DNA of 64,000 bases, from NCBI RefSeq assembly GCF_006345805.1, contig NC_043009.1:39990001-40054000 (forward strand), in the 5' to 3' direction. Both the position numbers and the translations under genes were made by a program. A model generated the notes under the pieces. That model ran no database searches, had not been told where the DNA came from, and was given only the letters and a program-made list of their open reading frames with translations. Below, one piece after another: positions 1 through 64,000 of the stretch (its first letter is position 1; the number at the start of each line of letters is the position of its first letter). This DNA comes from Octopus sinensis (lineage: Eukaryota).

Positions 1-2490
1 GGTGTGGTAAACTTTTAGTCCCTAGTCTAGATTGCGAATCCTCTGTACCCCAGGATGGTTAAGCCCTCCACCCGTTAAAAGCCAACTTTCACAGAATGAG
101 GATAACAACGTAGCTTTCACGCCCGTGCAACCGCCAGTCTATCGCGTGTGGTGGGTGTATCTTCAAGTTGCTACACGCATTCTTAGTAGCTTAGAGTAGG
201 CTCGGATTGGAGATTATTCTTTGTGGCTAATAGCGTGAGTCCTGATTGAAAGAAGAAGCATTAAATCTCCTGCAAGGACATTAGAAATAGACAACAAATA
301 AAGTGAGTACAACGCGAAACTAATACTGCAACTCTTACCGGCCTCAAGAAAAGCTCTTCAACGACTTCTGCCGACCACTACTCGTTATGAGAAATCGGCA
401 AGTCCATTCTTCCAACCCCCCCGGAGTGTCAATGACTCTCGCCACAACAACTTTATTGAGTACTTTACTTCTTCATTGTAAAACCGAACTTGCATTATAC
501 TTTTACAGAGAGAGAGAGAGAGAAACATGTGTGTGTGTGTGCATTGCGTGAGTGTGTTTGTGTTTGCATATTTATGTGTTTTATATGTGGATGTATATAC
601 TCGCATATACATATATGTATATATGTATTTGTACGTACGTATATATATATATATAATTATTTAGATGTTTATTTATTTTAACAGCATTTATGTGTATCAA
701 TGCTGCCGCCTACACACACACGTATATTTGTATATATATATATATCTATTCATATGATTATGTATGTATGTATGTATGTATGTATGCGTATGTGTGTGTA
801 TTATATATATATGCAAGTGTGTATATATATAACTTGTTAGACGATGATATTTGACAAGATGTTACAAACTTGTTTAAGTTTCCGCTTTAAATAATAAATA
901 TCATGATGAGAAATGATAGAAAAAATTTTAAGAGCGGATCTTAAAGAGAAATAAAAGAAACTTTATTTATAATATATAAACGTTTGATGAAATCCAACTG
1001 TGAAGATTACACTCCTTATTTAATAGTAAAAGATGAAACCTTAGGATAAAATGGCAAACATTCAGAAAATGATAGCACTATAGTTCTTTATCAGGTACAA
1101 TATGTGTTAATACTTACTGTCTCCTTTTGTTGTCTTCAAACAGTAAGTTTTTCGCAGAAGCGAATCGTTGTATTGGACAGCTTCCAAAACATGTCAGCGT
1201 TGAAAGTGAGATATATCATGTCGTATATTCGTCTCACATACAAACAACAATTTCTTGTTTGATTAGATTTGACAACAGACTTATGTTGCTTTGTTATCTA
1301 AGAAATATAAGAACCAGAAGAAACTGGGAATTCTGCAGAAATTATGATGCTCTTTATGTTCTTGAGCATTTTAGATTTGGTATGAGTTAATAAGATCTGA
1401 TTAGAAGTATTTCTTCGTGGAAATGACCTCACACCTATGCACACATCAAACATCAAACATGAAGCATTAAATCTCCTGCAAGGACATTAGAAATAGACAA
1501 CAAATAAAGTAACGAAGACAAAATAAGTTAGTATAGCATAAAAGAGTAAAGCGCCTCAAGGCAAGGTTAAAATTTGATAAAATATCTCAGTCAAAGAAGA
1601 ACAATATTCTCCTTCAAAGTATCACATCGAAAGATATTGCCAATATTCTTTATTTAGTTATAGTAAGATGGATAATGAGATTATCAATTATATGGCAGCA
1701 GAGGATTAATCTCACAAGTAAAGTTTCTAATAAAATGTTCAAATAAACTGCCCGTTGGCTTGGTCATTCAGTCGTTGAACGAAGGGCCGAAGTTTCAATT
1801 CGTGTTACGATCATCAGAAACTTTCGTATTGCAGCTTCAGAACGCTTTGTTTTACGTAGACACCGGCTAAAGATATAATAACAAGTGAGACAGAAAGGTT
1901 TAACGTATAAGTAAGGTGTTGCTTTCTAAGATTAGAATACATTATAGAATTTGTTTATGTGTTGAAACCTAATTTGTTGTGTAGTAAATCCCCATTGCTC
2001 GACTATAAAGATTCAATGGTTCGATCAACTGAATTACCTGGGCTGAGTATTCTACAGACATGCGGACACTTAACGTAACGTAATTCTCTGGCAAAAAGAA
2101 CATGTCAAGGCGCGCAGTAAGACAGTACCTTCTGAATTACAGGCACACTCCGGCCGATAGCTTCCCATAAGACTTCCGTCCACTGAATTTTACTTGCAAG
2201 GTTATAGAAAATAAGATTTGCCCAAGATAATACACAGTAGGATCGAATCTAAAAGCTAAAGATTGTGAAGTGAACTTAACCATTCAGTTTTACTGCGTCT
2301 ACATAAATCATATTTACTCTCATGAAACAGTGGAGAGTTGGAAGGATTTTGGAAGTTACAGGTTAACTCGTAGGCCAGACTCTGTGTAGTAGTGTGTTTG
2401 TGCCAATTGTAGCATGTGATGTTCAAAGCAATATTGTCTAAATATGAATAGCTTACCTAGACAATATAGGGACTGAAGCGTTTATAAAAT

Positions 2491-2492
<2 letters not shown>

Positions 2493-2576
<84 letters not shown>

Positions 2577-2606
2577 GTATGTATGTATGTATATATATAT
2601 ATATAT
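2493..2606. repeat. (TATC)n followed by (TATG)/(TA)n microsatellite
   Basis: Direct reading. Confidence 0.95.
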
Positions 2607-2892
2607 CAAAATATGCAACAATGATATCCAGAGGTAATGCAGTACGATCGTTTCATGCAACTCTATTTAATTGAACAGCATGTTCTTTGTCTATCTCTTT
2701 AACTTGGAGATTTTAGGTATAATTATACTAATGTGTCCATCTGTTCTAATTTAATTAAATTCTATGTCTTTGTGCAGCTGAAGATTGCTCTGCATTTTAA
2801 ATTGATGTAATGACTGCATTGTTCAATTAAATGGAGTTGCATGAAATGATCGTACTGCATTACCTCTGGATATCCTTGTTGCTTATTTTGAT
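2605..2892. mobile_element. Fold-back element (~73-bp inverted arms at 2605-2677 and 2820-2892) carrying a hammerhead fold; probably PLE pLTR-derived
   Basis: ATCAAAATATGCAACAATGATATCCAGAGGTAATGCAGTACGATCGTTTCATGCAAC recurs as its reverse complement at 2820-2892. The left end abuts (AT)n. Confidence 0.75.
2773..2859 (+). ncRNA. Type I hammerhead ribozyme motif with long stem II
   Basis: Stem I TGCAG/CTGCA, core CTGAAGA (2778-2784), GAAA (2843-2846), stem III A-TGATCG-T (perfect ACGATCGT in the inverted copy), GUA cleavage triplet. The base of stem II has a U-U mismatch. Confidence 0.7.
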
Positions 2893-3030
2893 TTTAATCA
2901 CCTCACTTTGAATTTATATGGATAATACCGTACTAAATTCTGGTGTTTCAACTTAAGTACCATATTCATCAACTTAAGTACCATATTCAAACCTAAATTT
3001 TTGTTGAACTCATCTACCGATATATATATA

Positions 3031-3072
<42 letters not shown>

Positions 3073-3574
3073 GAATGCGGCGCTAACACACGACTTACGC
3101 TATTTCACAATATACGGATCGCTTGATCCATGCAACAGACTTAACTCATAATTACTAAGTACAACCTTGAGGTTATAATGAAGCTAAAGTTCATATGCTA
3201 CATTAATCCACTTTTACACATTAAACAGTTGTAGCATTTTAAACTTTTGGACCTACACAAATTTGTAAGACGAAGGAAAATAAAAAGCAATGAGTTAGCT
3301 AATAACCATTACGTCACTATTTCTTAATACTTTGGTAAATGATTGTTTGAAGCAGCTGCCAACGCTTAATCTCATCCTCATAATTCCCATAAATCATTAA
3401 GACCTTCTCTAACACTAGGAGGTCCAACTGTTGTGAAAGGAAAGTCTAGGTAGGTGATTTATTCCAATATAAGTGACATTATCAATACAGCAATGTGACC
3501 GTATCAGAAAAAAAATTAATTATTCCATCGCAACCGTTTTCCCAACATCATCAACTTCGTCTTCTATTTTTAAT

Positions 3575-3791
3575 CTTTTACATGTGTGAGCCATTGGTCT
3601 GCGGTCATGATGGAGCACTGGCGGGAAGGGTTTTAGTCGAAAGAATCCTCACCAGTATATATATTTTAGGCCTGGTATTCAATTTATCGGCTTCTTTCGT
3701 CGAACCGTTATGTTAGGTGACGTAAACATAACGGTTCTCAAGAGGTGGTGGAGGAAAATACGAACACTCAGAAACAAGCATAAATATATAT

Positions 3792-3837
<46 letters not shown>

Positions 3838-3990
3838 CGCAGCCCCCACACATATACAACGGACTTCTTTCAGTTTCCGTCAACCAAATCGACTAACTAG
3901 TCTTTCGTAGGCCCGGCGCTATAGCAGAAGACACCTGTCGAAGTTGCCACGCTGCGGGCCGAGCAAAATTCTTACCGCAGCACGCCTACG
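3575..3990 (-). mobile_element. SINE family II (internal-microsatellite type), degenerate
   Basis: Reverse-complement match to the body and tail of 34913-35317, with an internal (CA)n. Confidence 0.65.
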
Positions 3991-4636
3991 TGATTTGCTA
4001 AAACATATTCCAAGGGTCAGAAAATATTTAGGAAAACATAACCATATTAAATCGATTTATAATGAATTCATAGATAGAAGCAGATAACATGCTAACTATA
4101 AAGCAATTAAACTATTATTTAATATTTAAATATTTGTACGGAAATCAAAAATCTGTAAGTTATACAATTAATAATTTGCATCTGTTTGAATTCTTATTAC
4201 TCTCACTTTACCATGAAAAGTTCAAATTAATTGACGCACGAGAATAATTAATAAAATCAGTGGAAAGCTGATTAAAAATTAATATTAAAATCAAGCGCAA
4301 AAGGCACCTTAGTCGAGATTAAAATCCAGATCTGTTGATTTGTTTTTCACAATACAATATTCCTGTATAATTGTTAAATGCATGTATTTTTTATCGGTCC
4401 AGTCCATTACTGCATTACTGGCAGCTATGTTTATCAGCTTTAATGAAAACTGAAATAGTTCCATGACTTATGTTTACAATAGTTCTAGTCTAGGAACAGT
4501 TATAAATTAGGTCCTGGGTTGGACTCTGTGTAGCTGTGTGTTTGCGCCGATTGTAACATGTGATGTTCAAAACGATATTGTCTAAACACGAATAACTAAC
4601 CTTGACATTATAGGAATGAAGCGTTTATAACCTCTG

Positions 4637-4700
<64 letters not shown>

Positions 4701-4760
4701 CCTACCTACCTACCTACCTACCTATCTATCTATCTATCTATCTATCTATCTGTCTATCTT

Positions 4761-4821
<61 letters not shown>

Positions 4822-4869
4822 ATATATATATATATATTATATATATATATATTATATAATATATATATA

Positions 4870-5580
4870 TAGATATAAACAACCCAACTTGACTTTATTC
4901 CATTTTAACCTCACATCTCAATCCCTCACTATTTTATATCCTAGCTAATCAGATATTTCTCAATCTCTACATCACAATATGATTACTACTAATATTTAAT
5001 TCCTTTCCTTTTCTAATACAATTCCCCTACTATTTTTGATAGCACCAATGATCAAATATCAATGACCTATGTTGACCATGTGTATAAATGGTCCATATAA
5101 AAATTCAACACAACAGCTGGGGAATATCTAACCTATAAACAATGCTAATATGGTAGTGTTTTGACCTGACTACAAACACTAATATTTTATGACTGGCTGA
5201 ATATTTTATGACTGACTACAAACATATTTTACGACTGACTACAAACACTAATATTTTATGACTAGCTCCTTCCTACATTTTGACCATCCAATAACCGTAC
5301 TATTTTTAAATGACCCCTTCCTCTGTCCTTTCCTTAATTCTCTTAACCCCTTTCTAACCTGCCTTTCTCTTTTCTCTATTCTATTTGTATCTTTCCATCG
5401 TGTTTTCTGTTCCCCACGCACTCACCATTCGTTCACTGTTATACTTTGTTATAACCAGAAATGGCTCTGACGATGTAGCATTAATTCTTTCGGTCATTCA
5501 ATTTTTCGCCAATGATTAACAGACCAATTGAGTAACATTATCAGTAATGTACCCATGATGACTACCAGAAACAGTTGTAA
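4870..5580 (+). mobile_element. Possible decayed PLE 3' region with degenerate hammerhead
   Basis: Weak KWSI..Y..C translation near 5090-5150, pyrimidine-rich UTR, CTGACGA at ~5466 and GAAACAGTTGTA at ~5557. Stem I pairing is poor. Confidence 0.3.
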
Positions 5581-5930
5581 TTCAAATTTGCTCCACTAAA
5601 GGGGAAAATATGCAATGACCATTATTTTTAACTTTGCTTTATATATCACTCTGTTTAAAAACTAGTTTGTCTGGAGCCCTTCCACGGGTTTACAATATGG
5701 AATTGTGATGAACCATAACCTTGGACATTCCCATAAGAATTCTTGGAGTTCTTCACTAATCTAAATAATAATGTTAGTCTGGTGCGCCAACAGAGAGCTT
5801 TGAAGTAATTTTCCCGAATTGATAACCCCTCACTATTAGCTTGCACTCTCTCTCTCTCTCTCTCTACTCCCCCTCTCTCTTTCTCTCTATCTATCTTTCT
5901 GTCTCTCATTCTTTCTCTCCCTCCATTTCC

Positions 5931-5961
<31 letters not shown>

Positions 5962-7118
5962 TGCATATATTCTACATATATTCTATATGTATCATAGATT
6001 TAGTCTCTAAAATTGTTTAAATCTACCCGCGTTTCCATAGGAACAGCATTACGTTTCGTATAATGGAATTAATAGTAACGTTTACAGTTTGAACTGATAC
6101 AGGATCCCATAACCTGAGGTTCCACAAGCAGAGGATGCCTATATTTATCACCAGTGAACGACACCTGTTAGAAACAGATGACGTATATGCCATTGAAAAT
6201 GGCAGTCAAAGATCCTGTCTACATAAGATGACATTTGACTGCCATATCTAGCAGGCCGGGCAGTCACGTTGAGGATCCGCCTTTAGTTCATAATTATATT
6301 AATTTAAGAGTAGCTTTCTCTCTTTACATCATATCCACCGATCCCTTAAATATCGTCTGCAATCCACCTCTCTTATCTGTGTGTCGGTTGAATCGCCAAA
6401 AGAATTGTTATATGAGTTTATCACAATTTAAAAACGGTATTATCGTTTCTGGCATCTGTTAATGCAAAAAAAAAAAATATATATATATATAGACCAAAAC
6501 AGAAAAACAAACAAACAAAAACTAGTGAGAATATTGATTGCTATTTATATGCTATTAATTATTCCAGAATATTCTATCAAGTCAATATGACTAGTTATGA
6601 TCATTAGGTTAATTTTGTATTGTGTGTTGTTAACATACGGATTTATTATGCATGCATGACAACTCCTCACTCTCCCCATCTCTCGATCCATGAATTTAAA
6701 CTAGATTATTTACAACTCAATTTAAGCATAATTTCAACGCTCTTAATTATTATTCGTTTCCCAAGTTAGAGATAAACAATCATAACTAATCGATTGCTAC
6801 TGTTTCAACCTGAATTGCTAAAAATATTGGTAATTCTATTAAATGCTTTATCAATGTATTTTTTAAATATTATATTATAATATAACATTATACTGATTCA
6901 GCGTTAATTTTGTTGTGTAAATTTTCTGTGGTATTTCAGAAGAACAAATATTTGTACAGAGATTCAGAAATATAGTTTGATAGATAAATTCCTGCATTAT
7001 ATTTATCTATAATGAGTTAAGATAAATAGTTTCATTTATTCAATGACAAAAAAAAATGTTGTTAATACATAAGTGCTTCTGTGTGCTTCTGTGTGCATAT
7101 GTGTGCACTGGCGCCCAA

Positions 7119-7212
<94 letters not shown>

Positions 7213-7519
7213 TAAAATTTTTGCCTGCTGATGTTCTTCACTTATTTATCTAGTTTAAAACGTTTCCTTTATTTGTAATTGCTATAATCTTTTGTTCAAC
7301 CATACAATTTTCTCTACTGTTTTCCCCTTTTATCCTACTTCCACACCTCGCTCTCACAATCTCCTCTTTACTACGCTCACTGTCCACTCCACGCACCCCA
7401 ACTAGCAACCAGCACCTGACACCGCTCTTACTTCCTATGGCCATCTTTTACACAAATATTCTCCCTCTCTACCTCTCTTCTTAACTGCTCCCCGTATAAC
7501 TGTATTAACAACTGGCCCT

Positions 7520-7573
7520 GTCTTTTTTCCTCCTTTATCTGATGAAGGACGGTATGTCCGAAATGTCAAAGAC
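7520..7573 (+). ncRNA. Minimal type I hammerhead ribozyme motif in a PLE-like 3' region
   Basis: CTGATGA-A-GGAC-ggtat-GTCC-GAAA-TG-TC-AAAGAC, where GAAATGTC is one transition from the usual GAAACGTC. The preceding DNA is pyrimidine-rich and UTR-like. Confidence 0.7.
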
Positions 7574-8020
7574 CCACTTTCATTTTCATTTTTCTTTTCA
7601 AACGTGAAACTTATAACTCTAATGAAAAACAAAGTAAAATAACGACAAATGACCGATACGAGCACGAGAAGGGATGAGAAAAGAGGTAAGAAGTATAGAA
7701 TGAGTGGAAGAAAGATAACAGAGAATGTAATAATGGATTTACAGTATAGAATGCAAATGAACTTCGGATCGTGCCATAAGCTTTCGCTGAGTATTTTACT
7801 AACCTCCAACATTTTATTTGTGTCGTGAATTTGTATTTACATAAATCTATTGAAATATTTTGCCCAGATTAATAATCCTTCCAACATACACGTAGATATT
7901 TAAATATGCATACATACATATTTTCAAACATGCATATTGACGTACACACACACACATACATATATATACACATACATACATATATTGTATATAGATAGAT
8001 ACATATGTTGTGTGTGTATA

Positions 8021-8049
<29 letters not shown>

Positions 8050-8076
<27 letters not shown>

Positions 8077-8564
8077 CACACGCAGACACACACACACACA
8101 CACAACACACACCACACATTATATATATATATATATATTGAAAAATAGAATAAATTCTTTATAAGAATTTATCAAGTAGTTAGCGTGAAAAAACCTCATA
8201 AGGGGAAAAATCCATCAATTTTCCCTCTTAAATATGTTCATTTATATTAAGGGCATTGCTATACATAAATGCCTCACGCTAGAAGAGACACTTAAAGTCA
8301 AAACTACCCAAATAAATAAACACATTGTACCGAATACGAGGGAATGCAACTCTCGAAGCGAGCATTTTGTTACATATATATGTGAGTGTGTGTGTATGTT
8401 TGTGTGTGTGTGTTATTGGTCGGTGGCCATCCTGGGGTACCGTCTTGAAGGGTTTAGTTAAAGTCGTCGACCCTAGTACTTCAGTTACTTTAAGTCTGGT
8501 ACGTACATACCTGCTTGTGCTTGCGTGCGTGTGCATATATATTTTCACTTTTTCTCTCCCTCTC

Positions 8565-8616
<52 letters not shown>

Positions 8617-8635
8617 TATATACACACACCACGCA

Positions 8636-8690
<55 letters not shown>

Positions 8691-9129
8691 TGAAAAATAG
8701 AATAAATCTTTATAAAGATTTATCAAGTAGTTAGCGTGAAAAAACCTCATAAGGAAAAATCCATCAATTTTCCCTCTTAAATATGTTCATTTATATTAAG
8801 GGCATTGCTATACATAAATGCCTCACGCTAGAAGAGACACTTAAAGTCAAAACTACCCAAATAAATACACATTTGTACCGAATACGAGGGAATGCAACTC
8901 TCGAAGCGAGCATTTTGTTACATTATATGTGAGTGTGTTGTGTATGTTTTTGTGTGTGTGTGTTATTGGTCGGTGGCCATCCTGGGGTACCGTCTTGAAG
9001 GGTTTAGTTAAAGTCGTCGACCCTAGTACTTCAGTTACTTTAAGTCTGGTACGTACATACCTGCTTGTGCTTGCGTGCGTGTGCATATATATTTTCACTT
9101 TTTCTCTCCCTCTCTCTGTATATATATAT

Positions 9130-9150
<21 letters not shown>
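8050..9150. repeat. Tandem duplication, period ~550 bp (pLTR-like segment plus SINE tail fragment plus microsatellite)
   Basis: GAAAAATAGAATAAA...CTCTCTGTA occurs at ~8140-8570 and again at ~8692-9120, differing mainly by 1-bp indels. Confidence 0.9.
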
Positions 9151-9160
<10 letters not shown>

Positions 9161-9161
<1 letters not shown>

Positions 9162-9450
9162 AAAACATTATTGGTGAATTGAAGAAATGGAGCTGAACGC
9201 AGATGAACAGAAATCGTTTTATTTCATTCTACACGTGTAGATGAAATAAAACGATTTCTGTTCAATCTGCGTTCAGCTCCATTTCTTCAATTCACCAATA
9301 ATGTTTTAATTTCAATTATCCGCACCAACGCACGGTTGCAACGCCAGATGGTTGTACCTCCAACCGTGCTGTTCACTGCTGTGATTTTTGCTACTAAGGT
9401 ATCGGTTAAACTTTTGATTAATCTACTACAAGATTATTCATCTTTCTATT

Positions 9451-9453
<3 letters not shown>
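9161..9453 (+). mobile_element. PLE-type pLTR fragment with 5' fold-back centred on ACACGTGT (9231-9238)
   Basis: Near-perfect palindrome at 9161-9308. The sense part is the reverse complement of 12441-12664. Flanked by (AT)n on both sides. Confidence 0.85.
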
Positions 9454-9501
<48 letters not shown>

Positions 9502-9516
9502 TATATTTATATATAT

Positions 9517-9712
9517 GTAGGGAGAGTTCACGAAAAAAACAAAACACGAAGACAGGTGCTGTAGAAAACAAACAGATGTATTAGTATAACACTCAGGAAT
9601 TGAAAAAGTCTTTTACGTTTCGATCCTACGCTCTTCTACAGAAAGGGACACAGTAAAAAACAAGGAGAGACACAAGGAGAGAAAAAATGTGTGTAGTGGC
9701 TACTGATCTATC
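9517..9712 (-). mobile_element. Short PLE-like element, CUGUNGA-hammerhead family (copy 1; motif at 9608-9649)
   Basis: Minus strand reads CTTT-CTGTAGA-AGAGCGTAGGATC-GAAA-CG-TAAAAGAC. Homologous to 13534, 46905 and 54085. Confidence 0.75.
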
Positions 9713-10404
9713 ATATATGTATATATGTATATATGATTATATGTATATATAGTTGTACAGTTGCGTGTAAATGTGTGCGTGTGTGCGCGCGCGCGCGCGC
9801 GTGTGTGTGTATGCAAACATCTTTTTAACTATTTGCGGCAGATTGGCCGACTTTCTTGTGCGAAACTGTATTGAACCGTCACTATTACGACACATTTCAC
9901 AAAGGCTGGCAAGAGAAATAGATATTTATTTTTAACGTTCAGTTAAACCATAAAAAATTTAGAAAACTTATGAAAGAAGCCGGAAAACTGCAAAATCCAT
10001 TATCTCTTCCTGAATTGTATATAACATTAGAAAATAATTCACTGGTTTGATATTGAAAATAGAAAAAAAAATACATATAGAATCAATTGAAGTTCAAAGG
10101 TGAGTGTGTTAGAATTAACACAGAAAATAAAATGCTTCATATATAAAACATTTCAGCGAGTAAAGGATTTACGAAAGAATTAAATGGATATGAGATATGC
10201 AAAAAGGAAAAAAAAATTATTTGACAATTATTCTATTCTTGAGATATATTTAATATCACCGCTGGAATCGGATCCATACATGTTGTATGAAAAGAATAGC
10301 ATATATATAATATATATATATTTGTATATATATATGTATATATATATGTATATATAATATATGTATATATATATGTATATATATATATATATGTATGTAT
10401 ATAT

Positions 10405-10460
<56 letters not shown>

Positions 10461-10930
10461 TTATACATATAATGAGAAAGTTTTGAAAATTCGCTGTATA
10501 CTTATATACATGCATACATACACCACAAACATCTATGCATGCATGAAACAATTTTTTTTAATATATGAGGTAAATACTGCTATTATATCTATGTATATGA
10601 AAATAGAAATACAAAATTATATTTTCACATAACAAATATTTTCATATACCAGTTTTCATATATTACAGAAAAGTTTTCATAAAGTGAAATTTTTCGTATA
10701 CAAAAGTTTTCGTATAAAAGTTGAAAGGAATAAAATTTTACTGAATATTGTAACTAAAACAGGTTTTGCAGAAGAACGAAAATGATATTTTACTAATCGT
10801 TTTCTCTATTGATCAGCTTATGTAAGAAGTTTGAAGTGTGCTGTTTAATGCATTTGAAGACCATGTAGTAGAATACCAACGCGGGCTTTATTCTTTATAT
10901 ATTTTAGATATGCTTCTAAATATATATATA

Positions 10931-10962
<32 letters not shown>

Positions 10963-11041
10963 GCGTCTATCTCTCTTTCTCTGTCACTCCTCTCTCTCTC
11001 TCTGTCCTCTCTCTTCTCTCATCTCTCTTCTCTCTATATAT

Positions 11042-11091
<50 letters not shown>

Positions 11092-11101
11092 GTATATATA
11101 T

Positions 11102-12010
11102 ACGGCCCTACAAATAGGGCATATGTTAGGGTGCGTAGTGAAGTAAGCGAGTAGTTTGATGTGAAGATGGGTTTAAACCAGGTTTCCATGATGTCTCCTT
11201 GGCTGTTTAATTCATTTATGGATGGTGTGATAAAAGGTAAATGCTAGAAACTTTGGTAGGGGAGCCCAAATGGTGGGACAAAATGGAGAGAAATGCCAAG
11301 TTGTTGATGATACGCACTGGTGGCAAATTCGGATGAGCAACTGAGGAGACTGTTGATAGAGTTTGGAAGAGTGTGTGAGAGGAGGAAACTGAAACTGAAT
11401 GTAGCTAAGAGTAAGGTAATGAGATGTTCGACAAATGTAATTGCTGGTAGGATAGATGTGAGTATAAATCGTGAGATGTTAGTGGAGGTGAATGTTTTTA
11501 AGTATCTGGGATTACATGTGACGGCGGATGGGGGCTGGCTGAAGAAGTGGGAGGAGAGTGAGGGGGTGAGTAAGATACTTGGAGTTGTGAAAGGTAAGCT
11601 GGGAGATAAAAAGTTGAGTATGAAAGACGTGTGTATGAGGGCGTGATTGTGCCTAGAATGTTATATAATACAGAGACGTGGGGCTGAGAGAGGCGGAAAG
11701 GATGCGACTAGATGTGATTGAGATGAAATGCTAGAGACATATGGTTGTTGTGACCCGGATGGACAGGGTGAGGATGAGGAGGTGCAAAGGTGAGTAGGAC
11801 TTAGAGAAAAACTAAAAATCAAAATGGATAGACAAATACTGAGGTGGTTTGGCCACATGGAGAAGACGGATGAGGAGCGGATGGTAAGGAGGGTGATGAA
11901 GGTAGAAGTAGTAGGCCCTCAGGTTGTGTTGATGGATGGAGTGAGGAAAGGTTTGGTTAGAGGTGTTGGAGTGAGAGAAGCAAGAGAGTTAGAAATGATA
12001 GGAAAGCTTG
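11102..12010 (+). mobile_element. Decayed RTE-clade LINE, 3' part of the reverse transcriptase
   Basis: Fragments LLIEFGRVCERRKLKLNVAKSKVM, FKYLG and LRWFGHMEK are typical of RTE RT thumb regions. Multiple stops and frameshifts. Confidence 0.85.
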
Positions 12011-12209
12011 TTACGGAACCAGCATGTTGCGGCGGGGGTAAATCAGCATATACTGTCGGGCCCAGTTGCTGATATTGGAGGTTGCATTCCATGCCTTGGC
12101 CTGAGCATAAAACAGGGCTTGCCTCTTTGAGCTGGGGAATGAATGGAATGCCTGGTGTGTGTTTTATTGTGCTGCACAGTCCTAAAAAAATGGAGAATAG
12201 TCCCGGTAT

Positions 12210-12254
<45 letters not shown>

Positions 12255-12256
12255 AA

Positions 12257-12289
<33 letters not shown>

Positions 12290-12370
12290 TATATATATAA
12301 TATATTATAATATATATATATCTATATATAATATATATACATACATACATATATATGTATATATATATAT

Positions 12371-12402
<32 letters not shown>

Positions 12403-12440
12403 CATACATATATATATATACTTATATATATATATATTAT

Positions 12441-13048
12441 GTGAAATAGAAAGATGAATAATCTTGTAGCAGATTAATCAAAAGTTTAACCGATACCTTG
12501 GTAGCAAAATCACAGCAGAAGACAGCACGGTTGGAGGTACAACCATATGGTGTTGCAACCGTGCGTTGGTGCGGATAATTGAAATTAAAATATTATTGGT
12601 GAATTGAAGAAATGGAGCTGAACGAAGATTGAACAGAAATCGTTTTATTTCATTCTACACGTGTTTCGAAAGGCACAAATTACCAAAATCCGATTGAATA
12701 ATGAGACCATATTGTGTCTTTCTCTTCAGGAAGAAATAGGAAATCCGTTGGAAAAAACAAAAACAGAACAGAGGCGGAGCAAAACAAATCGAACTAGGCT
12801 CCTAAGAGCCCATGGCAAAACCCATGGGCTCTTAGGAGCCTAGTTCGATTTGTTTTGCTCCGCCTCTGTTCTGTTTTTGTTTTTCCAACGATTTCCTATT
12901 TCTTCCTGAAGAGAAAGACACAATATGGTCTCATTATTCAATCGGATTTTGGTAATTTGTGCCTTTCGAAACACGTGTAGAATGAAATAAAACGATTCTG
13001 TTCAATCTTCGTTCAGCTCCATTTCTTCAATTCACCAATAATATTTTA
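12441..13048. mobile_element. Head-to-head PLE-type pLTR palindrome (~230-bp arms at 12586-12815 and 12822-13048, 6-nt spacer)
   Basis: Near-perfect inverted repeat around CATGG-caaaac-CCATG. The left copy extends to 12441. (AT)n on both sides. Confidence 0.9.
12897..12989 (+). ncRNA. Type I hammerhead ribozyme motif (mirror copy on minus strand at 12646-12738)
   Basis: Stem I TATTTC-TTC/GAA-t-GAAATA, CTGAAGA (12906-12912), stem II GAAAG/CTTTC with extension, GAAA, stem III ACACGTGT, GUA cleavage after 12979. Confidence 0.85.
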
Positions 13049-13500
13049 TATATATATAATATATATATATAGTATATACATATGCCACTACACAAACAAG
13101 CTAAATACAATGAGAGAGAGAGAAAGGAAGAGAGAGGAGAGAGAGATGGAAAAAGAGCGAGAATGGAAAACAGAGCTAAACATACTGACAAACAGAAAGG
13201 AAGTTAGATAGCCTAAGCATCATGTATGTATATATATATACATACATATATACATACATGCACACTTACTGAGGTAGCATCCTACATCTGCATCAATTTG
13301 TAAATGTATATTAGGGTAGCATGCGTATTAGTACAGACATAGAAACTAATTTACTATAAACTGAAATAAAGAAAATTGTCATTACATGAAGAAGGTTGCG
13401 AAACGACCGTCATCGTCCGTATATCAACTAGTGAAATAAACGTATTTATCTCTCATACCGCTGGAATTTTATGCTTTGTATATGTATACATGTACATACA

Positions 13501-13533
<33 letters not shown>

Positions 13534-13534
<1 letters not shown>

Positions 13535-13715
13535 GAGAATTCACGAAGAAACAAAATACGAAGACAGGTGGTGTAGAAAACAAACATGTATTAGTATAAC
13601 GCTCGGGAATTGAAAAAGATTTTAACGTTTCGAGCCTACGCTCTTCCACAGAATGGAACACAGAAAGAAACAAGGAGAAAAAAAGAATGTGTGTAGTGGC
13701 CAGCGATATATTATC
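13534..13715 (-). mobile_element. CUGUNGA-hammerhead family element (copy 2)
   Basis: Minus strand reads CTGTGGA-A-GAGC-GTAG-GCTC-GAAA-CG-TTA, with the family 3' end CACCTGTCTTCGTATTTTGTTTCTTCGTGAATTCTC running into a microsatellite. Confidence 0.75.
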
Positions 13716-13928
13716 CGGTAGCTGATTTTCCCAAGCCAATAAATAATGTTAGAAAATGATTAAAAAAAAAAAACCTCGAATCGTTTATCGTAACATAGCT
13801 CTTACATTGGCTCAATAAAAATGATTTGCTGAATCGCTTTTAGTGAAAAGCTAAACGTTTTTTATATGAAAGCTGTTTACACGTTCGAAACCTGTTAGTG
13901 TCAAATTTTCAACCCACATGTGTTAAAC

Positions 13929-14251
13929 TAGTGGTTCTCAAACGGCTTGTGAGGTTCTATATACGATTTTTAAGGGTTCACCCAACCTCATCATAAATTG
14001 GGGATAAACAATAGTATTTTGTAGATGTGTGTATTAGCATCTATTACAAGAAACAGCTAGGTTTATATTTCTGACGTTTTACATATTTCAACCCCTGCAA
14101 GGCAATCTATGAAAACCAAATAGGAACTTTGAAAGAAGTTTCTATGAAACTATAATAGTTTTTAAACATCGAATGGATGGCAATGGGGGTCTACCACAAG
14201 AGAATAGTAATGAAAGGGGTCCATAGATACAAAATGGTTTAGAAACCCTTG
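13929..14251. mobile_element. hAT-type MITE
   Basis: Ends TAGTGGTTCTCAAAC / GGTTTAGAAACCCTTG resemble CAGTGGTTCTCAA TIRs. Flanks TGTTAAAC and TGTTAGAT are an imperfect 8-bp TSD. Confidence 0.5.
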
Positions 14252-14339
14252 TGTTAGATGATCCAAAACATTGACATCATAAAAATACTTTTTTTAAATA
14301 GATGCAATAATAATTTCCATTTTTGGATTTTTTTCTATA

Positions 14340-14569
14340 CAGTAATCCCTCGCCATATCGCGCTTCACATATCGCGGTTTATTATTTACGTTTACGTCGA
14401 TTCCTCCTTGGTGTTGCTTTGAATTTATCATAAAATAAATATATATACAAATTATAAAAATAATAAAAAATATATATAAAGTACAGTACTGTTTCTATTT
14501 CGCGGATTTTCACCTATCGCTGGTAGGGGCGGTTGGAACGTAGCATCCGCGATAGTCGAGGTGTTATTG
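14340..14569. mobile_element. Tigger/pogo-type MITE
   Basis: TIRs CAGTAATCCCTCGCCATATCGCG and CGCGATAGTCGAGGTGTTATTG with TA flanks. Confidence 0.75.
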
Positions 14570-15275
14570 TACTTCAGATCGAATTTAGAATTATTTAGTA
14601 CAAAGCAATCTATTCAAAGACTTAAACAACCATACTTATTTGTTGAACTAATTAAAATTTTGTCTTTTCCTTATCACCTGATTACTTCTAATCAATTTTT
14701 AAAATGTTTTCTACAATAAAATATGGCAACGGCGACTTGAACGTTGATATTTTACAAGGCTACAAAAATTTGATGAATTAGTCTATATTTGTATTTGCTA
14801 ATTTCTTTAAAATGGAGGGGTTAATTATGGTGTAAAAATCGGAAAATTATGTTCATTTTAGTTTCTAAGAGAGCTATTTATGAGGTTATTTGTCTAGTAT
14901 TAGTGGAAATCTGAATAATGTGAGCGGTACTGATTTATCGTTCAAGAAAGTTATTAGATTAATATCATTTTTCTCTGAATTATATGCTATCATTATTTAC
15001 AAAAGAGAAAGGAAAGGAAAAAAAAATTGCACAGCAAAAATCACAGCACAGCCACCTCCCCTGCTGCTGCTACTTCTGCCACTGCTGCTATTACTGCTAC
15101 TGCTGCTACTGCTGCTTCTGCTGCTGCAGTTATTCTACTGATACTTCTACACTTTCTCCTTCGTTTAATACTTCTATTAACAATAAGTATAATTGTTTCG
15201 AATTTTGATATCACCTCACACAGCTTATCTTTTACATCGCTTTGATCCATCATTGCTAGACAAACCACACGCTGT

Positions 15276-15580
15276 GGAGGCACATGGCCTAGTGGTTAGA
15301 GCAGCGGACTCGCGGTCGACGGATCGCGGGTTCGAATCTCAGACCGGGCGGTGTGCGTGTTTATGAGCGAAACACCTAACCTCCACGCGTCTCCGGCAGA
15401 AGGTAATGGCGAACTTCTGCTGACTCTTTCGCCACAACTTTCTCTCATCCTTTCCTCCTGCAGCTTGCAGCTCACCTGTGACGGACCGACGTCCCGTCCA
15501 GGTGGGGAACCTATACGCCAAGGAAACCGGGAAACCGGCCCTAATGAGCCAGGCATGACTCCAGAAGGAACAAAAACCAC
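15276..15580 (+). mobile_element. tRNA-derived SINE family I, tail type A
   Basis: A-box TGGCCTAGTGGTTAG and B-box GGTTCGAATC in a tRNA-like head. Highly similar to 26439-26735. Confidence 0.9.
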
Positions 15581-15789
15581 ACGTTGCATATTTTACACAA
15601 TCACCGTCCGACAGGAACACATCACATGCTATGGCAATCGCACAACACATATGATGTGCAAATACAACCCCAAAATGTAACACAACTCCCAAAGTACATA
15701 AACTACGCAGTCACTAACCATAATTTTGACTCAAGGTACCAATCACAAAGGAAAAGGCAAAAACTCCAACACCAAACTTAATAACATGG

Positions 15790-16170
15790 CACGCGTGGCT
15801 GTGTGGTAAGAAACTTCCTTCCTAACCACATAGATCTAGGTTTAGCCCCACTACGTGGCACTTTGGGTGAGTGCGAACCAAAGCGTTGTGAGTGGATTTG
15901 GCAGACGGAAACTTAAAGAAGCCCGTCGTATATATGTATGTGTGTGTGTGTGAGTGTATTTCTGTATATTTTTGTCCCTCACCACCGCTTGACAACCGAT
16001 GTTGGTGTGTTTACGTCCATGTAACTTCGACAATGATAAAATAAGTACTAGGCTTCAAAAAATAAGGCCCAATGTCGATTAGTTCGACTAAAAACGCTTC
16101 AAGTTGGTGCCCCAGCATGACCGCAGTCAAGTGATTGAAACAAGTAAAAAAAATAAAAGATAAATAATAA
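15790..16170 (+). mobile_element. SINE family II
   Basis: Head GTGGCTGTGTGGTAAG, internal (TG)n, tail GTGCCCCAGCATGACCGCAGTCAAGTGATTGAAACAAGTAAAA. Confidence 0.8.
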
Positions 16171-17164
16171 AAGAAACATGCAAGTTTTTACCAGAGACAA
16201 CAAACCAAACACTACAACGAAACAAAACTGAGCCCCCCCCCCTCCGTCGTAGCATCATAAATCCCCGGGTAAATTATTGCACTAGACCCTGACTGTAAAC
16301 AACAACTTACTTAGATAATAATTAGTCCCCAAGGCACGTGGGGCCTACGGACAATTGCCCAGTGTGACCATGTCTTTAAACGGCATTTAAGACGGTAAAA
16401 TTATGTTGGTTTAAGAGTAACAAAATTTCACCTCATTCCCAGGACTAACCTTATTTTCCAGGACAAGTAATCACTCACAGTTATGTACTCCGGTCAAAAG
16501 GTGCATGCTGAAAGAAGACCGATTTGCCTGGACCAAGTTTGCCACTCTCACTCTCCTTTCAACATATATAGTGGGGTGGGCAAAGCACTACTTTCTTCAG
16601 CCTCAATTTCCACTCCCAAGTTATTTAGATATTTTCTCCTTGGGTCTCAATATTCTCCTTATGTTGTTTTTATCAAGAATTTACTGGTTTACTGTCTCAA
16701 GAAATAACTTTTAAAATCAGCATCTTGTTTGTTGTTTGTTTTACTTTTTATGCATTTCTTGAACTCAATGCGATGATCTTTTACAATAATGATCGTGATG
16801 AAGGGTGTTTTTATGTTTGTTTTGGTAGTTAGTGTATTTATTATTGTTGTCGTTGTTCTTGTTGATGATGATGATGATGATGATGCGGCAAAAAATTTCA
16901 CGTTTCCAACGATAGGAAAATGTTATGGAGCTGTTGGTTCCATCTGGTGTTGAGTAGAATAAGTGTGCAGCAAGCTGGTCTCTGAGAAACAAAGGATATT
17001 GCAGTAGCTCGAGAAAAGTGAGACTGCAGTTTTTCTTTATTATACGTTTTGATGAAGTTTAACATTTTGGAATGCATAGAGGCAGCAGTAGAACCACCCG
17101 AGATCTGGGCCCAGTATTACGTTATGATTCTTACCCTGAACATTGGAGCCAGTAACCTATTTCT

Positions 17165-17385
17165 TTATTACCCACAAGGGGCTAAACACAGATGGGACAA
17201 ACAAGGACAGACATAGGTATTAAGTCGATTACATCGACCCCAGTGGGAAACTGGTACTTTATTTATCGACCCCGAAAGGATGAAAGGCAAAGTCGTCCTC
17301 GGCGGAATTTGAACTCACAACGCAACGACAGGCGAAATACGGCTATGCATTTCGCCCGGCGTGCTAACGATTCTGCCAGCTCGCT
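17165..17385 (-). mobile_element. SINE family III
   Basis: Reverse complement of GAGCTGGCAGAATCGTTAGCACGCCGGGCGAAATGC...GAGTTCAAATTCCGCCGAGG. Matches 59906-60125. Confidence 0.85.
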
Positions 17386-17860
17386 CACCAATTATTCGGA
17401 GCCTATGTATTTTCCTTTTCTGCGTTAGTCGTTATGACGAAGTTTATATCTTCCATGACTGAAAGATTAGCAAGATATTGAGTCCTAAGATCTGTAGCAA
17501 TTTTATGGGTTTTACACACGCTTTGCTCAAGAATAGAGAATATAGTATGCATAATTGGTGTAAACATATTCAATGAGAGACTGAGGAAATACACATGAAA
17601 CGTTTTAAAGCTTCTGAAGAATAACTAATAACTTTTAATATACCAAACATTTGTATCAATTGGACATGCTACAAGAAGAAAGAGGATGTTAAAAATTCTT
17701 AATAGAAGGAGAAGAAAGAAGTGTTTAATCAATGCATGGATTGTTTATGAGATTCTGTAAACAGATTTCTTATTAGGAAAGGGCACTAATATCCAGCACA
17801 ACAGGTTCCGCGTTTTCACTTTTGAACTGGAATTTGAAACTAGTGTGATTAGTCATCGTG

Positions 17861-18095
17861 GATGTGAATATAGGTGCTACGGAATGGCAGAAAGGAAGTT
17901 TTGTAGATAGGTAACCTCGAACTGTTCGTTGGAAGTATTAAATAACTGAACACCTTGTCACATATGATGCATTCATTTCAAGTAAATGTGAATGAAGGTG
18001 CTATGGAATGGCAGTAAGGAAATCCGGTAAATAAGTAAAATCGAACTGCATATTGACGGTATTAAATAACTGAACACCTTGTCACATACGATGCT
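17861..18095. repeat. Diverged tandem duplication of ~110-125 bp
   Basis: GTATTAAATAACTGAACACCTTGTCACATA occurs twice, each with a similar upstream GGTGCTA.GGAATGGCAG. Confidence 0.8.
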
Positions 18096-18589
18096 GTCAT
18101 TAAATTAAAAATTATAACATGACATTCCAGGAGATTAGATTTAGACAAAGAAATTAAGAAAAGCAAGTCCAGTTTGAGATAAACATGAAAATACATGGGT
18201 GAGAGAAATTCGACATACAGCAAAACATTCAAAGAGAAGCAAATGTAATTAAAATTCGTATGTTGGTTAGAATAAGAATAGCTTAGAAAGGTTTTGGCCA
18301 GTGTTGGCCCAGGCCATGACTAACTAAATAGCACCACCTGATTCATATCAATAAAATAAGGACCTCTAGTCCTCACTGTTCCAGAAGTGAAATGTAGTTA
18401 TAATATTGATTTCAAATTTTGGCACAAGGCCAGAAAGTCCAGAGGCGGGAATGAGACAATTACATCAACCTCAGTGCTGAACTGGTACACCCAAAATGCA
18501 TACAATAGGACTTTAACCCAGATAATGTTATATAATGCATAAATATATACATAAACACAGAGTTATGTAATTGTATGTCATTGTATATT

Positions 18590-18790
18590 GGTTTTAAACT
18601 TTGGTACAAGGCCAGGAATTTAGGGGAGGGTTTTAATCGAATACATCGATCTCTGTGCTCAAGTAGTACTTATTTGATCGACTCCAAAAGCATGAAAGGC
18701 AAAGTCGACCTTGGTGAAATTTGAACTCAGAAAGTAAAGACAGATGAAATACCGTTCCGCCTTTCAACCGTTGCCTTTCGGCCAGCGCAC
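18590..18790 (-). mobile_element. SINE family III, degenerate
   Basis: Contains TGAAAGGCAAAGTCGACCTTGGTGAAATTTGAACTCAG, homologous to 17280-17320. Confidence 0.65.
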
Positions 18791-19831
18791 TGGTAGAATC
18801 TTACGTGAGGAATATAAAGAGACATATGATGTAGAAGAGTACAGAAGGCAACATTTTATTAAGTGTATGATATGAGAACATGCTTAGCGATATTTTTCTG
18901 GCTCCTCTCGACTTTTAAAATATAGCTGTGTACTTTCATTTTCAACATGTGCACATTCAATCGTAGAAGTAACTTAACGGAAGAAAATAACACGGGAGAG
19001 AATTTTTTTTCTTGTAGATTATATGTGTGAAAGTACACTGAGGAGGGGCTACAAATGATGTTATCGGACACGTCATGTTTCATCAGACACAGAAACCGAT
19101 TATAAAAGAAAATGAAAATGAATAAACAAAGCACTAACAAAAAATGTTGCTTAAACTATGAATTATTTCTAATCTCTGAAATAAATGGAAGAAAATTATC
19201 CTAATTTTAATATCTGTAAATAGAACTAATTAGAGTGCAAGGATTAAAAGCAGAAACAATTCTGATAATAAAAGATTATTTCATTATTACAAATAGACAC
19301 GCAGGAGAATATTTCACCAAGGGAACTTAATTTAAGATGTACATTCAACATAGAGGAAACGGCACAGCACACGTATTACGTAGATTATAGGGTACTTTCA
19401 CGATAATAATACTTGGCGTACTGAAATGAAAACCTGGTACCAACATAAGATGTAGAGAACTACACAAGTTAATGCATTGAAAACACACACTGAAATTTAA
19501 GACTAATGAAAGATGAAATAATCCATGACATAAACCTTGCTTCCTAACCACATGGTTCCGGGTTCAGTCCCAATGCTTGACACTTTCGTCAGCTGTCTTC
19601 TACTATAACCTCGAGCCAACCATGGCCTTGTGAGTGAATTTAGTTGACGGAAACTGAAAGGAGCCCATCGTATATATTTATATGTGTGTGTGTGTGCGTG
19701 CGTGTGTGTATGTATGTATGTACATATATATATATATATATATAAATAATACATATATATATATATATATAAATAATACATATATATATATATATAATAT
19801 ATAATACATACATATATATATAATACATACA

Positions 19832-21732
<1,901 letters not shown>

Positions 21733-22249
21733 CACATATATATATATATATAATACATATATATATATATTATATATATATATATATATAATATATATAT
21801 ATATAATATATATATATAATATATATATATGTATATACTTATGTGTGTGTGTATATCTGCGTGTTTGTGGGTGTGTAGGTGGTTGTGTCTTTGTGTCTGA
21901 AGTTGTCTACCACCACCCCTTGATAAACAGTGTTGATTAGTTCATGTTACCGTAAACTAGCGGTTCGAAAAAAGAGACCGATAGAATAAGTACCAGCCTT
22001 AAAAAAGTAAATCCTGGGGTCGATTTCTTCGGCTAAAACCCTTCAAAGCAGAGTGCCCCAGCATGACCTCAGTCTAATGACTGAAAAAATTAAAGGATAA
22101 AAGATATCGACTCCAATGTTCACCTACTGATGCAATACTTCTCGATGCTGTATTTCTGATCCAATATAGTTTTTTTTTCTTTTTCTTTATTTTGGCTCTT
22201 ACAGCATAGATCCTCATCCAGGCGACCCGACTTAGCTTGGTCAAGCCTA

Positions 22250-22722
22250 GGCCTGTGTCCAATTGGCTTTCTACCAACTCCATTAATGATCCCTTTTCAT
22301 CCAAATCCACCTAGATGCTTTCTCAGTGCTCTTACGCTGTTTCTGGTGGCATTCCTTCTATTCAGTTATGCATTGCCCAGAATCCTATAGAACTTAGTAA
22401 ATGTAAAAATATTTGATTGCCAGCATCTTATTCGCAACCGTTACTTGCGGCAGTCCTCCACCAACTCTTGACACGCATCTTTCTTCCTCTCTTGCACCGC
22501 CTCCATCCGCTTTTCCTAAGGCACAGCCCACTTCAATATGATTAGTTGCCTTGTTGGCTTGGAAACCAAAATATCTGGTCTCAGCAAAATCTGGGTGATA
22601 ATGCATAGTAAATAAATTAGGCGGAGCTTGCTCAACTTAATCGACCCTACTGCGTAACTGCTAATTATTATATGATTCCCAGAAGAGCTCAAGGCAAAAG
22701 TGACCTCAATGGGATCGTCCAA
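22250..22722 (-). mobile_element. Decayed HERO-like (R2-superfamily) LINE, C-terminal restriction-like endonuclease region
   Basis: Minus translation LRPDILVSKPTRQLIILKWAVP*EKRMEAVQERKKDACQELVEDCRK, then KASRWIWMKR, fits the PD..ELTVPWE..ERK..KY signature. Confidence 0.7.
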
Positions 22723-23384
22723 ACTAAGAATGTAAATCGAGGTAATTAAATACCGCGAGGTATTTTGTCCGTGGTTTCCTAGTTTCTGTCAAACTACCAC
22801 CACAATTATAAGAGAATGTATGTTGGAGGTGGTGAGGAAGAAAAGGTGATGAAAAATTCGGAGGGAAAAATAATGGAAAAGTCAACGAAGAAAGAGATGT
22901 AGAATAGGAAATAGGAATATTATGTTGGAAAGAAATATTAATATTAATGACACTGCAGTGAATGCGTTCCAATATGAAACAAACTCAAGTTGTTACAGGT
23001 GCAGAGAAAAATGGCGTCCAATTATTATTTCAAATAACATATACAAGTTAATAACCAACAGCTGTTAATTTATGATTTTCTTATTTTTCTAAATAATAAC
23101 CGTTATTTACCTCATTAAAGCATTTGCCGCATGTTGTTATTATATACATCATTGCATTTTAGCAATTGGACGTCGTTACCATACTCCTATTCAATAGCAA
23201 GATAGAAAGTGTGGACGAGAAATAATTCACTGCTTGACGTTTACTTAAAATTAGGCAGTGACCACACGTGTAGTTTAGTATCGAATTACAGAGAGATATA
23301 TATTTTTCCCTCTCATCTCTTGTTGATACAGAGAAAAATCTAAAGCAAAAAATGTCCGTATGTGTATATATATAAATATACATA

Positions 23385-23422
<38 letters not shown>

Positions 23423-24149
23423 GTATGTGTATATGTATATATATGTATGTATATATGCTTATATATACTTATATATGCCTATCTATCTATATATTTAGAC
23501 ACACGTGTATAAGTATAGAATAAAAGCATTGATAATGCATGCATGTACATACGTATATATATATATATATATATTTATATGTATGTGTATATGTATATAT
23601 ATACATTTATATATATAGGTGTATGTGTGTGTTTATGTATGTGTCTATGCATATATATACGTTTATATATATAGGTGCATGTGTGTGTTTATATATGTAT
23701 ATATGTATATTTACATATTTGTATATATAATAATGTGTGTGTGTGTGTGTGTGCGTACGCCTGTTTGTCGATGTGTGTATATGAATCTGCGTGTGCGCGT
23801 ATGTGAGCATTTATACATTCAACTCCTACAAAGAATAGCACCTGTGAAAACATATCTGAAAGAAAATGTCGAAGCAGCTGGCGATGTGCTTATGAACACG
23901 GTTTCAAGGTCGATATGTTTTGCTTACCTTCAGTGGTCAGGAATGAATAGCCATCCTACTGAGACTGGGGATTACTGGAGGTCATTCAATATATCGTATC
24001 GACAAATGCTATACCCTAATATATAAAAGGAATCTCGCTTGAAAGTTTCATACAAAACTTTCACGCTTAAATTTCACGCCAACATTTTATGAAACAAGTA
24101 CAGGGATATATATATATTATATATATAATATATATATATATACGTGTAT

Positions 24150-24240
<91 letters not shown>

Positions 24241-24242
24241 AC

Positions 24243-24696
24243 TAATATAGGATGAAGCCTTTTTACAGAAAAAAATTCATCAGAAAATGTGGCAGCATAT
24301 TAAAATACCTTTAAGGTTAAAATTATAAACAACTTATAAACAAGGGCTAAAGAAAATTATTTTATGCCAATATGCTGATAACAGACTTTTAAATCGTCAA
24401 TTTCCACATATTATTTACTCGCTACAGAAAACACGTAGAGGCGCTTGTAGGTATTTCATTTATGTCTTTTCGTATTTTCTACTGAAGAGGAAAAAATTTA
24501 TTATGAGATTAATTCCGAAATTGATTCAATATAGAAATAACGAACATTTTAAAAAATTCTTTTGGCCAGCTTTCCTCGATTTCAGCTCTACGTGTTTTCT
24601 GTAGCGAGTAAATAATATGTGGAAATTGACGATTTAAAAGTCTGTTATCAGCATATTGGCATAGAAATACTTTTCTTTAGCCCTTGTTAATAAGTT

Positions 24697-24703
<7 letters not shown>
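24243..24703. mobile_element. Head-to-head PLE-type element (arms 24324-24440 and 24586-24703) with a hammerhead in the spacer
   Basis: ~117-bp inverted repeat with (AT)n on both sides. Confidence 0.85.
24471..24542 (+). ncRNA. Type I hammerhead ribozyme motif
   Basis: Stem I TTTCTA/TAGAAA, CTGAAGA (24482-24488), stem II GGAA/TTCC, GAAA (24517-24520), stem III ATTGA-t-TCAAT, AUA cleavage after 24531. Confidence 0.8.
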
Positions 24704-24761
<58 letters not shown>

Positions 24762-24764
<3 letters not shown>

Positions 24765-24920
24765 GGTAAAAAATTCAAGATCGAAAATGCTAAAAACTTT
24801 CATAAAAAACATTTCAGTGCCGGTTTCAATCATTGAGACTTTTTCAACTGTAAGTATGGAAAACAATTATATTTTGGAAAATTTTAAAAAAAGCTTTTTA
24901 AAATAATATTTCTATAGTGT
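24762..24920 (-). mobile_element. PLE-like pLTR fragment with a variant (U3/A8) hammerhead at 24813-24852
   Basis: Minus strand reads CAG-TTGAAAA-AGTC-tcaat-GATT-GAAA-CCGG-CA-CTG. The 3' end runs into (AT)n. Confidence 0.5.
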
Positions 24921-24998
24921 TCAAATACAAGTGGCATTTTCCCTATTTCTGCCGGTTTTTACTCTTGTGGGTTCAAGGTCGTTGTGTATTCTTGGTAG

Positions 24999-25042
24999 GG
25001 AAGAAGAAGAAGAAGAAGAAGAAGAAGAAGAAGAAGAAGAAG
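24999..25042. repeat. (GAA)n microsatellite
   Basis: Direct reading. Confidence 0.95.
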
Positions 25043-25192
25043 AATGGGGGAGTGGGATTTGGTTTGCAAGATTCTTTACCTGAGTTCGTGTGTTGAAGCA
25101 TTTTCTGTTGTGTCTGGGAAGAGTCATTCTCTTTTGGTGGCAGTTAATTTTATATTTAAGGCACACTCACAAGTATATATATATATATAATC

Positions 25193-25225
<33 letters not shown>

Positions 25226-25329
25226 ATATATATACATATATATGTATGTATGTATGTATGTATATATATGTATGTATGTATATATATATTATATATATAT
25301 ATGTATGTATGTATGTATGTATATATCAA

Positions 25330-25740
25330 CTGTTTCAGTGATTAGGCTGCAGCCATGTTGGTACACACTTTAAAGAACTTTTGACCAAATGAATTGACCG
25401 CAGTACTTGTTTCTTTTAAAACCGGATGCTTATTCTACTGTTTCTGTTGCCGAACCGCTAAGTTACAGGGATCTAAACACACCCACGCGAGTTGTCAAGC
25501 GGTAATGGGGGACAAACACAGATGCAAAGACACATAAGGATACACACACACACATACATACACACATATATACGTTGGGTTTCTTCCAGGCTCCGTCTCC
25601 CAAATCCACTCACAAGGCTTTAATGGTCCTGAGGATATAATATAAGATACTTGGTCAATATATCACGCAGTGGGTCTGAACCCGGAAGCAAGTAGTTGGA
25701 AAACAAGCTTTCTACCACACAGCCACGCCTGCGCCTATAC
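25330..25740 (-). mobile_element. SINE family II
   Basis: Reverse-complement homology to 34913-35317. Confidence 0.75.
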
Positions 25741-25752
25741 ACACACACACAT

Positions 25753-25793
<41 letters not shown>

Positions 25794-25794
25794 A

Positions 25795-25831
<37 letters not shown>

Positions 25832-26438
25832 CATAAATAACTTTTGAAATAGTTTGATGAAATTTGTATTTAACAAGCAATTTCTAATATCACGACATTG
25901 TTAAATAAAATTTTATCAAATTTTTTCAAAAGTCATTTATGTCTTTATACACGCCTGATCTTTTTTTTACTTGTATTGTACAATGTATTCTATATGTTTT
26001 TGTACGATAATACATTAAGGAGCTTTTTTTTTACTAAGAGTACCACCGGATTACTTGAATCTATATATTGTGACTTACATATATACACATACGCACATAC
26101 ACACACGCTCACACTCACACACACAATTTCCGACGAAGGCTAAAAGGCGTAATATTCGAAATGAATGTCTCTCCTATTTTTATAACACCCCTCCCCACCA
26201 AAAAGCTACTTGATAATTCTTCAATTCAATATTAAATTGGTTTTATGTATGATACACTACTGTATTTATTCAATTAAAATATGAAACCTCTTTAAAGTGG
26301 TATCCCAGCATGACTGCAGTCCAATGGCTGAAGCAATTAAAAGATGAAAGGGGGGGAAAAAAGATACGCCTAAACATTTTATATGTTCAGCTACTACTAA
26401 ATTTTTAAAAAAAATAGGATCTGCACTACGCATCAAGT

Positions 26439-26735
26439 GGAGGCACATGGCCTAGTGGTTAGAGCAGCGGAATCGCGGTCGACGGATCGCGGGTTCGAAT
26501 CTTAGACCGAGCGATGTGTGTTTTTATGAGCGAAACACCTAAGCTTCAAGCGACTCCGACAGAAGGTAATGGCTAACTTCTGCTGACTCTTTCGCCACAA
26601 CTTTCTCTCACACTTTCCTCTTGCATCTTGCAGCTCATCTTCGACGGACCGGCGTCCCGTCCAGGTAGGGAACCTATACGCCAAGGAAACCGACCCTAAT
26701 GAGCCAAGAATGGCTCGAGAAGGAACAAACAACAC
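26439..26735 (+). mobile_element. tRNA-derived SINE family I, tail type A
   Basis: A and B boxes present. Highly similar to 15276-15580. Confidence 0.9.
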
Positions 26736-26789
26736 TACGTATCAAAAGATCTATGTTCAAAAGTGACCATTGTATGAAAGTTTATAGAT

Positions 26790-27256
26790 CTTTTATCTAT
26801 TGTTTCAGATTTTGGTGTGCGGCCATGCTGGGGCACCGCCACGAAGGAGTTTAGTCAAAGGAATCGACCACACTACCTAGCTCTTTAAAGCCTGGTACTG
26901 TCTATCATTTTGGCTGTACTTTTGTTACGCGGACGTAGCCATACCTACACTGGTTATCGAGCAATGTTTGAAGGTAAATGCAAACGCAAAGTCATACATT
27001 CGATAATATCCCAGAAACAGCTGTAAAACTTTGAATATTTCCAATAATAATAACGTATATAATTTGAGATGTTTGTCTTGCCTTAACGTTTGTTCTCCTT
27101 AACAATCATATATCCGCTATATCGAAAATCTACAATGGGTCCATAACTACCGTTTCGGCTATAAACTTGGAGCACTGGTAATATGTTACAACACTTACCT
27201 AGTGTACCTAGTCGTTTAGATCACCTGTGAACTAACCCCCATACTTTGTGTGTGTG

Positions 27257-27303
<47 letters not shown>

Positions 27304-27580
27304 GTGTGTGTATAAATAATATATATATATATATACACATATATATGTACATATATTTATCTATCTATACATATGTATCCATGTATTTTGTATGTGTGTA
27401 TATATACACACATTCACATGATGGGCTTCTTTCAGTTTCCGTCTACAAAATCCATTCACTAGTTTTGGGTCGGCCCGAGACGACAGTAGAAGACACATGC
27501 CCAAGGTGCTACACATTGCGATTGAATAAAGGATGGCATGCTTACAAAGCAAGCTTCTTAGCTGCATAGCCACGCCCGCA
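26790..27580 (-). mobile_element. SINE family II, degenerate, with inserted DNA in the internal microsatellite
   Basis: Head at 27410-27580 and tail at 26790-26990, both on the minus strand. Confidence 0.55.
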
Positions 27581-27991
27581 CCTTTGACAGAATCTTGTTT
27601 TTAAAAATCAGTAGTAATTTAAGTATTATATAAATGCACATTTGCATTTCTTAATAAATAAACACTGATTTAGTTAAGAACTACATATATTTGCATATTC
27701 AAACAGATGAATTTATAAACCTGTAACTATATTTTAACGATAAGCTGGAAGATATTTCATTAAATTTCAGTTGCTCTCTGATTTAAGATAGATCAGAACA
27801 TAAACTTTCGAATGACACAAACCCATAAATCATTTGCTAAAATATGGCTGTTGAAACGTTGTTGCGAAATATAACGGAAGCAATCAATATTATCGATCCA
27901 ACGATTTGATATATATGAAAACTTTGAGGTATATATATATATAATATATATATATATAGTTTCTCATTGGTCAAATGAGCACTGCCTTTCC

Positions 27992-28069
<78 letters not shown>

Positions 28070-28230
28070 TATATATATATATATATATGTATGTATATAT
28101 ATAAATATGTATATATATATATATACACATTATATACATATATATATGAATAGATGTATGCATATATTTATGTATATATATGTATGTATATATATATATA
28201 AATAAATAAATAATATATATATATATGATA

Positions 28231-28261
<31 letters not shown>

Positions 28262-31200
28262 CAAGAGAGAGGTACACATATACGATATGCACATATATGC
28301 ACACGCATATATAAAGAACATTCACACAGATATATATATATCACATATGCATATCTGTGCGTATATGTGCTTGTGTGTGCGCGCGTGAGAGCGTGTGCGT
28401 ACGAGTGTACGTGTATGTGTGTGTGTGTATGAGTACATTCATTCATTGATACACGCATATCTACAAATGGGAGCTTGAGATTAAAGCATGCAAATATGCA
28501 CACACAAGCACGGACATACACGCGCACTTGGACATGCACATATTTATCCTTGAAATATGCTCGGCTAATTTTGGTATCGGTGATATTCTTCAAATACATT
28601 CCAACATTGAAGATAAATAAACAAGTAAACCATACGAAATGTTTATTAAAATAAAAACACGTCTTTTCAGTAATCATCTGACACCTCTTAAGATCCTCCC
28701 AGAGGGAGAATAATTACGTGGATATACACACGCAAATACATACATGTCTACGTGTCCGAAGACGTATTAACAGTATGATTCGTTAGATGATATTCGATTT
28801 TCAATGATATCCACTTCACTTCGTTTCTATGCTAATAATTCTTAGAAAAGCATGAACGTCAAAACTTGCCATTTTTCTCCTGCCAATAACAGACTTTACA
28901 TTTATATAAGAAACCGATATTAAAAATTGATATCAATAATTTGTATTCTGTCAGGACTTTTTTTCATATAGGTTTAACACAGGAGTTCCATTTCTGAGAA
29001 GTAGAAATAACACTCCTACCATGTAACCTTATTTATTTCCACAGTCTCTGGGCATATTTTTGCTCATTATGCAGCACCTTGTATAAGAAAATGATGAAAT
29101 AATTGTAATTATAAAGGAATTGCAGTAACGATGTTATGGAATTAATAAGTCAAAAAGAAGATAAGGAGATTTAACAAAGAATATCTAATGGAAAGAAATA
29201 AAAGACAAAAAAGACAGAAGGCACGAATCAAATATTGAAATACAGAATGAAATATATATGGGAATGAATAAAGAGAAAACAAAAGCTAATTATTCTAAGA
29301 AGATTTTAATTAACAAAACGTAAGCAGTGATGTCGTCAGAAAGGAGACAATGGAATGCATTCCAATGGGAATTCAACAAAAACACATTTATTCAATATTC
29401 TCCTTTCTTCGTTTCAGAAATTTTTCATTTTCTCTGTTTTGTTTTGTTTTTGTTTTTTGTTTTTGTGTTTTTAAATTTTCCATTTATTTCTAATTTCATT
29501 TTGCTTTCGTTTATCTTTTTCAATGATAATTTGTGTATATATAATGATTTTTCAAGTTTTATAACACCTCTAAATGACTATTCAGCACTTACACACAGAC
29601 ACACAACAGCACGCTCACACACACACACACACGCATACACACACAAACACACAATACGCAGACGCACATGTAATCTCAGTTTTAAAATTTGATTAATCTT
29701 CATTGAAAATTAACGAATCCAGTTTGTTGCTAGGAAGGTCATTCATTGTAATATATTGATTTCTGTCATTGCATAGAAGAGCAAAAATGTAGACAGAGGC
29801 TTATTCAAATTAATCGGCCCGTTATTTTATAGACCCTTAGATGAAGGAAAGGTTAAAGTGACTTGAAAGGATTTGAACTCAATATATATTAAAAAAATAT
29901 GATCACTACCTAGACAATTTCTATTTCTCACCGTCCCTTCTTTTTCATAATCCATAAGTACTAGTATGCACAGCAGACAAACATGCGTTCACGTATATTC
30001 ATACAGACGCTTATAAGGCCGTTTAGTTTATAATTAATTTAAATTAATTTAAAATGAGATTCAACTGTGAGAAGGTAATTCAACTGTGAGAACGGTTCAT
30101 AAAATAGTCGGTTTGTGTGTATCATGAAACAGAATTTGGCAGCAGGCTAGGTATGAATTGCAGTAACGTGGGAAACATCTAGAATAGGTTGAATGCTTAA
30201 GAAGATTCTTTTCCATTTAAACTCGAAGAAACGTTGCCCGTATATCTGAGGATTTGAGCACAGAATTCTTTCATAAGACCCCTCGAGTAAACTACAACGT
30301 TATTAAGGAAGGCATTCATGTTCTTTTCCTACACTTTCGCATATACTGCGGTCTGTTTCTACTACAAAAGGTATGATGATACTCTTATGCCCATGTTCCT
30401 AATGTGATTTCCTATACTCTTAAATTCATAATTTTGCATTTATCAGTGAGTTTGTTATATGCACTTCAGATGTTATCAGGCATTTTTCGTAAATGAGTTT
30501 GTCTCATGTAATAGTTTTCTAAATGGACTTGTGAGGTTTTGTTTGTACAAGTTTTCCTTTGGCGATTATATTGTACAATGCTTTTCTAAATGTGAAGGAT
30601 TGTTTCCCTTTGAACGACGCATCGATGAACATCACATTGTTTGCATGCACCGAGCCAGCCTTGACTACTTTCTTTTACTTTTTTACCATCTCCAGGATTT
30701 GGTATCTGGTATTTCCTCCCCCTTACAAAATTTGCTAAGAAAACGTTTATTTTTACATTTGCTGCCACAGCGGAACTCCTGATAACAAGATGTTTAGTGA
30801 CGTACAATTTCGTATAATACGAAGAGTAATTTCTTCCATTGACCCAAATCGCTGGCGATAATTTGTCATCTACAAAATTTAGTGTTTTGCTGAAGAGCTT
30901 GATGAGAGGTCAGTGGTCAGCTTCATGTTGGATGCTTTTTATTATACTTTTTCTAATTCCTAGATATTATCGATCGAGTTTATTTTACTTAGATATTTTC
31001 GATCGAGGTTATTTTAACCAAGATTAATGCCATCAATATACTAAGGGTACATTACCTTATGCGTGGATCTGTCCGCTAGGTACTGTTTCAGTTGCTTATC
31101 CCATCATACGAAGGAGAGGTCGGCTACGTCTCTAGGAATACTGACTGCGATGGCCGCACCCTTCTCTTATACGTATATATCATTATTAATAAATTTAAAC

Positions 31201-34200
31201 ATATGACTTGCCAGGATCGTTATTATGTTGGCGCTAACAGAATGTGCAATAATATTTCTTGTTCGTTGACGTTTAGAGGCATGTGGTTTATTCTTTGCAG
31301 TGCTCAGTTATAGATTTACTTTGAAGAAACACATCAACTTATTTCAAACATCAAACAAAAATTCTCAGTGAACTTCTTATGATATATATTTGCGAAAATG
31401 TGCTGCGAAACCTCCGAGACGCTTTTTACATCTTGCCTAGATTCTTTCTTATTTACGAGTTCACTCAAAGCAAGCATTGTATGAGTTCACTGAAGAATGG
31501 CCATACGTTCATGTTACCTTTGTAATACGATGTAACTTAAGCCTTGTGACGTCAGCTAACCAACAATAAATTATCCAATACTCTGTTTTATATATGAGAA
31601 GATCTAGATTTTAGAGTATTCGGGCTTCTTGGCTATTACCTAACCAGCACAAATCTCATGTAATAAGGATAACCTCGGTTTATCCCTTGTAGGATTTGAA
31701 CATAAAATTATAAATCCTTTAAATGTAAGCTCTCCATTAACGTTGCCTCTCAACGACCCAACCCCTCTTCTTCCAGCAACTAATTACCAATCTAATTAAG
31801 TAGACTTTATCAAGATAAAACCTTTCTTTTAAGGAGTAAAATCAATTTAGGATTTTCACAAGGAGAATATAAACGATTAAATGGCATGCTTAAAACTCTG
31901 TTATATAACGAAATAGAATCAGCCTGTAATACTTTTCAGCTGTTCCGTATAATTTAGCAATTTGCACTTTATAAAATATCGACATGAGTATCTGTGAAGA
32001 AATCAAAACACACATAATGGCTATTCTATCAGTTTTGAGAAATGGCATTGCTCAAGTTCATGACTTGTTTACTGTTGAAGTCTTAATCCACCCACAGATT
32101 TAAATGATTTCCTCCAGATTCCGTGTCGTTCTGAGTACGATTCGCCTCCTTATGTCACTGAATTAATGGAATTTGGTAATCCGGTCATTTATCAAATAAT
32201 ACAAGAGCATATCTCAGATTATAACATTACACAGAACTTAAGAGGCCTTTAAGCTATCGATAATGATTACTCAAGTAAAAAAAATAAACATTAGTAGTTG
32301 CTGACTTTTAGCGAATTGTTTCCATGGTGTGCACATGCGAACACATGCATTTTAATTCAGTAATGCGTTTAAGTGCATCTATAACTGCATGTGAATATGT
32401 GCAAAGATGTGCGCTATGAAAACACCCCAAGGTTAATTTTGACAAATTTTTATTTTGCTTTTCTGAAGAATATTTTCGATATCAAACTTCGTTGGTCTTA
32501 GCGATGTTTGTGTTCTTTCTTTACATACAAAAAATACTATATTTTAGCCGTGGGTGGCTGATAGAACATTTTTCATTCATGTATTACTCCTGATAAGAGA
32601 ATAACAAATGTATCGCAATTTCAGTTCAGTTAATTGAATTTTGATCTAAACTGTTTGTAGCTCACAACTGAATTTAATTTTGTAGATTAAAGAAAGTTAC
32701 TTTCAAGGTACTGCTACAGCTTGGTTCCGACTTCTGTCACAAGCACTCTTCTTATTGTCTTTATTACTGTTTACAATGGATATGAATGTTATCATTTCTG
32801 TTATATTTTATTTCAATTTTTGTTTCTCAAACACAGAGTCGGTCTGGACTCTCGTCGCTTCGACGAACGATGGTTTAACAAGATGCCGGTGTTTTGTTTT
32901 GCTGAACAACCCACACAATGAATTTTATTATAGTGAGCATGGTTTGTGCAGAGCCAGTTTCATTTTCCCTTCCTTCAAACCTGTACTGGTCTGATGCAAG
33001 AAGCATCACTAGCCTAGTTAACAGGATACAGGATTTGTATGAAGTTAGCTTCTCTAAATTGGGCAGTTAAAGAGATGAATGATTTCATCTCCCTTGCTTC
33101 GTACGGGATGTCTGTGAGTGAGCTTCCTCGGGAGACAGTTCAGTGTCATGTTAATTAATCGATAACTGGCACCGTAGCAGGTGCTACTACACTGGGAACG
33201 TAAAGTAAAGTTGGGAACATTAGCGACTGAAAGGTGATTCCATACTCTACAAAAACCAGGAAATCTGGAAAAAAGTCCCTCTATCGGATACAGAATAAAG
33301 TCATACCCAGGGCAAATAGAGAGTATTTTTGCTTCATGATCTTCTTGGTTATTTCAGTGATATTCTTTTCCAAGAAGATGCTGTAGTAATTTTGAAGTGA
33401 ATTATATTTTGTTCTATGATTTTAATTCTTGGTTATATAATTTATAAATAGAGAAATATAGTTATGTCTGTGTTACTTTATCGGTATGTTTACGCTGACT
33501 TTTAATATTCCCCAAAGGTATGATTCGGGTCAAAAGAAATGTAGAGCATCAAACTATATGTCTATGTATAGCTTCCGGGGTGTAAGTAAATTATACAGAG
33601 GCCAATATTGTCTTATATTCTGTTATTTTGGTGAAATATCTACCAACAGAATGCTGAGATTGATTCATTCGGCTGTATCTCTACTTCTTAAAAAGATTGG
33701 CCTCGTACCAACAGAAGAAGCCGATAATTACATACTATGGTGCCAATTAATTTGATTCCGAAAATGTCGTAGCATTGCTTCATCTCAGAGATGCTTAATA
33801 TATAATGAAGTTTAATGGTTCGCTTTTCATTATAATATTTTTATTTTAACTTATGCAGAAAATGCAACGATGATAGCTTCTTCAGTATCTTCGAAGCAGT
33901 CTGTAAACAATAAGTATTGCCCAGCATTCATTGACTCTGTCATAATCACAATGGTTAATATTTGTATGGAATATTAGTATACAACTTATGAAATATCTTC
34001 GTATATTCTGTAGATTTTACTCTTTCAAATATTCGTATATTTAGAAATGTGCCAATGTTCGATGAAAGAAATTCCATTAACAGCAGTAAAGTGAGCAGCA
34101 ATAAATTGCTGGTGTGCTAAATTAACGTGGAAGTCTCGTTTTCCAACTGAGCCATTACAGCACTTCCTGTTCCTGCAATTTTGGGCTGAAATCAATAGAA

Positions 34201-34912
34201 TATAGTGATATGGATTCCATTAGGTGAAGATGTCCTTGAAACACAACATGAAGACGGAGCCATTAGTCGTGCGCTAATTACAGTTGACCGAAAGCAATGA
34301 AATGTAAGGTTAGGATATGAAATCAAATTGAAACAAAACTAAAAGTAAGATGATGATCTACAGAGCCTTCTTGACCTAGCAGCGTTAATAATATTGATAA
34401 TTACATATCACTGTGTTCTTAATTGCAATATTTATTCAGGCGTTGTTTGAGTGTTTCCTTTTTAGTCACGCCACGAGAAAAGGTAGCTTTATGAATGCAT
34501 CCGAATTACGAGGCAAGATGTTGCTGTCTTCAACTTTGTATCTAATGCAATATTCATTTGTGTGTCTGTCTCTGTTTTATGTTTACGTAGGCAGTCTTGA
34601 ACCTTTATATTTGTGCTTGCAAAGTAAATAATTACCATTTAAATATTGGCATTGACAATTTCTGCATTCGTTTAACTTTCCCAATAAAATAAAGCTTCAA
34701 TTTGAAACAAATGTTCAAAAGAAGGAGCCAGCACTCCACTAAACTTACTGAAGACTGAGATACAGTCTTTGGTATAATTGGCAGCTATATGTAATTGAAT
34801 TATTATTTGTTGAATTATTTGGGTTGCCTCAGTTCAATACAATTGTTTGTTCGAATATTATACAGTAACAAGGTAAAATTATAGTTAGGAGACACAAAAG
34901 GTACATATAGCC

Positions 34913-35317
34913 GCAGGAGTGGCTGTGTGGTAAGTAGCTTGCTTACCAACCACATGGTTCCGGGTTCAGTCCCACTGCGTGGTACCTTGGGCAAGTGTCT
35001 TCTACTATAGCCTCGGGCCGACCAAAGCCTTGTGAGTGGATTTGGTAGACGGAAATGAAAGAAGCCCGTCGTATATATGTGTATATATATGTCCGTGTAT
35101 GTTTGTGTCTGTGTTTGTCTCCCTAGCATTGCTTCACAACCGATGCTGGTGTGTTTATGTCCTCGTCACTTTGCGGTTTGGCAAAAGAGACCGATAGAAT
35201 AAGTACTGGGCTTACAAAGAATAAGTCCCGGGGTCGAGTTGCTCGACTAAAGGCGGTGCTCCAGCATGGCCGCAGTCAAATGACTGAAACAAGTAAAAGA
35301 GTAAAAGAGAAAAGAGT
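34913..35317 (+). mobile_element. SINE family II, well-preserved reference copy
   Basis: GGAGTGGCTGTGTGGTAAG head, GGTTCAGTCCC B-box-like motif, internal TA/TG repeat, tail GGCGGTGCTCCAGCATGGCCGCAGTCAAATGACTGAAACAAGTAAAAGA. Confidence 0.9.
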
Positions 35318-37074
35318 AATATATAGTAATATTACATATTTGTGATACCGAAAATGACTAAACCGTTTAATATAATTTATACAGTTAGATTAAAGTTAAA
35401 TGCAGAATATTTATTTTCACACATAAACCATTGGAGTAGCTTATAACGAAAGATGTGTGACTAAATACTTTACTTTACTTAGTAACATTCTTTTACCTTC
35501 AGAATCAAAATTATGCTCCATCATCTAGAAAATAAGTACAAATCACAGAGTCGAGTCACTTTAAACGACTATAACATGCTCCTTAAAATAAGAAAAACTA
35601 TTGTCGTGTGTCCGTGTTAGGATTCATGAATTCTTCACTCATAAAAACTTCTTATCCATATACAGTAGTGAGATATTCTCTGAGAGCAGCTTTTGATTCG
35701 TTCTTCTACTTACTTCTCTGAAACATAATGTAATATCAAAGGAACTGCTAATAGCGATTCAGACAATAGACTGTATAAAGACTTACATTGGTAGCAGCCG
35801 ATAACGAAAAATGTTAAACGTTCAGCATGGTCGTCAAGCAAACAATGTGACGTATGTATCCGGGAAATGATTAGCTTCTGGAAAACAGGATTAGATAAAA
35901 TATGGAGAGATTACTTTAAAGTAATATCGATTGATATTGCATGGGCTTTCAAATAATTTGAAAAAGAGATAAGAAATGAGTAAATGAATGAGTGAATGAA
36001 TACATGAATGAAGAGAAGAATGAATATGAAAAATGCAAGACACAACGGGAACAAGAGAGGAGCAAAGAAAATTAGAAAAGATAAAGTAGTTTTATATTAG
36101 ATTACAAAATACAGTTACCTTTACGATCTCGGTACATTTCCATCGTAAAAGAACGAAATTAACTAACAGATTGAAGGCCTAAGATATTGTTATCACTTCT
36201 TCGATTTACTTTTGCTAAAAATAGTTTATGTAATTTTTCCTGTTGTTTTATATTCAAGCAAAGTTTTTAAACTTATCTATTTTCCGTTTCAACTTAAAGC
36301 GCACATCTCCAACTCATCTATAATTAAAATATCTTAATATTATTTTAAAATGCAGATGTTCCAATGGATTATTACTCGGTTCCGAGAATGTACCAAGTTT
36401 GTTTTTGATATTACAGGATATATGACAGACAATATTCTTATCAGCTTTTGGATGGAAAATATATATAAATATCTTAAAAACAATCAGGAAAAACATCCCT
36501 GAAAATAATAATCAGAATATCTATTTTAAAAATCTTCCCATCATATATTCTCTTGCATAGATTACATATGAGCTCACGGTTACGTTAGCATTTCAAGGTA
36601 TCATGGCAATGACAAATTATTGATAAATCCTCCAGGAATATTAAAAATGTCTCTTTCGTATTCATTGCGTGTTACGGATGAAACTAAATAATTACGTTCT
36701 TTACTTAGGATTCTTCAGGTTGTATACTAACATGAGATAAAACAATCAAATAAAAGTGCCTTTTATTCTAAAAGGGTTAGGTCATACTATTCTGAAAGTG
36801 AAAATATATCATTAATACTATATTGAGAGGAGTTACTGTGTCCATGTGAAACTGATCTGCTTAAGCAGATCAATTCCCTGCATGGTTATATGGTAAAGTG
36901 GTTCGCTTCCCCCACAACGACGATTCGAACTCAGACTCACTGTGTGGTGCCTTGCACCAACGTGTACCACTGTGGCCCTGCGGCGCTGACCATTACTGTT
37001 TGAAACAATTTTGGTGGACAGAAATTGTGGTGTAAGTCTGTCGTGTGTGTGTATGTGTGTGTGTATATATATAT

Positions 37075-37272
37075 ATTTCATCTTATTCATTTTATCTAGT
37101 TTCAGATCACGAGCCGTGGCCATGCTGCAGCACCGCCATTGAAACAATGTGCTATGCTTACTGCACCTAGGTTTCCAAGCGGTAACCCATCTAAGTACTG
37201 ACTAGGCTCGACGTTGCTTACCTTCGGTGATCAGACGAGAACCGGTGCTTTCAACGTGATATGGCCGTAAGC
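37075..37272 (-). mobile_element. 5S rRNA + CR1 3'-tail chimera (SINE3-like)
   Basis: The 5S head is followed after 15 nt by a 39/45 match to the LINE 3' end at 21556-21600. Confidence 0.75.
37156..37272 (-). pseudogene. Full-length 5S rRNA-derived sequence (117 nt) with no T-run terminator
   Basis: Minus strand reads GCTTACGGCCATATCACGTTGAAAGCACCGGTTCTCGTCTGATCACCGAAGGTAAGCAACGTCGAGCCTAGTCAGTACTTAGATGGGTTACCGCTTGGAAACCTAGGTGCAGTAAGC, a recognisable metazoan 5S with substitutions. Confidence 0.92.
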
Positions 37273-37394
37273 ATATAATATATATATATATACGTACGTA
37301 TGTATGTATGTATGTATGTATGTATGTATGTATGTATGTATGTATGTATGTATGCAAGTATGCATGTATGTATGTATATATGTATATTTGTATA

Positions 37395-37560
37395 TAGGAC
37401 TAGCTGTGTGTGGTACGTAGCTTGTTTACGAACCACATGGTTCCGGGTTCAGTCATGCTGCGTGACACCTTGTACAAGTATCTTCTATAGCCTAAGGCCG
37501 ACCAAAGCCTTGTGAGTGGATTTGGTAGACGAAAACTGAAAGAAGCCTGTGGTATATGTT
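37395..37560 (+). mobile_element. SINE family II head
   Basis: AACCACATGGTTCCGGGTTCAGTC...GTGAGTGGATTTGGTAGACGAAAACTGAAAGAAGCC. Confidence 0.8.
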
Positions 37561-37760
37561 TATATATATTTATATGTATATATATTTATGTATGTCAGAC
37601 AAACAGACAGACAAACAGACAGACAGTCATCCAAACATACATACATGCAAACAGACTGACAGACAAACAGACATACATACATACATACAGACAGACAGAC
37701 AAACACAGACAGACAGACAGACAGATATATAGATATATAGATAGATAGATAGATAGATAG

Positions 37761-39752
37761 ATATGTTTCTTTATTAGCCACACAGGGCTGCACACAGATA
37801 GAACAAATTACAAGGTAGAGCTTTTCTTTTGAAGGTTAAAAAAAAAAAAAAAAAAAAAAAAGGAAGGGGGAGTTTCGATCAAAGGGATCGTAAAAGGAGA
37901 GAAAGAGGACAAAAAAAGGGGGGTTAAAAAAAAAGGGGGAGAGGAAAGAAAAAAAAAAAATTTTTTGTAGCTATTTGCCATTCCTCACTGGTTTCGTCTT
38001 CCGACGAAATTTCTGAGGAATCAGAAGGGGGTAGGGGTATGTTGTGGGCTTCTATGTATGTCTGTGTAAGTGGTTGTGTTGTTGTTTTCGTTGTTGTTGG
38101 TTTTGAGTGTTTGTGTGTGTTGAGTGCGGTATAAGGGATGGGGGATCAGTTTGTGTGTTTTTCTTTGTTTTTCTGTTCCTTTGGGTTTTGCTGTTGTTGG
38201 TGGTGTTGGTATTTTTTCAGGTGTTGAGTGGTTTTTGGTTGATGACGGATTAGCTTGGTGTGCTTCTCTTGTCGTCTTCTGTGTTGATGGTGGTGTGGGT
38301 AGTAGAGCTTTTTTTCCGGAGTGCTTTGGTTGTGGTAGTGGTTGTTGTTGTTGCTCTTGGTGTGCAGTGGTTGGGCACGTCTTTTTCAAGTGTGTTTCGC
38401 TTCCACACAAATAGCAGCGTGGTCGCCTGCCCTCTACCACTATATAGAGTTTGTAGCCTCCTGGCAGTTCTCTATAGCGGTGGGTATCTTCTCTCTTGCT
38501 GCTTCATCATCCAATTGAAGCAGGAATTCGATTGATTTGCCCACATAGTCTTTCTCTCCTAGAACCGCGATTTCCAGGATGTTTGTCTCTGACATTGTCT
38601 CTGTCATTTCAAAGCAGATGGCAGAGACCAACCATTGTGTTTCGGTATGTTTTTTATTTGGACTTTCGTGACCCTTTTGTTTAAATAGACTGGTATCATT
38701 ACCAAGTCGTCCGAATGCAGCTCCAATGTGGAAAAACGTTTTGCTAAACTTTCGTTGAGGAAACGTACTTGGACTGTACCAATTTGTTTCCCCAACTGAT
38801 ATATTCCTTGGAGTCCCATGCAGGACGAAGGCATTTTCGATTTTTCCTGCGGTGCATTTTCTGTTCTTCTTGTTTTTATGTTTATTACTTTATAAATTAT
38901 TGTTTTTTTTGTGTGTTTTCCACGATGTGTGTGGAATGTGAAGGTGCAATTTGTCTCCTTCTTTGGAGAAGAGTGCCTTTGTGTGCGGTTTATCTCTTGT
39001 GTGGTGAATGTTACAATTGTTCTTTTTTGTTTTGTACGTCCGCAAAATTCGTTTTGAATTTGGCAGTAGAAGTGTTAATTGTGGCAGTGTTAATTGAAGT
39101 CATGGTAGTGGTGTTGGTGTTGGCAGTATTAGCAGCAGAAGGCTTGGATGTAGCATTTGACGTCGTAGTAGTTGTTTGGTGTTGGCGGTGTTGTCTTTGG
39201 TAGGCGGCTTTGTGCCAATTTCGTTCTTGTTGTTGTTGGTGGTGATGGTGGTGGTGCTGGCATTCATGTTTTCATTTGTATTCATTTTTGAAATCCCTTT
39301 CTCTGTCCCTTTATCATCAACAAGTGGTGTGGGGAGTGAGGGGAAATCTAAGTTAATGTCTTTGGTCGCGGCGATGGTGAATGCGACGTTAGATTTGTTG
39401 TTGTTGTTGGTGGTGGTGGTGATGGTGGTGACAGCGGTGTTCACGCTGCGATGTTTAGCAGCTAGTGGTAGCAATAGTGCTTTGCTACCGTTCTGCATGA
39501 CTGGCGGGCTAGCCACGTGGTTTCTAGTTGCCATTTTCAAAATGAAAAATGGCTAAAAAACCCACAAAAGTTTTGAAAGCTTTTTTGTAATTTCGCCCAT
39601 ACAGGGGCGGAATTCTACGTAAATAATTCTCAGGTTTTTTAGTGAATGAACTTGCACAACGATTAAAACAAAATATTTGACAACAAGGAGTTTTAAACAT
39701 GTAAAAGTGGCCAACTTACGTGGAGCCGATATGACTAGCGTCCGTCCATTGT
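37761..39752 (-). mobile_element. Tx1-clade LINE copy A: 5' UTR + ORF1 fused directly to the 3' UTR (no ORF2)
   Basis: ORF1 fragments, then an abrupt junction at ~37963 to the last ~200 nt of the family 3' UTR, ending at a (CTAT)n tract. Confidence 0.8.
37963..39534 (-). pseudogene. Tx1-type ORF1 (gag-like, CCHC zinc knuckle), frameshifted
   Basis: MATRNHV start, T/N-rich N-terminus, RRM-like IGTVQVRF..VTKVQIKNIP segment, RCYLCGSETHLKKTC knuckle, SDSSEISSEDETSEEWQIATKK end. Confidence 0.8.
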
Positions 39753-39770
39753 GAGAGAGAGAGTAGATAG

Positions 39771-39843
39771 ATATGTTTCTTTATTAGCCACACAGGGCTG
39801 CACACAGATAGAACAAATTACAAGTAGAGCTTTTCTTTTGAAG

Positions 39844-39878
<35 letters not shown>

Positions 39879-41155
39879 AAAGGGGAGTTTCGATCAAAAG
39901 GGATCGTAAAAGGAGAGAAGAGGACAAAAAAAGGGGGGGTTAAAAAAAAAAAAAAAAAAAAACGGGGGGGAGAGGAAAAAAAAATTGATCAATAGGGATC
40001 GTTATCACAGAAATGTCAATATGAAGTGTAAAGGGGAGGACAGGTGAGGTTTACCGTGGAAAGAAAAGCCTACGGAAAAGACCACGGTAACCTCGGTCAA
40101 TGAAGTCACATTTTATATTTCTTTTTTTTTTTTTTTTTTTGCAAATAAGCAACTCTCTGTTTTCGATTCTGGGTTCATAGGACTATGCTCAAGGTGGCTT
40201 CGTCATTCATACGTGCCATTCTTGCTACATTCACCCATCTTTTTTTAAAACATTCGCTAGACAAAACTTGCCTCTCTACTCTCACTTTCCTTTTCAAGTG
40301 GTACTTGAAGAAGTTGATGAGAGATTGACCAGAGAGGAAAGTGTTTTCTCCAATCCTTTCAGACGCGTCCACCAGATACATTCTTTCGCCATAGCCACAA
40401 GGATGATGAAAATAGCTCTTCCTTCCCGTTTGAAGGAAGGAGGCGTGACAATATTGACGATAGACTCAGCTGATAAACCGACTCCGTCCCACACGTGACA
40501 GCAGTTGTTCGACATAACCCACAGGTCGGAAATTGGTTGGACACTGAACGAGTGCGTGCAGAACGGTTTCGTTCGTCGCTGACCGCATCTCGGGCAGCGG
40601 CCCCGTGTTTCTCGAGCCGTGTCTGTAGAGCTTATCCCGAACGGGTAGCGCTTCTCGGTAGCACTGCCAGGCCAGGGATCTCTGGAAGTTGTCCATGGGC
40701 CCTGGCCCGAAAGTCGTCCCGAACAGGCGGGTCAGGTACTCCTCGTCGACGTCCAGGTTCGCCCCGAGCTCGTCGTCGTACCCCTCCCCTCCACTAAACC
40801 CCTATAGAATGCTTTGGTTGTTTGAAGTCACTTAAGGTCGACCCAGGACGGCAGAGTTGCTTGAGAGCACGCGACACTCGCGGTGCCATTCGCCCTTCCT
40901 CGGCTCTCTTTTTGATCCACGACTGCAGTTCGGTCATGGAGACGAGCTGCGGGAAAGCGTGCCTCACAAACGGCGACCACACCGTTCACCGTCGTCTACA
41001 TAGAGCCAGAGAGTCGCAGTCTCAGCGCGTGTCTGCGCATCATCAACCACGGCATGCCCAGCCCTCCTTTTAACGGGTGTTGACAGCAAATGGATCGCCT
41101 GACCCGGGACGCATCCTTTCCACAAGAAGCGAAAGAGGATGCGTTGTAGTTTGGT
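39771..41155 (-). mobile_element. Tx1-clade LINE copy B, 5'-truncated
   Basis: zf-RVT-like WQCYREALPVRDKL..CPRC..ETVLHALVQCP region plus 3' UTR. Both ends lie at ATAG repeats. Confidence 0.9.
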
Positions 41156-41164
41156 AGATAGATA

Positions 41165-41204
<40 letters not shown>

Positions 41205-41207
<3 letters not shown>

Positions 41208-42817
41208 TGTTTCTTTATTAGCCACACAGGGCTGCACACAGATAGAACAAATTACAAGGTAGAGCTTTTCTTTTGAAGGTTTAAAAAAAAAAAAAAAAAA
41301 AAAAAAAAGGAAGGGGGAGTTTCGATCAAAAGGGATCGTAAAAGGAGAGAAAGAGGACAAAAAAAGGGGGGGTTAAAAAAAAAAAAAAGGGGGGGAGAGG
41401 AAAAAAAAATTGATCAATAGGGATCGTTATCACAGAAATGTCAATATGAAGTGTAAAGGGGAGGACAGGTGAGGTTTACCCGTGGAAAAGAAAAGCCTAC
41501 GGAAAAGACCACGGTAACCTCGGTCAATGAAGTCACATTTTATATTTCTTTTTTTTTTTTTTTTTTTTGGCAAATAAGCAACTCTCTGTTTTCGATTTCT
41601 GGGTTCATAGGACTATGCTCAGGTGGCTTCGTCATTCATACGTGCCATTCTTGCTACATTCACCCATCTTTTTTTAAAACATTCGCTAGACAAAACTTGC
41701 CTCTCTACTCTCACTTTCCTTTTCAAGTGGTACTTGAAGAAGTTGATGAGAGATTGACCAGAGAGGAAAGTGTTTGTCTCCATCCTTTCAGACGCGTCCA
41801 CCAGATACATTCTTTCGCCATAGCCACAAGGATGATGAAAATAGCTCTTCCTTCCCGTTTGAAGGAAGGAGCCGTGACAATATTGACGATAGACTCAGCT
41901 GATAAACCGACTCGTCCCCACACGTGACAGCAGTTGTTCGACATAAGCCCACAGGTCGGAAATTGTTGGACACTGAACGAGTGCGTGCAGAACGGTTTCG
42001 TCGCTCTGACCGCATCTCGGGCAGGTCGGCCCCGTGTTTCTCTCGAGTCCGTGTCTGTAGAGCTTATCCCGAACGGGTAGCGCTTCTCGGTAGCACTGCC
42101 AGGCCAGGGATCTCTGGAAGTTGTCCATGGGCCCTGGCCCGAAAGTCGTCCCGAACAGGCGGGTCAGGTACTCCTCGTCGACGTCCAGGTTCGCCCCGAG
42201 CTCGTCGTCGTACCTCCCCTCCACTAAACCCCTATAGAATGCTTTGGTTGTGTTGAAGTCACTTAAGGTCGACCCAGGACGGCAGAGTTGCTTGAGAGCA
42301 ACGCGACACTCGCGGTGCCATTCGATTCCGCCCTTCCTCGCCTCTTTTTGATCCACGACTGCAGTTCGGTCATGGAGACGAGCTGCGGGAAAGCGTGCCT
42401 CACAAACGGCGACCACACCTGTTCACCGTCGTCTACATAGAGCCAGAGATGTCGCAGTCTCAGCGCGTGTCTGCGCATCATCAACCACGGCATGCCCAGC
42501 CCTCCTTTTACGGGTTTGACAGCAAATGGATCGCCTACCATCGGGACGCATCCTTTCCACAAGAAGCGAAAGAGGATGCGTTGTAGTTTGGTGATGGTAG
42601 GGTCGGGACAAGGTACGACCTGGTCAGGCGGTCAGTAATGACGGACGCGATGTACGTGTTCGCCACCTCCGCTCGACCTTTTAGGGACAGTTTCCTCTCG
42701 GCCCATTGCCGGGCGAGAGTGACCACCCGACTCGTTATCTCGTTCCAGTTCTTCTCCACTTGGAGGTCCGGACCAAACCAGACCCCGAGCAACTCAACCG
42801 GGCCATCGGTCCAGCGT
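41205..42817 (-). mobile_element. Tx1-clade LINE copy C, 5'-truncated
   Basis: Near-identical to B and F. Begins at WTDGPVELLGVWFG. ATAG repeats at both ends. Confidence 0.9.
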
Positions 42818-42883
42818 AGATAGATAGACGGACAGATAGGTATGCATACAGAAAAATTTAGACATACATATATATATATAAGA

Positions 42884-42921
<38 letters not shown>

Positions 42922-43220
42922 ATATATGTAAGCAACTATGCCTATGTCTGCACAAATGCACATATATATGTTTGAGCTTGTAAATACATATGCATATGTG
43001 CGCATATATGTGTATACGTATTTACATACATATAGCTTATATATTTATACACATCCTTTCATCCATTCATGAATGCACACATGAATACATATATACACGC
43101 GCAAACACACACACTTACACACACACACACTTATTCTCGCACACACATTGATACATACATAAAGACAGACAGACAAACAGACAAACAGACAGACAAACAG
43201 ACAGGCAGATAGATAGATGG

Positions 43221-43760
<540 letters not shown>

Positions 43761-45153
43761 AATATATAGCAAAATATGCGCTTATGTATATAAGCACATC
43801 TGCACATCTCCGCACAAATACACATATACATATATATGTGCATATATGCGTATATTCATATATATACATGTAGTTTATAATAACTATACACATCTTTTCA
43901 TCTATTCATGCATCCCTCCATGAATACACACACACACACACACAAATGCATATTTTGCGAGAAAGGGTGGTAAATTTGATGGCGTAGATTTCATATTTTC
44001 CCCATGTACACAAATCAGCGGCTGATATCTTTTAATAACTCTTCTAATTTACACACACACACACACACACACACAGAGTTATATTTTATATACATGCCTT
44101 CTCTCTGGCACATTTGCAAGCGAACTCTATTTTTGAAGTCTTATTTGTAATCGATTTTTATATTAACAGACCATAAAATATCAGAGACCATTATCCATAA
44201 AAGTTCTCTTAGCATTAAATCTTCCCTTCAATAATTAGTGCAAGTAAATTTCCAGACATGCAACTTAGAATCCATTTGTCTAATAGTTATTCACAGATAA
44301 AAATCAACCGAAAATATCATAAAAATGTAAAATGTCCGTATTTATTCTGTGCAATTCCATTTCTTGTATCTACCAAAAATATTTTCATTATCACTAACAT
44401 TAGCAGCTTTCATCTCCAGGTTCTTTTATAGGATTGAATCTCTGTAGTGAAGATTAATTTCTGAATAAGCCTAGGCAATGTGAATCCAGTGTGTAATAGG
44501 CTATATCATTATTAGGAGATATTCTGAATTCTTCGGTGTTTTTAATGGAAACAGAATAATTTATATCCATCATTATTCCAGTATACAGCACGTGTGCCCT
44601 GCGTTAATATTGATTAATAGCTTAGGTACCAGGCCATGCATTTGAGAGAAATATAAAGTCGATTGTATCGACAGAAGTATTTAACTCGTATTTAGTATTT
44701 CCCAGCCTCAGAAATATGAATGGCAAAACTTCCCTCTCCGTGGGATTTGAACATCGAATGTAAAGTCACGTAACTAAAATATCACAATGCATATATATAT
44801 ATATATATATAATATATATATATAGCCAACCTGCTAAGCTTGCAAATTCATCTCTTCCTTGCTTGTATAAAAGTATTGAACACGGTTTATAGCCCTGTTC
44901 GATTTCAGAACCAATAAGCAGGAGACAAAAGAAATCGATAATGAAAGATATTTTCGACAATATCGATACACATACGACTCAATCTGCTAATTGACAGTTT
45001 CAGAGACCTTTTGATATTTTCCTTAAATACCACGAAGAGAGAAAGATATATTCCTTTTTAATGAATGTATGTATGCTTGCATATACATATATATATAATA
45101 TAATACATATATATATATATATTATATATATATATATATATATTATATATATG

Positions 45154-45224
<71 letters not shown>

Positions 45225-45584
45225 TATATATAATATATATATATATTATATATATATATATATATAAATGTAAGTATATATAGATAAATTACCTGTTACT
45301 TTCTCAGATGCAGCAGTGAATCTTGGTCGCGAATTTTGATCGCGAATTTTGGTCGCGAGTTCAAAGCGACGAAAATATTTTGTATAATTAATTTTATTTG
45401 TTGAAATGAGTCTAACGGTTTTTGTGTGTTTTTAAATGGCTTATAAACCCCTTCCACACTGCAATTGTTCTTGCTTTAGCACACGGTCTCAGATCAAGTC
45501 ATGTGCAAGTACATCACGGTAATATATATAGAGAGAAAGAGAGAGCGCGCGAGAGACAGACAGACAGAGAATTATATATATGTA

Positions 45585-45631
<47 letters not shown>

Positions 45632-45637
45632 TATATT

Positions 45638-46498
45638 AATAATTTCAACAATTGAGGGTAAAATTAATTAATTATTAATCAATTTCACCAAGTATTCAGT
45701 ATGCAAAGGGACCATTTAAGGCGAATTCAATTATTACATTATATAAAAGGCTTAGTAAAATAAATTACTTTGCCACATACTGAACTCATTAGAAATAGTA
45801 GCTAAAAAAACTTTTTTAAAAACTATTTCTAATACTTAAAGAAAATCTCCTCTCATATAGTGTTTGCTCAATTCAACTCACGAAGTATGGGGGTAAAGAC
45901 ATTAAAAAATCAAATGCAAAGGTTATTTGAGAACGTACGTTTCTAGATTAGTCAACTCGACATTTCTATCATCAGCTCAGAACTCCTTGGTTTGGATTGA
46001 AAACACTGAAAGTGGGAGCATACCCTTTCGGCTTCTTATCGCTTCTGAAGATCTGCTCGAACTAACAGTGCCAGCAAACTCAAATATGCAAGCGAAGAAT
46101 TTCTGCTCTCCCCTTTCCACCAGCGTGGGTTAAAATCAGCAAACACTATGCTTTTTCGGTAAAATCCGAAGCATTAAATAGAGAGAGATGAATTATAATT
46201 TTCAACAATTGAGGGTAAAATTAATTAATTATTAATCAATTTCACCAAGTATTCAGTATGCAAAGGGACCATTTAAGGCGAATTCAAATTATTACATTAT
46301 ATAAAAGGGCTTAGTAAAATAAATTACTTTGCCACATACTGAATTCATTAGAAATAGTAGCTAAAAAAACTTTTTTAAAAACTATTTCTAATACTTAAAG
46401 AAAATCTCTCTCATATAGTGTTTGCTCAATTCAACTCACGAAAGTATGGGGGTAAAGACATTAAAAAATCAAAGCAAAGGTTATTTGAGAACGTACGT
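45638..46498 (-). mobile_element. Tandem PLE-type pLTR (period ~557 bp, ~1.5 copies) with hammerhead
   Basis: 46195-46498 repeats 45638-45940. The partial copy stops at ACGTACGT (46491-46498). (AT)n flanks. Confidence 0.85.
45928..45979 (-). ncRNA. Type I hammerhead ribozyme motif
   Basis: Minus strand reads TGAG-CTGATGA-TAGA..TCTA-GAAA-CGTACG-TT-CTCA, giving stem III ACGTACGT and a GUU triplet. Confidence 0.75.
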
Positions 46499-46539
46499 AT
46501 ATATATATATATATATATATAGATATATATGCATATACA

Positions 46540-46789
46540 TATATACTCTTTTACTTGTTTCAGTCAGTTGACTGTGGCGATGCTGGAGCACCGCCTTTTT
46601 TAGTCGAGCAAATCGACCCCAGGACTTATTCTTTGTAAGCTTAGTACTTGGATCTTTTCCCGGGCCGCTAAGTTACGGGACGTAAACACACAGCATCGGT
46701 TTAAGGTGAGCTGGGGGCCAAACATAGACACACAAACATATGCACACACATACTATATATATATATGTATATATAGATATATATATATA

Positions 46790-46820
<31 letters not shown>

Positions 46821-47087
46821 GAGTGTGTGTGTGTGTGTGTGTGTATGTGTGTGTATGTGTGTGCGTGTGTGTGTGTGTATATTATATATGTATATATATC
46901 TGCACATCTCCGCACAAATACACATTCTTTCTGTGGTTTTTCTCTCTCTGTGTATCTTTCTGTTGAAGAGCGTAGGCTCGAAACGTTAAGACTTGTTTTA
47001 TTTATATTTCCTGAGCGCCATACTAATACAATTGTTCGTTTTTTTCCACCTGCCTTCGTCCTTTTGTTTATTTTCATAAGCTTCCCG

Positions 47088-47142
<55 letters not shown>

Positions 47143-47320
47143 TATATACGACGGGCTTCTTTCTTTCAGTTCCCGTCTACAAAATCCACTCACAAGGCTT
47201 TGGTCGGTCCGAGGATATAGTGGAAGACACTTGCCCAAGGTGCCACGCAGGGGGACTGAACCCGGAACCATGTGGTTTGTAAGCAAGGTACCTACCTCAC
47301 ACCCTTTCCTACGCCTGTAT
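46540..47320 (-). mobile_element. SINE family II with a nested element in its internal microsatellite
   Basis: Head at 47140-47320 and tail at 46540-46740 on the minus strand. Confidence 0.75.
46905..47090 (+). mobile_element. CUGUNGA-hammerhead family element (copy 3)
   Basis: CTTT-CTGTTGA-A-GAGC-GTAG-GCTC-GAAA-CG-TTAAGAC at 46954-46992. Confidence 0.75.
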
Positions 47321-47464
47321 ATGCATCTAAAAAAAAACCGAATGAACAGCTTAATTCATCACTGTACCCGTGTATGTATTTTTATGCATGTATTTATAGA
47401 TATACTTTTGTATATATGTGTATGTAAGTATGTGCATATATATATGAGTGTGTGTGTATATATG

Positions 47465-47755
47465 TATGTATGTAGGTAGGTAGGTAGGTAGGTAGGTAGG
47501 TAGGTTAGTAGGTAGGTAGGTAGGTAGGTAGGTAGATAGATAGATAGGTAGGTAGGTAGGTAGGTAGGTAGGTAGGTAGGTAGGTAGGTAGGTAGGTTAG
47601 TAGGTAGGTAGGTAGGTAGGTAGGTAGATAGATAGATAGATAGGTAGGTAGGTAGGTAGGTAGGTAGGTAGGTAGGTAGGTAGATAGGTAGGTAGGTAGG
47701 TAGGTAGGTAGGTAGGTAGGTAGGTAGGTTAGTAGGTAGGTAGGTAGGTAGGTAG
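47465..47755. repeat. (GTAG)n/(ATAG)n compound microsatellite
   Basis: Direct reading. Confidence 0.95.
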
Positions 47756-48111
47756 ATATGTTTCTTTATTAGCCACACAGGGCTGCACACAGATAGAACA
47801 AATTACAAGGTAGAGATTTTCTTTTGAAGGTTTAAAAGAAAAAAAAAAAAAAAAAGGAGGGGGAGTTTCGATCAAAAGGGATCGTAAAAGGAGAGAAAGA
47901 GGACAAAAAGAAGGGGGGGTTAAAAAAAAAAAAAAAAGAAAGGGGGAGAGGGAAAAAAATTTGATCAATAGGGATCGTTATCACAGAAATGTCAATATGA
48001 AGTGTAAAGGGGAGGACAGGTGAGGTTTACCCGTGGAAAGAAAAGCCTACGGAAAAGACCACGGTAACCTCGGTCAATGAAGTCACATTTTATATTTCTT
48101 TTTTTTTTTTT

Positions 48112-48112
<1 letters not shown>
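47756..48112 (-). mobile_element. Tx1-clade LINE copy E, 3' UTR only
   Basis: Same 3' terminus as A-C, with GTAG/ATAG flanks. Confidence 0.9.
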
Positions 48113-48148
<36 letters not shown>

Positions 48149-48153
48149 TGATG

Positions 48154-48196
<43 letters not shown>

Positions 48197-48201
48197 TGAT
48201 G

Positions 48202-48234
<33 letters not shown>

Positions 48235-48237
<3 letters not shown>

Positions 48238-48308
48238 TGTTTCTTTATTAGCCACACAGGGCTGCACACAGATAGAACAAATTACAAGGTAGAGCTTTTC
48301 TTTGAAGG

Positions 48309-48342
<34 letters not shown>

Positions 48343-51300
48343 AGGGGAGGTTCGATCAAAAGAGATCGTAAAAGGAGAGAAAGAGGACAAAAATAAGGGG
48401 GGTTAAAAAAAAAAAAAAAAAGGGGGGGGAGAGGAAAAAAAATGATCAATAGGGATCGTTATCACAGAAATGTCAATATGAAGTGTAAAGGGGAGGACAG
48501 GTGAGTTTAACCCGTGGAAAAAAAAAGCCTGCGGAAAAGACCACGGTAACCTCGGTCAATGAAGTCACATTTTATATTTCCTTTTTTTTTTTTTTTTTTT
48601 TTGCAAATAAGCAACTCTCTTTTTTCGATTTCTGGGTTCATAGGACTATGCTCAAGGTGGCTTCGTCATTCATACGTGCCATTCTTGCTACATTCACCCA
48701 TCTTTTTTTAAAACATTTGCTAGACAAAACTTGCCTCTCTACTCTCACTTTCCTTTTCAAGTGGTACTTGAAGAAGTTGATGAGAGATTGACCAGAGAGG
48801 AAGTGTTTGTCTCCAATCCTTTCAGACGCGTCCACCAGATACATTCTTTCGCCATAGCCACAAGATGATGAAAATAGCTCTTCCTTCCCGTTTGAAGGAA
48901 GGAGGCGTGACAATATTGACGATAGACTCAGCTGATAAACCGACTCGTCCCACACGTGACAGCAGTTGTTCGACATAAGCCCACAGGTCGGAAATTGTTG
49001 GACACTGAACGAGTGCGTGCAGAACGGTTTCGTCGCTCTGACCGCATCTCGGGCAGGTCGGCCCCGTGTTTCTCGAGCCGTGTCTGTAGAGCTTATCCCG
49101 AACGGGTAGCGCTTCTCGGTAGCACTGCCAGGCCAGGGATCTCTGGAAGTTGTCCATGGGCCCTGGCCCGAAAGTCGTCCCGAACAGGCGGGTCAGGTAC
49201 TCCTCGTCGACTCCAGGTTCGCCCCGAGCTCGTCGTCGTACCTCCCCTCCACTAAACCCCTATAGAATGCTTTGGTTGTGTTGAAGTCACTTAAGGTCGA
49301 CCCAGGACGGCAGAGTTGCTTGAGAGCAACGCGACACTCGCGGTGCCATTCGCCCTTCCTCGGCCTCTTTTTGATCCACGACTGCAGTTCGGTCATGGAG
49401 ACGAGCTGCGGGAAAGCGTGCCTCACAAACGGCGACCACACCTGTTCACCGTCGTCTACATAGAGCCAGAGATGTCGCAGTCTCAGCGCGTGTCTGCGCA
49501 TCATCAACCACGGCATGCCCAGCCCTCCTTTTAACGGGTGTTGACAGCAAATGGATCGCCTGACCATCGGGACGCATCCTTTCCACAAGAAGCGAAAGAG
49601 GATGCGTTGTATTTTGGTGATGGTAGGGTCGGGACAAGGTACGACGGTCAGGCGGTAGTAGATGACGGACGCGATGTACGTGTTCGCCACCTCCGCTCGC
49701 CTTTTTAGGGACAGTTTCCTCTCGGCCCATTGCCGGGCGAGAGTGACCACCCTACTCGTTATCTCGTTCCAGTTCTTCTCCACTTGGAGGTCCGACCAAA
49801 CCAGACCCCGAGCAACTCAACCGGGCCGTCGGTCCAGCGTCCCACGACGGAGGCGCTGGTGGACGGCATGGGCTTGCTTCTTCCCAGGTGCCTAGTCGCA
49901 AGCCCACTGACTTTTCCCGGTTGATTTTCGCTCCTGTCACCGCTTCGTAGTTTTTCAGTGTCTCGCCGACCAGCTCGATGTGCTCGTGGCTAGACACTAT
50001 GACGGTGACGCGTCGTCCGCGTATGCAGACACGCTCGTCCCGCATCCCAATTCTCGCGGGATGCCCCTTAGAGTCGCCAGCTTCCGCAGTAGTGGCTCAA
50101 GAGTCAATACGTATAGAAGCGCCGAGAGGGGGCATCCCTGACGGACCGAACGTGCAATGTCGAAAGGTCTCGATAGATGTCCATTTACGCGAATTACCGA
50201 ACGGATGCCTCTGTACAAGGCAGCTATCCAGCCGCGGAAGACGGGACCGAAACCAGCCGCTCTCAGGACTGCCTCCAAGTATCGATGGTCTACCCTATCA
50301 AAGGCTTTTGATTGATCCAAGTTGATCAGGGCCCCACCCATGCCTTTCTTGTCGAGAGTCGTGGTAGGCTATGTAGGTAGGCACTGAAGTCCACCCTACG
50401 TTCTTGCCCTCCACTCGTTCCGAACAGTCGGGCAAAATGCTGCTGAAAGGCCTCACACATTTTACTTGGCTCGAGCAATTCGCGCCCCTGTTCATCTACC
50501 AGGGACCGAATGGTGGCTTTGTTGCCCTGTTGCGCCTCTGCCACCCGGGCCTCTCTCGCGGCTCCAACACCTTCGTTCCTTAGAGCACGCATCCTTGCTC
50601 TGACAGCACATCCTTCGTGTTTGGCGTTGAAGTGTTTGGTCGGGGCCAACCTCGCCGCCAAAACGTCGGATGCGATGCCGCTTCTAATTGCCTCTTCTAG
50701 CTTCTTAACTAGCTCACCCTCTACTCTATTTCTATCTATGGCTAGTGCTTTGCTGTACCTAATCGCTTCTGCTTTTACTGCTCTCTTGAGGGCAAACCAC
50801 CATTTGTTGTTGATGATGGCTCCCGTCAAAGCCCTCTTTACTAGTGTGCTAATCCGGTCTCTGAAAACTTGTCTCGATGTGAAAGACGCGTTTAGTTTCC
50901 AGTATCCGGACCCTGCCTAAGTGTCTTACCTAAGTCTAGCGTACATGTCACAAGTTTGTGATCCGTGTAGCTGACTATGTGGAATTGTGGACATCCTATG
51001 CTATCTCTATCTACTGTCCTACACAGTATCCTATCTAGATACGATCTCGACGACCCGATGCGGTTGCTCCATGTCCACGTTGGCGCATTCGGGTGGTCTA
51101 GTCGAAACCTGTCAGACAGTTGAAAGCGTCTGAGCAGGTCTCTGAGGCATTTGCATCCCCGTCTATTCCTATCTCTACCCACGTAGTCTACATGCGTGTC
51201 CAAGGTAGCATTCCAATCCCCCACTAAGAGTAAGGACGAGACGTTCCCAAGAAAACTTCTAGACTTGAAAGAAATCCGCCCGACCTGTTAAGGGCGGTGC

Positions 51301-52000
51301 GTAAACTGATACGAGCCGAAAGCGCACCCATTGCTGCCGTCGACATCCAGGACGACCAGTCTACCCTCCGGGTCTACGAATATTGTCCTTACATTGAGAT
51401 CCAGCCTCTTGTGAAAATACCCGCGGTGCCACTACCGCCCATTCTCGGCAGACAGGGGGAAAAATAAATGTTGAACTGTCCGCCAAACATGGTCTTTAGG
51501 GCCCGCGGATTGTGGAGTCTGGTCTCGCTTATGGCTATGATTTCTAACTTATGTGACTTTATGTCATTTAAGAGGTACCCTTGTTTCCAAGGGGACCCCA
51601 AGCCACGCGCATTTACACAACCAATCTTGATCATAGTTCTAATGAATTAGAATACAGAGGGTTACTTACTGCTCTGCTCGAAAGTTTTTGCTTTCTCCTC
51701 CGTTGGTTGTCCTCGAGAAGATCCCAGTACAGTTTCTTTGTGAGATATTTTTGGCATTTACCAACCGCACTGGGGAAAATGCCTTTGAGTGTGTGGTGCA
51801 GACTTTTGGAGATGTGTATTATTTTGATGTGGTCTGGTGGTGTTGTGTATGGGTGGTTGTTTGTTTTTATGTCATCTTCTGTTATGTTTGTTTTTGATTG
51901 GATATATTCCATCAAATTTGTGTTTTTGGTGTCTATGGCTGTGAGCATGTTTGCTGTATATGTTTTTGTGGTGTTGGTGTGGCTGTTGTTTGCGTTGGGT
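48235..52000 (-). mobile_element. Tx1-clade LINE copy F: end of ORF1 + ORF2 + 3' UTR, with an internal deletion in RT
   Basis: APE motifs GCVNARGL, ISETRL, GDWNAT, SYLDRI and YTDHK; RT motifs LDQSKAFDRVDH, RQGCPLS and YADD; C-terminal CPRC/HALVQC. The SPGxDG and RPISL segments are absent between LPRLS and GMGGALINLD (~50345). Confidence 0.95.
48600..51634 (-). pseudogene. Tx1 ORF2 (AP endonuclease + RT + zf-RVT), frameshifted
   Basis: Assembled from minus-strand ORF-track fragments 51389-51634, 50892-51224, 50326-50829, 49997-50341, 49752-50045, 49193-49783 and 48822-49157. The end coordinate is approximate. Confidence 0.9.
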
Positions 52001-52625
52001 ATAGATAGATAGGTAGGTAGGTAGGTAGATAGGTAGGTAGTAGGTAGATAGGTAGGTAGGTAGGTAGGTAGGTAGGTAGGTAGGTTAGTAGGTAGGTAGG
52101 TGTAGGTAGGTAGGTAGGTAGGTAGGTAGTAGGTAGGTAGGTAGGTAGGTAGGTAGGTAGGTAGGTAGATAGATAGATAGGTAGTAGGTAGGTAGGTAGG
52201 TAGGTAGGTAGAGTAGGTAGGTAGGTAGGTAGGTAGTGGTAGGTAGGTAGGTAGTAGGTAGATAGATAGATAGGTAGGTAGGTAGGTAGGTAGGTAGGTA
52301 GATAGGTAGGTAGGTAGGTAGGTAGGTAGGTAGGTAGTAGGTAGATAGATAGATAGGTAGGTAGGTAGGTAGGTAGTAGGTAGGTAGGTAGGTAGGTAGG
52401 TAGTAGGTAGGTAGGTAGGTTGGTAGGTAGGTAGGTAGGTAGGTAGGTTAGTAGGTAGGTAGGTAGGTAGGTAGGTAGATAGATAGATAGATAGGTAGGT
52501 AGGTAGGTAGGTAGGTAGGTAGATAGGTAGGTAGGTAGGTAGGTAGGTAGGTAGGTAGGTAGGTAGGTAGATAGGTAGGTAGGTAGGTAGGTAGGTAGGT
52601 AGGTAGGTAGGTAGATAGGTAGGCA
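52001..52625. repeat. Long (GTAG)n/(ATAG)n array
   Basis: Direct reading. It explains the spurious 355-aa LPTY ORF. Confidence 0.95.
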
Positions 52626-52787
52626 GGTATAGATATATATGCATGTATTTGTTATACAGTTCTGGAAACTGTCCAGCCGTAGTCACAATTACTTTCAAGC
52701 ATGCTCAAGAGGTTAAGTAGCTCTTATAAGACATAGGTTGAAATCTTACCGCTTGCAGTCCTCAGAATACACACACGCACACACTCG

Positions 52788-52844
<57 letters not shown>

Positions 52845-53054
52845 ACACACACAACACACACGCACTCATCTACACACAAGTACATGCCCATATATATTTG
52901 TGTGTCTTTTGTAAGCCTGTAAGAGGTAAGATTTTAACCTATACGCACACACACGCACAAATTTATACGTATGTATATATGTTGTATGTATGTATGTATA
53001 TATATAAATGTGTGTGTGTGTGTGTATTTGTACACTATAATTTAAACTGAACGT

Positions 53055-53280
53055 GCGCAATGGCCTAGTGGTTAGGGCAGCGGACTCGCGGTCGCAGGAT
53101 CGCGGTTTCGATTCTCAGACTGAGCGTTGTGTGTGTTTATTGAGCGAAAACACCTAAAAGCTCTACGAGGCTCCGGCAGGGGGTGGTGATCCCTGCTGTA
53201 CTCTTTCACCACAATGGCGGTGCCCCAGCATGGCCACAGCTCAAGAGCTGAAACTGCAAAAACAAAAACAAAACAAAAGC
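53055..53280 (+). mobile_element. tRNA-derived SINE family I head joined to the CR1 3' tail
   Basis: A and B boxes present. The body matches 60545-60927 up to CTCTTTCACCACAA, then 41/45 identity to 21556-21600. Confidence 0.85.
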
Positions 53281-53440
53281 GTGTTAGAACACATTTCTAG
53301 AAATAAGAGCTAAATGCCTTAATGCTAAGCGGCCGGTATTTCCGTTCCTTCTCACGGGCTGCTCGTACAGCGCCGTGCCTTGCTCAAAACGAACTGTAAC
53401 ATCCACTACTCCTACTACTCATCGGGACTACGAAATATCA

Positions 53441-53856
53441 GGTGTAGGAGTGGTTGTGTGAAAAGAAGCTTGCTTACCAACCACATGGTTCCGGATTCAG
53501 TCCCACTGGCACCTTGGGCAAGTGCCTTCTACTATAGCCTCGAGCCGACCAAAGCCTTGTGAGTGGATTTGGTAGACGGAAACTGAAAGAAGCCCGTCGT
53601 ATACATGTGTATTTATATATATATATATATGTGTGTATGTGTTGTGTGTGTGTGTGTGTGTGTATGTGTGTTGTGTGTGTGTGTTTTTCTCCCCAACATC
53701 GCTTGACAACCTGTGCTGGTGTGTTTACGTCCCCGTAACTTAGCTGTTCGGCAATAGAGTCCGATAGAATAAGTACTAGGTTTACAAAGAATAAGTCCTG
53801 GGGTCGTAGCATGGCCGCAGTCAAATGACTAAAACAAGTAAAAGAGTAAAAAAGAG
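53441..53856 (+). mobile_element. SINE family II
   Basis: Colinear with 34913-35317. Confidence 0.85.
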
Positions 53857-54084
53857 TGTATCTATACTGACAGACCTGTAACCACCCGAAAGCACCGGTC
53901 AAGAATTTCATGGCAATCGTCGTCCCTATCAGTACTTATTAAGTGTTTTAACTACAGCATTAGAGCTTTCTAGGTATTATTTGTATTTATGTAGATGTTC
54001 TAACACTCTTAGACGCATTTAGTGACAGTTATAGTTTTCCTTTTATCTAATACATTGCACATGGCTGTCTATATATATATAGAT

Positions 54085-54290
54085 CGCCATGATAGATCAT
54101 TAGCCACTACACACATTTTCTTCTCTCCTTGTTTCTCTCCTTGTTTTTTTGGGGGGAGTACCTTTCTGTAGAAGAGCGTAGGCTTGAAACGTAAAATACT
54201 TTTTCTATTCATGAGCGCTATGCTAATACATCTGTTTGTTTTGTACACCACCTGTCTTCGTCTTTTATTTTTTCGTAAACTTTTCCTACA
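54085..54290 (+). mobile_element. CUGUNGA-hammerhead family element (copy 4)
   Basis: CTTT-CTGTAGA-AGAGCGTAGGCTT-GAAA-CG-TAAAATAC at 54159-54199. Confidence 0.7.
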
Positions 54291-54302
54291 TATATATATA
54301 TA

Positions 54303-54454
54303 TAAATTAAGGGTAGAAATTGATATTAGTTAATTAAAACCAGTGGTCTAGCACATTAAAAAGAATCCGAAGATTAAAATATTTATATACCAATTAAGGA
54401 CTGAACACGAAAAGGTTGACTGTCCACCTTTTCGTGTTCAGTCCTTAATTGGTA
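54303..54454. mobile_element. Small fold-back element with a perfect 28-bp hairpin (54388-54454) between (AT)n tracts
   Basis: TACCAATTAAGGACTGAACACGAAAAGG / CCTTTTCGTGTTCAGTCCTTAATTGGTA. Confidence 0.8.
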
Positions 54455-54487
<33 letters not shown>

Positions 54488-54516
54488 ATATATAAAAACA
54501 TGATGCGAAGGATTCA

Positions 54517-54592
54517 GCGGTACATATGTTTCGGGCCTTTATTAGACAGATTTATAACAATGCATATGTATGTCTGTGCCTTCTTCAGCCGC
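54517..54592 (-). ncRNA. Type I hammerhead ribozyme motif
   Basis: Minus strand reads GCGG-CTGAAGA-AGGC...GGCCC-GAAA-CATATG-TA-CCGC, giving stem III ACATATGT and a GUA triplet. The base of stem II is imperfect. Confidence 0.7.
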
Positions 54593-56420
54593 GCACAACA
54601 GCTTCCACAAGGACATGTGTTACATCAAAAATTCTTGGTTGGGGATGCAAATCCTCTCATTCACGTACGACATAATGCGGCAGCAGCATAGAGTTGAAGC
54701 GTCCATCTCTTTCTTCTCTCATGTAGAATGAGGAAAATTGGATGTTGAGGTAATGTAAATAAATAATACATATATAGAGGTGAAGATGGAGGGGCGAGAG
54801 TTCGGGACGAGGGATAAAAAATGTATAAAAAGTGTAAGTATAATAATATAAAAATGTAGAGGATAAAGGGTTGTAAGTAGATGTAAAGGGGGTATAAGGA
54901 AATATAAGTAAAAATAGAAATAAGAATAAAAGTAAAAAAACCTGATAAAAACATGATAAAAGTGTAAAAGAATGTAAAGATAAGGGATGTATAGAGGTTA
55001 TGGACCAAGCATGGTGTCAGGAGATTGATAAAATTTAGTTGTAGAATTGTCAGTACATCATCAGTTTCGTCTGGGGACTTAATGCGTTGTAAATCAGAGC
55101 TGATGAGCATTTAATCTGGTTCCTTGAATTAAATGGACTTCTAGTACATACATATCATCATGGATATATACACCCAAATACACGCGTACATATCCGCCTC
55201 CAAGCCTATAAGCATACACACGCACTCGCGTGTAAATACGTACATAAACACACACGCACCCACACGCACGCGCGTACACACACATACATACAACAGAATA
55301 TCCGCATATATACACGGACATTACGCGCGTACACGCTCACAAGTATATACGCGCGCCCATCACTACATACACACACGTATATGCCCACGCCTCTAGGTCC
55401 AGGTATAAGAGATATTAAAGGTGTGTATAAGAACGTATGTAAAGAATCCCGTACTCATGTCAATACGCGCACGCACACACGGCTGTGTGTCCGTATGTGC
55501 GTGCACATATACCCTCATATACACACACAGAGACACACCGCGCACATGGGTATAGCTATAAGATATCGAAGTATGCATGTACATATATGCGCGTGCATAT
55601 GTATGTATGCGTATACACACGTACGCGGACGCTCGTATATTCAAAGGTGGATCCATAGGTAAGTAAATAAACATATATAGAGGTGTAAAGCGATAAGTTA
55701 GGGGTAAGAATGAGGGTAAGGGTAAAGATTAGAAATAAAAAATACAGTATACAATAAGAAATACAATGTAATAGTTAGAAATGAAGTATAAGAATTATAA
55801 AAATTATAAGAGTTAAGGTAAGGGATGAAAATGAAAATGAGAATAAATGGAAGTAGAATAAAAGTAAAAATAAAATTAAAAATAAAAATAAAAATAAATG
55901 GAAGTAGGATAAAAGTAAAAATAAAAGTAAAAATAAAAATAAAATAAAATAAGATAAAAATACTATAATTTTGTAAAGTTTAAAGTTGTGTGTTAAACGT
56001 AGGGGCGGGCGGGGGAACTGAAAATTGGAAGGGTGGGAAGTGGAGTTTGGCGGTGTGCGTTCAACATCTGAGTTAGAAATGTGAAAGGTATAGATATAGG
56101 GGATTAAAGAGACTACATAGGGAGGATATGGTTGTCGGAGAAGAAATATTTAGGGAAAAGAAGTCATATATGGGAGACAAATTTTGTATATAGGGGGAAA
56201 TGCAGGGAACCCTATATGCACGTACACACACCCACACACACACAGACACACGCACATGTACATATATATGTATACGTACACATACGTACACGTATGTGCA
56301 CATACATACGCACACACACACACATACACATATACACGCACATATAGGAAAGCGGGATGTGCTGGAGCCGACAGGTTGCACCGGGTGGGAGGAAATTGCA
56401 TGGGGGAGTTGGTATAAGAC

Positions 56421-56602
56421 TTAAGCATTGTAATATTTGAAAGTATTAATAAGTTTATGTATACAGGATGGTTTGGACTCTGACCTTTTGTTAATAAGAT
56501 TGTGTTTGTCTTTGAATTTCAAGATGTTAAGGAGTTCTACACAGCATAGTTGGCATCCTGCTCTATTATTTAAATAAGGTGCAGCTGATCCGATGATGGA
56601 CC
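56421..56602 (-). pseudogene. C-terminus of a PLE GIY-YIG-type endonuclease
   Basis: WSIIGSAAPYLNNRAGCQLCCVELLNIL...LINKRSE...CIH fits the WxI..PY..CxLC..E...LNKRSE..CxH pattern I recall from PLE ORF ends. Confidence 0.65.
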
Positions 56603-56981
56603 ATATGCGGATATTCTGTTGTATGTATGTGTGTGTACGCGCGTGCGTGTGGGTGCGTGTGTGTTTATGTACGTATTTACACGCGAGTGCGTGTGTATGC
56701 TTATAGGCTTGGAGGCGTATATGTACGCGTGTATGTGGGTGTATATATCCATGATGATATGTATGTACTAGAAGTCCATTTAATTCAAGGAACCAGATTA
56801 AATGCTCATCAGCTGATTTACAACGCATTAAGTCCCCAGACGAAACTGATGATGTACTGACAATTCTACAACTAAATTTTATCAATCTCCTGACCACCAT
56901 GCTTGGTCCATAACCTCTATACATCCCTTATCTTTACATTCTTTTACACTTTTATCATGTTTTTATCATGTTTTTTACTTT

Positions 56982-57066
<85 letters not shown>

Positions 57067-57156
57067 TATATAATATATTCTGCAGGAAGGAATGATGAGA
57101 GAAAACAGATGGAGAGAAAAAAGAAAAATGAACAGCATCTGGATTAACGGTTGAAC

Positions 57157-57191
<35 letters not shown>

Positions 57192-59559
57192 AACACACAC
57201 ACCACACACACACACATGCACGCGCAAACACGCGCTCACACATACAAACACACTCATACACACACAAATCTACGGATGGGTGTACAAAAGAGTGACAATA
57301 GAATGTGTACTCAATATATGTAGTAGACGTTACGCAGCCACAGCTCATGATTTACTCCGTCGTCATTCGGACTTTCTCTGTATGTCTTTTACTCTAGACA
57401 GCGAAAAGCTAAAAAAAAAAAAGAAGGAAAAAAAGAAGAGCGAAAAGAACGAAAAACAAAAATAAGCAATGGGCGGACAGGGTACAGGGGTTAAGGAACC
57501 TGAAACAAATCACTTGAAATTATTCAATTTCCAAATTATTCGATTTCCATCAGGTGATTATGTTTAGTTGGCGGGGTTGCAGCTCGAAAAGCGTGAACTA
57601 GCTGCTTGTTAGAAATCATTGCTAAACCTGACTTTTCACCGAAGACTGAGTCTTTGGTATGGTCTACGTCACATTACTGGTAACAAGATCAGTTTCTTTC
57701 TTTCAAGGCATTCTTGTTGTTACATAAGATCATTTCCTTCTTTTGAAGGCATCGCTGTAGTTACGCTTGCTTTTGTTTTAAATGTTCGAATAAGACGTAG
57801 ACAGTGAAAGCGAGAAGTGTTAACAGTTTTATCAACAACATATGTTCTTTAACAAAGATTAGGCTTCGTATAATTTATTAATGTCACAGTATTTGTTTAA
57901 CTCAGAAAACTACTGTAATATATGAACGAAATCCGTTAGGTTGTAAGTTACATTTGTCAAATGTTTCTTGCCTGTTTTATTATTTTAATTTCATTTAGTC
58001 TTCTTCGTTTTCAATACTACACCTGCTCTTTCAAAGCGAAATCATTTACACACATCTCAAAGTGTTATATAGATGTTAATCTTAAGAAAACTAAATATTC
58101 ACTGAATTGAGTCAAATCAGAAGCTTTAGTTCTCCTTCCAGTAATTTGTAACGCCAATAACACACGTCTTTCTTTTTTTTGTGAACATAGTAATTTCTTT
58201 TTTCGCTTTCAGTGTTTTCTTGTCTGGTATTTCAAAAGAACATAAAGAGCATCAATATTCACCTCTTTCCACTTAACAGCTTTACAACATGCGTGTCTAA
58301 CAATTAAACACGCACAGAAGGACATTTCTCAGTAAACATATCACGGTCTTCTGAAGAGAAATAAGCACTTTTAGTGTGTATTTCTTGGTCTTTCTTTGCT
58401 GGAATGTACTGAAAGACTACTGAATAACGAATCGAAATCCACAAGGTCATTCAACTATAAATACCTTCGAGTATTGAGTTCTTGGAGAAGAAACATATTG
58501 TTATCTCACCGGTAGTATGACACATAGATTAAATCCACCACTTTCAATGATATCACGTGCAACTACTCATTCGGTGTTGAAAAATTTACAAAGAAATACA
58601 GAACATGTTAGACGGGAAATGCTATTAAAATAGAAAGGAATAATGACAAAGACTATTATTCTGACTAGTCGGTGAAATTATACTTTCGAATAGTCTAGAT
58701 TAGTTTCGCCACTCTGGTGGTAAAGAAATTAAAATTACAGACCCTCTCATTATTTGTCGTTGAGTTATTGCTGTTGTATTTTACAAAATGCATGACGGCA
58801 TCATGCATAATGCAAGAACACCTACTGTGTCTACATGAAATGTCAGTTCAAGTCCCACGGAGGCCGTCGACGTTTTCTATACAAAAACGGTCTTTTCAAC
58901 CCAAAATATACAGGGTATACCTTTATGCACTTTGATATCCTAAGTTTCAAGAGGAGCATTACTTCACGTTCTCGATAAAGTTTATATAATTCCTACGAGT
59001 TGAACAACATATAATTTTCGACAGTGAAATTAGTTTCTAAACCGAATAACAAAATTCGAAGGATTCCTTTTGTCCAATGTTATAACGCTTATCGTGTTTA
59101 CGGACGTGGGTTCACATCCCACGAGCGGCCTTCGACTTTTTCTATCCAAGGAAATTTTCTACACAATATTTACATATTGTAATCATACTATTTTTCATAG
59201 CTTTATGTTCTTCGAGATACACTTTTCCGATAAAAAATATATATATATATATACACCCCACACACGTCCACCAACACCCACATCCTCACTCCGCACCCTC
59301 ATCCTAAATCTCCACACACCACCCCTACACCGCACGATACACCACACCCACACCACACTACACACCACCACACCACACCACCCCATATCATCCCACATCA
59401 CCCCTCACCACTTCACACACATTAGCACTGACCACTTCCCAGCACCCTCACCACACACCATCATCTGAACACCCGCACGCTGTCACCCACACACCCACAC
59501 ATTACAGACGCACACACACGCGCACACATCCACACAACAAAGTCACTAGCTGAAATTCG

Positions 59560-59890
59560 TCGAACAAATAGACCTGGGTCTTTCATTGCAAGCCTAGTAT
59601 TTATTCTATAGGTTTCTTTTGCCGAACCGCTAAGTTGCCGAGACGTAAACACACCAGCATCTGTTGTCAAACGATGGTGGGGGACAAACAGAGACATACA
59701 AACACACAACACACACATAAACATACATACGACGAGCTACTTCCAGGTCCCGTCTACCATATCCACTGACAAGGCTTTGGTCAATCCGAGGTCTAGTAGA
59801 AGTCACTTACACAATGCGCCACGCAATGGACTGAACTCGGAACCATGTGATTGGGAAGCAAGGATCCTACCGCACAGCCACGCCAGTAAC
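59560..59890 (-). mobile_element. SINE family II
   Basis: Reverse-complement homology to 34913-35317. Confidence 0.75.
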
Positions 59891-59905
59891 TATATATAAT
59901 ACAAA

Positions 59906-60125
59906 ACAGCGAGCTGGCAGAAACGTTAGCGAGCTGGGTGAAATGCTTAGCGGTATTTCGTCTGTCGTTACGTTCTGAGTTCAAATTCCGTCGAGGTCGA
60001 GTTTGCCTTTCATCCTTTCAGGGTCGATAAATAAAGTACTAGTCACGCACTGGGGTCGATGTAATCGACTTAATGCCTTTGTCTGTCCTTGTTTGTCCCT
60101 TCTATGTTTTGCCCCTTGTGTGTAG
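59906..60125 (+). mobile_element. SINE family III
   Basis: GAGCTGGCAGAAACGTTAGC...GAGTTCAAATTCCGTCGAGG...GGGGTCGATGTAATCGACTTA. Confidence 0.85.
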
Positions 60126-60400
60126 TAAAGAAATATATATAATACAAAACAGGAGGTTGGAAAAAATATTGGTATCATTTATTCACCATTAAACGTTTTA
60201 TTTGCTAATAGGCATCACAAAGTTGTACGTGTTGAAAAAAGATGTAAGAGATTTACTATTAGAAATTCTTCAGGCAGGCAAGCAAATAATACAAAATTTA
60301 CTTTCGGATGAGGCGTTTAAATATAGTTAGTTATTAGGAGTAGGATAAAGAATTAAGAGATGGAATAAAAGACAACTCAAGTAGCAAAGGGAATAAAGCA

Positions 60401-60431
<31 letters not shown>

Positions 60432-60544
60432 CATACATACATACATACATACATACATGCATACATACATGTTGCAATGGGTAAATTGCCATATTATACC
60501 TTCAATTATACGCATGCGCATTGTTGGTTTTTGATTTGTCAACT

Positions 60545-60927
60545 TGGAAGCACTCCGTCGGTTACGACGATGAGGGTTCCGGTTGATCCGAATCAACGGA
60601 ACAGCCTGCTCGTGAAATTAACGTGTAAGTGGCTGAGCACTCCACAGACACGTGCACCCTTAACGTAGTTCTCTGGGATATTCAGCGTGACACAGAGAGT
60701 GACAAGGCCGGCCCCTTGAAATACAGGTACAACAGAAACAGGAAGTAAGAGTGAGAGAAAGTTGTAGTGAAAGAGTACAGCAGGGATCACCACCATCCCC
60801 TGCCGGAGCCTCGTGGAGCTTTTAGTTGTTTTCGCTCAATAAACACTCACAACGCCCGGTCTGGGAATCGAAACCGCGATCCTATGACCGCGAGTCCGCT
60901 GCCCTAACCACTGGGCCATTGCGCCTC
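60545..60927 (-). mobile_element. tRNA-derived SINE family I, tail type C
   Basis: Head and body match 53055. The tail differs (GGATCAACCGGAACCCTCATCGTCGTAACCGACGGAGTGC). Confidence 0.85.
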
Positions 60928-60949
60928 TTATTTGTCAACTACACAGTAT

Positions 60950-61797
60950 AGCAGGGTCACTTGGACGCCGTCTGTAACAGCACCATGACGCAATTCACTC
61001 TGCCAGAAATTTGTAAAACGACGTGCTGTACTCTTTGGTATTCGCACTGCAAGCTCCAGTATGAACATTTCAGAGTGTTTGGGTGTTAATCTGAGGACAG
61101 TGCAATCGGAGGACATGTACCAAGAGTGATAAAAATCAAACATCCAGTCAACATCATGGTGCTTGGAGTGATTACTAGCGATAGCAATGTTATGCGTCCA
61201 TTGATCTTCCCACACGGCCTCACACTCAACAAGAAAGCATACTTCAAGTGCGTGGTGGAGGTAGTGCTGCCCTAAATAAAGAGGGTGGCTGCTGGAAGAT
61301 CCTACGTCTGGCAACAGGATTCTGCACCATGCCACAGGAGAACATCATCACTAACATCTGGCCACATAACTCCCAAGACTACAATCCCACACGTAAGCAG
61401 GAGAACATCACCATTAACATCTGGCCATATAACTTCCCAGACTACAACACCCCAGACTACAATCTCACACATAAGCAAGAGAACTTCACCACTAATAATG
61501 TGTGGGATTCAGTTGAGCGAGACACCAACAAAACTTCTTGTAAAACCAGAGTTAAACTGAAGGCAAGGATTATGACAGCATTCACCAACTTAAACAAGGA
61601 GACCGTCCAGAAGAGTTGCAAGAGATTCCGAAGCCGTCTCAAGGTCGTGGTTGAAGACATTGGCGATTTTAGTAAATAAATCTACTCTTTAGTATTTCGG
61701 GATATTTCTATGTGATTTTGGTAGATATACCCGCTAAAATTAGTGTTGTTTTCGTTTTTGCGTAATTTAGACGATAGTTTATTCACGGCACCTTGTA
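60950..61797 (+). mobile_element. Decayed Tc1/mariner transposon (3' half)
   Basis: YVWQQDSAPCH, WPHNSQDYNP and FRSRLKVVVEDIGDF fragments. The right end TTATTCACGGCACCTTG-TA is TIR-like. The left TIR was not found. Confidence 0.8.
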
Positions 61798-61928
61798 CAT
61801 ACATACATACATACATACATACATACATACATACATACATACATTCATACATACATACATACATACATACATACATACATACATACATGCATGCATACAC
61901 ATGCACATACGCACACACACTAGCACAA

Positions 61929-61963
<35 letters not shown>

Positions 61964-61982
61964 TAAAGTTATGTGTGTGTGA

Positions 61983-62150
61983 GGGAGAATGGCTTAGTGG
62001 TTAAAATGTCGCACTCGCGATCTACTGATCGTGATTTCGATTTCTAGATCGGGTGGTACGTTGTCTTCTTGAGCAAAACATTTCATCTCACGTTGTACCA
62101 CGATCACTTCGACACCTGACGCAAGGTACACCGTGCACTTGTTCAGACAA
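61983..62150 (+). mobile_element. Degenerate tRNA-derived SINE head
   Basis: TGGCTTAGTGGTTAAA A-box and GATTTCGATTTC B-box-like motif. Confidence 0.55.
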
Positions 62151-62176
62151 TACTAGATCATCAGACAGACAGATAG

Positions 62177-62255
<79 letters not shown>

Positions 62256-62473
62256 AAGATAGATATCATTGAGAGGCTTTTTGTCAGTTGTGGTGGAGGC
62301 TAAACCATGTGTCTATGACTATTCTCTTGTCACCAAATCAAGATGCTTGTTCTTTACCACAGTGAAATTAATTCTTGATTGTAGATTGGTTCTCAGCCGG
62401 GGTCCATATGGCCCTTTAAGTTCTATAAAACTTTGTTGTTAATATTTATGTGCAATAAGTTGCTTACAATTCT

Positions 62474-63730
62474 GCAAGGTGGGGCAGAGAGGACGGAAGG
62501 CTTTTACTTACACCCAAGAGTAGGGACATATGTCCGACAGTTACCATTCAGTCCGTGGTGTCTTAGCATTTTTTTTTCAGCTTAAGTCATGGTGGCGCTG
62601 TGGACGATAGAGCATCACGTGTTTGCCGACGACAGTTACGTGATGAATAACGAGTCTGTGACAGCGGTTCATTGTGAGTTTCGGTGTCACTTTATCATTC
62701 ACCGAAATCAGACGGTTTCCACCCGTAACACAATCTTATGTTGGTGAATGCACCACGAACGGTACGGAACCCAGAAAATGTGGAAATCGTCGGAGAAGCT
62801 TTGAGTCCAAATCGCTCTGTTCGGAGGCTTTCCACTGAACTTGGCACCGTTAATCAATCGGTAAGACGTATTTTGCATGAAAAACTACATTTCCACCCGT
62901 ACAAATTTGTCATTGAGCATCGTTTGAAACCATGGGACTAGGCACAGCGGCTTAACTTTGCACGCAGATAGAATCAATTTTTGAGGCAAATGACAACCTC
63001 ATTTTGTTAATGAGTGATGAAGTTTATTTTCCTCTTATGGCATTGTGAATCATCAGAACTGTCGTTATTGGGCTCTTGAAAATCCGAGAGAACTGCACGA
63101 AAGGCCACTGCACAGCCAAAAGTGATGGTCTGGTGTGCTGTTGGAAAAGCTGCCGTCAATAATCCATACTTGAAGACAGTAATGGAAATGCGGTTGCTAT
63201 GAAATCCCAGCGTTACATCGAGATGATAAACATCTTTGTGCCTGTATTACGATGAAAACGTATGCCTATTCGATGTATGTGGCTTCAGCAGGATGGAGCG
63301 GCGGCCCACACAGCCAGAGCATCAATGGATGTTCTTCGTCCTCGCTTTAGTGACCGTCTCATTTCTACAGTTGCTGACATTCCTTGGCCCCCTTCATCCC
63401 CTGATTTCTCCATGTATGATTATTTTTGTGGGGAAACGTCAAATTACGTGCATCTGGACATAAGCCCCGTACTGAACGATTTGAAGGAAGCTGATTACGT
63501 GGAAGTCGCCCAAATCGACTGGAGAGAGAGAGTGAGGGGCCAACTTCCAAGAACGCCTTCAGAAATGCATCAGTGAAAACGGACACCACATGATGGATTT
63601 TGTTTTCCACACTTGATTTTGACATATGTCAATTCAATATGAACACATTGATGTCAATAAAATTGGTTTGCAGCTAAATTTAATGATTTTGAGAATTTTT
63701 CAAAACATCCGACCTCTCTTCCCTACCCTA
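62474..63730 (+). mobile_element. Full-length but decayed Tc1/mariner-superfamily transposon
   Basis: Imperfect TIRs (AAGGTGGGGCAGAGAGGACGGA versus the reverse complement of TCCGACCTCTCTTCCCTACCCT). Transposase fragments MVALWTIEHHVFA..ESVTAVHCEFRCHF, MSDEVYF, WLQQDGAAAHTA and WPPSSPDF, with stops and frameshifts. Confidence 0.88.
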
Positions 63731-64000
63731 CACAATAAACGAAATATTTTTTTTATATAATTCCTAATAATATTTAATTATGAAAATACAGTAGGATCTT
63801 TTACACACACACACACACACACACATACACATGTTGAATGTCTACGGAGGTCCAGTAGAGTAAAATAGGAAGCAGAGAGGTCCATAGGCAAAAAATGGTG
63901 AAGAACCATTTTTCCAGAATCGATAATATTAATACGCTGACTTTTCTTTTTTGCACGTACATTTTGTGTGCGTTAGACTTACTTCAAAGAAGTGACAAAG

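What the first reader, a model, noticed from the sequence alone, without database searches (positions are those of the whole stretch)
37075..37272. 5S rRNA fused to a LINE 3' tail: candidate new SINE3 family or template-switch chimera
A complete 117-nt 5S copy with internal Pol III promoter regions and no T-run terminator is followed after 15 nt by AATGGCGGTGCTGCAGCATGGCCACGGCTCGTGATCTGAAACTAG, which is 39/45 identical to the CR1 end at 21556-21600. 5S-head plus CR1-tail SINE3s are established in zebrafish. I do not know of one described from cephalopods but cannot check. A second Pol III head joined to the same tail at 53055 suggests this RT readily captures Pol III RNAs.
Basis: partly seen in the sequence, partly recalled or inferred. 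Interest (0 to 1): 0.7.

Follow-up and report, generated by a model that had tools for sequence, protein, structure and literature searches.

The report
Octopod 5S-headed SINE with LINE tail
This is a roughly 200-base retroposed element, a full 5S ribosomal RNA copy joined to the 3' end of a LINE from the same octopod genome; it is most likely an ordinary copy of a 5S-derived SINE, a repeat class already listed in octopus repeat annotation.

Summary
On the minus strand, 37272-37155 is a full-length 5S rRNA copy (Rfam 101.6 bits). It has no T-run terminator. A 14-nt linker follows, then a 45-nt module at 37140-37096 that is 39/45 identical to the 3' end of a 5'-truncated LINE at 21556-21600, then a 9-nt tandem repeat.

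The module is the conserved 3' UTR of an octopod LINE clade. It also follows the RT ORF in Argonauta hians and in a metagenome scaffold. It folds into two hairpins with compensatory changes. It ends 11 elements in this window, but only this one has a 5S head.

The single question that matters is whether the junction is multi-copy, and I could not test it: no cephalopod genome was reachable by DNA search. Published data favour a family. The Octopus vulgaris annotation lists four '5S' SINE families covering 9.83 Mb, which predicts about one copy per 64 kb. The giant squid has about 24,000 5S-derived loci.

Verdict: probably (about 0.7) a copy of a SINE3-type family. A one-off template-switch chimera stays open at about 0.22. 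The kind is known and the interest is low to moderate. The 'CR1' label and the tRNA nature of the head at 53055 are not verified.

The parts
37155..37272 (-). 5S rRNA-derived head. It is full length, starts at 5S position 1, has 4 non-standard pairs and two 1-nt deletions relative to the model, and is followed by no T-run.
   Evidence: Rfam RF00001, 101.6 bits, E = 4.4e-21, model 1-120. It matches the Rfam consensus at 76/120 positions. It is unique in the window.
37141..37154 (-). 14-nt linker TAGCACATTGTTTC of unresolved origin. It shares TAGCA..CA with the LINE 3' UTR just upstream of the tail (GTAGCAACACC in the window LINE, GTAGCAGCAAC in L027). This is a weak lead only.
   Evidence: Sequence reading and MAFFT alignment.
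37096..37140 (-). LINE-derived 3' tail module with two hairpins. In this copy hairpin 2 has one G-U pair and one broken pair.
   Evidence: 39/45 identical to 21556-21600. Covariance model R1 scores it 59.1 bits.
37077..37095 (-). 3' terminal short tandem repeat: a 9-nt unit (TAAGATGAA on the element strand) in 2.1 copies.
   Evidence: TRF.
37064..37076 (.). 3'-flanking (TA)n. This is one half of a 13-nt direct repeat, ATATATATATATA, that flanks the whole composite. It is a possible target-site duplication but cannot be told apart from microsatellite.
37279..37291 (.). 5'-flanking (TA)n, the other half of the 13-nt repeat. It lies 6 nt from the 5S start.
19955..21600 (+). 5'-truncated LINE that carries the closest tail. 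An RVT_1 reverse transcriptase ORF spans 20312-21532, followed by a 23-nt spacer and the tail at 21556-21600. (AATC)n follows from 21601.
   Evidence: Pfam RVT_1, 68 bits. Sequence. Relatives P0001 (75% identity) and P0002, Argonauta hians (63%).
53055..53259 (+). A different SINE with the same tail (41/45 identical to the LINE tail). Its head is tRNA-like by A/B box motifs only. (CAAAA)n follows.
   Evidence: No tRNA call.
34919..35295 (+). A copy of the abundant long SINE family that ends in a variant of the same tail module. Further copies have tails at 16100, 22051, 25372(-), 46598(-) and 53810. Tails at 26843(-) and 26293 also match the module but were not assigned to this family with confidence.

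Best explanation
The element is a retroposed copy of a 5S rRNA-derived SINE (SINE3 type) with a 'simple' architecture: 5S head, short linker and LINE tail, with no body.

Proposed mechanism:
1. RNA polymerase III starts at 5S position +1, using the internal 5S promoter (box A, IE, box C).
2. Because the T-run terminator is missing, it reads through the linker and the LINE-derived tail.
3. The reverse transcriptase of the partner LINE recognises the two-hairpin 3' module plus the terminal short repeat.
4. It copies the RNA into an AT-rich target by target-primed reverse transcription.
5. The founder arose when the LINE's RT switched template from the LINE 3' UTR to a 5S rRNA.

Shown here: the 5S head, the missing terminator, tail homology to a LINE in the same window, conservation of the tail behind LINE ORFs in other octopods, covariation in the tail hairpins, and re-use of the tail by other SINEs.

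Inferred, not shown: Pol III transcription, recognition by the LINE RT, and above all that this junction is multi-copy in the genome.
For: The 5S head is full length and starts exactly at position 1. There is no T-run of 4 or more for about 350 nt after the 5S end.

The tail is 39/45 identical to the LINE end at 21556. The same module lies 7-25 nt behind the RT ORF stop in L027 and in Argonauta hians L028, and is followed by short tandem repeats. Two hairpins are predicted: 95.2% of cells are paired, 3 pairs show changes on both sides, and slid controls give 19-43%.

Eleven tail-bearing elements lie in the 64 kb, with at least three different 5' parts. So this LINE's tail demonstrably mobilises non-autonomous elements here.

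Only one repeat pair, 13 nt of (TA)n, flanks the whole composite, and none flanks either part alone.

Literature: the O. vulgaris annotation lists SINE '5S' as 4 families covering 9,831,953 bp. That is 0.35% of the genome, or about 225 bp expected per 64 kb, which is the one copy seen. CR1 LINEs are recently active in O. vulgaris. Architeuthis has about 24,000 5S-derived loci. SINE3 families have arisen independently many times.
Against: Only one copy was seen, and no second copy with the same junction was found anywhere. There is none elsewhere in the window, none in 21 kb of Argonauta, and none in metagenome, viral or prokaryote collections or in the protein database. None of those resources holds cephalopod genomes, so the negatives carry almost no weight.

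I could not check that the published '5S' SINE families have this architecture. Part of that 9.8 Mb may be true 5S rDNA: its one 'recently active' family averages about 6 kb per insertion.

The source species of the window is not identified. The TSD is uninformative because it lies in microsatellite. The 3' repeat unit (9-mer) differs from the (AATC)n of the LINE copy at 21556, so that copy is not the direct partner.
Confidence: 0.7

Rival explanations
1. A one-off (or very low-copy) template-switch chimera. During target-primed reverse transcription of a LINE RNA, the RT copied about 59 nt of the 3' end, then jumped to a cellular 5S rRNA and copied it to its 5' end. The result is a dead 5S retropseudogene fused to a LINE tail that never amplified.
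For: The structure is exactly what such an event yields: the small RNA at the 5' end, the LINE 3' end in the same orientation, and one candidate repeat pair around the whole. The 5S is complete at both ends, as expected when mature 5S rRNA is the template. Only one copy was seen. The linker may be LINE 3' UTR sequence. Chimeric retrogenes of small RNAs with LINE 3' parts are known in human (cited in PMC4758252).
Against: Such chimeras are rare per genome, so meeting one in a random 64 kb is unlikely. A 5S SINE class at the published 0.35% of the genome predicts about one copy per window. In addition, a mature 5S rRNA template would normally carry 3' U residues, and none is present at the junction.
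Confidence: 0.22
2. Chance adjacency of two independent insertions: a 5S pseudogene or orphan 5S gene, and a severely 5'-truncated LINE or SINE tail that landed next to it.
For: The region is saturated with retroposons and microsatellites, so nested insertions do happen here. LINE insertions are often 5'-truncated.
Against: The two parts have the same orientation and only 14 nt between them. No direct repeat of 5 nt or more flanks the 5S alone, and only a 5-nt chance match flanks the tail alone. A tail-less 5S retropseudogene would itself need explaining for a LINE that relies on a specific 3' module.
Confidence: 0.05
3. A functional, dispersed 5S rRNA gene whose downstream region happens to contain a LINE fragment.
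For: The Rfam score is high, the match is full length, and the promoter regions are in place.
Against: No terminator T-run is present for about 350 nt. Four helix positions are non-standard pairs, and there are two deletions relative to the model. It is solitary, with no tandem array in 64 kb. It is embedded in microsatellite between SINE copies.
Confidence: 0.02

Closest known systems
SINE3 of zebrafish (Kapitonov & Jurka 2003, Mol Biol Evol 20:694; cited; details from my own knowledge)
   Same: A 5S rRNA-derived head with an internal Pol III promoter, joined to a 3' tail shared with a CR1-like LINE of the same genome.
   Different: Zebrafish SINE3 has a long body between head and tail. Here only 14 nt separate a complete 5S from the tail (a 'simple' SINE). 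The host is an octopod mollusc. Multi-copy status is not shown here.
'5S' SINE class in the Octopus vulgaris repeat annotation (Bonar et al. 2026, PMC13282606, supplementary Table 1)
   Same: An octopus genome and a SINE classed as 5S-derived. Its genome share (0.35%) predicts the one copy per 64 kb seen here.
   Different: Only counts are published in the text I could read.
Ante, a scaphopod SINE with a 5S head (Luchetti & Mantovani 2016, PMC5804259)
   Same: A mollusc SINE with a 5S-derived head.
   Different: Ante is 388 bp and carries CORE and V domains in its body. The present element has no body.
UnaL2/UnaSINE1 of eel (Kajikawa & Okada 2002, Cell 111:433; cited; details from my own knowledge)
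   Same: LINE and SINE share a conserved 3' stem-loop followed by a short tandem repeat, which the LINE RT must recognise ('stringent' type).
   Different: UnaSINE1 has a tRNA head, and recognition was shown by experiment. Here it is inferred from conservation and covariation only.
Chimeric retrogenes made by LINE template switching (Buzdin et al. 2003; cited in PMC4758252)
   Same: A small Pol III RNA copy fused 5' to a LINE 3' part in the same orientation.
   Different: Those are single, non-amplifying events made by L1 with poly(A) ends. Here the tail is a structured non-poly(A) module that many SINEs in the same window use.

Membership tests
SINE (SINEBase criteria, PMC3531059) / SINE3 | A short (<1 kb), interspersed, non-tandem repeat | tested here: met
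   About 196 nt (37077-37272). It is solitary, with no second 5S in the 64 kb.
SINE (SINEBase criteria) / SINE3 | At least 60% identity with 5S rRNA over at least 60 nt | tested here: met
   Full-length Rfam 5S match at 101.6 bits. It is identical to the Rfam consensus at 76/120 positions. The species' own 5S was not available.
SINE (SINEBase criteria) / SINE3 | [quoted passage not shown] | not testable with these tools
   No cephalopod genome is searchable by DNA, and the protein-space trick found nothing. Literature only: 9.83 Mb of '5S' SINE in O. vulgaris.
SINE (SINEBase criteria) / SINE3 | A 3' tail homologous to the tail of a LINE in the same genome | tested here: met
   39/45 identical to the LINE end at 21556-21600. 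The same module follows RT ORFs in L027 and L028.
SINE (SINEBase criteria) / SINE3 | Transcription by Pol III from the internal promoter | not testable with these tools
   The box A, IE and box C regions are aligned without indels. No expression data are available.
SINE (SINEBase criteria) / SINE3 | Diagnostic differences from the cellular 5S gene shared among copies (this separates a simple SINE from an RNA pseudogene) | not testable with these tools
   Neither other copies nor the species' 5S gene were available.
Retroposed insertion (any LINE-dependent element) | Target-site duplication flanking the whole element | tested here: inconclusive
   13 nt of ATATATATATATA lie on both sides (37279-37291 and 37064-37076), but both lie in (TA)n microsatellite.
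CR1-clade LINE (as the partner) | An RT ORF followed by a short 3' UTR with a hairpin and a short tandem repeat instead of poly(A) | tested here: met
   RVT_1 ORF at 20312-21532. Two hairpins show covariation. (AATC)n follows the window LINE tail; different short tandem repeats follow the tails in L027 and L028.
CR1-clade LINE (as the partner) | Phylogenetic placement of the RT inside the CR1 clade | not tested
   No reference LINE library was on hand. The named relatives carry only the automatic 'jockey' name.
Functional 5S rRNA gene | A Pol III terminator (T-run) directly after the 3' end | tested here: not met
   The first run of 4 or more T is at element position 469.
Template-switch chimeric retrogene (one-off) | A junction unique in the genome | not testable with these tools
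   The same limitation as for copy number.

The most novel reading that the evidence does not exclude
This would be the first characterised cephalopod SINE3: a minimal 'simple' 5S SINE in which a complete 5S is joined almost directly to a two-hairpin LINE 3' module. The same module has been captured by at least three different 5' heads in one genome, which would make octopods a natural system for watching a single LINE clade create SINEs repeatedly from different Pol III RNAs.
Probability: 0.4. Interest if true: 0.4.

Novelty: new member of a known kind. Interest (0 to 1): 0.25.

Why it matters
If the junction is multi-copy, it documents the structure and LINE partner of a 5S-derived SINE in cephalopods. 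So far that lineage has such elements only as numbers in annotation tables. Octopus genomes are unusually SINE-rich, and repeated capture of one LINE tail by different Pol III heads bears on how those expansions began. It does not change the understanding of SINE biology: 5S-head plus LINE-tail elements are an established kind that has arisen many times.

Tried and rejected
1. Six-frame peptides. I searched all six reading frames of the element as pseudo-peptides against 5.8 billion proteins, hoping for spurious ORFs called over other copies. There were 0 hits at E<=0.01.
2. Metagenome scans. The junction pattern gave 0 hits. The tail-only pattern gave 26 hits, all GC-rich bacterial chance matches lacking the hairpin-2/CTGAAAC context.
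3. Viral and prokaryote genome scans with the tail-plus-CTGAAAC pattern gave 0 hits.
4. Harvesting octopod DNA through LINE proteins. Only one Argonauta locus (21 kb) and one 2-kb metagenome scaffold were reachable. A second search seeded with the Argonauta protein gave no further octopod paralogs. Neither locus holds a 5S.
5. Full-text search for the sequences themselves in papers gave 0 hits.
6. The Walker & Doolittle 1983 5S paper and Albertin 2015 are not held. So I made no comparison with a genuine cephalopod 5S, and I did not estimate age from differences to the Rfam consensus. From memory, several apparent 'mutations' (TTAGATGGG, CCGCTTGG) are normal variants in Drosophila 5S.
7. The MFE fold of the whole element is uninformative (z = -1.23).
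8. Rfam at a permissive threshold on the two tRNA-like heads gave only microsatellite-driven miRNA false positives.
9. I did not run the one search of protein representatives. It draws on the same protein set as and its hits cannot be traced to DNA.

Full report
**What is there.** Every feature of the finding lies on the minus strand. Rfam's 5S model matches 37272..37155 over its full length (model positions 1-120, 118 nt) at 101.6 bits against a gathering score of 38, E = 4.4e-21. It is the only Rfam family hit in the 64 kb. The copy starts exactly at 5S position 1. It has four non-standard pairs in the helices and two one-base deletions relative to the model. It matches the Rfam consensus at 76 of 120 positions.

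Directly after the 5S comes TAGCACATTGTTTC (14 nt). Next is AATGGCGGTGCTGCAGCATGGCCACGGCTCGTGATCTGAAACTAG (37140..37096). Then comes a 9-nt unit repeated 2.1 times (37095..37077), then (TA)n and (CA)n. On the element strand there is no run of four or more T until position 469, about 350 nt past the 5S end.

**The tail.** The 45-nt module is 39/45 identical to 21556-21600. That stretch lies 23 nt behind the stop codon of a 406-aa ORF (20312-21532) with a Pfam RVT_1 domain. An upstream ORF fragment continues the RT, so this is a 5'-truncated LINE. Its tail is followed by (AATC)n.

The closest proteins in the 5.8-billion-protein collection are P0001 (75% identity, a 2-kb ENA metagenome scaffold) and P0002 (63%, Argonauta hians). 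All other listed hits are at or below about 51%. The window therefore comes from an octopod.

I fetched the DNA of both relatives. In both, the same module lies 7-25 nt behind the ORF stop and is followed by a short tandem repeat. The module is thus the conserved 3' UTR of an octopod LINE clade.

RNAalifold on eight tails predicts two hairpins. On that structure 95.2% of cells are standard pairs, and three pairs change on both sides while staying paired. One of these is a C-G to U-A change in Argonauta in hairpin 1; the other two are in hairpin 2. Sliding the 3' partners by 1-3 columns drops pairing to 19-43% with almost no double changes. This is the signature of a structured 3' end that the LINE's own RT recognises, as shown experimentally for eel UnaL2 (my knowledge). 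In the 5S element, hairpin 2 carries one G-U pair and one broken pair, so this individual copy is slightly decayed.

**How widely the tail is used.** A covariance model of the tail finds 11 tail-bearing elements in the window:
- the LINE at 21556;
- the 5S element;
- an element at 53055-53259 with a different head;
- eight others, most of them copies of one long SINE family with an internal (TG/TA)n microsatellite.

None of the others has 5S sequence upstream. The head at 53055 has an exact A box and a near B box, but neither ARAGORN nor Rfam at E<=1 calls it a tRNA. 'A second Pol III head' is therefore plausible but not verified.

**One event or two.** The only direct repeat around the element is 13 nt of ATATATATATATA, at 37279-37291 and 37064-37076. 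It flanks the whole composite but sits in microsatellite, so it cannot count as a proven target-site duplication. No repeat of 5 nt or more flanks the 5S alone, and only a 5-nt chance match flanks the tail alone. The two parts share orientation and are 14 nt apart.

A functional 5S gene is also unlikely: there is no terminator, no array, there are mispaired helices, and the copy is embedded between SINE copies in microsatellite.

**Family or one-off.** This is the decisive question, and I could not answer it directly. None of the DNA collections at hand contains cephalopod genomes:
- the junction pattern and the tail pattern gave nothing relevant in metagenome, viral or prokaryote collections;
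- a six-frame peptide search for spurious ORFs over other copies gave nothing;
- only 23 kb of other octopod DNA could be fetched, and it holds no 5S.

These negatives say almost nothing about copy number.

The literature is more informative. A curated repeat annotation of Octopus vulgaris lists a SINE class '5S' with four consensus families covering 9,831,953 bp (PMC13282606, supplementary Table 1). That is 0.35% of the genome, or about 225 bp per 64 kb, which is one copy of this size. The same paper lists CR1 LINEs among the recently active families. The giant squid genome paper reports about 24,000 loci derived from 5S rRNA and suggests that many are SINEs (PMC6962438). A scaphopod SINE with a 5S head is described (PMC5804259), and SINE3 families are stated to have arisen independently many times (PMC10886601).

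A caveat applies. Part of the '5S' coverage in O. vulgaris may be true 5S rDNA, because its single 'recently active' family averages about 6 kb per insertion. I also could not see the consensus sequences.

One-off chimeras are rare per genome, whereas a 0.35% repeat class is expected about once per window. I therefore put about 0.7 on a copy of a 5S-derived SINE family and about 0.22 on a one-off or low-copy template-switch chimera. Both share the same origin mechanism (the RT switching from the LINE 3' UTR to a 5S RNA) and differ only in whether the product amplified.

**Mechanism.** Inferred from established SINE/LINE biology: Pol III initiates at +1 from the internal 5S promoter. It reads through because the terminator is absent and transcribes the tail. 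The LINE RT binds the two-hairpin module and terminal repeat, then inserts a cDNA by target-primed reverse transcription.

The 3' repeat unit differs among the elements: a 9-mer here, (AATC)n on the LINE copy at 21556, (CAAAA)n at 53213 and (GTAAAAGA)n at 35249. So the LINE copy in the window is a relative of the partner, not the partner itself. The linker shares TAGCA..CA with the LINE 3' UTR just upstream of the tail in two LINE copies. That would mean the 5S abuts LINE sequence directly, but the match is too short to count as evidence.

**Comparison and novelty.** The kind (SINE3: a 5S head plus the tail of a CR1-like LINE) has been known since 2003. A 2024 review lists 5S-derived SINEs only from reptiles, insects, fish and mammals (PMC10946416). 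Cephalopod examples exist only as counts in two genome papers, so a description of structure and partner would be a modest addition.

What differs from zebrafish SINE3 is the minimal architecture with no body. The 'CR1' assignment of the LINE was not tested. It rests on the hairpin-plus-microsatellite 3' end and on automatically named 'jockey' relatives. I file the element as a probable new (or so far undescribed) member of a known kind, with low to moderate interest.

Noticed in passing
window 16100-16146(+), 22051-22092(+), 25327-25372(-), 34919-35295(+), 46552-46598(-), 53810-53840(+); possibly also 26797-26843(-) and 26293-26339(+): Several copies of one long SINE family end in a variant of the same LINE tail. 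The family carries an internal (TG/TA)n microsatellite, so many of the window's microsatellites sit inside SINE copies. Its head gives no tRNA hit in Rfam or ARAGORN.
   Followed up: partly
window 36870-37045(+) and 37400-37500(+): The 5S element lies between two 5' halves of tRNA-type SINE copies that have no detectable tail nearby, inside (TG)n(TA)n...(TATG)n repeats. It may have inserted into the internal microsatellite of such a SINE. I did not resolve this.
   Followed up: no
window 48800-51300(-) and 41900-43000(-): A second, unrelated LINE lies here. It has Exo_endo_phos, RVT_1 and zf-RVT domains and is broken into several ORFs. A second fragment shares near-identical peptides. It looks L1/Tx1-like and is not the hairpin-tailed LINE.
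   Followed up: partly
L027 (ENA ERZ23491053 scaffold_88453) 378-1763: A metagenome assembly holds an octopod-type LINE (75% aa identity to the window's) with the same tail and a (GTAAAAGA)-type repeat. So this sample contains octopod host DNA.
   Followed up: no
window 47359-47790(-), 51631-52698(-): Long open frames made of (TACC/TTAC...)-type short repeats translate as YLPT repeats. These are mechanical ORFs over microsatellite, not genes.
   Followed up: no
window 52950-53045: Rfam at a permissive threshold gives several miRNA 'hits' (mir-297, mir-3149 and others), all far below gathering score and all on (TA/TG)n repeats. They are false positives.
   Followed up: yes
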